Origin: an uncultured bacterium
GTDB taxonomy: Bacteria > Patescibacteriota > Minisyncoccia > UBA6257 > GWB1-50-10
NCBI GenBank assembly: GCA_963722655.1
Contig: CAVRNT010000001.1
Span: 244,994-308,993 of the forward strand
Direction of reading: 5' to 3'
Length of the DNA: 64,000 nt
The notes below the pieces were generated by a model. It saw only the letters and a program-made list of their open reading frames with translations. It was not told the origin of the DNA and searched no databases. Position 1 is the first letter of the stretch; every line of letters starts with the position of its first letter. Shown here piece by piece: positions 1 to 64,000 of this stretch. The translations under genes and the position numbers were made by a program.

Positions 1-1
1 C

Positions 2-178
2 TTGAAGGCCCAACTCCGCATCGCGGACCGTTTGGGCGTCCGCCTCGCCCTCATCTTGGGCCAGAAAGAGGTCTTCGAAGGGACGATCATCGTCCGGGAC
101 ACCGAGACCGGCGCCCAGGAGACGATCGTCACGGAGCACCTGGTGGAGGAGGTGAAGAAAAGATTGAGCAATAAGTGA
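2..178 (+). CDS. 3' end of a class II aminoacyl-tRNA synthetase (anticodon-binding domain), partial
   Basis: Frame-2 translation ...LALILGQKEVFEGTIIVRDTETGAQETIVTEHLVEEVKKRL* resembles the C-terminal HGTP anticodon-binding domain of Gly/Thr/Pro/His-RS; stop TGA 176-178; 5' end is outside the window. Confidence 0.45.
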   Translation: MKAQLRIADRLGVRLALILGQKEVFEGTIIVRDTETGAQETIVTEHLVEEVKKRLSNK

Positions 179-179
179 G

Positions 180-599
180 ATGGAAGATTGTATCTTCTGC
201 AAAATAATCGACAAGGAGATCCCGGCGAGCATCGTCTACGAGGACGATGCGGCCCTTGGCATCCTCGACGTCAATCCGCGCGCTTGGGGCCACACGATGA
301 TTTTGCCAAAAAAGCATTACCCGACTATATTGGATGTGCCTCCGGAGGAGCTCGGGCCGCTCTTGGCCGCAGTGCAGAAGGTGACGGCCGCGATAGAAAA
401 AGCCCTCGCGCCGGACGGTTTCACGATCGGGGTGAACCACGGGAAGGTTTCCGGCCAAGCGGTGCCGCACCTTCACGTCCACATCCTGCCGCGCTTCGAG
501 GGGGACGGCGGCGGGTCTATCCACTCTGTGGTCGGCGCGGCGCCGAAGGAAGGATTGGAAGAGACGCGGGCGCGGATAGTCAAAGCGCTCAACGGATAA
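180..599 (+). CDS. HIT family (histidine triad) hydrolase
   Basis: 139 aa with the HLHVHILPR histidine-triad motif and a CxxC N-terminus, typical of HinT-like proteins. Confidence 0.85.
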   Translation: MEDCIFCKIIDKEIPASIVYEDDAALGILDVNPRAWGHTMILPKKHYPTILDVPPEELGPLLAAVQKVTAAIEKALAPDGFTIGVNHGKVSGQAVPHLHVHILPRFEGDGGGSIHSVVGAAPKEGLEETRARIVKALNG

Positions 600-643
600 A
601 AAGGGTCGAACAAGCGAAACATTTAAAAATTCCAACATAAACC

Positions 644-865
644 ATGGCATTAGAGATCAGAAAAAGGAAGGGCGAGAACACCAACGCCTTCATCTACCGC
701 TTCAATAAGCGCATTCAGCAGAGCGGCGTCTTGAAGGAGGTGCGGAAGAGGCGGGCTCACGGCCGCCCGGAGAACAAGCGGAAGCGCCGCAAGCGCGCGC
801 TCTACCGCATCGGGAAGCAAAAGGAGCTCGCGAAGCAAAGGAAACAAGGCTACAAGTACAAATAA
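644..865 (+). CDS. rpsU: 30S ribosomal protein S21
   Basis: 73-aa basic protein with an S21-like pattern (FIYRFNKRIQQSGVLKEVRKRR...); conserved rpsU-yqeY neighbourhood. Confidence 0.85.
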   Translation: MALEIRKRKGENTNAFIYRFNKRIQQSGVLKEVRKRRAHGRPENKRKRRKRALYRIGKQKELAKQRKQGYKYK

Positions 866-880
866 GGTCCATTCCTCTAA

Positions 881-1348
881 ATGAGCGAAGGTCTTTTGGA
901 GAAAATAAAAGCCGACACGCTCGCTGCTATGAAAGGCGGTGACGCGGTTCGCCTCGGCACTCTGCGCCTCCTCTCGGCCGCCTTGCACAACCGCGAGATC
1001 GAGAAGCGGACGAAAGGGCAGAGCGACGTCCTCTCAGCCGACGACGTTTTGGACGTCTTGCGGCGCGAGGCCAAAAAGCGCCGTGAGGCCATCGAGTTCT
1101 ATATTAAAGGAGGTCGGTCGGAGCTGGCCGAGAAGGAGACCAGCGAACTCAAGGTCCTCGAGGGATACTTGCCGCCGTCCTTGGACCCGGCGGAGGTCAA
1201 ACGCTTGGTCGCGGAGGCGGTCGCCGAAGTGAAGCCCCAAGGGCCGAAGGATTTCGGCAAAGTGATGGGCGCGGTGATGAAGAAGGCCGGCGGCCGAGCG
1301 GATTCGAGCGTCATTTCGGCCGCCGTGAAGGAGGTCCTGGGCGCATGA
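881..1348 (+). CDS. yqeY: GatB/YqeY domain protein
   Basis: 155 aa similar to the YqeY family (LKGGDAVRLGTLRLL...GPKDFGKVMG) immediately after rpsU. Confidence 0.8.
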   Translation: MSEGLLEKIKADTLAAMKGGDAVRLGTLRLLSAALHNREIEKRTKGQSDVLSADDVLDVLRREAKKRREAIEFYIKGGRSELAEKETSELKVLEGYLPPSLDPAEVKRLVAEAVAEVKPQGPKDFGKVMGAVMKKAGGRADSSVISAAVKEVLGA

Positions 1349-1773
1349 AGGCGGTGAAGCGGGTGACCGTGACGGCCTTGGACCGGAAGGACAGACCTTG
1401 GGAGAAACGTCTCGAGGTTTTTGGTTTAAGAGCGCTCAAAGCGGCGGGCCTTAAAGGCGCCGCCTTTGACGTTTACCTCGCCCCGGACGGGGTGATGCGC
1501 GCGCTGAACAGGCGGTACCGGAAGAAGGACAAGCCGACGAACGTCCTGAGCTTCGGGAGCGCCGCACGTTTCCCCCGGCCGGATCTGGGGCCGGGAACAC
1601 GCTACCTCGGCGAGATATTTTTGGACCCCGGTTACATCGCGGCCCGGGGCGGGAATGTCGAGCGCCTCTTTGTACACAGTTTTCTTCACCTTTTGGGATA
1701 TACGCACAGGCGGAGAGATGATAGAATGAAGATGGAAAAAAAGGAAAGATGGCTAATCTCATCACTGGGTTAG
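1345..1773 (+). CDS. ybeY: rRNA maturation endoribonuclease YbeY
   Basis: HSFLHLLGYTH zinc-binding motif (HxxxHxxGxxH) and NVLSF motif; overlaps the yqeY stop. Confidence 0.85.
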   Translation: MKAVKRVTVTALDRKDRPWEKRLEVFGLRALKAAGLKGAAFDVYLAPDGVMRALNRRYRKKDKPTNVLSFGSAARFPRPDLGPGTRYLGEIFLDPGYIAARGGNVERLFVHSFLHLLGYTHRRRDDRMKMEKKERWLISSLG

Positions 1774-2972
1774 ATATCGGTTCGTCCGAGATCAAGTGCG
1801 TGGTGGCGGAGACGAAGAAGGGCGGCGTGCTCTCGGTCGTCACCGCCTTCAAGCAGCCGTCGGCCGGCATCCGACACGGCGTTTTGGTGGATGCGGAGGA
1901 CACCTTGGGGGCGCTCGACGCCGTCGTCTCCGACCTCGGGAAGATCTCGAAGGCGGCGACGAGAAACGTCCTCGTCAACTTTCAAAGCCCGGAGGTCCGG
2001 GCCCGCACCTCGCGGGGCGTTGCCGCTGTCGCGCGGGCGGACAAGGAGATCCAAACCGACGACGTGGACCGGGTGACCCAGGCCTCGCGGGCCGTGAAGA
2101 TGATGCCGAACTCCGTCATCCTCCACAACGTCGTCAAGGAATATTTCGTGGACGAGATCGGCGACATCATCGACCCGCTCGGGATGACTGGGAGCCGGCT
2201 CGAGGTCGTGACCTTGATCGTCGAGGGTTTCGCCCCGCAGGTGAACCCGCTCCTCAAGGTCCTCGAGAAACTGCGGGTGGGCGTTTCGGGCGTCATCTTC
2301 AATCCGCTCGCCTCCGCGAACGCGGTCCTTTCCAAAAAGCAGCGCGAGCTCGGGGTCCTCGTCGTCGACTTCGGCGCGGGGACGACCTCCTTGGCCATCT
2401 TCGAGGAGGGCAAGGCCCTCCATGTGAAGAGCATCCCCTTGGGCTCGGCCTACGTCACGAACGACGTCGCGATCGGACTCAAGACCTCCATCGACCTCGC
2501 GGAAAAGCTCAAGACGACCTACGGCTCGGCGATCGCGAAGGAGGTGAACCGCCGGGAAATGGTGAAGCTTTCGGACGTGGACGGCCGGACGGAGGGGGAG
2601 GTCTCCCGCCATTTCCTCGCCGAGATCATCGAGATCCGGCTTGCGGAAATCCTCGGCCTCGTGAATAATGAGCTCAAGGTTTTGGGCCGCGACGTCCAGC
2701 TGCCGGCCGGGGTCGTGGTGACGGGCGGCGGCAGCAAGTTGCCGGGCCTCTTAGACCTCGTGAAATCCGAGCTCAAGTTGCCGGTCCAAATGGGTTTGCC
2801 GAACCTCGCGCCCTTCGAGATAATGAACCCGACTCACCAGGAACTGATGGACGATCCGGAATTCGCTTGCGCGGTCGGTCTCACTCTTTGGGGCCAGCTC
2901 GAGGGGCGGCGACCGCAGGCGAGCTGGAGCGCCACCGGACTCAAGGGATTTTTGAAGAATTTGATACCGTAA
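1749..2972 (+). CDS. ftsA: cell division protein FtsA
   Basis: N-terminal GLDIGSSEIKCVV actin-fold phosphate-1 motif and GGGS phosphate-2 motif; lies upstream of ftsZ. Confidence 0.85.
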   Translation: MANLITGLDIGSSEIKCVVAETKKGGVLSVVTAFKQPSAGIRHGVLVDAEDTLGALDAVVSDLGKISKAATRNVLVNFQSPEVRARTSRGVAAVARADKEIQTDDVDRVTQASRAVKMMPNSVILHNVVKEYFVDEIGDIIDPLGMTGSRLEVVTLIVEGFAPQVNPLLKVLEKLRVGVSGVIFNPLASANAVLSKKQRELGVLVVDFGAGTTSLAIFEEGKALHVKSIPLGSAYVTNDVAIGLKTSIDLAEKLKTTYGSAIAKEVNRREMVKLSDVDGRTEGEVSRHFLAEIIEIRLAEILGLVNNELKVLGRDVQLPAGVVVTGGGSKLPGLLDLVKSELKLPVQMGLPNLAPFEIMNPTHQELMDDPEFACAVGLTLWGQLEGRRPQASWSATGLKGFLKNLIP

Positions 2973-3014
2973 AACTCATATTTAAATCTTTGAATATTTA
3001 AACCTTTCGCACCA

Positions 3015-4229
3015 ATGTCCAAGAAAAAACACAGAAGATCGAGATCCAAACCGTCGAGCAGGTCAAAGACCTCCCAAAGTTCCGGCGGTCTCACGAAGAT
3101 CATCGTCGTCGGTCTCGGCGGCATGGGCGGGAACGCCGTGACGCGGATGATGGAAAGCGATCGCCCGCGGGGCGTGGAGTTCATCGCCGTGAACACCGAC
3201 GCGCAGGATCTGGATTACGCGACGGCCCACAAGAAGCTCTACATCGGCCGGGCGCTCACGCGGGGGCTCGGGGCCGGAATGAATCCCGAGATCGGCAAAC
3301 AAGCGGCCGAGGAAAACCGCTCGGAGATCGGCGAGGCGATTGAGAACGCCGACGTCGTCTTCATCACCGCGGGCATGGGTGGCGGCACGGGCACGGGCGC
3401 CGCGCCCGTCGTCGCGGAGATCGCCAAAGAAAAGGGGATTCTCACGATCGCGGTCGTCACGAAACCCTTTGCTTTCGAAGGAGCGCAGCGGACGACGATC
3501 GCCCAAGAAGGCTTGGCTCGCCTTAAGGAGAAGGTGGACGCGCTCATCGTCATCCCGAACGACCGAGTTTTCACTTTGATTGACAAGGACACTTCCGTGA
3601 TGCGGGCCTTCGCCTTCATCGACGAGATATTGAAGCAAGGCATCAAGGCCATCGCCGAACTCGTGAACACCCCCGGCATCGTGAACGTGGACTTCGCCGA
3701 CATCAAGTCGATATTGAAGGAGTCGGGGACGACCTTGATCGGCATCGGCACGGCGTCGGGCCAGGACCGGAGCGTGAAGGCCGTCGGGAACGCCGTGAAC
3801 TCTCCGCTCCTCGAGGTCTCGATGGAAGGAGCGAAGGGTGTCCTCTTCTCGATCGCCGGCGGCCGGGACCTCAAGATGTCCGAAGTGAACGACATCGCGA
3901 AGACCATCGCCGGTTCCCTCGATTCTAACGCCCGGGTCATCTTCGGGGCCTATTACGACCGGGGACTCAAGGACAAGGCGATCAAAGTGACGGTCATCGC
4001 GACCGGCTTTAACGGTATGTTCTCGGATAGACGGGGAATGCCGACCCTCTTCATGGCGAACGAAACTAAGAAAACCGATTCGAAGATCGCCGATGTTACA
4101 CCGATCGGTGAAACACTGGACCTCGGAATGGCTGAAGGTAAGGAAAGGATAGTCAAGGGAGGAGGCGGCAAGGTGGAAGGAGGCGAGGCCTGGGAGATTC
4201 CGACGTTCCTCCGAAAGAAAAAGAGATAG
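3015..4229 (+). CDS. ftsZ: cell division GTPase FtsZ
   Basis: Tubulin signature GGGTGTG, NTDAQ motif, basic N-terminal extension and C-terminal conserved tail. Confidence 0.9.
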   Translation: MSKKKHRRSRSKPSSRSKTSQSSGGLTKIIVVGLGGMGGNAVTRMMESDRPRGVEFIAVNTDAQDLDYATAHKKLYIGRALTRGLGAGMNPEIGKQAAEENRSEIGEAIENADVVFITAGMGGGTGTGAAPVVAEIAKEKGILTIAVVTKPFAFEGAQRTTIAQEGLARLKEKVDALIVIPNDRVFTLIDKDTSVMRAFAFIDEILKQGIKAIAELVNTPGIVNVDFADIKSILKESGTTLIGIGTASGQDRSVKAVGNAVNSPLLEVSMEGAKGVLFSIAGGRDLKMSEVNDIAKTIAGSLDSNARVIFGAYYDRGLKDKAIKVTVIATGFNGMFSDRRGMPTLFMANETKKTDSKIADVTPIGETLDLGMAEGKERIVKGGGGKVEGGEAWEIPTFLRKKKR

Positions 4230-4288
4230 CTGTCAAGGAAAGCTGGACAAAGGTCCGGCTTTTTTGTTTGCCGTGATGTTATCCACCA

Positions 4289-7150
4289 TTGCGGTTTGCG
4301 GGCCGGCTTTTAGAATTGACTATGTCGTTTAAATTTCCAAATTCTATGTCCACCGCGAAGAGAGCCGCGCGCGCGGCAAAGGGAAAAGGGGAGGAGAAAA
4401 AGGTCTCGAAGCGGTTCGCCGTGCCGCTCAAGCGGTTCTTCACGCAGGCGAACGTCGACCCCTTCGACGAAGTGCGGTGGGTGAAGTGCGATGCGGTCGT
4501 CGGTAGCGGAGAAAAGAAGGTCTTCGAACAAAAGGACGTCGAGTTCCCGGATTTTTGGTCGCAGAACGCCGTGAACATCACGGTCGCGAAATATTTCCGC
4601 GGCCAGCTCGGCAAACCCGAGCGCGAAAACAGTTTGAGACAGATGATCGGCCGGGTCACCAACGTCCTGCGCGCCTGGGGCGAGCGCGGCGGTTACTTCA
4701 CCGGTCCCGGGCAAGCGCAGATCTTCGAGGACGAGCTCAAACATCTTTTGGTCCACCAGCAGGGTTCCTTCAATAGTCCGGTTTGGTTCAACGTCGGCTC
4801 GCGGGAGAACCCTCAATGTTCCGCCTGCTTCATTCTCAGGGTGGAGGACGAGATGAGCGACATCTTGGATTGGATCAAGACGGAAGGAATGATCTTCAAA
4901 GGCGGCTCCGGCGCGGGCGTGAATCTCTCGAACCTGCGTTCGAAGCTCGAACCGCTCTCTGGGGGCGGCTACGCCTCCGGTCCGGTCTCCTTCATGCGCG
5001 GGGCGGACTCCGTTGCCGGCATGATCAAGTCCGGCGGCACGACCCGCCGGGCGGCGAAGATGGTCGTGATGAACATCGACCATCCCGACGTGATAGATTT
5101 CATCCGCGCTAAAGCGGAGGAGGAGAAAAAAGTGCGGGCGCTCATGGAGGCCGGCTACAACATGGCGGATTTGAACAACGACGCCTGGAACTCCATCCAA
5201 TATCAGAACGCCAACAACTCCGTCCGCATCACCGACGACTTCATGGAGGCGGTCGAGAAGGACGGCGATTGGCAGACCCGCTTCCGCGTCTCGGGCAAAA
5301 TCGCCCAAACCTACAAGGCCCGCGAGGTCTTGGAGAAGATCGCCGAGGCGGCCTGGGAATGCGGCGACCCGGGCGTCCAGTTCGACACCATCATCAACAA
5401 GTGGCACACCTGCCCCTTGTCCGGCCGCATCAACGCCTCCAACCCCTGCAGCGAGTACATGCATTTGGACAACTCCGCCTGCAACCTGGCCTCGATCAAT
5501 CTTCTGAAGTTCTTGAACGCGGACGGCACCTTCGACGTCAAGGCCTTCAAGCAGGCGGTGGACGTCTTCATCTTGGCCCAAGAGATCATCGTCTCGGGCT
5601 CGAGCTACCCGACGGAGAAGATCGCCGAAAACGCGCATGATTTCCGGGAACTGGGGCTGGGCTTCGCCAATTTGGGGGCCCTCCTCATGACCAAAGGCCT
5701 GGCTTACGATTCCGAAGGCGCCAGGGCCTTAGCCGGGGCGATCGCCTCCTTGATGTCCGGCGAGGCCTACCGAATGTCATCGGAGATTGCCGCGCGCATC
5801 GGGCCTTTTGCCGGCTACGCCCTGAACCGCGAACTGATGCTCCGGGTCATCAAGATGCACGACGCGGAATCCAATAAGATAGATGCCGCCGTTTTGGACG
5901 ACAAAAAGCTGGGCGCCGAAGCCCGGAAGGTCTGGGACGAGGCGCTCGAGGCGGGCGAAAAGAACGGCTACCGCAACTCTCAGGTCACGGTCATCGCCCC
6001 GACGGGGACCATCTCCTTCATGATGGACTGCGACACGACGGGCATCGAACCGGATTTCGCCTTGGTCAAGATGAAGCAGCTCGTGGGCGGCGGCTGGATG
6101 AAGATCGTGAATGAGAGCGTCCCGCCGGCCTTGAAGAACCTAGGTTACGGCACGGCGGAGGCGAAGGCGATCATGGACTACGTGCGGGAAAGCGGCACGA
6201 TGGAAGGCGCGCCCGGATTCAAAGAGGAACATCTACCGATCTTCGACTGCGCCGTCCGCTCCGGCAAGGGGACGCGCTCCATTTCCTGGAGAGGCCACGT
6301 GCGCCTCGTGGGCGCGGTCCAGCCCTTCATCTCGGGCGCGATCTCGAAGACCTTCAACATGGCGAGCGACGTGACGAAAGAGGAGATCGAAGAGGCCTAC
6401 GTGATGGCCTGGAAGTTGGGCATCAAAGCCTTCGCCGTCTATCGCGACGGCTCCAAGGCGACCCAGCCCTTGAACACCTCTGAGAAGAAGGACGGTAAGA
6501 AAAGCGACAAGGCTCTCGGCGACGGCGTTTCCCGCCGGAAGTTGCCGACGACCCGAGTTTCCGAGACCCACAAGTTCGCCATCGTCGGCCACGAAGGCTA
6601 TCTGACCTACAGCATGTACGACGACGGGATGCCGGCCGAGATCTTCATCCGGATGTCGAAGCAAGGGAGCACGCTCTCGGGGCTCCTCGACGCCTTCGCC
6701 ATCTCGGTCTCGATGGCCCTCCAGTACGGCGTGCCCTTCAAGGCCTTGGCCCACAAGTTCATCTACAGTCGCTTCGAACCGGCGGGCTTCACCGAGAACC
6801 CCCAGATCCGGATCGCGACGAGCATCATCGACTACATCTTCCGCTACCTCGCTTTGCGGTTCATGACCGCCGAGGACCTCGCGGAGTTCGGAATGACCCA
6901 AGCCCTCGAGGGCCACGATGTCCATACCGTGAAATTGGAGGCGCCGAAGACGGTCGTGATCGACGCCAAACCCGCCGAGGTCGACGAAACCGCCAATGGT
7001 GGAGGCGAATCGCTCTATTCGGCGTCAGCGAATAAGTCGGGTACGGTGCTTGCCGAGACGGTCTGCAAGAACTGCGGCGGCATGATGGTCCGCACGGGCA
7101 CCTGTCTCACCTGCCTGCAGTGCGGCAGCTCGTCTGGCGGCTGCTCTTGA
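4289..7150 (+). CDS. nrdJ: adenosylcobalamin-dependent ribonucleoside-diphosphate reductase (class II RNR)
   Basis: 953 aa with class II RNR hallmarks (NSPVWFNVG, CSACF active-site region, C-terminal Cys-rich CKNCGG...CLTCLQCG tail); start may be the ATG at 4322. Confidence 0.85.
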   Translation: MRFAGRLLELTMSFKFPNSMSTAKRAARAAKGKGEEKKVSKRFAVPLKRFFTQANVDPFDEVRWVKCDAVVGSGEKKVFEQKDVEFPDFWSQNAVNITVAKYFRGQLGKPERENSLRQMIGRVTNVLRAWGERGGYFTGPGQAQIFEDELKHLLVHQQGSFNSPVWFNVGSRENPQCSACFILRVEDEMSDILDWIKTEGMIFKGGSGAGVNLSNLRSKLEPLSGGGYASGPVSFMRGADSVAGMIKSGGTTRRAAKMVVMNIDHPDVIDFIRAKAEEEKKVRALMEAGYNMADLNNDAWNSIQYQNANNSVRITDDFMEAVEKDGDWQTRFRVSGKIAQTYKAREVLEKIAEAAWECGDPGVQFDTIINKWHTCPLSGRINASNPCSEYMHLDNSACNLASINLLKFLNADGTFDVKAFKQAVDVFILAQEIIVSGSSYPTEKIAENAHDFRELGLGFANLGALLMTKGLAYDSEGARALAGAIASLMSGEAYRMSSEIAARIGPFAGYALNRELMLRVIKMHDAESNKIDAAVLDDKKLGAEARKVWDEALEAGEKNGYRNSQVTVIAPTGTISFMMDCDTTGIEPDFALVKMKQLVGGGWMKIVNESVPPALKNLGYGTAEAKAIMDYVRESGTMEGAPGFKEEHLPIFDCAVRSGKGTRSISWRGHVRLVGAVQPFISGAISKTFNMASDVTKEEIEEAYVMAWKLGIKAFAVYRDGSKATQPLNTSEKKDGKKSDKALGDGVSRRKLPTTRVSETHKFAIVGHEGYLTYSMYDDGMPAEIFIRMSKQGSTLSGLLDAFAISVSMALQYGVPFKALAHKFIYSRFEPAGFTENPQIRIATSIIDYIFRYLALRFMTAEDLAEFGMTQALEGHDVHTVKLEAPKTVVIDAKPAEVDETANGGGESLYSASANKSGTVLAETVCKNCGGMMVRTGTCLTCLQCGSSSGGCS

Positions 7151-7171
7151 TCGCTGGCTATTTAAGAATGA

Positions 7172-7203
7172 AAAACCCGCCCGAAGAGGCGGGTTTTTTT
7201 GTC
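7172..7203. terminator. bidirectional rho-independent terminator shared by nrdJ and the convergent tRNA-Lys
   Basis: aaaaaCCCGCCcgaagagGCGGGttttttt: GC hairpin flanked by an A-run and a T-run. Confidence 0.75.
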
Positions 7204-7274
7204 CCCCGGACAGGATTCGAACCTGTGACCCACTGCTTAAAAGGCAGGTGCTCTACCAACTGAGCTACCGGGGG
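7202..7274 (-). tRNA. tRNA-Lys (anticodon TTT)
   Basis: The reverse complement folds as a cloverleaf CCCCCGGTAGCTCAGTTGGTAGAGCACCTGCCTTTTAAGCAG...GGTTCGAATCC...CCGGGGGA; anticodon loop CTTTTAA; CCA is not encoded. Confidence 0.85.
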
Positions 7275-7291
7275 AAACTCGAGCAATTATG

Positions 7292-7320
7292 ATTATATTC
7301 GCCCGTTTGGCAAATTTCAA
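7292..7320 (-). promoter_or_regulatory. sigma70-like promoter for tRNA-Lys
   Basis: On the minus strand: TTGAAA, a 17-nt spacer, then TATAAT, about 17 nt upstream of the tRNA 5' end. Confidence 0.45.
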
Positions 7321-7355
7321 CGATTATGGTATTAAGAAACCAGTTGTTTAACTGA

Positions 7356-7745
7356 TTGGGAGGCAACATGACCATAGATGAGCTAAGAGAGAAGGTCATT
7401 TTGAAGGCTCGGTCCGATGGATTGCGGATGGTCGGCATCCTGCGGCAGGATATCGTGGACGATATCCTCGTCTATCTTCAAGGCAAAGGATCTATATTCT
7501 TTTACCTCGAGACCGAAGCCTTTAGTTGGGCCGACCTCATAGACGGCGTTGATTTCTACATCGTAGTCATCAAAGAACGCTATATCGCCATTCCTATTTC
7601 GGTGACCGGCCCATTCTGGATAAAAAGCCATCTAGAACGTCATCCGGACGTGCCGGTGGTCTCCGTGGACCTGCGCAAGGGCCTGGCCAAGGCCAAAGCG
7701 CTCGCCACTAAGAGGATCTTGAGGATAATCGAAGCGGCGCGTTGA
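7356..7745 (+). CDS. hypothetical protein
   Basis: ORF of 125-129 aa with a GGAGG-like RBS (tgggaggcaacATG at 7368) and its own terminator; no recognised domain. Confidence 0.5.
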   Translation: MGGNMTIDELREKVILKARSDGLRMVGILRQDIVDDILVYLQGKGSIFFYLETEAFSWADLIDGVDFYIVVIKERYIAIPISVTGPFWIKSHLERHPDVPVVSVDLRKGLAKAKALATKRILRIIEAAR

Positions 7746-7771
7746 AATTCTGACGCGCCGCCATTTTTTAC
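7734..7771 (+). terminator. rho-independent terminator
   Basis: GCGGCGCGttgaaattctgaCGCGCCGCcatttttt; a second hairpin plus T7 lies at about 7789-7826. Confidence 0.6.
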
Positions 7772-7907
7772 ATCACACCGCAATTCAAGCGCCCAGCTTT
7801 ACACGGGGCGGTTTTTTTATTACATAGCGAAGCGAGTGATACGCAAAGGCGAAGCGTTCGAGCATCCGAGCGAGCGACGGCAACGAAGGGGCTGAATGCT
7901 TCGGGGC

Positions 7908-7936
7908 TTGCCCCATATGAACACCCTTTATATAAT
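7908..7936 (+). promoter_or_regulatory. sigma70-like promoter for tRNA-Asn
   Basis: TTGCCC, a 17-nt spacer, then TATAAT, about 26 nt upstream of the tRNA 5' end. Confidence 0.45.
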
Positions 7937-7962
7937 TAAAACGTTGTCTCTGGACAATGTAT

Positions 7963-8034
7963 TCCCCGGTAGCTCAGTGGTAGAGCGGCGCTCTGTTAAA
8001 GCGATGGTCGTAGGTTCGAATCCTACCCGGGGAG
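7963..8034 (+). tRNA. tRNA-Asn (anticodon GTT)
   Basis: Cloverleaf TCCCCGG-TA-GCTC-AGTGGTA-GAGC-G-GCGCT-CTGTTAA-AGCGA-TGGTC-GTAGG-TTCGAAT-CCTAC-CCGGGGA-G; anticodon GTT is flanked by U33 and A37. Confidence 0.85.
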
Positions 8035-9618
8035 CATTACTGGATTTCGGGCATACAAATGCCCGATTTTCTTTTTATTCGCGTGCTTTTTAGCAGGTTC
8101 TAACCCTGCGGATATTTCTTGCGCTTCTTTTGCCGCAGTTTGTATCGGGAACAGCAGATTATCCAAAGAAACACTCAATTTTTTGTCTTTTAGGGTGAGG
8201 TCCGAACCTAACGCCATAAAAATCCCTTTTTTCACTTCCATATCCTTCGTGGTAGCGAATATCTGCCGGGCCTTCTCTGCGAAGTTAAGGCCGCGCTCAG
8301 CAATTTCAAGCCAGTTCTCAACGCGCTTATCCGTATCTTTAAGCAGTTCCTGAAGCCGCTCTTTCTCCGCGAGTATTGTTTCCTTCTTGCTTTTGAACTC
8401 GTCCTCGGTAATCTCGCCGTTGGCACGCATATCAATCAAATTGTCTCCTCTACGTACGCACGCCTCGTATTCACGCCTCTGGTTGCCGTAAATGCGCTCC
8501 CGGTCCTCAACCTCCTTCTCGTTCATCTGCCGCAATCGCGCCATCGCCCACTCCTTGAAATCGGTTGGGATTTCAAGCTTGGCAAGCTCGGCGGTAATCT
8601 GCTTTTCAAGCTCGTCCTTCTCTATGGCCTGTTGCGTGCAATTCGGGTCCCTGCGTTTGGTGCAGTGATAGTAGGTGTAGTGATGCACATTGCCGTTTTT
8701 CTGGTGCTTCATTTTTTCCTCGGCGGTAATCATCGCACCGCACTCGCCGCAATGTATCGGCCCGCGATATACGATGTCGCGCTTTTGCCCTCGCGGTTGC
8801 GAACGCCTGCCGAGCAGAAACTGTATCCGGTCATACTCCTCTCGCGTAATCATCGGCTTGTGTATGCCCTTATGCCATTCTCCGCTTCCCACCGGATATT
8901 CAAACTCCCCGTAATAGAATGGGCGGGTTAGAAGCAGATAGATATTACTTCTGCTAAAAGGTTTGCCGTTAGGCATACGAAGGCCCCAATCTTTCGTTGC
9001 TATCTCCAAAATGCGCGGCGGCGTGTATTTACCAGTAAGCATCAGGTCAAATATCTTCCGCACAATATCAAAACGCTCCGGGTCTTCGTGAATGGTTTTG
9101 TATCCTTTCTCCCCGTATTTATCGTTCAAGTAGCCAACGGGAGCCGGTGCAGGATAAATGCCCATACGCGCCTTCTGCCCTAGTCCGCGTTTCACATCGC
9201 GTCCTTTCTTTGCGCTCTCGTATTGCGATTGTGAGAGCGCCATTTGAAGCATCCAAATACCCTCGGGTGTGTTCTCAAAGTGATAGGTTGCGAGCTTGAG
9301 GTCTTCTATAACCCCAGTGCGTATCATATAGGTAATTTCGCCAGCGTCTTTCTCGTTGCGCGAGAGACGGTCTGGATGCCACGCAACCAATCCGGTCCGC
9401 TCGCCGCTTTTTATCCGTTCAAGCATATCCGCGAACGCGGGGCGATTGAACGGCTTGAACGCGCTCGCCTTATCTTCCACAAACTCAACGTCCAATTTTC
9501 CGAACACTTCATTGAGCTTGTCTTTCTGCGCGGGGATGGACAACGCTTGTCTCTCCTCGCCCTCGGTGGATTTTCTTACATACGCGAAGTATTTAATTTT
9601 ATTTGTGTCTTTACTCAT
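8023..9618 (-). CDS. large serine recombinase (serine integrase)
   Basis: MSKDTNKIKYFAYVRKSTEGEE gives the catalytic Ser in a resolvase-type N-domain, followed by a recombinase domain and a Cys-rich zinc ribbon (HCGECGA...YYHCTKRRDPNC) and a coiled-coil; about 531 aa; stop overlaps tRNA-Asn. Confidence 0.85.
   Translation of the reverse strand: MSKDTNKIKYFAYVRKSTEGEERQALSIPAQKDKLNEVFGKLDVEFVEDKASAFKPFNRPAFADMLERIKSGERTGLVAWHPDRLSRNEKDAGEITYMIRTGVIEDLKLATYHFENTPEGIWMLQMALSQSQYESAKKGRDVKRGLGQKARMGIYPAPAPVGYLNDKYGEKGYKTIHEDPERFDIVRKIFDLMLTGKYTPPRILEIATKDWGLRMPNGKPFSRSNIYLLLTRPFYYGEFEYPVGSGEWHKGIHKPMITREEYDRIQFLLGRRSQPRGQKRDIVYRGPIHCGECGAMITAEEKMKHQKNGNVHHYTYYHCTKRRDPNCTQQAIEKDELEKQITAELAKLEIPTDFKEWAMARLRQMNEKEVEDRERIYGNQRREYEACVRRGDNLIDMRANGEITEDEFKSKKETILAEKERLQELLKDTDKRVENWLEIAERGLNFAEKARQIFATTKDMEVKKGIFMALGSDLTLKDKKLSVSLDNLLFPIQTAAKEAQEISAGLEPAKKHANKKKIGHLYARNPVMLPG
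8045..8077 (+). terminator. tRNA-Asn terminator hairpin encoded inside the recombinase 3' coding region
   Basis: TCGGGCATacaaATGCCCGA followed by ttttcttttt. Confidence 0.55.
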
Positions 9619-9771
9619 ATGAAAAACCCGAAAGGGACGGTCTGGTTGACCCGATATGTGCAATCGCAAGGACTGACAGCATAGCGGCAGACCGCCCCTT
9701 CCGGGCCACTATGCTTTTTGGTAATAAAAATGCCTTGCGTGTCTTCGTACATAATCGGGTCAACATTATCA

Positions 9772-10959
9772 TTATACGCCGTTTTCCAATGAATCCAAGT
9801 TAATGGGCTCAAACCGCTTAAATGCCTCATCAATAAAGGCGATGGTATTGGAATATGGCAACCCGTGCGTAAGCTCGGCAGAGGCCTCAATTTTGCGCGT
9901 TAGGCGCTCGCTGTGGTCCGTATTCCATACGCTGAATATGGCTCTGCGCGTCTCCTTCGCTCCGTGGTCTTGTATGGTCCGCGCCAATCCGTAAGAAGTC
10001 AGCGCCCGGTTCATACTATGCGCCTCGCCGCCGAGCTTCTTCGCCTGTGAAAATATGTGCAAGAGCAATGCTAAGTCATCAGTGGGGCCAAGAAGCGCGA
10101 GCTGGTTTTCCGGCCGCCGGATAAGCCCGTGCCAAGAATTAAGTATTATTGTTTTGCAAAGGTTTGGGGTGAAAAGGTCTTTGAAAGCAATAAATGTTTT
10201 TGGATTTCTCCCCAGTGCGGCATTTATCTCGCGCATCACCGTCTGCCCCTTTTTAAGCCGGTATTCATACCGAAACACCTCTTGTTTCTGCAATCCAAAG
10301 CGTTCAATTATGGCTCGTTCGTAATCAATGCGCCCCTTATCTTTGCGTTTTATTTTCGGGCGCATAGCATCCGCAATTTTGTCGTAAAAAACCCGTTCAA
10401 CTGTGCCCGAGTAGATATGAAGCACCCGCCCGTTTTTGAACTCAACTTTTGTAATGTCCACTACCTTGCTTATATCCACGCGCTGGAGTTCCGCCAGTGC
10501 CTCCTGCATTCGTATGTCTCGTGGCAGTGGCACGTTCTTGCAGAAATGGACCGCCGAGACATAGGCACTAGCCACTATATTGCTCTCAATCGCTATACCA
10601 ACGCTATTTAGCGCTTCTTTGAAAGCGTAAAGCACCTTATCAAAATCAAGTTCGGACACCTCCTGCAAGCTGTTTCTATTAAGCAGTTTCGGTACCGAGA
10701 ACTCGGCCTTGAGGATATACCGCACGGCATCGCGGCTTTCGGTAAGCGCCTCAAGAACTTCTACTCTCGGCCGGTAGCCGTTCTGATAAGGCGGCTTCAA
10801 GATAAAACGCCGGAGGTAGGGATGGGTAGATTGCTGGGATTGTTTTTCGGTCTGCGAAAGCTGAAAATAATTACGTTTTGAGAACTCGGGTAGAAACCAC
10901 GATAGCTCCGTAATTTGAAACTTATCCGCTCCGTAGATTTTGATAATGACCGTATCCAT
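9772..10959 (-). CDS. hypothetical protein with Rep_trans-like motifs (rolling-circle replication initiator / MobT-type relaxase family, tentative)
   Basis: 395 aa; segments ...GRVLHIYSGTVERVFYDKI... and ...EVFRYEYRLKKGQ... resemble the Rep_trans motifs (YxGsr..lRiYdK and wRvEiElk); lies next to the integrase as in IMEs/ICEs. Confidence 0.45.
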   Translation of the reverse strand: MDTVIIKIYGADKFQITELSWFLPEFSKRNYFQLSQTEKQSQQSTHPYLRRFILKPPYQNGYRPRVEVLEALTESRDAVRYILKAEFSVPKLLNRNSLQEVSELDFDKVLYAFKEALNSVGIAIESNIVASAYVSAVHFCKNVPLPRDIRMQEALAELQRVDISKVVDITKVEFKNGRVLHIYSGTVERVFYDKIADAMRPKIKRKDKGRIDYERAIIERFGLQKQEVFRYEYRLKKGQTVMREINAALGRNPKTFIAFKDLFTPNLCKTIILNSWHGLIRRPENQLALLGPTDDLALLLHIFSQAKKLGGEAHSMNRALTSYGLARTIQDHGAKETRRAIFSVWNTDHSERLTRKIEASAELTHGLPYSNTIAFIDEAFKRFEPINLDSLENGV

Positions 10960-11065
10960 AGTCGTTTTTAATGTTGTCGGTGTTTTTCAAGGAATCCGCT
11001 CCGTAGATTTTGATAATGACCGTATCCATAGTCGTTTTTAATGTTGTCGGTGTTTTTCAAGGAAT
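10924..11065. repeat. perfect 70-bp tandem duplication (2 copies) covering the start and upstream of the Rep_trans-like gene and the 3' end of the 70-aa ORF
   Basis: 10926-10995 and 10996-11065 are identical (ccgctccgtagattttgataatgaccgtatccatagtcgtttttaatgttgtcggtgtttttcaaggaat). Confidence 0.95.
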
Positions 11066-11250
11066 CCTTTAGTGGTTGGCGCAGGATTTTGCGCGTTTTT
11101 TTGTTCGCTTGCGACTGCACGGCTTACCACTTCAACCAAACGGATAAGCCGCAAGCCCTTTTCAAGTGCCTGCTCCTTGGTTATCTCAACCCCAAAATGC
11201 TTTTTATAAAGCATCTGGAACTCGGAAATGTTTTTGTCGGTAAGGTCCAT
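11038..11250 (-). CDS. small hypothetical protein (70 aa)
   Basis: ORF MDLTDKNISEFQMLYKKHFGVEITKEQALEKGLRLIRLVE...; predicted helical and possibly DNA-binding; its C-terminus lies in the tandem repeat. Confidence 0.4.
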   Translation of the reverse strand: MDLTDKNISEFQMLYKKHFGVEITKEQALEKGLRLIRLVEVVSRAVASEQKNAQNPAPTTKGFLEKHRQH

Positions 11251-11367
11251 AGTTATTCGCTGTTCATTGCGTCCCTACCCTATATGCTGAAAAATCAGCG
11301 AAATAAAAAAACGTTGTAATAACGGGGGTTCTTGGATACGCTGGAAAGAAAAAAGCCTTCTGATTTT

Positions 11368-13275
11368 TCAGAGGGCTTCTTCCTCATCATCTTCCTCACC
11401 GCCTTCAATCGCCTCATTTTCATTAAACCTACCACCTTGAGGCCAGATTTCTTCTTTTCTTAAAACTGGTTCCGGTAATATGGCGAACTTTGGTTTATAG
11501 CGGTCGTGTATATCGTGGAATGGTTCATCGTTAGTTTTGAAAATCTCCTTTAACCACTTCACGAGTAATTTTTTCGCTTGCTGGACATTGTTCACAGATA
11601 AGGTTTTGTTTTTTGTAATCATTGGACGCATATTTTCTGCTGATGCATATTTGAAATCACTTGCCGATAGCGTGGATAAGGCACATAGAAAACCCCATTG
11701 CCGGTCTGGCTTCTGCTGGCGCTTACCGACAAAAAAACGAAGTTGAATGTAATCGGCAGTTATGATGTGGCTATTGTCATAAAAAATCTCAATCTCTTGC
11801 CGCCCTTCTTTTATCTTGAGTGTAACTTTCTCCCATTGGACCGGCTCTGGGAATGACAGCTCAATTGGCGACTCTCGCTTTTTACTCTTTGCATTAGGAG
11901 CTTCTCCTACAAATCTGACCGGCACTTCTGGCATAGCTGTGATTTCAATTTTCTGCACCGTTTGTTGAATCTGCTGGTTGTTTGGAGCAAAAGACATATT
12001 TTTGAGGCTCCTAACAATTGCTTCATCAAGTGCATCAATAATTTTTTTGCTTTTACCTTGCCATTTTTCTTCTGCCGAAATATCAATCAAATCCTTCTTC
12101 TCGCTACCGGCGACTCTCGTTGCGTTTGCAATACGCTCAATAAGCTTGGAGCTCTTCTTCATCTCTTTACTTATCTCTGTAGCGTCTGGTTTCAACGCAG
12201 ATATTTTGAGAAGAAATGCGCTTACGAGGTCTGAAGGACTTTCCGCTTTTTTTGCCTTCGCTTCAATATGAGCTGTTGCAAGTGAAGTAAATGGTCGCGC
12301 ATAGGTTTCTTTAAGGGGGTCAAGCTTGCCCCATTCTACCATCTCCTCAACTTTTCCAATGATTTCAAGATATAACCCCTCAAGCTCTTTATGGTCCAAA
12401 GCTTTATTATTTTCGTACGCGTTTACCAAAATAATCAATTGGCTCCAAAACACCCACAATCGCGCTATATCTTTAGGAGACCACACTTTATATGCCACCA
12501 GTTCAACATCTTTGCCATCCGAATCCGTCCACTCGTTAATCCCCAAATCCAACGCTTCTTCTGTGGGACCTATGTATAGTTTCCCATCTTTAATTTGTAT
12601 GCGGTCATATTTTAGCCATCCGTTATATTTCTCCTGCGTTTCTTTAGCTTTTGTCTCATCTCCCTCAAAAAATAATGGATGGACGGCTTCTTCAATGACT
12701 TTATATAAGGCCCGGCGGACCTTCTGGTTTGATGAGGTGTTTAACACTCGGAAAGCGCTGAAAAGCATCCTCCACTTGGTGTTTGGATACACAATAATCG
12801 TTGCTGGAGCACCACGCTCTTTAAGCAAATCAATAAGCTCTGGCCCAGTTTTGCGCTCGGCAATGTCTTTTGCAATAAGTTCAAGTGTTTGTGCGCGGAT
12901 TACCCCATCGTTATTCCTATCACTCAATAACTTCTTTATTTTCCCTCTGTCTGAAATGCGCAGATATGTCTTCAGAGGATGGACAGTTTCTATACCGCCG
13001 CTTTTGACAATTTCAACTTCAACCTTCATCCCCGGTCCCTTTTGCTCGGAGATTTTGATGCCACCCATATTTTCCAAGAAACGCCAGAATGAATTATTGT
13101 TTATCAGCGTCTCGGTGCTTTGGGGCTCGCCGGGGAAATGATTGATTATACTTACCTCGGTATCGGTTTCATCAGCCCAAGTTTTTTCGGCAATATCAAT
13201 AAGGCTTTCCAGATAGCGGAATATCTGGGGCGTAAAATCAAAGGGAAGTTTTTCTTTATCGTAGTAGAAGGCCAT
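11368..13275 (-). CDS. large hypothetical protein (about 635 aa), no recognisable domain, acidic C-terminal tail
   Basis: Long uninterrupted ORF in an AT-rich island (unlikely to be spurious at this GC); ATG at 13275 or TTG at 13320; ends ...EGGEEDDEEEAL; divergent from the Type III mod. Confidence 0.55.
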   Translation of the reverse strand: MAFYYDKEKLPFDFTPQIFRYLESLIDIAEKTWADETDTEVSIINHFPGEPQSTETLINNNSFWRFLENMGGIKISEQKGPGMKVEVEIVKSGGIETVHPLKTYLRISDRGKIKKLLSDRNNDGVIRAQTLELIAKDIAERKTGPELIDLLKERGAPATIIVYPNTKWRMLFSAFRVLNTSSNQKVRRALYKVIEEAVHPLFFEGDETKAKETQEKYNGWLKYDRIQIKDGKLYIGPTEEALDLGINEWTDSDGKDVELVAYKVWSPKDIARLWVFWSQLIILVNAYENNKALDHKELEGLYLEIIGKVEEMVEWGKLDPLKETYARPFTSLATAHIEAKAKKAESPSDLVSAFLLKISALKPDATEISKEMKKSSKLIERIANATRVAGSEKKDLIDISAEEKWQGKSKKIIDALDEAIVRSLKNMSFAPNNQQIQQTVQKIEITAMPEVPVRFVGEAPNAKSKKRESPIELSFPEPVQWEKVTLKIKEGRQEIEIFYDNSHIITADYIQLRFFVGKRQQKPDRQWGFLCALSTLSASDFKYASAENMRPMITKNKTLSVNNVQQAKKLLVKWLKEIFKTNDEPFHDIHDRYKPKFAILPEPVLRKEEIWPQGGRFNENEAIEGGEEDDEEEAL

Positions 13276-13399
13276 TGTAATTATTAACTTCAATCTACTG
13301 CTTTTTGCTGATTTTCTCAACGATTTTATGCTAAACTGAAATTACAACTAAATATGCGATAGAGGCCTAACCCCCGTGAGCAAAACTCCGAGGTATGGC

Positions 13400-13545
13400 A
13401 CACATAAGCCCCATCCCTGATACTAAACTCCGCGTTTAGCAACTCAGGGATGGGCTATGTCTCCGAAAGGAGGTGTAGGGCCGAAAGGTCTAGCTAGCGC
13501 GGAGTTTCGTGCTTCTCGCTAGCGACATAGCAACCCATCCCTCTA
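13400..13545 (+). promoter_or_regulatory. structured leader / operator region upstream of the Type III mod gene
   Basis: 11-bp stem CCCATCCCTGA/TCAGGGATGGG with a nested hairpin CTAAACtccgcGTTTAG; second hairpin GCTAGCG...CGCTAGC; AAACTCCGCG and CGCGGAGTTT are mutually complementary; CCCATCCCT occurs three times; strong AAGGAGGTG SD; 21-codon uORF 13457-13522. Confidence 0.4.
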
Positions 13546-15272
13546 TGTCCAAAAAATTAAAATCACAATCAACCATTCCGGCTGTAGCCGCTAAGCCGAA
13601 ATACGACAACTGGTCCAAAGAGCAACTTATTGACGAGGTGGCACGGCTTCGCAAGCGCAAGAAATACGGGCTTGTCTGGGAAGAAAAGCTAGAAAATGTC
13701 GTTGAGCAATGCAAGACAGAATTGCCGGTGCTCAAAGAAGTGAAAAATAAAGCGATTGCGAAAGATAAAAATGGCCCTGTGAACATTCTCATTGAGGGAG
13801 ACAATTACCACGCCTTATCGGTTTTGAATTACACCCACAAAGGCAAGATTGATGTCATCTACATTGACCCGCCATATAATACCGGCGCGCGTGATTGGAA
13901 ATACAACAACGATTATGTGGACGTTAACGACCAGTGGCGACATAGCAAATGGATTTTAATGATGGAGCATAGGTTACAACTGACAAAAAAACTTCTATCT
14001 CAAAACGGATTCATTATATGTGCAATTGACCATAACGAACTTTTCGCGCTTGGTCTTTTGATGGATGAGATTTTTGGTGAAAGTAATAGGTTGGGAACGA
14101 TTACAGTTGTGCACAAGCCAGAAGGAAGACAGTTCGCTAATTTCTTTAGTCCGTCAAATGAGTTTATGTTGGTGTATGCCAAAAATAGAACTTCGGCACA
14201 ATTTGAGAACATCGTTTTAAGTAAAGAGAAGGCGGATGAGTTTGACCTAGTAGATGAGAAGGGAAAGTACAAACTTCAGAACTTCATAAGATTGACTGAT
14301 GGTAAATATAGTTTGCGGAAAAATAAACCCGAGGGATATTACCCCATTTATGTAAGTAATGACTTAGCACATTTCAGTTTAACTAAAAAGAAGGGATACG
14401 ATGAAACACTGCCCATCACGAACAAGGGCGTGGAAAGAGTTTGGAAAACTTTTGGAGATACTTTTATGGATAAGGTAGGCAATGAGGCAATCGTGGCAAA
14501 AAGAGAAAACGGGAAAATAGTATTATACGAAAAATTAAGGCCGAGTGAAGTTCTGGTTACGCATTGGATTAAGAAACAGTATCACGGGTATCACTTTGGC
14601 ACGAAGTTATTAGAAACGATTTTAGGCAAAAAGTTGTTTGATTTCCCCAAATCTCTTTACTTGGTTCTAGATATTTTGAAACTTACCACAAGAAGAAACG
14701 CTATAATTTTAGATTTTTTCGCTGGCTCTGGCACTACTGGGCACGCTGTCCTTGAATTGAATAAGGAGGACGGTGGTAATCGCCGGTTTATTCTCTGCAC
14801 GAACAACGAAAATAACATCGCCACAGAAGTTTGTTATCCACGCGTAGCAAAAGTAATTGATGGATATAAAGATGCGGCGGGGAAAACAATTGCTGGTATC
14901 AAAAGCAATCTCAAATACTTCCGCACGGCATTTGTGGGCGCAGAGCCGAATGACAAAAACAAAGAAGCCCTAACTAAGAAGGCAACTGAAATGCTTTGTA
15001 TGCGCGAGGACACTTTTGAGTCGGTAAAAGAAACGGGTGCGGTAAAGATATTCAAAAACTCAAAACAGCATACCGGCATTATCTTTGATGAGGATGCTAT
15101 CCCTGCGTTAAAAAAAGAAATTGTGAAGATTGACGGCGCGTGGAGCATCTATATCTTCTCTCTTGGCGATGACACTTTTGAGGACGAGTTTGAGGATATG
15201 AAACAAAAGATAACCGTTGCGCCGATACCCGAGGCGATTTTGCGGGTCTACCGGCGCATATTCAAACCATAA
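13509..15272 (+). CDS. mod: Type III restriction-modification system methyltransferase (Mod), N6-adenine DNA methylase
   Basis: IYIDPPYNTG (DPPY motif IV), FAGSGTTG (motif I), ILIEGDNYHAL N-terminal motif typical of Type III Mod / Type IIG methylases; GTG start at 13509 (GGAG SD) or ATG at 13545. Confidence 0.8.
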   Translation: MLLASDIATHPSMSKKLKSQSTIPAVAAKPKYDNWSKEQLIDEVARLRKRKKYGLVWEEKLENVVEQCKTELPVLKEVKNKAIAKDKNGPVNILIEGDNYHALSVLNYTHKGKIDVIYIDPPYNTGARDWKYNNDYVDVNDQWRHSKWILMMEHRLQLTKKLLSQNGFIICAIDHNELFALGLLMDEIFGESNRLGTITVVHKPEGRQFANFFSPSNEFMLVYAKNRTSAQFENIVLSKEKADEFDLVDEKGKYKLQNFIRLTDGKYSLRKNKPEGYYPIYVSNDLAHFSLTKKKGYDETLPITNKGVERVWKTFGDTFMDKVGNEAIVAKRENGKIVLYEKLRPSEVLVTHWIKKQYHGYHFGTKLLETILGKKLFDFPKSLYLVLDILKLTTRRNAIILDFFAGSGTTGHAVLELNKEDGGNRRFILCTNNENNIATEVCYPRVAKVIDGYKDAAGKTIAGIKSNLKYFRTAFVGAEPNDKNKEALTKKATEMLCMREDTFESVKETGAVKIFKNSKQHTGIIFDEDAIPALKKEIVKIDGAWSIYIFSLGDDTFEDEFEDMKQKITVAPIPEAILRVYRRIFKP

Positions 15273-15275
15273 AAT

Positions 15276-23582: not shown

Positions 23583-23659
23583 CCTCCCCGCCACGCCAAT
23601 AAAATAAGAAAGCTCCGCGCGGGGCGCGGAGCGATGAAAGGCACGTTATCTCGGCCTAA

Positions 23660-23971
23660 CTAAGGCGGCCGTTCGTGAAGCCGCTCATAATCGAGTAGCG
23701 GCTCAAAGACGCATGGCGGTTTGTTCCGATGGCAGGAGCGCTCCAATGAGCCGCGCCTGCGAATGTCGCCGACCGGCGGCGAGTAGAAGCCGAGGTCTAG
23801 GACGGAAATATCCGGCAACGACAGCCGAATTTCTTTAAGTGGCGGGAATGCCAGCTCGTCAACAAGGGCAATGGGCGATTTTTTTATCGCGGCATCCATT
23901 GCCCTGATGGACCGAATGACGTCAATAAAGTCGTCATCCAGGCCGAAGATCATCACGAAAAGATTTCTCAA
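23660..23971 (-). CDS. hypothetical protein
   Basis: 103 aa; TTG start 6 nt after a strong AGGAGG SD; bidirectional terminator hairpin CTCCGCGCggggCGCGGAG downstream (23617-23635). Confidence 0.45.
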   Translation of the reverse strand: MRNLFVMIFGLDDDFIDVIRSIRAMDAAIKKSPIALVDELAFPPLKEIRLSLPDISVLDLGFYSPPVGDIRRRGSLERSCHRNKPPCVFEPLLDYERLHERPP

Positions 23972-24068
23972 TTCGGTCCTCCTGATGTTTAACCGCCTAC
24001 TTTTGAAATTTTAATGAACTAAAACGCGGTTGGAAGAATACGACCGAACGGCAAAATTGTCAACCCGG

Positions 24069-25424
24069 TCAAATGCTCCCGAGGTCCACGGATTCAAGCG
24101 TTTGGCCTTTGAGGAAGAACAGGTTCGAGCCGCTCAAATAGAATTTGGAGACGCCGTCCGAGATAATACTCGTGTTCTGGGGCGTCCGGTCGCCGAGTTC
24201 GACGACCGAGAGCGTGCCGCCCGCGAGCGTTAGGCCGTAGCCGGGATAGTCGGGGAGCCAGGCGAAATCGTCCGGAGCGCCGCCCGGGACGGCCACGGTC
24301 CAGTTCTCGCCGGCGGTGAATTGGTCATCGTTCCAGTAATCCTTGATGGCGAGGATCGAGAGTTGGCCGCCCGAGGAAAGGAGCGCCAACCGCTCCTCGC
24401 CCGGCGAGAGCCAGAAGTCGGCGACGCCTTTTGTGAGCGGCAGGAGCGTCTGGCCGCTCCGGTCGTATTCGGAGAGCGTACCGTCCTTTTGGAGCATGAA
24501 AAGTGTACCGCCCTCGGGCGTCACGGCCATCTTCGAGATGCTCGCCGCATCGATGGGAAATTCGTTCGTCGTCTGAAGGAGCAGATTGAAGATATCGAGC
24601 GTGCTCGAAGCATCGAGCGCGAAGACCTCGTTCTCGCTCACGGCCATGGCGGCGATGCCGCCAGTCTTGAAAAGGAGCGTTAGTTTCATCTGGCGCAGGT
24701 CCAACAGATAGACGGCCTTGGCCGAAGAGATGATGAGCCGGTTGCCGCTGAAGGGATGGAAGAAAACCCCGCTTATCGGCACCGTGCCCGTGAGGCCGAG
24801 CTGGGTTTGGCGCAAAGCGTTGAAGAGGTCGGTGACGTTCACAGCGTTCTCCGGTTCCGATAGATTTATCCAGAAGTAGCTCTGGCCGTCGGTCGTGACG
24901 ATGGCATTGCTCGATTGGTCGCTTAAAACCACGCTTTTCCCCTGGAGCGTGCTTCCGTCCAAGCGGAGCGCGCCGGACCGGTTTTGAAGGATGGCGCCGG
25001 CACTGGTCAGCCAGAAATCGGGGACGGTGCCAGTCGCGGCGGATCGGATCGGCCAAGCATCCGGCCAAAGCTCGATCTGCGAGGCCGAGGTGACGAGGCC
25101 GGAATCCACCGAGAGGTTCTCGGTCCACGCGGCGTAACCGTCAGAGGCGACGCGGACGCCGTAGTTGCCGGGAACGAGGTTGGGAATGAAGACGCCGCTC
25201 GAGAGGAAGCCGGCGCTCGCGGTCTGGAGCTTACCGTCCAGATATATCTGGGCGCCGCGGGGCGCGAACTTCAAAAAGAGCGCGCCGGTCTTCTCCACCC
25301 GGAATGTCTTAAGGTTCAAGACCCAGCCGCCCGCGGAAAGGGCGAGGTAGCCGCCGAGGAGGATGAAAACGGCGACGAGGGCGTAAAAAAAGAGGCGGCG
25401 GGTCCTTATTCGCATCAAAGACAT
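24069..25424 (-). CDS. membrane-anchored PEGA-domain protein with beta-propeller-like repeats
   Basis: N-terminal TM helix, then PEGA-like segment KFAPRGAQIYLDGKLQ...GNYGVRVASDGYAAW, then a repetitive beta-rich C-terminus. Confidence 0.55.
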   Translation of the reverse strand: MSLMRIRTRRLFFYALVAVFILLGGYLALSAGGWVLNLKTFRVEKTGALFLKFAPRGAQIYLDGKLQTASAGFLSSGVFIPNLVPGNYGVRVASDGYAAWTENLSVDSGLVTSASQIELWPDAWPIRSAATGTVPDFWLTSAGAILQNRSGALRLDGSTLQGKSVVLSDQSSNAIVTTDGQSYFWINLSEPENAVNVTDLFNALRQTQLGLTGTVPISGVFFHPFSGNRLIISSAKAVYLLDLRQMKLTLLFKTGGIAAMAVSENEVFALDASSTLDIFNLLLQTTNEFPIDAASISKMAVTPEGGTLFMLQKDGTLSEYDRSGQTLLPLTKGVADFWLSPGEERLALLSSGGQLSILAIKDYWNDDQFTAGENWTVAVPGGAPDDFAWLPDYPGYGLTLAGGTLSVVELGDRTPQNTSIISDGVSKFYLSGSNLFFLKGQTLESVDLGSI

Positions 25425-25487
25425 CTTACATCACAGCTTGAAATAAGGAAGTTGAAATTCCGCCCGGCAGGGAGTAAATTGATTCTG

Positions 25488-26495
25488 ATGTTCATCAGGA
25501 AGATCGGAATAGATCTAGGCACCACCAATACGATCGTCTTTTTGCCCAACCACGGGATCGTCATCAACGAGCCGACCGTGGTCGCCCTCCGCAAGCCCGA
25601 CAACGCGGTCCTTGCCGTCGGGGCCGAGGCCAAAGAGATGGTCGGCCGCACGCCGGACGACATCGTGACCTACAAGCCCCTCAAGGACGGCGTCATCGCC
25701 GAGTACTACGTGACCCAGGCGATGCTCAAATATTTCATCACGAAGAGCGTGGGCTCTTGGAACGTCTTCCGCCCCGACGTTGTGATCTCCGTGCCCGCCG
25801 GCATCACCTCCACCGAATACCGCGCCGTGATGAACGCCGCGAAGGAGGCGAGCGCCAAGGAGGCCTATCTCGTCAAAGAACCAATATTGGCTGCGCTTGG
25901 CGCCGGCATTCCCATCCACTCCGCGGAGGGGAACATGATCGTGAACATCGGCGGCGGGACGACCGAAGTGGCCGTGATCTCCTTGGGCGGCATCGTCACC
26001 TGGGCCTCGCTCCGCGTCGCCGGGAACCGCTTCGACCACTCGATCACCGAATACATCAAGAAGAAGTACGGCCTCGCGATCGGCGAGACGACGGCTGAGA
26101 ACGTCAAGATCGCGATCGGCACCGCCCTCCAGAACCGCAATAAGATGGAGATGAAGATCCGCGGCCGCGACCTCTCTTCGGGCCTGCCCAAGGACCTCGT
26201 CATTAACTCGAACGAGATCGCCGAGGCGGTGAACCCGCATCTCGTGGAGATCATGGGCGCGGTCCAGTCCGTCTTCAACGTCACGCCGCCGGAACTCGCC
26301 GCCGACATCATGGAAAAGGGCATCATCCTTTCGGGCGGCAGCGCCCAGCTCCGGGATATCGAGGAGTTCTTCAAGCGCTCTTTGGGCGTCGCGGCCTACG
26401 TCGCCGAGGAGCCCATCCTCTGCGTTTCGAAGGGCACGGCGATCATTTTGAACCATTTGGACGTCTACAAAAGGACCCTCCTCAACAAGCGCTAA
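25488..26495 (+). CDS. mreB: rod shape-determining protein MreB
   Basis: IGIDLGTTNT, VNIGGGTTEVAV, LSGGSAQLRDIEEF actin-fold motifs; 335 aa. Confidence 0.9.
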   Translation: MFIRKIGIDLGTTNTIVFLPNHGIVINEPTVVALRKPDNAVLAVGAEAKEMVGRTPDDIVTYKPLKDGVIAEYYVTQAMLKYFITKSVGSWNVFRPDVVISVPAGITSTEYRAVMNAAKEASAKEAYLVKEPILAALGAGIPIHSAEGNMIVNIGGGTTEVAVISLGGIVTWASLRVAGNRFDHSITEYIKKKYGLAIGETTAENVKIAIGTALQNRNKMEMKIRGRDLSSGLPKDLVINSNEIAEAVNPHLVEIMGAVQSVFNVTPPELAADIMEKGIILSGGSAQLRDIEEFFKRSLGVAAYVAEEPILCVSKGTAIILNHLDVYKRTLLNKR

Positions 26496-26498
26496 CCG

Positions 26499-27257
26499 AT
26501 GCTCTTCGGCTACGACTCCAAGACCGCCGCTTTCAAAAGGCTCATCCGGGAGGACAAACTTTCCCACGCCTACCTTTTTTACGGCGACGAGGGGATAGGC
26601 AAGAAGACCTTTGCCCGCCTCTTCGCCGCGGCGGTCGAGACGGGCAAATGGGAAGGATCGCGCGCGCCACTCATCGACGCCCTCTTTTTGGAACCGGGCG
26701 AAAACGGCAGCTTGGGCATCGAGGCCGTGAACGGCGCGAAGAACTTCCTCTACCAAAGACCGATCGCCTCGCCCAAGCGCTTCCTCCTCATCGGCCAATC
26801 GGAAGCCCTCACCCCCGAGGCCGAGGGGGCGCTCCTCAAGGTGGTCGAAGAGCCGCCGGAGCACGCGCTCATCGTCTTCGTGGCGCGGAGCCGAGAATTC
26901 TTCCTGCCGCCGCTCCTTTCGCGCTTGGAGAAGGTCTACTTCCCGCGGCTCTCGGTCAAAGAGGTGGAGAGATTTTTGAAGGAAGAGAAAGGGGTGATGG
27001 GCGAAACGGCCAAACGCGTCGCGAGCCAATCCTTCGGGAGCATAGGCCGGGCGCTTGCGGTCATCGAGGGCGTTAAGCCCGATCCCGAGGACGTCCTCGC
27101 CGAACTGCGCTCCGAGATCGTCCGGCTCTATCGGGCGGACGTCCGGAAGAACGCCTCGAAGCTCCGCTGGCTCCTCGAGCGCGAAACGCTCATTTCGCGG
27201 TATAATCTGAACATGAACCTGCAGAAGAAGGCCATCCAGGAAACGCTCAACGGTTAA
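26499..27257 (+). CDS. holB: DNA polymerase III delta-prime-like subunit (AAA+ clamp-loader family)
   Basis: HAYLFYGDEGIGKKTFARLFA P-loop-like segment and sensor regions; 252 aa. Confidence 0.65.
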   Translation: MLFGYDSKTAAFKRLIREDKLSHAYLFYGDEGIGKKTFARLFAAAVETGKWEGSRAPLIDALFLEPGENGSLGIEAVNGAKNFLYQRPIASPKRFLLIGQSEALTPEAEGALLKVVEEPPEHALIVFVARSREFFLPPLLSRLEKVYFPRLSVKEVERFLKEEKGVMGETAKRVASQSFGSIGRALAVIEGVKPDPEDVLAELRSEIVRLYRADVRKNASKLRWLLERETLISRYNLNMNLQKKAIQETLNG

Positions 27258-27269
27258 AAATTCGAAGAT

Positions 27270-27824
27270 TTGAACATGGACTATCTCGATAATTTAAAGA
27301 AAGAGACGGCCAAATTAATAGATAGCTTCAAGAAGGCCGTCTCCGGCATCCGCACCGGGCGGCCGCAAGCGGCCCTCGTCGAGGACCTCCGGGTGGACTA
27401 CTACGGCCAGACGCTGCCCGTAAAGCAGGTGGGGACGATCGGCGTCCAGCCGCCGCGCGACATCGTCATCCAGGCCTGGGACAAGAACGCCGTCCCCGCG
27501 ATCGCCAAGGCCATCGAGTCCTCGACCTTGAACCTCTCGGCCGCCGTCGAGGGGAACATCGTCCGGGTCCATCTGCCGGAGCTCTCGGCCGAGAGGCGCG
27601 AGGAGCTCAAGAAGCACGTGGGCAAGCTCACGGAGGAGCACCGCATCGAACTGCGGCGGGTCCGCGACGAGGCCAAAAAGCAGACCGACGCGCTTTCCGA
27701 CAAAGGGGAGTTCAGCGAGGACGACAAGTTCCAGGCCCGGGAGGAGATCCAAAAAGAAGTGGACCGCGCGAACGATGAGTTTCAGAAGATCTTCGACGCG
27801 AAGATCAAGGAAATAAGCGAATGA
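27270..27824 (+). CDS. frr: ribosome recycling factor
   Basis: 184 aa; RRF signature ...IRTGRPQAALVEDLRVDYYGQTLPVKQVGTI... Confidence 0.9.
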   Translation: MNMDYLDNLKKETAKLIDSFKKAVSGIRTGRPQAALVEDLRVDYYGQTLPVKQVGTIGVQPPRDIVIQAWDKNAVPAIAKAIESSTLNLSAAVEGNIVRVHLPELSAERREELKKHVGKLTEEHRIELRRVRDEAKKQTDALSDKGEFSEDDKFQAREEIQKEVDRANDEFQKIFDAKIKEISE

Positions 27825-28882
27825 TCACCCTCATCGTCATATTAAGCCTCGCGGTCCTGGTCCTGCTCCACGAATTCGGCCACTTCATCGTGGCCAAACT
27901 TTTCAAGATGCAGGTGGACGAGTTCGGCATCGGCTTTCCGCCGCGCCTCTTGAAAAAGAAGATCGGCAAGACGCTCTACAGCTTGAACCTCCTGCCCTTC
28001 GGCGGCTTCGTGAAGATATACGGCGAGGAAGGGGAGAAGGACGTGAAGCGGAGCGAGCGGGGTTTCAACGAACGTAAGGGATGGCAGAGATTCCTCACCG
28101 TCATCGCGGGGGTCTGCATGAACTTCCTTCTCGGCTGGGTCATATTGAGCGTCGTTCTCATGATCGGCGCGCCCTCGCACCTCGTGGTCGCGGACGTCCT
28201 GCCGAACTCTCCGGCCGCCTCCGCCGGCATCCAAAGCGGCGACGTGATGCTTGGGGTCACATCCGGTGGCCAAACGCTCGCCGACCCGATCGACGTGAAC
28301 GCCTTCGTGGATTTGGTGAAGGCGAGCGAGGACAAGAACGTTTCGCTCGAGATCGGCCGCGGGAAGGAAACACTGAACCTCTCTTTGGAGAAGCGGGTGC
28401 CCGCGCCGCCCGGGGAAGGCCAACTCGGCGTTTCCTTGGCCGACGTGGGCTTCGCTGCCGAGCCCTTCTTCAAAAGCTTGGGCGACGGTTTCACCGAGAC
28501 CCTGAATATCATCGGCCTGACCTTCACCGGACTTTACACCGTCGTTGCCGGGCTGTTCGCGGTGGGCGGGAGCGCCCTCCAAGGGATCGCGGGGCCGGTC
28601 GGCATCGTCTTCCTCGCCTCGCAGGTCACCTCATTGGGCGTCGTCTATTTCCTTCAGCTCCTCGCCTTGATCTCCGTGAACCTGGCCGTCTTGAACCTTC
28701 TGCCCTTTCCGGCCCTGGACGGCGGCCGGGCGCTCTTCATTTTGATCGAGAAAATAAAGGGTTCTCCGGTGCCGAAAATTGCGGAAAACTGGATTAACGG
28801 TCTCGGGTTCATCGCGCTTATAATACTCATGGTGTTCGTGACGGCCCACGATTTAAGCCGTTTCCTCAACTGGAACATATGA
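27821..28882 (+). CDS. rseP: RIP metalloprotease RseP (site-2 protease)
   Basis: HEFGH zinc motif in TM1, PDZ domain, LDGG motif near the C-terminus. Confidence 0.85.
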   Translation: MITLIVILSLAVLVLLHEFGHFIVAKLFKMQVDEFGIGFPPRLLKKKIGKTLYSLNLLPFGGFVKIYGEEGEKDVKRSERGFNERKGWQRFLTVIAGVCMNFLLGWVILSVVLMIGAPSHLVVADVLPNSPAASAGIQSGDVMLGVTSGGQTLADPIDVNAFVDLVKASEDKNVSLEIGRGKETLNLSLEKRVPAPPGEGQLGVSLADVGFAAEPFFKSLGDGFTETLNIIGLTFTGLYTVVAGLFAVGGSALQGIAGPVGIVFLASQVTSLGVVYFLQLLALISVNLAVLNLLPFPALDGGRALFILIEKIKGSPVPKIAENWINGLGFIALIILMVFVTAHDLSRFLNWNI

Positions 28883-29853
28883 GAAACGGGACAAGAAAAA
28901 GAAAAAAGATAGCGGTGATGATGGGCGGACCTTCGCCCGAGCACGAGGTGTCGCTCAAGAGCGGCCAGAACGTCCTGAAGCATCTCAACCCGGAAAAGTT
29001 CGAGAGCTTCGAGTTCGTCATTCCGAGAAGCGGGGAGTGGCCGCTCCCGGCGGATGACCTGCGCGCCCGGGCGGACGTTGCCTTCATTGCGATGCACGGT
29101 CCGTACGGCGAGGATGGGACGGTCCAGCATATTTTGGAAATGATGCCGTTGCCCCACACCGGCTCCTCGGCCGCCTCATCCGCCTTGGGGATGAACAAGT
29201 TCATCTCTCTCCGGCACCTGGCCGATCACGGAATTTTGGTGCCGCGGACGCTCCTTTTCCACCGCCTGGAGTGGCAGCTGGACCGAGCGGCCGTTTTGCA
29301 GAAGATAAAATGGTATTTGGAAAAACCGTGGGTCGTGAAGCCCAATCGCGGCGGCTCAAGCATCGGTGTGCGCATCGCTCCCGAACCCGACGATCTTTTC
29401 CATGCGCTGGAGGCCGCTTTTACGGCCGACCCCGACGTCATCGTGGAGCCATTCATCTCCGGGAGGGAATACACCTGCGCGGTCTTGGACTCCGGTTTGC
29501 CGGGGACGGCCTTCGCCTTGCCGGTCACGGAGATCGTTCCGCAAAAGAGCCTGTTCTTTGACTACGAGGCCAAGTACACGCCGGGCGCTTCGCTCGAGAT
29601 CACTCCCGCCCGTGTGCCGCAATCGTATAAGACCGCTTTCCAGAGGATCGCGCTCCAAGCGCACCACGCCTTGGGCTGCCGGGGATTTTCGCGGACGGAC
29701 ATGATATTGGGGAAGGACAAAAAGATCTACGTTTTGGAAGTGAACACCATCCCGGGTCTCACTGAAAATTCTCTTCTTCCCAAGGCCACCGAGGTTTACG
29801 GTCTGCCGATGGAGAAGGTATTGGACATCGTGATAGAAGCGGCGCTGAGATAA
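28879..29853 (+). CDS. ddl: D-alanine--D-alanine ligase
   Basis: ATP-grasp; IAVMMGGPSPEHEVSLKSG N-terminal motif, KPNRGGSSIGV, EVNTIPG. Confidence 0.85.
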   Translation: MRNGTRKRKKIAVMMGGPSPEHEVSLKSGQNVLKHLNPEKFESFEFVIPRSGEWPLPADDLRARADVAFIAMHGPYGEDGTVQHILEMMPLPHTGSSAASSALGMNKFISLRHLADHGILVPRTLLFHRLEWQLDRAAVLQKIKWYLEKPWVVKPNRGGSSIGVRIAPEPDDLFHALEAAFTADPDVIVEPFISGREYTCAVLDSGLPGTAFALPVTEIVPQKSLFFDYEAKYTPGASLEITPARVPQSYKTAFQRIALQAHHALGCRGFSRTDMILGKDKKIYVLEVNTIPGLTENSLLPKATEVYGLPMEKVLDIVIEAALR

Positions 29854-29994
29854 CAAGAACAAGCGACAAGGGACAAGAAACAAGCATGACGGCCGCTATT
29901 GACGAAATAGCGTTCTTTGGCGTATAACTTCGGTGAAATCAGGGAAGCTGATTTCAAGAGTTTCGTTATTTTCAAACTTAAAAGGAGATAATCA

Positions 29995-30507
29995 ATGGTA
30001 CAGTCTTTTCTACACCGTCATCCAGTGCTATCTATATTAGCTAGCGTTGCTGTAGGCGGCATTATTTCCGGAGTAATTGTATTGCTTGCAATCCTGACTA
30101 ATAACCAGGGAAAAGAAACACCATTTTCTAAGGAAAAAGTTTCTTTCATCAACACAGGACTCATTGTCGGCAAGCCGGTCGTGTACGAGATATCTCCCAA
30201 CTCCTTCATCAAGGTGAAGGTGGCATGGAACGGCCTAAACGGACATGAACCGCCGGGGATGCTGGACGTTTTGGTATCGACGCCAAAATCCGCCGATCTG
30301 TCGATAATGCAGTATCTGTCGCCCGGCAAGAAGATCTATTTCTACGTGGTGAACGTGACGCAGCAGATGCGCCAGCCGCCTTACGGTAGCAGCACTTTGA
30401 TCGGCATCGATATTCCCGAGATGGACGTGCTCGCGGCGGTGAAGGCCGATTCGGTCCAGGTCGTGGAAAGCGCGGCCGCAAAACAAAAACCGCCGAAATT
30501 TCCGTAA
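29995..30507 (+). CDS. membrane-anchored hypothetical protein
   Basis: 170 aa; good promoter (TTGACG-18-TATAAC), a 5'UTR hairpin and an AAAGGAG RBS; locally lower GC. Confidence 0.5.
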   Translation: MVQSFLHRHPVLSILASVAVGGIISGVIVLLAILTNNQGKETPFSKEKVSFINTGLIVGKPVVYEISPNSFIKVKVAWNGLNGHEPPGMLDVLVSTPKSADLSIMQYLSPGKKIYFYVVNVTQQMRQPPYGSSTLIGIDIPEMDVLAAVKADSVQVVESAAAKQKPPKFP

Positions 30508-30518
30508 ATATTCCATGA

Positions 30519-30556
30519 GGCACAGGCCGTGCGCAAGCAAATTGCGTGCGGCCTTT
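30519..30556 (+). terminator. rho-independent terminator
   Basis: GGCCGTGCGCAAgcaaaTTGCGTGCGGCC followed by tttttcttt. Confidence 0.6.
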
Positions 30557-30568
30557 TTCTTTGTTAAT

Positions 30569-31837
30569 ATGGCTCCGATGAGGCAATCGGAGCTTTTCTC
30601 GAAGACGGCCAAGGACTTCCCCAAGGACGAGGTGGCCATAAACGCCCAGTATCTCATCCGGGCGAATTTCGTCGCCAAATTGATGGCCGGCGTTTATTCC
30701 TTCATGCCCCTGGGCCTCCGGACCTTGGACAAGATAATGGCGATCATCCGGGAGGAGATGAACGCGCTCGGCTCGAGCGAGATCTTGATGCCCGCCCTCC
30801 ATCCGCGCTCCATTTGGGACGCGACCGGCCGGTGGGAGACGATGAAGAAAGTGATGTACCAGTTCAAGGACGAGGGCGGCCACGAGTTCGGCCTCGGACC
30901 GACCCACGAAGAGGTCGTCGCCATCTTGGCCAAGGGCATCATCGGCTCCTACGCCGATCTGCCGATCTCGACCTACCAGATCCAGATGAAGTTCCGGAAC
31001 GAGCCGCGGGCCAAGTCGGGACTCATCCGCGGGCGCGAGTTCATCATGAAGGACCTCTACAGTTTCCACGCCGACGAGCAATCCTTAGACGAATTCTACG
31101 AGCGTTCCAAGAAGGCCTATTTGAACGTCTTCGAGCGCTGCGGGCTCAAGGCCTACGTGACCGAGGCCTCGGGCGGCGATTTCACCAAGAACTTCTCGCA
31201 TGAATTCATGGTGGAGACCCCGGCGGGCGAGGACGAGGTCCTCTTGTGCCGACTCTGCGGTTTCGCCCAGAACCAGGAGATCGCGGAGGTCAAAAAAGGC
31301 GCCCGCTGCCCCAAGTGCGAGAGCGGCGTTTTGGAAAAAGTGACGGCCGTCGAGGTGGGGAACATATTCAAACTGGGGACGAAGTTCTCGGAGGGGGCGA
31401 ACCTGTACTTCAAGGACAGGACCGGGGCCCAAAAGCCCGTCATCATGGCCTCCTATGGCATCGGCGTCGACCGCCTGATGGGGACTATCGTCGAGGTCCA
31501 TCACGACGAGAATGGCATCATCTGGCCCGAGGCGGTGGCCCCGTACCAGGTCCACCTTCTGCGCCTCGGCGACGAACCGGAGCTTCAAAAATTCGCGGAG
31601 GCGGCCTATAATCAGCTCACGAAATCCGGGGTCGAGGTGCTCTACGACGACCGGGGCAAAATTTCGGCCGGCGAGAAGTTCTTCGACGCCGACCTCATCG
31701 GGCTGCCGTACCGCGTCGTCGCGAGCGGCAAGACGATGGTCCAGGAGAAAGTGGAAGTGAAAAAGCGCGATGAAAAGGAGAGCAAGCTGATGAAAGTGGA
31801 AGAAGTGACGAAATATTTAAAGATCCAAAGACAATGA
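30569..31837 (+). CDS. proS: prolyl-tRNA synthetase (short form lacking INS editing domain)
   Basis: Class II motif 2 FRNEPRAKSGLIRGREFIMKDLYSF; ProRS N-terminus MRQSELFSKT..; CxxC...CxxC zinc knuckle; C-terminal anticodon-binding domain. Confidence 0.85.
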   Translation: MAPMRQSELFSKTAKDFPKDEVAINAQYLIRANFVAKLMAGVYSFMPLGLRTLDKIMAIIREEMNALGSSEILMPALHPRSIWDATGRWETMKKVMYQFKDEGGHEFGLGPTHEEVVAILAKGIIGSYADLPISTYQIQMKFRNEPRAKSGLIRGREFIMKDLYSFHADEQSLDEFYERSKKAYLNVFERCGLKAYVTEASGGDFTKNFSHEFMVETPAGEDEVLLCRLCGFAQNQEIAEVKKGARCPKCESGVLEKVTAVEVGNIFKLGTKFSEGANLYFKDRTGAQKPVIMASYGIGVDRLMGTIVEVHHDENGIIWPEAVAPYQVHLLRLGDEPELQKFAEAAYNQLTKSGVEVLYDDRGKISAGEKFFDADLIGLPYRVVASGKTMVQEKVEVKKRDEKESKLMKVEEVTKYLKIQRQ

Positions 31838-32862
31838 TCTTCAAGAAAACATTGGGCATCGATCTCGGGACGGACACCACTCAGGTGTACCTCAAGGGGA
31901 CGGGGATAATTTTAAGCGAACCTTCGATCGTCGCCTTCAACAACCGGACGAACCGCGTGGTCGCGGTCGGCAACGACGCGAAGCGGATGCTCTCGCGCAC
32001 CCCGGCCCACGTCACCGCCCTCCGGCCGATGGTCGGCGGCGTGATCGGCGATTTCGATATGGCGAAGGAGATGATCGAGCGCTTTTTGAAGGACAAGCGC
32101 ATCCCGTGGTCTTGGCTCACTTCGACGATTGTCTCCGTGCCCACGAACCTCACGGAAGTGGAACGGAAATCGGTCGAGGACCTCCTCCGCGAGGTGGGGG
32201 TCGGCGAGGTCCATCTCGTGGAGCAGCCGATTGCGGCGGCCTTGGGGAGCCGGCTTACCATCAACGAGCCGACGGCCTACCTCATCGTCGATATCGGCGC
32301 CGGCACGACCGACATGGCCATCATCTCGATGGACGGCATTGTGAAGTCGCGCCGCCTCAAGATCGCCGGCGACTATTTGGACCAAGAGATAATGAAGAGT
32401 GTCCGGGACGAGTTCCGGCTCTTCGTCGGCGAGCCGACGGCCGAGGAGATCAAGATCGCGGTTGGCGCCGCCGTACCCCAGTCGGAGCACCTTGAGCTCG
32501 TCATCCGCGGCCGGGACGCTTCGACCGGCCTCCCGCGCGAGATGGTCATCAAGGACACCCAAGTCCGGCCTTGGATAACGCGGACCCTTAAGGCCCTCGT
32601 TGAGGCCTTGAAGGATCTTATTGACGAGACGCCGCCGGAGCTCGTGGGCGACATCTACAAGAACGGCGTCTATCTTTGCGGCGGCGGCAGTCTGCTCCGG
32701 GGCATCGATCAGCTCTTCCAAAAGGAAATCGGCGTCGAGGTGCGGATCGTGGACGAACCGCTCCTTTGCGTCGCCCGCGGGACGGGCCTCATCGCCGAGG
32801 ACCTGCGGACCTACGGGAACCTCCTCGACAACTTCGCGAGCACCAAGGTGATCAACCTATGA
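31834..32862 (+). CDS. mreB: MreB-family actin homolog (second paralog)
   Basis: LGIDLGTDTTQV, VDIGAGTTDMAI, LCGGGSLLRGID motifs; directly upstream of mreC/mreD. Confidence 0.85.
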   Translation: MIFKKTLGIDLGTDTTQVYLKGTGIILSEPSIVAFNNRTNRVVAVGNDAKRMLSRTPAHVTALRPMVGGVIGDFDMAKEMIERFLKDKRIPWSWLTSTIVSVPTNLTEVERKSVEDLLREVGVGEVHLVEQPIAAALGSRLTINEPTAYLIVDIGAGTTDMAIISMDGIVKSRRLKIAGDYLDQEIMKSVRDEFRLFVGEPTAEEIKIAVGAAVPQSEHLELVIRGRDASTGLPREMVIKDTQVRPWITRTLKALVEALKDLIDETPPELVGDIYKNGVYLCGGGSLLRGIDQLFQKEIGVEVRIVDEPLLCVARGTGLIAEDLRTYGNLLDNFASTKVINL

Positions 32863-33575
32863 GGTCGTTCAAGGTCTTGGTCTTGGGCCTCGCCGCGGTT
32901 ATAGTGCTCGGCTTGGCCTTTTGGGGGAGGGATGCCATTCTCGTTTTCTTCAATAACTTACGGCTGACCTTCACGGGGGCCGCCGATCCGAACTTCAACT
33001 ATCAAAATTTCAGCGCCTTGGAAACGGAGAATGCCGGCCTCAAGGCGGAACTTTCGAACTACTTGCGCTTCAAGAACGCCACCGGCACGCCCGTCTTCGG
33101 CGGTGGCCGGTACGAGTACCTCTCGGCCGAGGTCCAATCCGACTATCCCTTCAATGATTACGCGGCGATCGTGATCGGCGCGGGCGCGAAGGATGGATTG
33201 AAGCCCGGCATGCCGGTCCTCGAAGGCGACGGCGTCCTCATCGGGAAGGTCAACACCGTCTCGGGGAGTCAAAGCGAAGTGGAGACCATCTTCGACCCGG
33301 CTTGGCGGAGCGCCGTCGTCATCGGTTCCGGCCGGACGAAGGCCCTGCTTTCGGGCGGCACCACGCCGAATTTGGACCTCATCCCCAAGAACGCGGGGGT
33401 CCAGACGGGCGACCAAGTTTTGAGCATCGCGACCGATCTACCCATCGATCTACTAGTCGGGGGGATCTCGTCATTGAGCGCCAATCCTTCTGGGCTTTGG
33501 GCCAAGGCGACCTTGACCCTCCCGTGGGAACCGGGGAACTTGGACAAGATCTACGTCGTCACCAATTTCCCGTAG
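32859..33575 (+). CDS. mreC: rod shape-determining protein MreC
   Basis: N-terminal TM, coiled-coil, beta-rich C-domain (GMPVL..DGVLIGKV); start overlaps the mreB2 stop; position in the mre operon. Confidence 0.7.
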   Translation: MRSFKVLVLGLAAVIVLGLAFWGRDAILVFFNNLRLTFTGAADPNFNYQNFSALETENAGLKAELSNYLRFKNATGTPVFGGGRYEYLSAEVQSDYPFNDYAAIVIGAGAKDGLKPGMPVLEGDGVLIGKVNTVSGSQSEVETIFDPAWRSAVVIGSGRTKALLSGGTTPNLDLIPKNAGVQTGDQVLSIATDLPIDLLVGGISSLSANPSGLWAKATLTLPWEPGNLDKIYVVTNFP

Positions 33576-33578
33576 CCG

Positions 33579-34064
33579 ATGGCCGACATTTGGAAAATAG
33601 CCGTCTTCATCCTCCTCCTCGCCGCCGCGCTATTTTTGAGCGGCGCCCGTTTCATCTCCTTCGGCGGAGTCGCGCCGGACCTTCCGCTGCTCCTCTTCTT
33701 GCTCCTCTTCTTCCGGACGGAGGTCGGCCGGTCCTTGAAGCCTCTCACCTTCCTTTTCCTCATCGCCGCCTACCTCTTGTTCGCTCTGGTGATCTTCCGC
33801 TTTTGGTTTGCTCCGGCGCTCCTCCTCGGAGTCATCATCGCCATCCTATTCTTTTTTGGGCGGCGCTTGACCGGCGAGGCCTTCATCGATTTCATCATCG
33901 CGCTCGCTGTCGGGACGGTGGTCTTTTACGGTCTCGGCGCCGCCTTCTTCCACCGGCCGCTTTTGCCGTTCACGGCCGGAATGGAATTTCTGATCACTGC
34001 GGTCTTGGGCGCCATATTATGGTTCCCGGTCAGCTGGTTGGGTAAGATATTGCCGAGAAGATAA
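33579..34064 (+). CDS. mreD: rod shape-determining protein MreD (putative)
   Basis: 161-aa polytopic membrane protein between mreC and mrdA. Confidence 0.5.
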   Translation: MADIWKIAVFILLLAAALFLSGARFISFGGVAPDLPLLLFLLLFFRTEVGRSLKPLTFLFLIAAYLLFALVIFRFWFAPALLLGVIIAILFFFGRRLTGEAFIDFIIALAVGTVVFYGLGAAFFHRPLLPFTAGMEFLITAVLGAILWFPVSWLGKILPRR

Positions 34065-34067
34065 AAG

Positions 34068-35945
34068 ATGAAAAAGAACGAGATCGAATTGGAGGATATT
34101 TTGACGGACCACGCCGCCGAAGAAGACTTCGTCGAGGTACCGGTCGGCGACCGGGCCTTCCGAACGATGATGCTCCTCGCGCTCGTCCTCTCGCTCGTCG
34201 TCGTCTATCAAGTCCTCTATCTGAACGTCTTCCAGGGGAGTTTTTACGACCACCGGGCGCTCGTCAACATGAGCGATCCCAACGTGCAGATCGCGCCGCG
34301 GGGCATCATTTACGACCGGACCGGCAAGGCATTGGTCCAAAACGTCACCTCCTTCAACGTTTTTTTGACGCCGGGGTCGCTCCCCGATGACCCGTCGGCG
34401 CGTTCGGCGATCATCGCCCAAGCGGCGGGCATATTAGGTTTGGACCAGAACGCCATCCTTGAGGAGCTCGGCGCCAAGGACTGGAGCTTGAGCGACAAAC
34501 TGCCCCTCAAGGAGGACGTGAACCACGACGAGCTTGTCGCCCTTTCGGCCGCGAACCTCGCGGGCGTCGACGTCGAATCCGGCTTCAAACAGTCGCCCGT
34601 CACGCCTCTCGATCTTTCGCACGTTTTGGGATACACGGGGCTCGTCGGCGAGAGCGACCTTAAGGCGAACCAGGACCTCACGGTCGATGACCAGGTCGGC
34701 CGGGCCGGGCTCGAGGCGGAGTATGACGCCTATCTCCGGGGGACGGACGGCGAAAAACTGGTCCTCTCGAACGCCGCCGGCAAGGCCCAAACCGAGCGCA
34801 CCGTCCGCTTGCCCTCGCCCGGCGACGACGTCACGACCTACATCGACGCGGGACTTCAGGAATATTTCTATAATGACCTCCAAGCGGACATCCGCGCGTT
34901 GGGCCGGCAGATCGGCGTCGGCTTGGCCTTCGATCCGCAAAACGGCGAGGTGCTCGCCCTTTTCAACATCCCGTCATACGATCCGGGCAACGTTGCGGCG
35001 TCCTTGAACGGGCCGAACCAACCCCTCTTCGACCGGGCGGTCGCCGGTCTCTACAGCCCCGGCTCGACGATCAAGCCGCTAGATGCGGTCGGCGCCTTGG
35101 CTTCCGGCATCTTGAACCCCGATCACCAGATCTTCTCGCCGGGCTACCTCGACGTGCCGAACCCCTACGACCCGACGCATCCCAGCCGCTTCTTGGACTG
35201 GCAGTACCAAGGCTGGGTGGACCTCTACTCGGCGCTCGCGAAGTCGAGCGACGTCTACTTCTACGAGGTGGGCGGCGGTTTCGGCGATCAGACGGGACTC
35301 GGCATCACCCGCCTCAAGGAGTGGTGGCAGAAGTTCGGTTTGGGGGAGCCCACCGGCATCGACCTGCCGGGCGAAGCGAGCGGATTTTTGCCCGACCCGG
35401 CCTGGATGAAGAGTGCGAAGGGGGAGGACTGGCTTTTGGGTGACACCTTCAACGTCTCGATCGGCCAGGGCGACCTCACGGTCACGCCCGTGGAACTTTT
35501 GAACTACATCTCGGCCATCGCAAACGGCGGCAAGCTCTTCGCGCCGCGGGTGATGGAGAAGATCACCGATGCCGAGGGGAACGTCATTGCGGAAAGCCAG
35601 CCCAAGGTCCTCTCCGACCTCTCCGCCGAGATTGGACCCTACCTCAAGGACGTCCAGCAGGGGATGCGCGACGCCGTCACGAAACCCTACGGCACGGCCT
35701 ATCTGCTTCACGACCTGCCGCTCCCGGTCGCCGCGAAGACCGGTTCGGCCCAGGTCAAGAACAACACCGAGACGAACGCGCTCTTCGTCGGCTACGCCCC
35801 GGCGAATGACCCCCAGATCGCGCTACTCATCCTCGTCGAGAATGCCAAGGAAGGGAGCTTGAACGTCGTGCCGGTGGCGAGGGACGTTTTTTCGTGGTAT
35901 TATCAAAACCGGATATTGAACCAAGCGAAATCGACCAATGGATAA
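34068..35945 (+). CDS. mrdA: penicillin-binding protein 2 (peptidoglycan D,D-transpeptidase)
   Basis: SPGSTIKP (SxxK), SSD (SxN), KTGSA (KTG) motifs; N-terminal TM; follows mreBCD. Confidence 0.85.
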   Translation: MKKNEIELEDILTDHAAEEDFVEVPVGDRAFRTMMLLALVLSLVVVYQVLYLNVFQGSFYDHRALVNMSDPNVQIAPRGIIYDRTGKALVQNVTSFNVFLTPGSLPDDPSARSAIIAQAAGILGLDQNAILEELGAKDWSLSDKLPLKEDVNHDELVALSAANLAGVDVESGFKQSPVTPLDLSHVLGYTGLVGESDLKANQDLTVDDQVGRAGLEAEYDAYLRGTDGEKLVLSNAAGKAQTERTVRLPSPGDDVTTYIDAGLQEYFYNDLQADIRALGRQIGVGLAFDPQNGEVLALFNIPSYDPGNVAASLNGPNQPLFDRAVAGLYSPGSTIKPLDAVGALASGILNPDHQIFSPGYLDVPNPYDPTHPSRFLDWQYQGWVDLYSALAKSSDVYFYEVGGGFGDQTGLGITRLKEWWQKFGLGEPTGIDLPGEASGFLPDPAWMKSAKGEDWLLGDTFNVSIGQGDLTVTPVELLNYISAIANGGKLFAPRVMEKITDAEGNVIAESQPKVLSDLSAEIGPYLKDVQQGMRDAVTKPYGTAYLLHDLPLPVAAKTGSAQVKNNTETNALFVGYAPANDPQIALLILVENAKEGSLNVVPVARDVFSWYYQNRILNQAKSTNG

Positions 35946-36396
35946 GAACTATTTGACGCAGGAGCGCTATGACGCGCTCGTCGCGGAGCTCGGGAAGCTC
36001 AAGACGGAGGGGAGGCAGGCGGTTGCCAAGCGCCTCAAGTTCGCTAAGGAGCTCGGCGACCTTTCGGAGAACGCCGAGTACGAATCGGCCCGGGAGGAAA
36101 AGGCGGACCTCGAAAAGAAGATCGTCCAGCTTGAAGCGCTCCTCCAGAACGCCTCCATCATCAAGGGAGGGAACGGCGGCGACGTCGTGAAGGTCGGCTC
36201 CAAAGTGAAGCTGACAAAGGGGGAGACGACCTTGGAGTACACGGTCGTCGGTTCGAACGAGGCGGACCCTTTGAAGGGCCTGATCTCGAACTCATCCCCT
36301 TTGGGCAGGGAGATATTGGGCAAGCGGAGCGGCGACCAGGTGGCCGTCCAGACGCCGAAGGGACTCATCCAGTACCAGATCGTCTCCGTCCTCTAA
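35938..36396 (+). CDS. greA: transcription elongation factor GreA
   Basis: 152 aa; N-terminal coiled-coil LTQERYDALVAEL..., C-terminal FKBP-like domain. Confidence 0.85.
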   Translation: MDKNYLTQERYDALVAELGKLKTEGRQAVAKRLKFAKELGDLSENAEYESAREEKADLEKKIVQLEALLQNASIIKGGNGGDVVKVGSKVKLTKGETTLEYTVVGSNEADPLKGLISNSSPLGREILGKRSGDQVAVQTPKGLIQYQIVSVL

Positions 36397-36407
36397 ATTT
36401 TTTCCGT

Positions 36408-37850
36408 ATGTTGGAAGATCTCATCCAAGACAGGCGGCGGAAGCTCGACCGTTACGGCGAGGAGGTGGCCTATCCGGCGCGCGTGAGAAGAACGATGAAC
36501 ATCGCCGCGGCGCTCGAAAAGTTCGCCGCGCTCGCGCGGGCCAAAAAAAAGGTCTCGCTCGTGGGGCGGCTCATGTCCGTGCGCGACCAGGGGAAGATCA
36601 TCTTCGCCGATCTTAGAGACGAAGGCGGGGCGATCCAAATCCTCATCAAAAAGGACGAGACGAAGGATTTTGCCCGCCTGCGCTCGGCGCTCGACGCCGG
36701 GGACTTTTTGAGCGTCACGGGCGTTCTGACGAAGACCAAACGCGGGGAAAAGAGCATTGCGGCCAAAGAGGCAACGCTCGCCGCGAAGGCCCTCCGGCCG
36801 ATACCCAAGGAGTGGTTCGGCCTGGAGAACGAAGAGGTCCGCCTCCGCAAACGCTATTTGGATTCGATCTTGAACCCGGAGCTGCGGGGACTTTTCGCCA
36901 AGAAGAACCTTTTTTGGCAGACCGTCCGCCAGTTCCTCGCGGGCGAGGGATTTTTGGAGGTGGAGACGCCGGTTTTGGAAGGCGTGCCGGGCGGGGCCGA
37001 GGCCGAGCCGTTCATCACGCACCACAATGCGCTCGGCCGCGATTTCTATCTGCGCATCTCGTTGGAACTGCCTTTGAAGAAGATGCTCGTCGGCGGCTTC
37101 GAGAAGGTCTTCGAGATCGGCCGCATCTTCCGGAACGAGGGGATCGACCGCGAGCATCTGCAGGACTACTCCCAGATGGAGGTCTATTGGGCCTACGCCG
37201 ATTACAACGAGATGATGGCCTTGATGGAAAGGCTCTATAAAAAACTAGTGAAGGGTGTTTGCGGGTCGCTCAAGACCAAAAGCGGCGAGGTGACCATCGA
37301 TTGGGGCAAAAAGTGGCCGCATTACGGTTACTTCGAACTTTTCAGAAAATATTCCGGCCTCAATCTCAATAAGGCCTCGGTCAAGGACCTAAAGCGCAAA
37401 GCGAAGGAGCTGAAGGTCGCTTTCGACCCGAAATCCGGCAAGGGACGGCTCATCGACCTCATTTACAAAAAGACCGTCCGGCCGAAGCTCATCCAGCCCT
37501 GTTTTCTCGTCGACCCGCCGGTCGAGATCGAGCCCTTGGCGAAGCGCGTGCCGGGCGAGCCGGAAAAGGTGGAGCGTTTCCAAATAATGGCGGCCGGCAC
37601 GGAACTCGGGAAAGGGTTCTCGGAACTGAACGACCCGGTGGACCAGCGGAAGCGTTTCGAAAACCAGGCGGAGCTGCGTAGTGAGGGCGACAAGGAGGCT
37701 CAGATGACGAGCGAGGATTTCCTGGAGGCCTTGGAGTACGGGATGCCGCCGGCGGCCGGCTTCGGCGTTTCGGAAAGGCTCTTTGCGGTCATAGTGGACA
37801 AGCCGGTGCGGGAGACGGTCTTCTTCCCGCTGATGCGCGAAGAAAAATGA
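36408..37850 (+). CDS. lysS: lysyl-tRNA synthetase (class II)
   Basis: OB-fold N-domain, motif 2 FRNEGIDREH, motif 3 GTELGKGFSELND. Confidence 0.9.
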   Translation: MLEDLIQDRRRKLDRYGEEVAYPARVRRTMNIAAALEKFAALARAKKKVSLVGRLMSVRDQGKIIFADLRDEGGAIQILIKKDETKDFARLRSALDAGDFLSVTGVLTKTKRGEKSIAAKEATLAAKALRPIPKEWFGLENEEVRLRKRYLDSILNPELRGLFAKKNLFWQTVRQFLAGEGFLEVETPVLEGVPGGAEAEPFITHHNALGRDFYLRISLELPLKKMLVGGFEKVFEIGRIFRNEGIDREHLQDYSQMEVYWAYADYNEMMALMERLYKKLVKGVCGSLKTKSGEVTIDWGKKWPHYGYFELFRKYSGLNLNKASVKDLKRKAKELKVAFDPKSGKGRLIDLIYKKTVRPKLIQPCFLVDPPVEIEPLAKRVPGEPEKVERFQIMAAGTELGKGFSELNDPVDQRKRFENQAELRSEGDKEAQMTSEDFLEALEYGMPPAAGFGVSERLFAVIVDKPVRETVFFPLMREEK

Positions 37851-37854
37851 TCAA

Positions 37855-39111
37855 ATGTTGGATGTTAATTTAATCAGGGAAAAACCGGAGATCGTGAAGG
37901 AAGGCGTCGCGAAGAAGAACGCCGATCCGAAGATCGTGGACAAGTTCCTGCGCCTCGACGCCGACTGGCGGGTGCACACGAAGATCCTGGACGAGCTCAA
38001 GGGAGAGCAGAATGCCGTGAGCGAGGAATTGGCCAAGGAGCAGAAGGCCGACCTAATCAGCAAGGCCCAGCTCCTCAAGAAACGCATCACGGACATCGAG
38101 GCCGAGCGGGCGACGCTCGCCGGCAAGCGCGACGAACTCCTCGCCCGTTTGCCGAACCTGCCCTTCCCGGACGTCACGGTCGGCAAGGACGAGAGCGGCA
38201 ACAAGGTCATCCGCGAAGTGGGCAAGAAGCCCGATTTCGATTTTAAGCCACTGGATTATCTCGCCCTCGGCGAGAAGCTCGGCCTCATCGACGTCAAAAA
38301 GGCGGCGGCGGTCGCGGGCTCCCGCTTCGGGTATCTTTTGGGCGACGCGGTGCTTTTGGAATTCGCCCTCGTGAAGCTCGCGCTCACGACCCTTGCCAAA
38401 GAGGGCTTTACGCCCGTCGTGCCGCCGGATATGATCCGCGGCGAGGTTTATATGGAGATGGGTGCGCTCTCCGCGAAGGACAGGGAAGAAAGATATTACC
38501 TGCCCAAGGATGAACTTTATCTCATCGGTAGCGCCGAGCACACGCTGGGGCCGCTCCATATGGGGGACGTCTTGGACGAGAAAGACCTGCCGAAGCGCTA
38601 CGTCGGTTTTTCCGCCTGCTTCCGGCGCGAGGCCGGTTCGTACGGCAAGGACACCAAGGGCATCCTCCGCGTCCACCAGTTCGACAAGGTGGAGATGTTC
38701 TCCTTCGCCAAGCCCGAAGGCTCCGAGGAAGAACACAAGCATCTCTTGGGCTTTGAGGAAAAGCTGATGCAGAAACTGGAACTGCCTTATCGGACCCTTG
38801 AGATCTGCACCGGCGACATGGGCTGGGTCGGGGCGCGGCAGTACGACGTCGAGACCTGGTTCCCGAACCAAGGGGCGTATCGTGAGACCCACTCCTGCTC
38901 CAACACGACCGATTTCCAAGCGCGGGGGATCAACGCCAAATACAAAACGAAGGGCGGCAAGAAAGAGTTCGTCCACACCTTGAACGCGACCGCCTTCGCG
39001 ATCGGCCGGATGCTGGCCGCCATTTTCGAGAACTATCAGACGAAACAGGGGACGATCCGGGTGCCCAAAGTCCTCGTCCCGGACGTCGGCAAGGAAGAGA
39101 TCGGCGCTTAA
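37855..39111 (+). CDS. serS: seryl-tRNA synthetase
   Basis: N-terminal coiled-coil MLDVNLIRE..., class II motifs FRREAGSYGKDTKGILRVHQF, GDMG. Confidence 0.9.
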   Translation: MLDVNLIREKPEIVKEGVAKKNADPKIVDKFLRLDADWRVHTKILDELKGEQNAVSEELAKEQKADLISKAQLLKKRITDIEAERATLAGKRDELLARLPNLPFPDVTVGKDESGNKVIREVGKKPDFDFKPLDYLALGEKLGLIDVKKAAAVAGSRFGYLLGDAVLLEFALVKLALTTLAKEGFTPVVPPDMIRGEVYMEMGALSAKDREERYYLPKDELYLIGSAEHTLGPLHMGDVLDEKDLPKRYVGFSACFRREAGSYGKDTKGILRVHQFDKVEMFSFAKPEGSEEEHKHLLGFEEKLMQKLELPYRTLEICTGDMGWVGARQYDVETWFPNQGAYRETHSCSNTTDFQARGINAKYKTKGGKKEFVHTLNATAFAIGRMLAAIFENYQTKQGTIRVPKVLVPDVGKEEIGA

Positions 39112-39117
39112 AAGAAT

Positions 39118-39732
39118 ATGAAATTCCTGCGCTGGATATTCTATCTTGCGCTCGCCGCCGCTATCATTTACGGCGCCTATCTCGTTTACATGAAATGGGT
39201 GAACGGTGAGCCCATCTCCAGTTTGTGGCGGACGGCGAAAGAATACGCTTCGAGCACCGAAAGCGCGGTGAATTCCACGACCAAGACGGTGAACGCCGTC
39301 CAGACCGGCATCGCAAGTGCCACAGACGCCTTCGCCGCCGCCAAAACGTCAATTGGCGGCGTTTTGAGCGGCCTCGGGAGCGCCATTGAGGATCTCGGGA
39401 CCGGAATTTCAGGCGCGACCTCAACCTCTCCGGTTGCGGCCGCCCCGTCTCCGACGGTCGGCCCGGCACCCGCTCCGTCGAGCGGCGCTTTTCTCGTCCC
39501 GCCGCCGCCCGCGACCGTGACGACGGCCGTCGGGGCCCCGCTCTACTTTTCCCTGAACAGCGGCCAAAGCTATTCGATCTCGTGGGGGGACGGCGCAACG
39601 GACGCCGGCAGCTTGAACGCGAGCGAAGTCACCGTCGTCAAGCACTCGTGGTCCGCCGCCGGCGACTACATCGTGAAGGTCACGATCGACGCGAGCTCTT
39701 ACACTTTTCCCATCCGCGTTTATAATCAGTAG
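39118..39732 (+). CDS. membrane-anchored protein with PKD-like domain
   Basis: N-terminal TM, Ala/Pro-rich linker, C-terminal SISWGDGATDAG...DYIVKVTI (WGDG PKD motif). Confidence 0.55.
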   Translation: MKFLRWIFYLALAAAIIYGAYLVYMKWVNGEPISSLWRTAKEYASSTESAVNSTTKTVNAVQTGIASATDAFAAAKTSIGGVLSGLGSAIEDLGTGISGATSTSPVAAAPSPTVGPAPAPSSGAFLVPPPPATVTTAVGAPLYFSLNSGQSYSISWGDGATDAGSLNASEVTVVKHSWSAAGDYIVKVTIDASSYTFPIRVYNQ

Positions 39733-40533
39733 GTGATGCACGGTGGATACCAAGTGGGTCTTGTCTCCCGGCCGCGGCGGAAGCGCCGCCTTTTTTGGCT
39801 GATCTTTGGCGTCGGCGCCTTGCTCGTCGTTCTCGTCGGCGGTCTCTTTTACGCCCTGCGGAACGTCGCGTGGTTTCAGGTGGCCAAGTTCGACGTCACG
39901 GGGACGAGCTTGCCGGCCGACTCGGTCTTGAGCGCGCTCAAGGTCGCCGAAACGGGCAGCGGTTTACGCGGCCTCCTTGGCTCGGCGAACATCCTCTTTT
40001 GGCAGTTCGGCCGGCAGCCGGACGTTTCACTCAGCTTGCCCCTCGTCGCGAGCTTGGGGATCGAGCCGGACCTCTTCGCCCGGACCGTGAAGGTTTCGGC
40101 GACCGACCGGACGCTCTGGGGAATGGTCTGCGAATCGGGTGGAGTGACCTGCTACGGCGTTGACCAAAACGGCATCGTTTTCGCGCACGTTCCCCAAACG
40201 GAAGGGGTCTTGATACTCAAGGTAACGGACGCGAACGACCGGGCACTCATCCTCGGGGAGCCGTTTCTGCCTTCGCCCTCGTGGCTTCAGAACTTCATGG
40301 GCGTCCTGAACACCCTCGCCACGAGCGGTTACCCGGTCGCGAGCATCGCGATCGACGACTTCACGACGCACGCGTGGCACGCGACCCTCGCTTCGGGCCA
40401 GACGATGGATTTCAGCCTCGATTTCGTCCCGGCGAACTTCCGTTCGGTGCTTTCAGAGCTTAAGACCGAAATCAACTTCGCGAAGACGATGGACATCGAC
40501 TTCAGCGTCCCGCAGAGAATCTACTACAAATAA
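39733..40533 (+). CDS. FtsQ/DivIB-like cell-division protein (POTRA), putative
   Basis: Basic N-terminus, single TM, then FQVAKFDVTGTSL.. POTRA-like segment. Confidence 0.45.
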   Translation: MMHGGYQVGLVSRPRRKRRLFWLIFGVGALLVVLVGGLFYALRNVAWFQVAKFDVTGTSLPADSVLSALKVAETGSGLRGLLGSANILFWQFGRQPDVSLSLPLVASLGIEPDLFARTVKVSATDRTLWGMVCESGGVTCYGVDQNGIVFAHVPQTEGVLILKVTDANDRALILGEPFLPSPSWLQNFMGVLNTLATSGYPVASIAIDDFTTHAWHATLASGQTMDFSLDFVPANFRSVLSELKTEINFAKTMDIDFSVPQRIYYK

Positions 40534-40534
40534 A

Positions 40535-40966
40535 ATGGAAAAAGGAGTAGATTGTACCGGCATTACGATCGTCTTCTTCTGTCATGATGGGCAGGGAAAT
40601 TTCCTTTTTGGAAAAAGAGGGGCTAATGCTCGGGACGAAAATGGGTGCTGGGATGTTGGCGCCGGCGCATTGGAATTTGATGAAACGGTAGAGAACACGC
40701 TCCGCCGCGAAGTCAAAGAAGAATACTGCACTGATGTACTGGGTTACGAATTTTTGGGCTTTCACGACGTCCATCGGGAGTCCAAAAGCAGAAAGACCCA
40801 TTGGGTCGCCTTGGTTTTTAAAGTGCTTATTGACCGCGACAAGGTCAAAAATGGTGAGCCGCACAAGCTTGATGAAATCGGTTGGTTCAAATTGAATAAC
40901 CTTCCCCAGCCGCTCCATTCGCAGGGACCGGAGTTCCTTAAGCTCTTCAAGGACAAGTTACTTTAG
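40535..40966 (+). CDS. NUDIX hydrolase
   Basis: Nudix box GAGALEFDETVENTLRREVKEEY; GC is noticeably lower than its neighbours. Confidence 0.75.
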   Translation: MEKGVDCTGITIVFFCHDGQGNFLFGKRGANARDENGCWDVGAGALEFDETVENTLRREVKEEYCTDVLGYEFLGFHDVHRESKSRKTHWVALVFKVLIDRDKVKNGEPHKLDEIGWFKLNNLPQPLHSQGPEFLKLFKDKLL

Positions 40967-42781
40967 GTAATACACGAATATCGACGTGCCCACGCGGTAA
41001 TCGGGAGTCGGTACGCCGCCCAAGCCCGGCTGGAGTGGCTTCGCGAGGACGAGCCAGGAATAGGTGTCCGCGCTGTCACGGGTGACGCTCCCGCCCAGAG
41101 AATTTACCGCGCCCTCGAGCGTGTTCACCGAGACGGCGAGATAATGGATGCCTTGAGAGCGCGGGTCGCCTTGCTTGGACGACCAGTCCACCTCTTTGTC
41201 GCCCAAGTAATACTTCGGGTTCCCGCCGCCGAAGTAGTCCACGGCGATCTTCTGGATGTCATGCTCCTCGACGAAGGTCACGAGCCGCTTCAGGTCCTGC
41301 CCCCAGTCGTAGTTGGAGTCGTCGACGATGCGGTAACCATTTATCGTCCCGCCCGCGAACTCGTTGAAATAGGAGAGGAAATACGGGTAGGCGAAGGCGG
41401 TCTCGGCGCCCGCCCAGACGATAAGGACGATCAAAATGCTGCCCGCGACCCGCGCGGTCCTTTGGCCGCTTTCCGCGAAGAAGGATTTCAAGCTGCCGGC
41501 GGCCAAGACATAGAGCAGGGGAATGGTCGGTAAAAGGTGCCGGATGCCGATGTTCAGAGGGCTATGAATGCTGTAGGCCCAGTAGACGATGACGGTCAAT
41601 ATCATCGCGAATTCGGCGAGGTGGGTGCCGATGTAGTCGGCGAAGCTTTTGAAGCGCCCGCTCCGAAAAATTTTAGCGAAGAACCGCCGCAAGCCGAAGA
41701 CGAGGCCCAAAAAGACGATGACGAGCGCCGGGATGGTCTCCTTGAGGCCGAAAAGGACGGGGAAGTAGTTCCACCAGCCGGCATTCGAGACCTGGCCGAG
41801 GAAGTAATCGGTGTTGCCACCAGCGGAACGGGTGAAGGCCATCAAGACCCCGAGGAAATATTGGGCGATGGGGCGGGTCGCAACATTTCCCGCGATAGCG
41901 ATCTCGGCGTTCGCAACGGCCTTCACCTGGAAGCCGCTCATAATAGAAGTCGTATCGGAGACCTGTTTCTCCATCGGATAGTTCCAAGTGAAGACGAAGT
42001 AGACGGCGTAGATAACGGCGAGAGCGATGAGGAAGATGAGAAGAATCCTGCCGATGAATTTGAAGAACTCTTTCGGCCGGAACCTCTTTTTGCGGATCCA
42101 TTCACCGATCCAGAAGAAGATAAAGAGGAGGACAAAGAGGGGGATGAGGAGGGCCGTAGAGAACTTGGCGAGTTCGGCGACGCCCAGCAGCAGTCCGGCG
42201 ATCACGATCCGGCCGGCGGTCGGGCGCTCCAAGAATCGGACGAAGCTCCAAAGGCCGATCAGGAAACCGAAGGCGGCCGCCATGTCGGTCGTCACGTAAT
42301 GGCCGTGAGCGAGAACGGTCGGGGAGAGGGCGAAGAGGAAGGTTGGTAGGAGCGCCCAAAGCGGGCCGACGAGGGCGCGCGACCAGAGGTAAACGATGAG
42401 GATCGTGATGAGCGTGAGGATGATGGGGAAGAGCCGCGCCGTTTGGACGATCTGGTCGGCATTGTTGCCCGACTGGTACAAAAATTGCGTGCCGACGTCC
42501 CATTCGCCGTTCACGTCGGTCTGCCAGTGGACGCTCGCTGTCGGGAAATTTAGCTTCAAGGTAAGGAGAGGCAGAGTGGCGAGAGCTTTGAGGAGCGGAG
42601 GATGCTCGGGGTTCAGCCGGTAGTCCAAGAAGCGGGCGTAGCCGTACCCGGCCGGGATGTGGGCCAGCTCGTCCATCGTGGCCGATTCCCCTTGGGAAAC
42701 GGTGAACATCAAAAAGGCCGCGGCGGCGAGAATTAGGACAAGGGGAAGGATCTTTAAAGCAGCGCTGGGCTTGAAGGACAT
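40958..42781 (-). CDS. ArnT/PMT-like (GT39/GT83) polyprenyl-phosphate-dependent glycosyltransferase
   Basis: 607-aa polytopic membrane protein with an N-terminal DELAHIPAGYGYARFL...PPLLKAL motif characteristic of ArnT/PMT_2. Confidence 0.7.
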   Translation of the reverse strand: MSFKPSAALKILPLVLILAAAAFLMFTVSQGESATMDELAHIPAGYGYARFLDYRLNPEHPPLLKALATLPLLTLKLNFPTASVHWQTDVNGEWDVGTQFLYQSGNNADQIVQTARLFPIILTLITILIVYLWSRALVGPLWALLPTFLFALSPTVLAHGHYVTTDMAAAFGFLIGLWSFVRFLERPTAGRIVIAGLLLGVAELAKFSTALLIPLFVLLFIFFWIGEWIRKKRFRPKEFFKFIGRILLIFLIALAVIYAVYFVFTWNYPMEKQVSDTTSIMSGFQVKAVANAEIAIAGNVATRPIAQYFLGVLMAFTRSAGGNTDYFLGQVSNAGWWNYFPVLFGLKETIPALVIVFLGLVFGLRRFFAKIFRSGRFKSFADYIGTHLAEFAMILTVIVYWAYSIHSPLNIGIRHLLPTIPLLYVLAAGSLKSFFAESGQRTARVAGSILIVLIVWAGAETAFAYPYFLSYFNEFAGGTINGYRIVDDSNYDWGQDLKRLVTFVEEHDIQKIAVDYFGGGNPKYYLGDKEVDWSSKQGDPRSQGIHYLAVSVNTLEGAVNSLGGSVTRDSADTYSWLVLAKPLQPGLGGVPTPDYRVGTSIFVYYLK

Positions 42782-42825
42782 TTGGTATAATTATAGCAAT
42801 AAGCGGCGCTACGATAAGATTATCT

Positions 42826-43632
42826 ATGGATAAAAAACGAACGGAATCCGGTTTCTCCTTGGTGGAGCTTTTGATCTACATCGCAATCTTCGCCATCACG
42901 GCGGTCTTTATGGTTGCCATTCTCACGACCATCACCCGCATTCAGAACCGCCAATCCACCCAGAACGCGGTGGCGAGCCAGATCGATTTTGTCTCGAATG
43001 AAGTGACCCAGCTCGTCCACACCTCGAGCTTTGTCGACATGACGGTCGGCTCTGCGACCACCACCTTGAAGCTCCGGATGCCGCAGGCCGTCTACGACCC
43101 GACCTTGGTCTATTCGTCCGGCACGGCGATTTATCTTGCCCAAGGGACGAGCTCACCGGTCGCCCTCACGAACTCCACTGTCACGGTCGGGAATTTCCAG
43201 GCGACCAAGTACGAGAACCCCGGCGGGCCGGCGGTCGTCCAACTGGACATTAGTATGACCTACAACTCCACGAACCCGCAGGCGGCGGTCACCCAGACAT
43301 TGGACACGGCGATCGCCCGGGTCTCGGCGGCCTCGTTCGATTCCTCGGTCTATCCGACGGCCACGGGCACCATTACCATCGGCACCTCCCAGAACCCGTG
43401 GTACACTGGCTACTTCAACAACAACGTGACGATCGGCGGCCAGTACGGCCAGATCGCGCTCGGGACGACCTTCTCCGGTTCCACGAACGTCCTGCTCAAG
43501 GTGAACGGCAACATCGGCTTTTCGGCGACGGGGCAGGGGATCATCCTCTACGCGCCCAACGGCACCTCCTGCTTCCTCCTCGGCGTCTCGAACTCCGGCA
43601 TCGTGACGACCTCGACCATCACCTGCCCGTAG
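42826..43632 (+). CDS. type IV pilin-like protein (prepilin-type N-terminal cleavage/methylation domain)
   Basis: SGFSLVELLIYIAIFAI class III signal motif (G|FxLxE). Confidence 0.75.
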   Translation: MDKKRTESGFSLVELLIYIAIFAITAVFMVAILTTITRIQNRQSTQNAVASQIDFVSNEVTQLVHTSSFVDMTVGSATTTLKLRMPQAVYDPTLVYSSGTAIYLAQGTSSPVALTNSTVTVGNFQATKYENPGGPAVVQLDISMTYNSTNPQAAVTQTLDTAIARVSAASFDSSVYPTATGTITIGTSQNPWYTGYFNNNVTIGGQYGQIALGTTFSGSTNVLLKVNGNIGFSATGQGIILYAPNGTSCFLLGVSNSGIVTTSTITCP

Positions 43633-43742
43633 TCAGATCCGTTTCCGCCGGACCGGACTTGTCTACCCGGTCTTTTTAGTACATACTTTTCAAAAGCACC
43701 CCACAAAAGAATAAATCTGACAAAATAAACTTGGAGGTTTCC

Positions 43743-44246
43743 ATGAATTTTCTGATCGTCCTATTCCTGATCGTTGCCGCTATTTTCTCCCGTTTTCTGC
43801 CGCATCCCCCGAACTTCACACCGGTCATCGCCGTGATGTTATTCTCCGGAACGTATTTTAAAAAAGGATACGCTCTGTTCATCCCGCTCACGGTGATGCT
43901 CGTAAGTGACGCCTGCATTGGCTTTTATGATGTCTGCATGATGGTCGCTGTCTACGCGTCACTCGGCCTTGTAACCCTCTTCGGCGCCGCTTTGAATAAA
44001 AGGTTCGCGTTCAGTGGAGTGATGTATTACTCGCTTCTCGGATCGATCCTGTTCTTTATTGTGACCAACTTCGCCGTCTGGGCCTTCGGCTCGATGTATC
44101 CGATGACGTTTGCTGGTCTGGTCGAATGCTACACCCTCGCCATTCCGTTCTTCGAGAACGCTCTTGGGAGCACGCTTGTCTACGGAGCCGTGCTCTTCGG
44201 GATATACGAATTGAAGAAAGCCGTTTTTGAAATGGCTCTTGCTTGA
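43743..44246 (+). CDS. polytopic membrane protein (possibly ECF-type S-component-like)
   Basis: About 168 aa with 5 TM segments; RBS GGAGGtttccATG; followed by a strong terminator. Confidence 0.45.
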   Translation: MNFLIVLFLIVAAIFSRFLPHPPNFTPVIAVMLFSGTYFKKGYALFIPLTVMLVSDACIGFYDVCMMVAVYASLGLVTLFGAALNKRFAFSGVMYYSLLGSILFFIVTNFAVWAFGSMYPMTFAGLVECYTLAIPFFENALGSTLVYGAVLFGIYELKKAVFEMALA

Positions 44247-44269
44247 GTGTCCATCGGAAACAGATCTCT

Positions 44270-44307
44270 ACCCCACACCATAACATTCGGTGTGGGGATT
44301 TTTTTGA
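44270..44307 (+). terminator. rho-independent terminator
   Basis: CCCCACACCataacattcGGTGTGGGG followed by attttttt. Confidence 0.7.
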
Positions 44308-44357
44308 CAATCCGTCCAATGAGCGTTAGGTTAGGGAGAGGAAATTAAGAAAGGACG

Positions 44358-45365
44358 TTGATCAAAATGAACAATGGCATGAAGAGGTTCAAAGGCCCGG
44401 ATGGACTAAAACAATACCTAAGCCCCCAAGGGTTCAATGGTTCAATGGTCGAATTGCCTCTGGCGTTCAACCCGTTTTACGAGGACGGCGTTCGCATTTC
44501 GGCGATGATTTTATACAACAACCCAACGCTGAGCGGAAAATTCTTCCCGGCCGCGAACATGCTCCAGAAGGCGAAGGAAAGCGGGAAGTTGACCGGTAAA
44601 AAGGTGGTGAAGGAGGCATCGAGTGGGAACATGGCCGGGTCGTTCGGGATGCTTTCGTGGTCCTATGGCATAGAGAGGGTGGTGGCGATCGTCCCGCCAA
44701 ACATAGCGGCCGGCAAGAAGAAGCTGCTTGAGGTTCTCGGATTAGAGGTTATCGTCGATTCCAACGGCATTGAAAAGGCCAAAGAACTGAATTCTCAAGA
44801 TGAGATCAATTTGTGGCAATACGGGAATTCCGATAACCCGGCCGGTTACGAGGAATTCCTCGCGCCGGAGCTCTGGGAACTCTCCGAAGGTAAAATATCC
44901 CTTTTTGTCGCCGGTCTCGGTACGACGGGAACGATGCAGGGTGTCGCCAATTATCTCAAGAAACTGAAAGCGCCGACCAAGACGCTCGGCGTCATCACGT
45001 CTCCCGGGGAAATAGTGCCTGGCGTTCGCACCGACGAGCGGCTGAAAGAGGTCAGCTTTGATTGGAAAGATTCCGTCGACTTTACGACCTACGTCGGGAA
45101 AGACGATTCGATGGTCTTGAGTTTGGCGCTTAGTCGTATGGGGCTCTTGGCCGGTCCCAGTTCCGGTTTCGCTCTGGCGGGCCTGCTCCAGTTCATCGCG
45201 GAAAATAAGACAAAGCTGGACGATCTCAGGAACGCGGACGGGGAAGTGGATACGATGTTCATCTGTTTCGACACTTTACTGCCCTATCTTGACGATTATC
45301 TTCCGTACGTGCCGGGCCTGAAGGATCGTTTAGTGAAATATTTCGGATCGCTGAAGCGGACTTAG
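44358..45365 (+). CDS. PLP-dependent enzyme, cysteine synthase/CBS (fold type II) family
   Basis: NPTLSGKFF (PLP-Lys region, compare NPsgSvKDR) and KEASSGNMAGSFG (compare vEaTSGNTGIALA); lower GC than flanks. Confidence 0.5.
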   Translation: MIKMNNGMKRFKGPDGLKQYLSPQGFNGSMVELPLAFNPFYEDGVRISAMILYNNPTLSGKFFPAANMLQKAKESGKLTGKKVVKEASSGNMAGSFGMLSWSYGIERVVAIVPPNIAAGKKKLLEVLGLEVIVDSNGIEKAKELNSQDEINLWQYGNSDNPAGYEEFLAPELWELSEGKISLFVAGLGTTGTMQGVANYLKKLKAPTKTLGVITSPGEIVPGVRTDERLKEVSFDWKDSVDFTTYVGKDDSMVLSLALSRMGLLAGPSSGFALAGLLQFIAENKTKLDDLRNADGEVDTMFICFDTLLPYLDDYLPYVPGLKDRLVKYFGSLKRT

Positions 45366-45393
45366 GTCCGCTTTTTTTTATAATGCAGGGGAC

Positions 45394-46197
45394 GTGCTAT
45401 ACTCCAAAGATATGAAGATCTCTCCCAAGAACATTGTTGTGACCGTCGTAACGGTCATCGTCGCCCTCCTCGTCATTTATTTTTGGGGCACGGCGCCGGC
45501 CCCAAAGATCGCCCCACTGGGGGATTTTACCGTCGCCTCGACGACCTTGAGCGATAGCGGAATGATCGCCGGGCAAAGTTACACCGTGACCGTCTACTAT
45601 CCGGTCGTCTCCGGCGCCCAGAATGCCGCGACCTTCAATGCCTACGCTTTAACACTCGTCCGGAGCCAGGTGGACGATTTTAAGACGGCCGTTTCCCAAA
45701 GCGACGTTTCCAATCTACCGCCAGAGATCAAAAACCTCGCGAACACGTTCAACATCCGGTATTCGGTTGACGGCACCTCGACCGACTACGTGAGCGTCCT
45801 CTTCGGTTCCGAAACTTACCTGCTCGGTATGGCCCATCCGGCACACCTCTTAACCTCGTTGAACGTCGACCTGCGGAGCGGCGCCGTCATCGGCCTCACC
45901 GACCTTTTCAAGCCCGGCAGCGATTATTTGCAAAAGCTTTCCGACATTTCCACGGCCGATCTTTTATCCCAGATCCAGAGCGGTGAGTACGGTTCGACGC
46001 CCGACTTCCTTTCCCAGACGGGCGGCGCCTCGGCCAGTGCCGATAACTTCCAGGTCTTCGGTCTTTCGCCCCAAGGCCTCGTCATCCACTTCCAGGATTA
46101 CCAGGTCGGTCCCGGCGCCGCCGGCCCCGCAACCGTCGTCATTCCTTACGGTGACCTGAAGGACGTCGCCGCCCCCGGCGGGTTTCTAGATAAATAA
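45394..46197 (+). CDS. membrane-anchored DUF3298/DUF4163-like protein
   Basis: N-terminal TM; domain architecture reminiscent of RsiV/PdaC N-terminal domains. Confidence 0.4.
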   Translation: MLYSKDMKISPKNIVVTVVTVIVALLVIYFWGTAPAPKIAPLGDFTVASTTLSDSGMIAGQSYTVTVYYPVVSGAQNAATFNAYALTLVRSQVDDFKTAVSQSDVSNLPPEIKNLANTFNIRYSVDGTSTDYVSVLFGSETYLLGMAHPAHLLTSLNVDLRSGAVIGLTDLFKPGSDYLQKLSDISTADLLSQIQSGEYGSTPDFLSQTGGASASADNFQVFGLSPQGLVIHFQDYQVGPGAAGPATVVIPYGDLKDVAAPGGFLDK

Positions 46198-46199
46198 CG

Positions 46200-46955
46200 A
46201 TGAAATTGATCTTCAACAAAGTGACAACCTTCTCCCGCATCTTCGCCATCATCATAATGGTCGCCTTGCCGTTCTGGGGTTTCTACGTCGGCTACGAGTA
46301 CGGTCTCGTCCAAGTGCCGGCCGCACCCGTGAGTGGTTCCACCCTCTCGAATGCGGCACCCGTGATGTCCTACGGGACGGCCTCGGGCACCGTCGTTTAC
46401 GCGCCCTTCGAGCCGAAGACCTACTCGACGAGTTTCTACAGTAAGGGCGTCGGGCCGCTCTACTCCTACTCCTTTTCTTATCCGCGCGATTTTGGTCTCG
46501 CGACCGGCGACCAGGCCTCGGCCGGGAGTTTCTTGATGGATGCCGCCCAAGTTTCTGTCCGCACGCCGTCGGACGCTTTCCAAAATCCCAAGTCCAATTT
46601 CGGCGATGCGTCCTTCGTCGTTTCCGTCGCCTCCGGCGCAACCGCCATTGCCGATTGTTACGACATGCCGCAAGGGGCGCGCGGCGGCACTGCCGCAACG
46701 TCCACCGTGACGGTGAACGGCCAGCAATTCGTGGCGTCCGCGACGACTGGCGTCGGCGCGGGGCAGATCTACGACTCCCGGATCTACCGAACCGTCTTCA
46801 ATAACTTCTGCTTCGAAGCCGCGCTCACGGTCCACACCGGGAACATCGGGATGTACACGCCCGGCACCGTCGTCCAGTTCGACGAGAGTAAGGCCTTCGG
46901 CGTTTTGGGTACGATCCTGAACTCTCTAAAGATCAGCACGAGCACTTTGCAGTGA
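46200..46955 (+). CDS. membrane-anchored hypothetical protein
   Basis: 251 aa with an N-terminal TM and a Ser/Thr/Gly-rich extracytoplasmic domain. Confidence 0.4.
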   Translation: MKLIFNKVTTFSRIFAIIIMVALPFWGFYVGYEYGLVQVPAAPVSGSTLSNAAPVMSYGTASGTVVYAPFEPKTYSTSFYSKGVGPLYSYSFSYPRDFGLATGDQASAGSFLMDAAQVSVRTPSDAFQNPKSNFGDASFVVSVASGATAIADCYDMPQGARGGTAATSTVTVNGQQFVASATTGVGAGQIYDSRIYRTVFNNFCFEAALTVHTGNIGMYTPGTVVQFDESKAFGVLGTILNSLKISTSTLQ

Positions 46956-46958
46956 GAA

Positions 46959-47177
46959 ATGAGGATCTTCGTTAAGGTCAAACCGAACGCGAAAGCGGAA
47001 CGGGTCTCGCGTCTGGATGAGAATCATTTTTCGATATCGGTGAAAGAATCGCCTAAGGAGGGGCGGGCGAATACGGCGGTCGTAAGGGCGCTCGCGGCAG
47101 AGCTCGGAGTTGCGCCGTCGCACATCGCTCTCGTCTCCGGCGCGGCATCGCGCGAAAAAGCGTTCGAAGTAAATTAA
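46959..47177 (+). CDS. DUF167 (YggU) family protein
   Basis: 72 aa; MRIFVKVKPNAK....VSGAASREKAFEV pattern of YggU. Confidence 0.7.
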   Translation: MRIFVKVKPNAKAERVSRLDENHFSISVKESPKEGRANTAVVRALAAELGVAPSHIALVSGAASREKAFEVN

Positions 47178-47749
47178 GAAAGCGCCGCGATCACTTCGGC
47201 GGTCTTTTTGACCAAGCCGATGCGGGGGAAAACGGTCTTGAAGACGAAGTTGTGTTCCTCCGCGCTCATCGCCGCGCAGGCGTCCTCGACCAAGATTTGG
47301 TCGTAACCGTATTCATAGGCGAAACGGGCGGTGCTCTCGACGCCGATATTCGTCGAGATACCGCAGAGGATTATCGTTCTCACGCCGCGGCGGCGCAGTT
47401 CCAAGTCGATCTCCGTGCCGTAAAAGGCGCCCCACTGGCGTTTGGTGATGACGAGATCGCCCGGCTGCGGTCCCATCTCGGGGACGATCTCGGCCCAATC
47501 CGGCGGAGGCGTCGGCCGCTGCATTTGGACGTCAGCGGCCGGGTGGAGGGCGTCTTTGCCGTCCGGCGAAGGAGTTACGCGCACTAGGAAGACCGGCATC
47601 CCGTTTTTGCGGCAAGCGTCGGCGAGCGCGGCAGCGTTCCTCACGACCTCCGCTCCGGAGTGAGGCGCCCGCTCACCGGAGACGATGCCTTTTTGGAGGT
47701 CGATGACGACCAAGGCGGTCGTCATCCTGTCTATTTTGGTTTCGTTCAT
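47174..47749 (-). CDS. isochorismatase-family cysteine hydrolase
   Basis: ALVVIDLQ and ILCGISTNIGVESTAR motifs. Confidence 0.8.
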   Translation of the reverse strand: MNETKIDRMTTALVVIDLQKGIVSGERAPHSGAEVVRNAAALADACRKNGMPVFLVRVTPSPDGKDALHPAADVQMQRPTPPPDWAEIVPEMGPQPGDLVITKRQWGAFYGTEIDLELRRRGVRTIILCGISTNIGVESTARFAYEYGYDQILVEDACAAMSAEEHNFVFKTVFPRIGLVKKTAEVIAALS

Positions 47750-47750
47750 A

Positions 47751-48320
47751 TCAGTTAATACGGAAGAAATAGCCGATTGCGACGCCGACGGCGATTGCGA
47801 TACCTCCCAAAAGGAGCATCTCCAGTCCTTTCTTCCAGAGATTTAGCTTGACTAATTTGGCGTTCACGATGCCCAAGATGAAGAGCGTGATGAGGGAAAG
47901 GACGACCGAGACGATGAAGCCGACGCTTTGAACCGCGACGATGTACGGAAAGAGAGGAATGAAGCCGGCAACGGCGAAGGAGAGGAACATAATGACCCCG
48001 TCCTTGAATGAGCGGCGGACCGCCCTCTTGTTCTCCTCGGAAAGATATTCGGCGCCGGAGTGCTCCGAAAGGAAGCTGCCGACTGCCATGGAAAAGGCCT
48101 CGACGAAGAGGTAAATCATCCCGGTCCCGAGGATCGCGCCGCGCGAGGCGCCGGCGGCGTCGAGCCCCGCGAGGAGGCCGACGGTGGAGACCAAGCTGTC
48201 CTCTACGCCGAAGGTGAAGCTCCGAATGTATGAAGCGAAAGATTGCTTTTCCTCCTCTAACATCTTCCTTATCTTATCATAAAAAGCGATAATGTATTCA
48301 TGTTTTGGAGGATCGGTCAT
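47751..48320 (-). CDS. VIT1/CCC1 family iron/manganese transporter
   Basis: FGVEDSLVSTVGLLAGL motif plus C-terminal TM bundle. Confidence 0.75.
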   Translation of the reverse strand: MTDPPKHEYIIAFYDKIRKMLEEEKQSFASYIRSFTFGVEDSLVSTVGLLAGLDAAGASRGAILGTGMIYLFVEAFSMAVGSFLSEHSGAEYLSEENKRAVRRSFKDGVIMFLSFAVAGFIPLFPYIVAVQSVGFIVSVVLSLITLFILGIVNAKLVKLNLWKKGLEMLLLGGIAIAVGVAIGYFFRIN

Positions 48321-48971
48321 CGGGGAGCGGCGGGGTACGAACCGGAGAACACCTTACGGTCTTTCCGGCGCGCGCTCGAGATCGGCGTGGATATGATCGA
48401 GCTCGACGTTCGCCGCACGAAGGACGGCAAGGTCGTCGTCATCCACGACGACACGGTGGACCGGACGACGAATGGCAGCGGCGCGATCGGCGAGATGACG
48501 CTCGCCGAGATAATGGAGCTGGACGCCGGCCGGGGAGAAAAGATACCGACGCTCGACGAGGTCCTGGACCTCGTGAAAGGTAGGGTGCCGCTGGATATCG
48601 AGATCAAGGACAAGGGTCTCGGCGCAGAAGTTGGCCGGCTCCTCACGCAACGTATCGAAAGTAGAGCAAAGCCGAAAGATCTCGTCGTTTCTTCTTTCCT
48701 ACCGCGCGAGCTCGCGGCGGGGAATTTCCCCGATCTGCAGCGCATTCTGCTCGTCGAGAACGGCTCGGATGATGACATCAAGTCCGCAATCGCGCTGCGC
48801 GCTTGGGGCATCGGTCCAAAAGCCGAAAAGATAGACGAGGAGTTCCTCAAAGAAGCGCACGATGCCGGGTTGCAGGTGCTTGCGTGGACGGCCGACGAAC
48901 CGCCGCTCATCGCTAAGCTCAAGAAACTCGGCGTGGACGGAATTTTCAGCAATTTTCCAGACCGGCTATGA
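48300..48971 (+). CDS. glycerophosphodiester phosphodiesterase
   Basis: IGHRGAAGYEPENTL and MIELDV motifs (GDPD). Confidence 0.85.
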   Translation: MFWRIGHRGAAGYEPENTLRSFRRALEIGVDMIELDVRRTKDGKVVVIHDDTVDRTTNGSGAIGEMTLAEIMELDAGRGEKIPTLDEVLDLVKGRVPLDIEIKDKGLGAEVGRLLTQRIESRAKPKDLVVSSFLPRELAAGNFPDLQRILLVENGSDDDIKSAIALRAWGIGPKAEKIDEEFLKEAHDAGLQVLAWTADEPPLIAKLKKLGVDGIFSNFPDRL

Positions 48972-49300
48972 AGATCTGGAACGCGACCAAGGGAATAGCG
49001 CTTTCGGAGAACGTCCTGGTCTTAAAGACGCTCGCCGAGAAGGCGAGCGGCCTCATCGACGTGGAGGAGCCGCACGCCGCCTTCTTCAAGACCCGTTTCG
49101 GCGTTCACACCTTCGGGATGAGCCGGCCGCTCGACTGCCTGATTTTGGACGATTTGAACCGCGTCCGCCGGATCAAGGAGAACTTGCAGCCGAACAAAAT
49201 GTTCTTCTATCCGCCGGTTTGGAAGAACGTGGTGGAGCTCCCGGCGGGGACTGTCAGGATGACAGGAACGGAGGTAGATGATAAAATCGAAATAACATGA
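48968..49300 (+). CDS. DUF192 domain protein
   Basis: 110 aa; GL...EEPHAAFFKT...HTFGMSRPLDCLILDD pattern. Confidence 0.65.
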   Translation: MKIWNATKGIALSENVLVLKTLAEKASGLIDVEEPHAAFFKTRFGVHTFGMSRPLDCLILDDLNRVRRIKENLQPNKMFFYPPVWKNVVELPAGTVRMTGTEVDDKIEIT

Positions 49301-49737
49301 AAAACAATATGCCGATAATCATCGTCGCGTTAGTTCTCGTCGTTATCATCGTGGTTTTGGTCATCGTCTTCGGACAAAAGCCGGCGACGCAGCCGACTAG
49401 TGGTCTCCAGATTACGGACGTGACCATGGGTACCGGGACCGTCGCCGAGGCGGGGGATACCGTCACCGTTAACTATGTCGGTTCGTTCCCCAACGGTCAG
49501 GTCTTTGACGCCTCCGCCGATCACGGTACGAGCGGCTTCGCTTTCGTCCTCGGGGCGGGCGATGTCATCAAGGGCTGGGATGAAGGCGTTTTGGGAATGA
49601 AGGTCGGCGGCGAGCGAAAGCTCGTCGTGCCGCCGGAACTGGGCTACGGTGCGCAGGGCGCGGGAGGCGGCGTCATCCCGCCGAACGCGACGCTCGATTT
49701 CGATATCACTCTCCTCAACGTCCAGAAGGCGCAATAA
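49297..49737 (+). CDS. FKBP-type peptidyl-prolyl cis-trans isomerase (membrane-anchored)
   Basis: N-terminal TM then FKBP domain (VTVNYVGSFPNGQVFDAS...GAGDVIKGWDEGVLGMKVGGERKLVVPPELGYG). Confidence 0.85.
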   Translation: MKNNMPIIIVALVLVVIIVVLVIVFGQKPATQPTSGLQITDVTMGTGTVAEAGDTVTVNYVGSFPNGQVFDASADHGTSGFAFVLGAGDVIKGWDEGVLGMKVGGERKLVVPPELGYGAQGAGGGVIPPNATLDFDITLLNVQKAQ

Positions 49738-49820
49738 TCCCGCACCGCACATTCTGCCAGTCGGGCGCTCCGGCCCGCTAGACCAAGTCCTACCCTCCTG
49801 GCAGAATGTGCGGTGCGGGA
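49738..49820. repeat. perfect 23-bp inverted repeat with a 37-nt spacer
   Basis: tCCCGCACCGCACATTCTGCCAG ...37 nt... CTGGCAGAATGTGCGGTGCGGGa in the convergent intergenic region FKBP / DUF378. Confidence 0.9.
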
Positions 49821-49837
49821 ATTACGGTCGAAACAAA

Positions 49838-49868
49838 AAACCCGCCCATGAGGCGGGCTTTTCGTTCC
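49838..49868. terminator. bidirectional rho-independent terminator
   Basis: aaaaaaCCCGCCcatgaGGCGGGcttttcg. Confidence 0.7.
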
Positions 49869-49877
49869 AAATTGGTT

Positions 49878-50105
49878 TTAGGCCTGCGGCATCGCCGCCG
49901 ATCTCTTCCCGGAGAAGAGGAAACTAATCCCCCAGAGACCGGAAATGCCGACCAAGATGTAAATGATGGTCGAAATGACCGACCCCATCCCGAAGATCGC
50001 GTCCACGACGTTGAAGTTAAAGACCCCCACTAACCCCCAGTTTATGGAGCCGATAACCATCAAAAGCATCGCGATCCATTTGAGCGTTGACATTTGTTGG
50101 TTCAA
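49878..50105 (-). CDS. DUF378 family small membrane protein
   Basis: 75 aa; INWGLVGVFNFNVVDAIFG motif. Confidence 0.65.
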   Translation of the reverse strand: MNQQMSTLKWIAMLLMVIGSINWGLVGVFNFNVVDAIFGMGSVISTIIYILVGISGLWGISFLFSGKRSAAMPQA

Positions 50106-50168
50106 TTTTTTTTCGGCCTTTGCTCCATTATATCATAACGGCGCGAAAAAATGGCATAATGAAAGCGA

Positions 50169-51434
50169 ATGTCATTGTGGAAGGACCTCAAAAAGATCGG
50201 CCAAAGGGTGGGGCCGGGGATAATCACGGGCGCCTCGGACGACGACCCGTCGGGCATATCGACCTACCTCCAATCCGGCTTCGCCTTCGGCTTCAAGACG
50301 CTCTGGCTCGCGCTCATCAATCTCCCGTTCATGATCTCCATTCAGGAGATGTCGGCCCGTCTCGGCTACGCGACGGACAAGGGTCTCGCGCGGCTCATCA
50401 AGGAGCACTTCCGGCCGTGGGTGCTGTATTCGATCGCCGGGGCCGCCGTGATCGTCATCACGGTAAACATCGGCGCCGATCTCCTCGCCGTCTCCTCGGT
50501 CCTCGAGGAGCTCTTGGGCGTCACCCGGGCCTTCTGGCTACCCCTCGTCGCGCTCACCATTCTCTTTTTCACCGTCGTCCTTTCCTACCCTAGGTTCGCC
50601 GCCGTCCTCAAATGGCTCACCCTCTCGCTCCTCTTCTACGTCGCGGTCGTCTTCTTCATTCACATCGATTGGCTCACGGCCCTTGAGGCGACCGTCATCC
50701 CGCAGGTCACCTGGACCAAGGACTTCGCGCTCCTCTTCGCCGCCTTCTTCGGCACGACCGTCTCGCCGTACCTCTTCTTCTGGCAGGCGGACGAGGAGGT
50801 GGAGGAACGCGATGAGGTCACGCGGGAGAAAAAGCTCAAGCGTTTCCTCGTGACCAAGAACGAATTGAAGCATCTGCGGCGCGATACGACCATCGGGATG
50901 GTCTTTTCAGAGGTCGTTACTTGGTTCATTGTCGTCGCAGCCGCCGGACTTTTCTTCGTTGCCGGACCCCAGATCATCACGAGCTTCGCGCAGGCCTCGA
51001 CGGTGCTTAGACCGCTTCTTGGACCCTTCGCCTTCCTCGCCTTCGCATTGGGCATCGTCGGCACGGGACTCCTTGCCATCCCGGTCCTCGGGGGCAGCGT
51101 GGGCTATGTCTTGGCGGAGATCTTCAACCTCAAAGAGGGGATGAACAAGACCTGGCGCAAGGCGCGCGGCTTCTATCTCGTCATCATCGGCGCGACGATA
51201 ATCGGTCTCGCGATGAACTTCTTGAACTTGGACCCAATTCGGCTCCTCATCACCACGGCGGCGCTTTACGCCGTCATCACCCCGCCCCTCGTCTGGCTCA
51301 TCGTGAAGCTCGCAAACAAGAAAAGTGTGCTGGGGGAGAGGGTCAATACGCCGTGGGCCAACTTCTGGGGATACGCCACCCTCCTCTTTTCGGTCTTCGT
51401 GGCCGTCACATATCTCGCGGTGACTTTCTTGTGA
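50169..51434 (+). CDS. NRAMP-family divalent metal cation transporter
   Basis: GPGIITGASDDDPSGISTY N-terminal signature, 11 predicted TM segments. Confidence 0.65.
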   Translation: MSLWKDLKKIGQRVGPGIITGASDDDPSGISTYLQSGFAFGFKTLWLALINLPFMISIQEMSARLGYATDKGLARLIKEHFRPWVLYSIAGAAVIVITVNIGADLLAVSSVLEELLGVTRAFWLPLVALTILFFTVVLSYPRFAAVLKWLTLSLLFYVAVVFFIHIDWLTALEATVIPQVTWTKDFALLFAAFFGTTVSPYLFFWQADEEVEERDEVTREKKLKRFLVTKNELKHLRRDTTIGMVFSEVVTWFIVVAAAGLFFVAGPQIITSFAQASTVLRPLLGPFAFLAFALGIVGTGLLAIPVLGGSVGYVLAEIFNLKEGMNKTWRKARGFYLVIIGATIIGLAMNFLNLDPIRLLITTAALYAVITPPLVWLIVKLANKKSVLGERVNTPWANFWGYATLLFSVFVAVTYLAVTFL

Positions 51435-51447
51435 TACAATCTGAATT

Positions 51448-52776
51448 ATGAAGATCGACCCTAAACTTCCGACCGGCTTTAAGGACTACCTGCCCGAAGA
51501 GGCCCGGGCGCGGGAGAAGATCCTCGGGAAGATCAAGGAGCAGTTCGAGCTCTTCGGCTTTGCGCCACTTGAAACGCCGGGCCTCGAAAGGGAAGAGGTG
51601 CTGACCGGAGGCGACGAGAATTTCAAAAAACAGATATTCAAGGCGGGCCTCCCGGGAATGAAGGAAAAACTGGCTCTGCGTTTCGACCTCACAGTGCCTC
51701 TCGCGCGCGTCGCCGCCGCCTATCCGAACGCGATCCAGAAGCCCTTCAAGCGTTATCAGATCGGCGAGGTCTGGCGGGGCGAACGACCCCAGGCCGGCCG
51801 CTTCCGCGAGTTCCTCCAGTGCGACGCGGACATCGTTGGCGCGCCGGGGGTGCTGGCCGACGCCGAGATCGTGAACCTCATTTACCGCGTGATGGGCTCT
51901 TTGGGTTTCCGCAATTTCCTTATCCGCTTGAACGACCGCAAGCTCCTGAACGGCCTGGCCGCCTACGCCGGATTCCCGGCGAAGAAGGTGCCGGACGTTC
52001 TGCGGGCCATCGACAAGCTCGACAAACTCGGCTGGGGAGAGGTCAAAAAGGAGCTGACCGAAAAGAGCGGCGCGAATCTCGGCAAAAGTTCCATCGAGGC
52101 CGTGAAGCGTTTTTTGGATATAGAAAGCGGTAGCAAGGGAGCGCTTTCGGACGTCAAAAAGCTCTTCGCCGGTTCGAAGGAGGCCCAGGAAGGCATTGAT
52201 GAGTTGATCGCTCTCCAAAGGGCGCTCCTAGCCCTTGGCGTGCCGGAAAAGAACTGGACCATCGACTTTTCCGTCGCCCGCGGCCTCGGGTATTACACCG
52301 GCCCGGTCTTCGAGACGGTCCTGCCGGAGGCGCTCCAGTTCGGGAGTGTGATGTCCGGCGGCCGTTACGACGGCCTTATCGGTCGCTTCGGCGGCGTGAA
52401 CGTTCCGGCGACCGGCGTTTCGGTGGGCTTGGACCGGCTCTTCGCCGCGATGAAGGGGCTGCGGATGATCGGGGATGGCGGAGAAGCGGGCGTGCTCGTC
52501 TTGAACTTCGACCCGGCAGCGACGGAGGTCTGCCTCGGCGTTTTGAGCGACCTCCGCGACGCTGGCGTAACGGCCGAAATCTATCTGGGGAACGAAAAGA
52601 CACTCACGGGCCAATTGGCCTACGCCGTGAAGCGCGATTATCCCGTCGCGGTCATATTGGGCGGCGCCGAGATGCAAAAGGGCGTCGCGCAGGTGAAGGA
52701 CCTCCGCCGCCGCGACCAGAAGACCATGGCGCTTGGGAGCGTCCCGGCCCACGTCCAGGTGCTGCTTGGGAAATAA
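51448..52776 (+). CDS. hisS: histidyl-tRNA synthetase
   Basis: Class II motifs (RFREFLQCDADIVG motif 2, GGRYDGL motif 3) plus C-terminal anticodon-binding domain (VLVLNFDP...AVILGGAEMQKGVAQVKDL). Confidence 0.85.
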   Translation: MKIDPKLPTGFKDYLPEEARAREKILGKIKEQFELFGFAPLETPGLEREEVLTGGDENFKKQIFKAGLPGMKEKLALRFDLTVPLARVAAAYPNAIQKPFKRYQIGEVWRGERPQAGRFREFLQCDADIVGAPGVLADAEIVNLIYRVMGSLGFRNFLIRLNDRKLLNGLAAYAGFPAKKVPDVLRAIDKLDKLGWGEVKKELTEKSGANLGKSSIEAVKRFLDIESGSKGALSDVKKLFAGSKEAQEGIDELIALQRALLALGVPEKNWTIDFSVARGLGYYTGPVFETVLPEALQFGSVMSGGRYDGLIGRFGGVNVPATGVSVGLDRLFAAMKGLRMIGDGGEAGVLVLNFDPAATEVCLGVLSDLRDAGVTAEIYLGNEKTLTGQLAYAVKRDYPVAVILGGAEMQKGVAQVKDLRRRDQKTMALGSVPAHVQVLLGK

Positions 52777-52777
52777 G

Positions 52778-53422
52778 ATGAACCGAGAGGAAAAGATCGT
52801 CGCTCTCGCGAAATTGAAGAAAGAACTCGCCGAAAACGAGAACCTCCCGCTCCGCGAGGCGAAACTCGTCGTGGGGGAGGGCGACCCGGAGTCCGAAGTG
52901 ATGTTCATCGGCGAAGCGCCGGGGTTCTATGAAGACAAGTTGGAGCGGCCGTTCGTCGGCCGGGCGGGGAAGCTGCTCGACAAATTGGTTGAGGATAACG
53001 GCTGGAAGAGGAGCGATGTCTACATCACGAACATTGTGAAGCGTCGGCCGCCAGGGAACCGCGACCCGGAGGCGGAAGAACTCGAGGCCTATCGGCCTTA
53101 CCTCGCGCGCGAGATAGAGATACTGGACCCGAAGATCATCGCTCCCCTCGGGCGGTATTCGATGAACTACATCTTGCCGAACGCGAAGATCTCCCAAGAC
53201 CACGGCCGGGTCTTCTGGTGGGGAGATCGGCTCGTCATTCCTTTATACCATCCGGCCGCCGCGCTCCGCTCCACGAGCGTTTTGGAAGAGCTTGAGAAGG
53301 ATTTCAAAAAGTTGAAGGTCCTGCCCGGCAAATATGCCGAGTTCCTCGCCGAGCGGAGGGAGAAGCAAAAGACCAATCCCGCCGCGAGCTTCGAAAAGAA
53401 GGAGCAGGAGAAGTTGTTTTAA
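52778..53422 (+). CDS. uracil-DNA glycosylase, family 4
   Basis: GEGDPESEVMFIGEAPG and PFVGRAGKLL motifs; start is 2 nt after the hisS stop. Confidence 0.85.
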   Translation: MNREEKIVALAKLKKELAENENLPLREAKLVVGEGDPESEVMFIGEAPGFYEDKLERPFVGRAGKLLDKLVEDNGWKRSDVYITNIVKRRPPGNRDPEAEELEAYRPYLAREIEILDPKIIAPLGRYSMNYILPNAKISQDHGRVFWWGDRLVIPLYHPAAALRSTSVLEELEKDFKKLKVLPGKYAEFLAERREKQKTNPAASFEKKEQEKLF

Positions 53423-53490
53423 CTGTCCTTGACCGATGCCGCCCTAAGGCGGTATTTTTATGGCAGCTAATAAAAATATAGGAGGACGAA

Positions 53491-54396
53491 ATGGTCGATA
53501 TGATCACAAGAAAGGATATACCCTGCTGGTATGAAATTGGTTGGGATGCCAAAAAGACGGCCTTCATCTTGAGGATCCATAAGGACTTTATTCGTAATGC
53601 CGGCACCATTAAAAGTAGTGCTCCGATCTTGGCGGAGTTGATGAAAAAATTCAAATTCAGTTCGTTCGCCGGAGATCTTGCTGGCAAGTTTCTTGGGTTC
53701 GATAAAGTGCTCAAAAACATAGGCGAGGCGGACGGATTCATCAGCTTCATTGGCCGGGTGCCCGTAACCGAAAGGAAAACGGATAAAAAGTGCCAATACT
53801 GCAATGGATCGGGTAGGGATCCGATCTTGGAATGGAATAAATGTTGGCGTTGCAAAGGACAGAAATATGAAATCTCGGACGAGAGGAAAACAACTTATGC
53901 CCTTTCTCTAAGCTTGGAAGTTTTTGTGAATTTTGCATTTAGCCCCAAACGGCACACTTCGTCCAAGTCGGTCCAGCTTATGCAGGTGGGTCTTGTGTTA
54001 CGGCATGAGCCAGATCGCGCGGTTGTCGGCATTGGCGGCGAGATCAGTCGCGCATTGCATAATTGGATTCGGTCTCTCGGAGAGAACGTTGAGCTGGAGG
54101 AATCTTCCCTTGCGATGAAATCGGCTTGGTTCAAAATGCGTCCGTTCAGCAAGTCGGTTTACGATAGGCGAGATTACACCGCTGTCATTCGGGATGTAGG
54201 ATTTGTCTCTATGGATTGCCCCGGTGACGCTTGCGGAGTATTCACTGACCGTGATTATCCGAATGACGAAGGTGGTTGCAGATTAGCGGATCACAACGTC
54301 GATACCGTCTTCCAGCAATTAACGCTCCTTGCCGGGCTTGCGGCTCTCAACACCAAAGCCCGCAAAGAAATGCAAAACGGTCTCACTTCATTGTGA
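53491..54396 (+). CDS. hypothetical protein with zinc-ribbon motif
   Basis: 301 aa with CQYCNGSG...CWRCKG (CxxC-x15-CxxC); AT-richer than flanks; terminator hairpin upstream at about 53433-53460. Confidence 0.45.
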   Translation: MVDMITRKDIPCWYEIGWDAKKTAFILRIHKDFIRNAGTIKSSAPILAELMKKFKFSSFAGDLAGKFLGFDKVLKNIGEADGFISFIGRVPVTERKTDKKCQYCNGSGRDPILEWNKCWRCKGQKYEISDERKTTYALSLSLEVFVNFAFSPKRHTSSKSVQLMQVGLVLRHEPDRAVVGIGGEISRALHNWIRSLGENVELEESSLAMKSAWFKMRPFSKSVYDRRDYTAVIRDVGFVSMDCPGDACGVFTDRDYPNDEGGCRLADHNVDTVFQQLTLLAGLAALNTKARKEMQNGLTSL

Positions 54397-54417
54397 GACC
54401 TTTTATTTTCCACTAAT

Positions 54418-56391
54418 ATGGGTGGAATGGATTGGAGAAGATCGCTGAACGACGCCCAGCGCCTGGCGGTCGAGACGACCGAAGGGCCGGTCCTCGTGAT
54501 CGCCGGCGCGGGTTCCGGCAAGACGCGGGTCATCGAATACCGCGTTTTGAATTTGCTCGAAAAGGGCGTCGCGCCCGAGGAGATCCTCCTTCTCACCTTC
54601 ACTAAAAAGGCGGCCCGAGCGATGCTCGAGCGCGCCGCTTCGCACGACGGCCGGGCGGCCTACGTCCAGGGCGGCACCTTCCACTCCTTCGCCTACGGAA
54701 TTTTGCGCCGGCATGGAGCGCGGCTCGGCATCTCAAGTCGGGCGACGGTCTTGGGCGAAGGCGATGCCCAAGAGGCGGTCGGCCGGGCGCTCACGCGCCT
54801 AGGCTTTGGCGGCAAAGGCGACGACCATTTCCCCAAGAAGGCGACGGTCGCGAGGATCTTGAGCGCCGCCCGGAATCGCGCGACGTCCATCGCGGAAGTT
54901 TTGGACGATGAATATCCGCATTTTGCCCAGTATGCCGGGCAGATCGAGGCGATTGGCGAGGAATACGCGCGGTACAAGAAGAAGTTCGGCTATTTGGATT
55001 ACGATGACCTTCTGGTTTTGACCGTTGAGCTCCTCCGCGATGATGAGGCGCGGGAACTCGTCGCCGGTAAGTACCGCTACATCATGGTGGACGAGTATCA
55101 GGACACGAACCCTGCCCAGGGCGAGATCACTGAGCTTCTGGGCCGTAGGCACCGGAACGTAATGGTCGTGGGCGACGACGCCCAGAGCATCTACCGCTTC
55201 CGCGGCGCCTCGCACGAGAACATCATGCGCTTCCCGGAAAAATTCTCCGGCTGCAAGGTCTTGAAGCTTGAGGATAATTACCGAAGCGTCCAGCCCATCC
55301 TGGACCTCGGGAACGCCATCCTCGCCGATATGCCGAAGAAGTTCGCGAAGACGCTCAGGGCCACGCGCCAAGGGAGAGAACCCCCTCAACTTCTTTATTT
55401 CGAGGATGCCGAGACGGAGGCGGAACATATCGTGGGCGAAGTTGTCTCTCTGAAGCGCCGAGGTGCCGGGCTCAAGGACCAAGCCGTCCTTTTTCGTTCC
55501 TCTTACATCTCGATCCCGCTCCAAGCGGCCCTCGCTCGGGCCGGAGTGCCTTTCCGCGTCTACGGCGGTCTCAAGTTCTACGAAATGGCCCATGTGAAGG
55601 ACGTCTTGGCCTTCCTCCGCGTCGCGGCGAACTCGAAGGACGAGATCTCCTGGCACCGTGTCCTCACGCTCCTCCCGGGCGTGGGGGAACGGACCGCGGC
55701 GGGGATCTATGCGGCGGTCTCCGGCGGTGGGCGCGGCACATTCCGCGAAAAATTAGAGAAGGCCTCCGGGAAAATCTCCGCCGATATGTTCAAGATAGTT
55801 TCCCTCTTGGACGAAGCCGCGGAGGACGCGCCCGGGAAGTCATTCCGCCTCATCCTCAAGGGTTATCTGCCCTTTATGCGCGAGAAGTTCGACGACTGGC
55901 CAATGCGCCTCGCCGACCTCGAGGTCCTTGCGGACATCGCGGAGGAGTACAAAAGCGCCCGCGACCTTTTGACCGATCTCGCCTTGGAGACGCCGGAGCG
56001 CGCGGAGCGGGGGAACGAGCACGAGGAAACGCTCACGCTCTCGACGATCCACTCCGCGAAGGGCTTGGAGTGGAAAGTGGTCTATCTCTTGGGTGTCGAG
56101 GAAGGGGTCCTACCATCCAAGATGGTAAGGAAGGACGAGGAGGTGGAGGAGGAAGAGCGCCTGCTCTACGTCGCCGTGACCCGCGCCAAGGATCGGCTGA
56201 CGCTTCTTTTTCACTTGGAAGGCCGGGAAAGTGGTAACTTACCGTTCAACCGGTTATCAAGATTCCTCACTCCGCCCGAGATCGGCGATCTTTTAGGCCA
56301 GCGCGACCTCTCGGGTCTCGGCCTCGCCGCGAAGATAAAGGCGGAGAATGAAAGTGATGGCCTGGAGACCGAGGATTTCGTGGATTATTAG
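54418..56391 (+). CDS. uvrD: ATP-dependent DNA helicase, UvrD/PcrA/Rep family
   Basis: AGAGSGKT Walker A, DEYQDTN, SF1 helicase motifs throughout 657 aa. Confidence 0.9.
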   Translation: MGGMDWRRSLNDAQRLAVETTEGPVLVIAGAGSGKTRVIEYRVLNLLEKGVAPEEILLLTFTKKAARAMLERAASHDGRAAYVQGGTFHSFAYGILRRHGARLGISSRATVLGEGDAQEAVGRALTRLGFGGKGDDHFPKKATVARILSAARNRATSIAEVLDDEYPHFAQYAGQIEAIGEEYARYKKKFGYLDYDDLLVLTVELLRDDEARELVAGKYRYIMVDEYQDTNPAQGEITELLGRRHRNVMVVGDDAQSIYRFRGASHENIMRFPEKFSGCKVLKLEDNYRSVQPILDLGNAILADMPKKFAKTLRATRQGREPPQLLYFEDAETEAEHIVGEVVSLKRRGAGLKDQAVLFRSSYISIPLQAALARAGVPFRVYGGLKFYEMAHVKDVLAFLRVAANSKDEISWHRVLTLLPGVGERTAAGIYAAVSGGGRGTFREKLEKASGKISADMFKIVSLLDEAAEDAPGKSFRLILKGYLPFMREKFDDWPMRLADLEVLADIAEEYKSARDLLTDLALETPERAERGNEHEETLTLSTIHSAKGLEWKVVYLLGVEEGVLPSKMVRKDEEVEEEERLLYVAVTRAKDRLTLLFHLEGRESGNLPFNRLSRFLTPPEIGDLLGQRDLSGLGLAAKIKAENESDGLETEDFVDY

Positions 56392-56454
56392 CTAAAAAGT
56401 TCGAATCCTCTCCTGTGCGCTCGGCGTTAAGAGATGGGCCGATTTTTGGTCAAT

Positions 56455-56483
56455 TTGACGGTATTTTGAGCGCCGGGTAAAAT
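56455..56483 (+). promoter_or_regulatory. sigma70-like promoter of the glutaredoxin gene
   Basis: TTGACG, a 17-nt spacer, then TAAAAT, followed by an AGGAGG RBS region. Confidence 0.5.
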
Positions 56484-56532
56484 GAGGAGGAAAAGAGGTA
56501 AAAAGGTCGCTTCAATTTTTTCACCGTAAAAA

Positions 56533-56769
56533 ATGCCCAACGTCACGATCTACACGACGCCCAGCTGCGTTTTTTGCAAAATGACGAAGTCCTTCTTCCA
56601 GGCGAACGGCGTGAAGTACGAGGAAAAGGACGTCGCGGAAGATATCGCGGCGCGCGAGGATATGGTCCGAAAGTCCGGCCAGCTCGGCGTGCCGGTCATC
56701 GACGTCGGCGGCGAGATCGTCGTCGGTTTCGACAAGGAAAAACTTTCGGAACTCCTGAGCATCAAGTAG
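56533..56769 (+). CDS. glutaredoxin-like protein (NrdH/YruB type)
   Basis: 78 aa thioredoxin fold with CVFC redox motif and GVPVI motif. Confidence 0.8.
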   Translation: MPNVTIYTTPSCVFCKMTKSFFQANGVKYEEKDVAEDIAAREDMVRKSGQLGVPVIDVGGEIVVGFDKEKLSELLSIK

Positions 56770-56833
56770 AACCTCGAATATCTTGGAACGGCCGCTGGAA
56801 AGGCGGCTGTTTCCATTCTATAATGGCTGGCAT

Positions 56834-58360
56834 ATGGCGAAATTAAAGACGCTCGCGTCGAAGATCTGGAAATTTTTGAAGCGGCCCTACGGCTGGGGCG
56901 GCGTCGTGGTTTTGGTGCTCATATATCTCGTCTTCTTCAGTCACGGTGCCGAGCCATCTCAGACGATGATCATCGAAAAGGGGACTATCGCCCAAACCGT
57001 CATCGTGACGGGGCAGGTGACGGCCGCGAAGAACGTCTCGCTCGCTTTTGAGCAGACCGGCAAGGTAGCGCGCATCTACGTGAAGGAAGGCGATCCGGTG
57101 ACGGTCGGCGCGGCCTTGATCGCCGAGGACAGCAGCGTGGCGGCGGCCCAGTTGGATAAGGACCAAGCGAACCTCGCGGCCGCCCAGGCGAATCTCGCGA
57201 TCCTCCAGGCGGGTGCAACGCCGCAGGACGTCGCGGTCGCGCAGTCGGAGCTCCAAAACGCCGCGACCACTCTCGTCTCCACCATCAAGAACGCCTACGC
57301 CTCGGCCGACGACGCGGTGCACAACCAGACTGATTCGATGTTTACCAGCCCGCGCACCAATCCGCAGCTCGTGTTCAACCCCGGTGACCAGCAGCTCACG
57401 ATAAACGTCCAGACTGAACGGCTGGCGCTCGAAGGTGCGCTCACGAACTGGCAATCGGGGGTCGCCGCCCTGACCTCGGCGAGCGACCTCGCTTCCGCCG
57501 CCGCGGCCGCGAACGCCGTCTTGGTCCAGGAACAATCGTTCCTCTCCGATGCCGCCGCGGCGGTGAACGAAGCATCTCCCGCCACCTCGCTTTCCCAGGC
57601 GACCATCACGGCTTGGAAGGTCAATATCGCCTCGGGCCGGACGGAGGTCAATACCGCGATTGCGAACCTCGCCGCGGCCGCGACCGCCTTCGTTGTGGAC
57701 CAAAAACAGCTCGTTTTGAAGCAGGCGCCGCCGACCGCTGACCAAGTGGCGGCCTCGCAGGCGGCCGTCGCCCAAGCGCAAGCCCAAGTGGAATTGGACC
57801 AGGCCGCTCTCGGCAAGACCGTTCTCCGCGCCCCCTTTGACGCCCTCGTCACGAACGTCGTCCCCCAGGTCGGCGAAACGATGACGGCGGGCGAGGACGC
57901 CGTGGACCTGATCGGAGAGAACAGCTTACAGGTCGAGGCCTACGTGCCGGAGGTGGACGTCGCTAAGCTCGCCGTGGGCGACAGCGCCTCGATGACCTTT
58001 GACGCCATCCCTAACGAAACGTTCACGGGCAAAGTCGTCACCATCTATCCGGCTGAGACCGTGATAAATGGCGTCGCCAACTACAAGATTGAGGTGGCCT
58101 TCGACCAGATGGACCCGCGCTTCAAGAGCGGCCTCACGGCCAATCTCACGATCGAGACGCTCAAAAAAGAGAACGTCGTCATACTGCCGCAGACGGCCTT
58201 GATCGAGAACGACCAGGGGACCTTCGCCGAGAAGATGGAGAACGGCCAGCCCGTCCAGGTGCCGGTCACGCTCGGCGTCCGCGACGAGAACGGGAACGCC
58301 GAAGTGCTCTCGGGCATTAGTGAAGGTGACCAGGTGGTGAACATCGGCTTGAATCCGTAA
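56834..58360 (+). CDS. efflux transporter periplasmic adaptor (HlyD/MacA family)
   Basis: N-terminal TM, long Ala/Gln-rich coiled-coil hairpin, beta-barrel and lipoyl-like domains; upstream of ABC genes. Confidence 0.75.
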   Translation: MAKLKTLASKIWKFLKRPYGWGGVVVLVLIYLVFFSHGAEPSQTMIIEKGTIAQTVIVTGQVTAAKNVSLAFEQTGKVARIYVKEGDPVTVGAALIAEDSSVAAAQLDKDQANLAAAQANLAILQAGATPQDVAVAQSELQNAATTLVSTIKNAYASADDAVHNQTDSMFTSPRTNPQLVFNPGDQQLTINVQTERLALEGALTNWQSGVAALTSASDLASAAAAANAVLVQEQSFLSDAAAAVNEASPATSLSQATITAWKVNIASGRTEVNTAIANLAAAATAFVVDQKQLVLKQAPPTADQVAASQAAVAQAQAQVELDQAALGKTVLRAPFDALVTNVVPQVGETMTAGEDAVDLIGENSLQVEAYVPEVDVAKLAVGDSASMTFDAIPNETFTGKVVTIYPAETVINGVANYKIEVAFDQMDPRFKSGLTANLTIETLKKENVVILPQTALIENDQGTFAEKMENGQPVQVPVTLGVRDENGNAEVLSGISEGDQVVNIGLNP

Positions 58361-59064
58361 TGCTTTCCGTCACCGATCTCGAAAAGACCTACCGGAACGA
58401 AGGCACTGAAACGCAGGCCCTCGTCGGCCTCTCTTTCAACATCAATAAGGGGGAGTTTGTAGCCATCATGGGCCCTTCCGGTTCCGGCAAGTCCACCTTG
58501 CTCCATATTCTGGGGTTTTTGGACCGACCGACCGGCGGCGAGTACGTCTTCAGCGGCAAGAAGATGGACGAACTCTCGGACGAGGAGCTCGCGCGGGTGC
58601 GCAATAAGGAAATGGGCTTCATCTTCCAGGATTTCAACCTCTTGGGTCACGCCACGGTCTACGAAAATGTCGAACTGCCGCTCCTTTATTCCACGAGCAC
58701 GCCGCCCGAGAAGCGCCGGATGCTCGTCGAAGGAGCCGTCACTGCCGTCGGCCTCGCGGAGAAGCTCAAGGTGGAGGCCGGCAACCTTTCGGGCGGCCAA
58801 AAGCAGCGGGTCGCGATCGCCCGAGCGCTCGTGACCGGACCGACCGTGATCTTCGCGGACGAGCCGACCGGTAACCTGGACTCGCATTCCGGCGCCCAGG
58901 TGATGGAGATCTTGCGCGACCTCAACAAGGGCGGCCACACCGTCATCCTCGTGACCCACGAGACCTACACCGCCGAGTTCGCGAACCGCATCCTGCGGCT
59001 CAAGGACGGCCTCCTCGAAAGCGATGAGCCGATCATTAAGCGACGCGACACTTTCTTCAAATGA
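58360..59064 (+). CDS. ABC transporter ATP-binding protein (MacB/LolD-like)
   Basis: GPSGSGKST Walker [16 protein letters not shown] signature, Walker B ILVTHE. Confidence 0.9.
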
Positions 59065-60305
59065 CCTTCAAGGACATTTTGCACACTGGTCTCCGAAGTG
59101 TCCGCCACGCACGGATGCGCTCCTTTCTCACCATTTTGGGCATCGTGATTGGCATCTCCTCGGTCATCATCCTGATGTCCGTGGGCACCTCCGCCCAAGA
59201 CCTGATTTTCAACGAGGTGCAGAGCATCGGTTCCGACCTCATCTTCGTCATCCCCGGTGCGACCCTGTCCTCGCGCTTTTCCGCCCCGGCCTCGGCCTTC
59301 GGCGTCGTGACGAAGACCCTGGTGCAGAAGGACGTCGACTCCCTGGAAAGGGAACCTTCGATCGTCGCCGTCGCGCCGGCGGTCTACGGGCAGGGAACGA
59401 TCGTCTACGGCAACAACAACGTCACCATCTCCTATCAGGGCGTGACGGCCGATTTCTTCCCGATGCGGAACTTCAAGGTCGCCTCTGGCCGGCTCTTCAA
59501 TGTGACGGACGTCCAGGGCGGGAACCGCGTCGTCGTCCTGGGGAGCAAGATCGCGAAGACGCTCTTCAATGATTTTAATCCCGTAGGCAAGTACGTCCGC
59601 CTGGCGAATACCCCGCTCCAGGTCATCGGCGTCTTGGGCAGCCAAGGGGTCGGCCCCGGTGGCGTCGATCAGGACCAGATCGCCCTCGTGCCGATCACGG
59701 TCGCCCAGAACCAGCTGATCGGCATCAACTACTTCAACATGGTGACGATCCAAGCGAACGCCACCTACAATATGGATTTCGTGAAATCGCGGGTCGTCTC
59801 CGATCTGCGCCAGAGCCACAGCATCACTGACCCGACGAAGGACGACTTCACGGTGGAGACCCAGCAGGACGCCCTTTCCATTTTGGGCAACATCACCTCC
59901 ATCATGACCGTCTTTCTCGCGGCCATCGCCTCCATCTCGCTCCTCGTGGGCGGCATCGGCATCATGAACATCATGCTCGTCTCGGTCGTGGAGCGGACGC
60001 GGGAGATCGGCCTGCGGAAGGCCGTGGGCGCAACGAACAGCGACATCCTGAAGCAGTTCCTATTGGAATCGATGCTCCTGACCTTCCTCGGAGGAGCGAT
60101 CGGCATCGCCTTGGGGGCGCTCGTCGACGTTTTGGTCTATCTGGTCCTCAAGGCCGTTCTCTCGACCGGATGGGTCTTCGCCTTGCCGCTCTCGGCCGTC
60201 ATCCTCGGAGCCGGCGTCTCGATGGCGATCGGCATCATCTTCGGCTTCTATCCGGCGCGCCAAGCGGCGAGAAAAAGCCCCATTGAAGCCTTGCACTATG
60301 AATGA
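59061..60305 (+). CDS. ABC transporter permease (FtsX/MacB family)
   Basis: N-terminal TM, large periplasmic MacB_PCD, C-terminal FtsX 4-TM bundle. Confidence 0.85.
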   Translation: MTFKDILHTGLRSVRHARMRSFLTILGIVIGISSVIILMSVGTSAQDLIFNEVQSIGSDLIFVIPGATLSSRFSAPASAFGVVTKTLVQKDVDSLEREPSIVAVAPAVYGQGTIVYGNNNVTISYQGVTADFFPMRNFKVASGRLFNVTDVQGGNRVVVLGSKIAKTLFNDFNPVGKYVRLANTPLQVIGVLGSQGVGPGGVDQDQIALVPITVAQNQLIGINYFNMVTIQANATYNMDFVKSRVVSDLRQSHSITDPTKDDFTVETQQDALSILGNITSIMTVFLAAIASISLLVGGIGIMNIMLVSVVERTREIGLRKAVGATNSDILKQFLLESMLLTFLGGAIGIALGALVDVLVYLVLKAVLSTGWVFALPLSAVILGAGVSMAIGIIFGFYPARQAARKSPIEALHYE

Positions 60306-60461
60306 TTCATATAGGGGTACCACCTTGCTTTTTTAAGGAAAGTTATGGCATAATAATCTTATGTTCGAAAAGCTGGAATTCTGGCTTTTTATCTTTCTGG
60401 CTTTCGCGCTCCTCTACGTCGGATACGTTCAGGTGCACGGCTGAAAAGGAAAAAGACCGGA

Positions 60462-60497
60462 ACAAAAAATCGCGCCTTAAGCGCGAGTTTTTGTTTT
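60462..60497. terminator. bidirectional rho-independent terminator
   Basis: aaaaaaTCGCGCcttaaGCGCGAgtttttgtttt. Confidence 0.65.
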
Positions 60498-61970
60498 CAG
60501 AGAGACCTTCTTCTTTGACGTCGGTCTGACCGGCGGTTTCTCGGTAGCCGCGGGCGGTTTCGTCTCGAAGGCGTTCTTCTCGAAGGCCGCGACCACGCTC
60601 TGCGGAATCTCGCCGTTAAAGGGAATGAATATTTTGACCCAATCTTCGATCGGCGTCACTTGGATGTTCAAGCCGGACTTAGTTGTCTCCTTTTCGAGCG
60701 CGTCCGCGAGACCATTCATCTTCTCCTTCTTTACCAACCCCAGGAAGTGAGTGGTCAGGAATTCAAAATAACCATTGGGCTGACGCCAGACAGGGTTGCC
60801 TTTTTTGTCCTTCGGCGCTTCCGAGGCTATCGCCGGCAAACCTCCGACGAGCTTGTCCGCCTTTCCGTTCTCATCGCTTCGGACGTATATAATCCGACCT
60901 AGATTGCTCTTATTGGCTACGCTCGTCCCTTTTTCCAGGAATTCCCGCGATTTCGTGATGCTCTCTTTCTGTTTGTCGATGATGCTCTTGCCGCGCGCGT
61001 CCTTTTCATCCATGCGGTATTTAGCGATCATCTCCGGCGAGAGCTTGGCGGCGGCGCGGATGAACAACTGTTCCCGCATTTCTTTTTTGGATCCGGCGAA
61101 ATCCCTCGGATCGAATTTCACGTCGGCCGTCATCTCCTTGAGCATCGCCGTGAGCGTCTCGGTATCCAATAGCCGATTGATCTTGAAAAGGGTGATATCA
61201 TTTTCGTCGTAGAAATTCCGTTTTGCGCCCTCGAGCCATTCGCCGCGCTCCACGATCTCGGTGAACGTGAATGGAGGCAACAGATCTCTTTTCCCCTCTG
61301 CGCTCAAACGATTGTAGCGTCCCATGCGGCGCAGCGTGTCGAAGACGGCCATCGTCGGACTTTCCAGCTGGCCGTTCGGACCGTTAGAAACTATCAAGCT
61401 TTTTTTCAGAAGATTCTTGGGAAGTTCGTTCTCCCTGCCCGCTTCGTAAAATCTGATCTGGCTTTCGTCCTTGGCGACACCGGCCTTCTCGAGGGCCATC
61501 TTTTGAAGCCCGAAGCTGATGCCTCCCGGATTGGCTATTTTCGATTCGTGGCGCCGGAAATCATACCGAACGTACCCGGGGAAAAGGAAGTTCTCGTAGC
61601 GTCGGTCGAACGTTTCGCGCAGTCGGTCCTGAAATATGCGGTCTCTGCGGAACGGTTCGTAGTCCATCAATGGGTCCACGATCTTTTCTTTGAGATAATA
61701 GAGCTGGGAGGCCTCTGGGTTGTCAGTGAGGTCCTCTTCTATCTCTCGACGGGTTTCGACGGCGCCGAGGCGCGTGGCCTCGGATCTGCCGTGGACCATC
61801 ACGTCGAACTGGAAGCCGATATTGCGGTCCTCGTTCTCCTGATGCTCCGTGATCGCCTCGATCTCCTCCGGCGTCGGCGTTTCCTGATTGAACGATGGTT
61901 CGGGGAAGCGCTCTTTCATACTGTCCACTATAGGCCGCTGGCGCTCCTCGGTCAAAGTGGTAGAATGCAA
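60477..61970 (-). CDS. hypothetical protein (497 aa), no recognised domain
   Basis: Long ORF with a charged N-terminus and a basic Pro-rich C-terminal tail (...KPPVRPTSKKKVSLKTKTRA). Confidence 0.5.
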   Translation of the reverse strand: MHSTTLTEERQRPIVDSMKERFPEPSFNQETPTPEEIEAITEHQENEDRNIGFQFDVMVHGRSEATRLGAVETRREIEEDLTDNPEASQLYYLKEKIVDPLMDYEPFRRDRIFQDRLRETFDRRYENFLFPGYVRYDFRRHESKIANPGGISFGLQKMALEKAGVAKDESQIRFYEAGRENELPKNLLKKSLIVSNGPNGQLESPTMAVFDTLRRMGRYNRLSAEGKRDLLPPFTFTEIVERGEWLEGAKRNFYDENDITLFKINRLLDTETLTAMLKEMTADVKFDPRDFAGSKKEMREQLFIRAAAKLSPEMIAKYRMDEKDARGKSIIDKQKESITKSREFLEKGTSVANKSNLGRIIYVRSDENGKADKLVGGLPAIASEAPKDKKGNPVWRQPNGYFEFLTTHFLGLVKKEKMNGLADALEKETTKSGLNIQVTPIEDWVKIFIPFNGEIPQSVVAAFEKNAFETKPPAATEKPPVRPTSKKKVSLKTKTRA

Positions 61971-61972
61971 AT

Positions 61973-62200
61973 ATGTTAGACCTATTGAACAGCAACGGTT
62001 GGTTGTGGTATGTGTTGATGCTTTGGGTCCTGCCTTGGAAGGGTGTCGCCCTTTGGAAGGCGGCCCGCCGGAGGGACTTATGGTGGTTCATCATCCTCCT
62101 CATCGTGAACACGCTCGCGATCTTGGAGATCCTCTACATTTTCATCTGGAACAAGCGCCCCCTTAAGGCGCCTGCCTCGGAAGCCAAGACGGAAGAGTAG
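61973..62200 (+). CDS. small membrane protein (DUF5652-like)
   Basis: 75 aa; WYVLMLWVLPWKGVALWKAARR motif and 2 TM segments. Confidence 0.5.
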   Translation: MLDLLNSNGWLWYVLMLWVLPWKGVALWKAARRRDLWWFIILLIVNTLAILEILYIFIWNKRPLKAPASEAKTEE

Positions 62201-62312
62201 CCGCCAATGAAAGGACTTTTTGTTTCCTTGATGGCGCTCATTGTCTTCCTTTTAGGCGTCTATTTCTTGTTCGGCGGACTGCTCCGCCGTTTTTCCTGAT
62301 GAACATCGGCTT

Positions 62313-63161
62313 ATGATCTCAATAAGACGGATTTACGACAAAAGCGCCCCGCGAGGCGGTTACCGCGTCCTGGTGGACCGGCTTTGGCCGCGGGGCGTCT
62401 CCAAAAAAGAGGCCAAGCTGGACCTTTGGTCCAAGGAGATCGCCCCGATGGAAGGATTGCGGAAATGGTTCGGTCACGCGCCGGCGAAATGGCCGGCCTT
62501 CCGCAAGAAATATATCGCGGAGCTCAAGGGAAACCTGATGATGGTGGAGTTACTGCGGGCCAAGTTGGCGGGGGAAAAGAGCGTCACGTTGCTTTTCGCC
62601 GCGGAGGACGAGAAACGGAACAACGCCGTCGTCCTCAAGGAGTTCCTGAAGAGCGGCCCGCGCTTCAGGCCCAAACCCGCGCACTTGAAGGTCGGCTCGA
62701 TCGCTCCGGAGATCGAACTGCCGGACCAAAACGGGGAATGGCACAAGCTTTCCTACCATCGGGGCGGTTGGGTTCTCGTTTATTTCTATCCCAAAGACGA
62801 CACGCCGGGGTGCACCAAAGAAGCATGCCTGATCCGCGACTACTTCCCGGATTTTCGGAAACTGAAGGCCAAGGTCTTCGGCGTAAGCGTCGATTCCGTC
62901 CTAAGCCACGCCAAATTCGCCAAGAAGTACAAATTACCCTTTACGCTTCTCGCGGATGAGGGAAAGCTCGCCGTTCGGGCCTACGGCGTTTGGGGCAAGA
63001 AAAAGTTTATGGGGCGCGTTTACGAGGGAACGCTCCGCACCTCCTTCCTCATTGATCCCAAAGGCAAGATCCGGAAGATCTACCGGAACGTGAATCCGGC
63101 CATCCATGCCTCCGAAGTTCTCTCCGACCTCCAAAAAATTATCGAGGTTCAACCTCGATAA
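62313..63161 (+). CDS. DUF488 domain fused to Bcp-type peroxiredoxin (AhpC/TSA family)
   Basis: N-terminal YRVLVDRLWPRG (DUF488) and C-terminal VLVYFYPKDDTPGCTKEAC peroxidatic-Cys motif with LADEGKLAVRAYGV. Confidence 0.75.
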   Translation: MISIRRIYDKSAPRGGYRVLVDRLWPRGVSKKEAKLDLWSKEIAPMEGLRKWFGHAPAKWPAFRKKYIAELKGNLMMVELLRAKLAGEKSVTLLFAAEDEKRNNAVVLKEFLKSGPRFRPKPAHLKVGSIAPEIELPDQNGEWHKLSYHRGGWVLVYFYPKDDTPGCTKEACLIRDYFPDFRKLKAKVFGVSVDSVLSHAKFAKKYKLPFTLLADEGKLAVRAYGVWGKKKFMGRVYEGTLRTSFLIDPKGKIRKIYRNVNPAIHASEVLSDLQKIIEVQPR

Positions 63162-63167
63162 TTTTCC

Positions 63168-63440
63168 ATGGTTAAAACGTACGAAGTTAAAATCTACGGC
63201 CGGGTGCAGGGCGTGAATTTCAGGAGGAGCGCCGCTTGGCGCGCCGGGAGGCTCGGCGTCGTCGGTTTCATCCGGAATGAACCGGACGGAGGCGTCTTCA
63301 TCGAAGTGGAAGGGGACGAAGAGCGGCTCCAAAAGTTCCTCAACTGGTGCAAGAAGGGATCACTCATCGCGCGCGTGGACCGCATCGACGTGGTGGAGAT
63401 AGCGACAAAAGAATACAAAGAGTTTAGGATAGAAAGATAG
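63168..63440 (+). CDS. acyP: acylphosphatase
   Basis: 90 aa; VQGVNFR and GFIRNEPDGGVFIEVEG motifs. Confidence 0.85.
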   Translation: MVKTYEVKIYGRVQGVNFRRSAAWRAGRLGVVGFIRNEPDGGVFIEVEGDEERLQKFLNWCKKGSLIARVDRIDVVEIATKEYKEFRIER

Positions 63441-63442
63441 CA

Positions 63443-64000
63443 GATGCCCAACGGTCAGCGGATCAGAAATCTCTATAATCCCGATTCGGACGAGCCCTAC
63501 AAGGTGAGTCGTTCCAAGATCGAGTTCTTCACGGAGTGTCCGCGGTGCTTTTATTTGGACCTGCGATTGGGCGTCGGGCGCCCCTCGCTACCCGGTTTCG
63601 CCTTGAACAGCGCCGTGGACGCGCTTCTCAAGAGAGAGTTCGACATCCACCGGGCGGAAGGGACGACCCATCCGCTGATGAAGGCCTACGGCATCGACGC
63701 GGTACCTCTCGCGCATGATTCGATAAGCGAGTGGCGCAACAACTTCAAGGGCATCCAGTTCTACCACGCGCCGACCGGCTTCGTTGTCTTCGGCGCGGTG
63801 GACGACATCTGGGTGAACCCGAAGGGCGAGGTCATCGTCGTGGATTACAAGGCGACGAGCACTTCGGCGACGCTCACCTTGGAGACCGAATACCGCCAGG
63901 CCTACAAGCGTCAGCTCGAGATCTACCAGTGGCTTTTGCAACAGAACGGCTTCAAAGTGGCGAAGACCGCCTACATCGTCTACGCGAACGGCGACAAAGA
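63443..64000 (+). CDS. PD-(D/E)XK nuclease family protein (Cas4/RecB-like fold), 3' partial
   Basis: CPRCFYL Cys motif, D...VVDYKAT (D-x-K) nuclease core; continues past the window end. Confidence 0.55.

What the first reader, a model, noticed from the sequence alone, without database searches (positions are those of the whole stretch)
49738..49868. Perfect 23-bp inverted repeat (37-nt spacer) followed by a bidirectional terminator between convergent genes
tCCCGCACCGCACATTCTGCCAG and its exact reverse complement, separated by a GC-rich 37-nt spacer, lie downstream of the FKBP gene. A standard bidirectional terminator follows 15 nt later. A perfect 23-bp stem is far more than a terminator needs. 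It could be a MITE-like or REP-like element, an RNA-stabilising stem, or a protein-binding palindrome.
Basis: seen in the sequence. Interest (0 to 1): 0.5.

Follow-up and report, generated by a model that had tools for sequence, protein, structure and literature searches.

The report
Polar hairpin repeat element of Patescibacteria
The perfect 23-bp inverted repeat is one copy of an apparently undescribed family of ~85-90-nt hairpin repeats in Adlerbacteria-like candidate-phyla bacteria, which sit between genes and also in frame inside essential genes, much like the palindromic elements of Rickettsia.

Summary
A perfect 23-bp inverted repeat with a 37-nt spacer starts right after the FKBP stop codon, 15 nt before a conserved bidirectional terminator. 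The conserved part is the spacer.

Searching with the spacer motif found 28 metagenome loci, and covariance models found more. Every copy has a conserved apical core flanked by about 22-25 bp arms. Arm sequences are almost unrelated between copies, yet 91% of arm positions stay paired. G·U pairs outnumber A·C 50 to 11, so one strand is the one under selection to fold; here that is the window's minus strand.

Close relatives lack the element at this locus. Others carry one or two copies there, in either orientation. Further copies lie in frame inside IF-2, tRNA-guanine transglycosylase, a class-V aminotransferase and a glycosyltransferase. Inside infB the core is conserved at third codon positions where the rest of the gene is near saturation.

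There was no Rfam match, and I found no prior description.

Best reading: a non-autonomous, invertible palindromic element resembling Rickettsia palindromic elements, here a passenger in the FKBP 3' UTR. A host function cannot be excluded.

The parts
49738..49820 (-). The whole hairpin element (83 nt). The sense strand, meaning the better-folding strand that matches the family model, is the window's minus strand.
   Evidence: Covariance model R1 scores 92.8 bits (E about 2e-21) on the minus strand and 31 bits on the plus strand. R2 scores 92.1 bits. MFE is -70.8 kcal/mol for the sense strand and -59.9 for the antisense strand.
49798..49820 (-).
   Evidence: Perfect 23-bp complement of 49738-49760. 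Arm sequences differ between family copies but stay paired.
49761..49797 (-). Conserved apical core. Sense strand: GA-GGGU-AGGACUU-GGUC UAGCG GGCC-GGAGC-GCCC-GA. That is a GA/GA-bracketed 4-bp helix P2, an asymmetric internal loop (UARGAC.../...GGAGC), and an apical hairpin P3 of variable length.
   Evidence: Matches the motif GGGTARGACTTGG-N-GGAGCGCCCGA, which found 28 metagenome loci. Mean pairwise identity is 0.86 for the core against 0.37-0.40 for the arms. P2 and P3 covary.
49738..49760 (-). It abuts the FKBP stop codon.
49835..49867 (.). Native bidirectional intrinsic terminator: A-tract, stem-loop 49841-49857, T-tract. It is not part of the element.
   Evidence: Terminator scan hits on both strands. 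Conserved in L001, L002, L083-L086 and L091 whether or not the element is present.
49297..49737 (+). FKBP-type peptidyl-prolyl isomerase gene. Its stop codon is immediately followed by the element.
   Evidence: Pfam FKBP_C, E = 9.5e-33. ORF list.
49878..50105 (-). DUF378 small membrane protein gene, convergent with FKBP. The element lies 57 nt downstream of its stop codon, beyond the terminator, in the sense orientation.
   Evidence: Pfam DUF378, E = 6.2e-23. ORF list.

Best explanation
The inverted repeat is one copy of a dispersed family of polar hairpin repeat elements of about 83-100 nt, found in Adlerbacteria/Paceibacteria-like Patescibacteria.

Shown: each copy is a 22-25-bp stem whose sequence is free but whose pairing is kept. 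The stem carries a conserved apical core: a GA/GA-bracketed 4-bp helix, a UARGAC.../...GGAGC internal loop, and a variable apical hairpin. One strand is the one selected to fold. Copies are gained and lost between related genomes. They occur in both orientations at the same loci. They lie in intergenic spacers, usually within 0-20 nt of a stop codon, or in frame inside conserved genes.

Inferred: it is a non-autonomous palindromic element that behaves like a Rickettsia palindromic element (RPE). It spreads, or once spread, through a single-stranded intermediate of the sense strand, either ssDNA or RNA. In that intermediate the stem only has to present the core to an unidentified trans-acting protein. 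It can flip in place by recombination or template switching between its arms.

Inferred for this locus: the element inserted between the FKBP stop codon and the pre-existing bidirectional terminator. There it is a passenger that adds a very stable stem-loop, in antisense form, to the FKBP 3' UTR. The terminator, not the inverted repeat, ends transcription.
For: Family and multiple copies. The spacer motif found 28 metagenome loci with several copies per contig, including at least 4 on one 339-kb contig. Covariance models add diverged copies.

Structure. On a sequence-only alignment 79.9% of cells are paired, against 66% in shuffles and 32-48% when partners are slid. On the model alignment 91.1% are paired, 27 of 32 pairs show changes on both sides, and 0 of 500 shuffles reach the observed values. 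Arm identity is 0.28-0.40 and core identity 0.65-0.86.

Polarity. All 27 unique copies fold better on the sense strand. In P1, G·U outnumbers A·C 50 to 11, p = 5e-7. From the per-copy counts combined by hand with the orientation classes, the bias holds whatever the orientation of the host gene.

Gain and loss at this locus. Same-species contigs carry an identical copy. L001 has only the terminator and L002 has an unrelated short hairpin. L083-L086 have one full copy plus a remnant, or two copies, in opposite orientations.

In-frame copies with Pfam or PDB matches on both sides: IF-2, TGT (about 29 extra aa relative to solved TGTs), a PMT-family glycosyltransferase and a class-V aminotransferase.

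Flip. IF-2 homologues carry the insertion at the same linker position. At least 14 of 120 have it in the antisense frame and at least 4 in the sense frame. L120-L122 confirm this at the DNA level. I worked out by hand that this frame pair is what an in-place flip of the whole element predicts.

Not a terminator. The hairpin has no U-tract after it, and the conserved terminator is separate.
Against: No transposase, target-site duplication, conserved termini or empty-versus-filled site within one population was found, so mobility is inferred only from distribution.

Copies within one genome are very diverged, so there is no sign of a recent burst.

Inside infB the core is conserved at third codon positions (10-12 of 12-14) while the rest of the gene is at 0.38-0.45. 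Orthologous copies keep their pairing through compensatory changes. This looks like constraint at the site itself, which a decaying selfish insertion would not show. It could instead reflect a host function or gene conversion.

The core motif was used to collect most copies, so its conservation is overestimated, although the six copies found without it still show it. Gene contexts rest partly on crude ORF calls.
Confidence: 0.55

Rival explanations
1. A host-functional structured nucleic-acid motif. On this reading the hairpins are cis-acting signals kept by selection at each site. They would act as RNA or ssDNA recognised by a host protein, for example for processing, replication, recombination or nucleoid organisation, and would not be selfish insertions.
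For: Constraint at the nucleotide level in place: third-position identity in the core is 71-86% against 38-45% in the rest of infB, and orthologous copies show compensatory arm changes. The insertion persists across IF-2 homologues down to about 62% identity. Arms are near saturation while the core and the pairing are kept. Copies within a genome are highly diverged. Strand polarity is clear. Tandem G·A motifs recur at fixed stem positions (57 G·A or A·G cells in P1).
Against: Copies occur in both orientations relative to host genes and inside ORFs in several reading frames, which is hard to reconcile with an mRNA-level role. Close relatives lack the element at this locus. No conserved promoter lies upstream and no U-tract downstream. 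Orientation is not linked to local GC skew. No particular gene class is associated with the copies.
Confidence: 0.3
2. A locus-specific accessory stem for FKBP, acting as an extra terminator or as a 3'-UTR stabilising hairpin that evolved at this gene.
For: The element begins right after the FKBP stop codon and would be part of the FKBP transcript before the terminator. The hairpin is very stable on either strand.
Against: There is no U-tract after the stem. The better-folding, model-matching strand is the opposite one. The same element occurs at dozens of unrelated loci and inside ORFs. Relatives with the same gene pair manage with the terminator alone.
Confidence: 0.05
3. A solitary TIGR-like or snoRNA-like stem-loop guide RNA unit, in which variable palindromic stems flank a loop bound by a Nop-domain Tas protein, as described for CPR stem-loop arrays.
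For: Variable but consistently palindromic stems flanking a loop are a described feature of TIGR stem-loop arrays, some of them in CPR bacteria (PMC12045711, read). G·A/A·G tandems resemble K-turn and box C/D junctions (my own knowledge).
Against: TIGR units occur in tandem arrays next to a tas gene, and their loops carry two variable 8-12-nt spacers. Here copies are solitary and dispersed, with one in 64 kb. The loop is the conserved part. Copies sit inside ORFs.
Confidence: 0.03
4. A chance or neutral palindrome unique to this locus.
For: The 23-mer itself is unique in the window and in both large collections. The element is absent from L001 and L002.
Against: None of 100 shuffles produced the repeat. 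The spacer defines a family of more than 35 copies with strong covariation.
Confidence: 0.01

Closest known systems
Rickettsia palindromic elements (RPEs)
   Same: Both are short palindromic repeats dispersed in a reduced genome. Both are found in intergenic DNA and inserted in frame in unrelated housekeeping genes, so that they are read as part of the protein (summarised in PMC10969869). For both, the means of spread is unknown.
   Different: The phylum is different and I know of no sequence relation. These elements are shorter (about 85-90 nt against 100-150 nt). Here only the apical core is conserved while the arms are free to vary. The element has a clear strand polarity and appears to flip in place. 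According to that review, RPE copies encode a conserved peptide, whereas these copies are read in at least four frames.
REP / BIME and REPIN elements (mobilised by RAYT transposases)
   Same: Both are hairpin-forming repeats that lie just downstream of genes and next to terminators. In both, the structure is maintained and recognition is strand-specific; REPs are recognised as ssDNA hairpins by HUH enzymes (my own knowledge).
   Different: In REPs and REPINs the arms are conserved and the loop is variable, which is the reverse of this family. REPs are 20-40 nt, strictly extragenic, carry a GTAG or CGTC tag (PMC3733652 abstract) and number in the hundreds. None of these features holds here.
ERIC and Correia-type MITEs
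   Same: Both are imperfect palindromes of about 100-200 bp in transcribed intergenic regions, found in either orientation. Correia elements can invert and are RNase III substrates (PMC10969869).
   Different: Those elements have conserved terminal inverted repeats and TA target duplications. I found neither here.
Palindromic insertions in organelle coding genes (coding palindromes of Nematomorpha mitochondria; yeast mitochondrial GC clusters)
   Same: Hairpin-forming inverted repeats tolerated inside protein-coding genes (PMC6649704 abstract; the yeast GC clusters are from my own knowledge).
   Different: Those are organellar, have no conserved polar apical core, and have a different size range.
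TIGR stem-loop arrays (tigRNA units)
   Same: Variable palindromic stems flank a loop, and some examples are in CPR bacteria (PMC12045711).
   Different: Those are arrayed next to a tas gene and their loops carry variable dual spacers. Here the copies are solitary and the loop is conserved.

Membership tests
Any Rfam 15 RNA family | A covariance-model match at or above the family's gathering score | tested here: not met
   The gathering-threshold scan of the whole window found only 2 tRNAs and LOOT RNA. An E<=10 scan of 49600-50000 gave only generic hairpin and terminator hits far below gathering scores.
Intrinsic terminator | A G+C-rich stem followed directly by a U-tract | tested here: not met
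   The inverted repeat is followed by ATTACGG on the + strand and TTATTGCG on the - strand. The terminator scan calls only the separate hairpin at 49841-49857.
Classical MITE | Terminal inverted repeats with a conserved sequence shared between copies | tested here: not met
   Mean pairwise arm identity is 0.37-0.40, and 0.28 among copies not selected by the motif. The 23-mer has no other match.
Classical MITE | A direct target-site duplication flanking each copy | tested here: not met
   The flanks of 33 copies, listed at the outermost base pair, show no shared or duplicated flank. Boundaries are uncertain to a few nt.
REP / REPIN | A conserved 20-40-nt REP arm with a GTAG or CGTC tag, and a variable loop | tested here: not met
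   The arms are variable and the loop is conserved. No tag appears at the termini.
REP / REPIN | Strictly extragenic location | tested here: not met
   In-frame copies lie inside IF-2, TGT, PMT and aminotransferase genes.
REP / REPIN | A cognate RAYT (Y1/HUH transposase) gene in the genome | not tested
   Only the neighbours of copies and part of the window were scanned with Pfam, and none was a transposase. Whole genomes were not available.
Rickettsia palindromic elements | Palindromic repeats dispersed in intergenic DNA and also inserted in frame in unrelated protein genes | tested here: met
Rickettsia palindromic elements | Sequence membership in one of the RPE families, and occurrence in Rickettsia | not tested
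   No RPE sequences were compared. The host here is Patescibacteria, so I claim behavioural resemblance only.
Integron attC site | R''/R' core sites (RYYYAAC ... GTTRRRY) at the base of the hairpin | tested here: not met
   The window element contains no GTT trinucleotide on either strand (read directly).
Integron attC site | Arrays of gene cassettes, each followed by a site, near an intI gene | tested here: not met
   There is one copy in 64 kb. The neighbours are syntenic housekeeping genes.
TIGR stem-loop array unit | [quoted passage not shown] | tested here: not met
   Copies are solitary and the loop is the conserved part. The definition comes from PMC12045711. The presence of a tas gene elsewhere in the genome was not tested.

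The most novel reading that the evidence does not exclude
On this reading the elements are not junk. The polar apical core would be a recognition module for an unknown trans-acting factor acting on single-stranded nucleic acid. The family would then be a new kind of functional structured motif, or a new hairpin-based mobile and invertible element. It would be maintained under nucleotide-level selection even inside essential coding sequences, in either orientation, in ultra-small CPR genomes.
Probability: 0.3. Interest if true: 0.8.

Novelty: new variant of a known kind. Interest (0 to 1): 0.6.

Why it matters
Patescibacteria have tiny, streamlined genomes that are thought to carry very little repetitive or selfish DNA. 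This family shows that a structured repeat persists there, and does so inside essential translation genes such as infB.

The element keeps its hairpin and a roughly 37-nt core under nucleotide-level constraint. It therefore gives a second, independent system alongside the Rickettsia palindromic elements for asking two questions: how palindromic elements enter and survive in coding sequence, and what recognises them.

There are practical consequences too. These roughly 29-aa insertions will confuse protein alignments and domain boundaries in CPR proteins. Motif searches based on the arms will miss the family. The covariance model built here could be used to annotate it.

Tried and rejected
- Exact 23-mer searches: no other copy in the window with up to 3 mismatches, in 185,579 reference genomes or in metagenome contigs. 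The arms are not the conserved part.
- Rfam at gathering and at permissive thresholds: nothing.
- Viral contigs scanned with the core motif: 0 hits.
- Other copies in the window with two covariance models, filters off: only this one.
- Target-site duplications or conserved flanks: none.
- A promoter upstream or a U-tract downstream of the sense strand: no shared motif.
- A link between element orientation and local GC skew: 10 against 13, uninformative.
- A protein database search with the element-encoded peptides: 20 candidates, none at E<=10. The peptides are too short to reach significance.
- The exact FKBP protein with the long start codon is not on record. The 142-aa version found the same-species contigs.
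- attC, REP, MITE, TIGR and terminator memberships were considered and rejected on defining features (see the membership table).
- A mutational explanation for the G·U excess, through transcription-linked deamination, was rejected. By a hand tally of the per-copy counts, grouped by orientation, the bias follows the orientation of the core and not that of the host gene.
- Literature searches for palindromic, MITE or structured-RNA repeats in Patescibacteria, CPR or Parcubacteria found no description.

Full report
**Observation**

The window has a perfect 23-bp inverted repeat. The arms are 49738-49760 and 49798-49820, and the spacer 49761-49797 is 37 nt. The 23-mer occurs once on each strand and nowhere else in the window, even with 3 mismatches allowed. 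None of 100 shuffles produced a match. It is the longest local inverted repeat in the 64 kb.

The left arm begins at the base after the TAA stop (49735-49737) of an FKBP-type isomerase gene (49297-49737, +). Fifteen nt after the right arm lies an A-tract, the stem-loop 49841-49857 and a T-tract, called as a terminator on both strands. After that comes the 3' end of a convergent DUF378 gene (49878-50105, -).

**Where the window comes from, and the orthologous loci**

The neighbouring genes are isochorismatase, VIT1, GDPD, DUF192, FKBP, DUF378, Nramp and HisRS. This order is syntenic with Patescibacteria MAGs. IF-2 homologues of related element-bearing contigs are labelled Adlerbacteria or Paceibacterota.

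The orthologous loci differ as follows:
- Two contigs of the same species from other samples (L081, L082) carry an identical element.
- L001, a reference genome from a related species (Nramp 78% identical), has only the terminator between FKBP and DUF378.
- L002 and L091 have an unrelated short hairpin plus the terminator.
- L083/L084, L085 and L086 (FKBP 83-89% identical) have related elements at the same site.
- In that group, the spacer is nearly identical to the reverse complement of the window's spacer. The arms differ by compensatory changes and the orientation is inverted.
- L085 has two elements back to back in opposite orientations. L083 and L086 have one full element plus a remnant arm.

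**The family**

The exact 23-mer has no match in 185,579 reference genomes or in the metagenome contigs. The spacer motif GGGTARGACTTGG-N(4-34)-GGAGCGCCCGA found 28 metagenome loci. These make up 27 unique copies once the window and its relatives are counted. Several contigs carry more than one copy, and one 339-kb contig has at least 4.

Two covariance models (R1, R2) recovered all of these and found diverged copies that lack the exact motif:
- L085A, L105b, L093b, L095b, L006 and L007;
- later L120-L122.

The window itself has exactly one copy, even with filters off. About 0.85 Mb of other loci, fetched as Nramp relatives and mostly Patescibacteria MAGs, yielded only two copies. The family therefore appears restricted to one clade and is sparse, at roughly one copy per 50-100 kb. 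Nothing was found in viral contigs or in Rfam.

**Anatomy**

Every copy has the same parts, listed from the base outward:
- P1, a stem of about 22-25 bp;
- often a tandem G·A/A·G at a fixed position in that stem;
- a GA/GA-bracketed 4-bp helix, P2;
- an asymmetric internal loop (UARGAC.../...GGAGC);
- an apical hairpin P3 of variable length, extended by 13 nt in L085B.

The evidence for this structure:

| Measure | Sequence-only MAFFT alignment | Model-fitted alignment |
|---|---|---|
| Cells paired | 79.9% | 91.1% |
| Shuffled control | 66% | 0 of 500 shuffles reach it |
| Partner slid 1-3 columns | 32-48% | 33-49% |
| Pairs changed on both sides | 25 of 32 | 27 of 32 (290 cells) |

The model-fitted alignment leans towards the model's structure, so the MAFFT figures are the more conservative.

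The arms are almost unrelated in sequence. Their mean pairwise identity is 0.37-0.40, and 0.28 among copies not selected by the motif. The core is at 0.86, and 0.65-0.73 for the unselected copies. The window copy is unusually perfect: it has 23 Watson-Crick pairs, including the positions where most copies have G·A tandems.

**Polarity**

All 27 unique copies fold more stably on one strand. In P1, G·U pairs outnumber A·C 50 to 11, p = 5e-7. A hand tally of the per-copy counts, grouped by orientation, shows the bias follows the orientation of the core whichever way the host gene runs. Transcription-linked mutation bias therefore does not explain it. The sense strand in the window is the minus strand: R1 scores 92.8 bits there against 31 bits on the plus strand. 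A single-stranded form of that strand, RNA or ssDNA, is what is under constraint. G·T wobble pairs and tandem G·A pairs are tolerated in both RNA and DNA (my own knowledge), so I could not tell which.

**Genomic context**

Intergenic copies sit in short spacers after or between housekeeping genes:
- RNase Y, an ABC transporter, NDK and DnaJ;
- PilB and PilC, CYTH/SmpB and PNPase;
- DsbA-like, LOG-like and holin-like genes, and fusA-tuf.

The element's 3' end usually abuts the 3' end of a converging gene at -4 to 20 nt (13 copies). When the element has the same sense as the upstream gene, the gap is usually 40-150 nt (p = 0.007). These distances rest partly on crude ORF calls. I found no shared upstream promoter, no downstream U-tract, no target-site duplication and no link to local GC skew.

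**Copies inside genes**

Several copies lie in frame inside conserved genes, with domain matches on both sides:
- IF-2, in the linker between domain II and the IF-2 domain. L093, L120 and L121 are antisense; L103 and L122 are sense.
- tRNA-guanine transglycosylase in L107. Residues 66-106 align to residues 64-75 of solved enzymes, an insertion of about 29 aa.
- A PMT-family glycosyltransferase, L095b.
- A class-V aminotransferase. L093b is sense. L102a is antisense, degenerate and carries an in-frame TAG. L102b is cut by the contig end.

The core is read in at least four different frames, so the conservation does not act at the protein level.

**In-place persistence and flipping**

Among the 120 best IF-2 homologues (62-100% identity), at least 14 carry the antisense-frame peptide (...ALRAARPSLTL...). 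At least 4 carry the sense-frame peptide (...EGKTWPSGPERPS...) at the same linker position. I worked out by hand that these two frames are exactly what a flip of the whole element at a fixed position predicts. The fusA-tuf spacer (L094 sense, L110 antisense) and the FKBP-DUF378 spacer also show both orientations.

A codon alignment of infB gives the following:

| Region | Third-position identity |
|---|---|
| Rest of infB | 0.38-0.45 |
| Element core | 10-12 of 12-14 |
| Arms, distant pairs | at background, pairing kept |

The arms keep their pairing through compensatory changes. This is nucleotide-level constraint or homogenisation at the site. A simple decaying insertion would not show it.

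**Interpretation**

The element is certainly not a chance palindrome, and it is not an FKBP-specific terminator. The terminator is the separate hairpin, which is conserved whether or not the element is present.

The best-supported reading (confidence 0.55) is a non-autonomous, invertible palindromic element that behaves like the Rickettsia palindromic elements: dispersed, intergenic or in frame within housekeeping genes, and with an unknown means of spread (PMC10969869). Its stem only has to present the polar apical core, in single-stranded form, to an unidentified factor. At this locus it would be a passenger inserted between the FKBP stop codon and the native terminator.

The main rival (0.3) is a host-functional structured motif. 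The in-place constraint and the deep divergence between copies favour that reading. Free orientation, location inside ORFs and absence from close relatives count against it.

REP/REPIN, classical MITE, attC, TIGR stem-loop unit and Rfam memberships all fail on defining features. Literature searches found no description of such repeats in Patescibacteria or other CPR bacteria.

**Caveats**

- Most copies were collected with the core motif, which inflates its apparent conservation.
- All sequences are metagenomic contigs.
- Gene contexts outside the Pfam-checked genes come from a crude ORF heuristic.
- Covariance-model E-values are rough.
- No whole genome, transcript or population data could be examined.

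Noticed in passing
window 8000-20500: A low-GC block (0.41-0.50 against about 0.59 elsewhere) lies next to two tRNA genes (7202-7274 -, 7963-8034 +). It encodes a large serine recombinase (8026-9669 -), a DNA methylase (13509-15269 +), a type III restriction/helicase subunit (15276-17510 +) and a SocA/Panacea antitoxin (17562-18035 +). It looks like an integrated island carrying a type III R-M system.
   Followed up: partly
window 13364-13491 (+): There is an Rfam LOOT RNA match (56.4 bits, gathering score 46.4) inside the island. It ends 18 nt upstream of the methylase ORF, which suggests a leader or cis-regulatory position for this orphan motif.
   Followed up: no
L002 2500-2535 and L091 1520-1552: At the site where the window has the element, these relatives have a different short perfect hairpin (AAGGAAGGAGGTCGGACCTCCTTCCTT and TGTAGGAGGTCCGACCTCCTACA) ahead of the conserved terminator. 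This could be a second terminator or another small element family.
   Followed up: no
L085 2969-3156; L083 2975-3099; L086 2962-3086: The FKBP-DUF378 spacer of these relatives holds two elements back to back in opposite orientations (L085), or one element plus a remnant arm (L083, L086). Copy B of L085 has a 13-nt extension of the apical hairpin.
   Followed up: yes
L102 401-487 and 1-49: One class-V aminotransferase gene carries two element copies. One is degenerate and contains an in-frame TAG. The gene may be a pseudogene, there may be an assembly error, or the element may be removed or bypassed. At the same position L093's orthologue has an open insertion of about 30 aa with no recognisable element.
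   Followed up: partly
L107 1127-2395 (TGT protein residues 131-159): A second insertion of about 26 aa relative to solved TGT structures, not recognised by the element model.
   Followed up: no
proteins P0122 and P0124 (IF-2 homologues), linker region: These two IF-2 proteins carry a different shared linker peptide (...ILKATPWEPELRRRLGES...) where others carry the element-derived peptide. This may be another inserted element family.
   Followed up: no
window 63135-63165: A perfect 15-bp palindrome (AAAATTATCGAGGTT / AACCTCGATAATTTT) with a 1-nt centre in an AT-rich stretch. It could be an operator or a terminator-like site.
   Followed up: no
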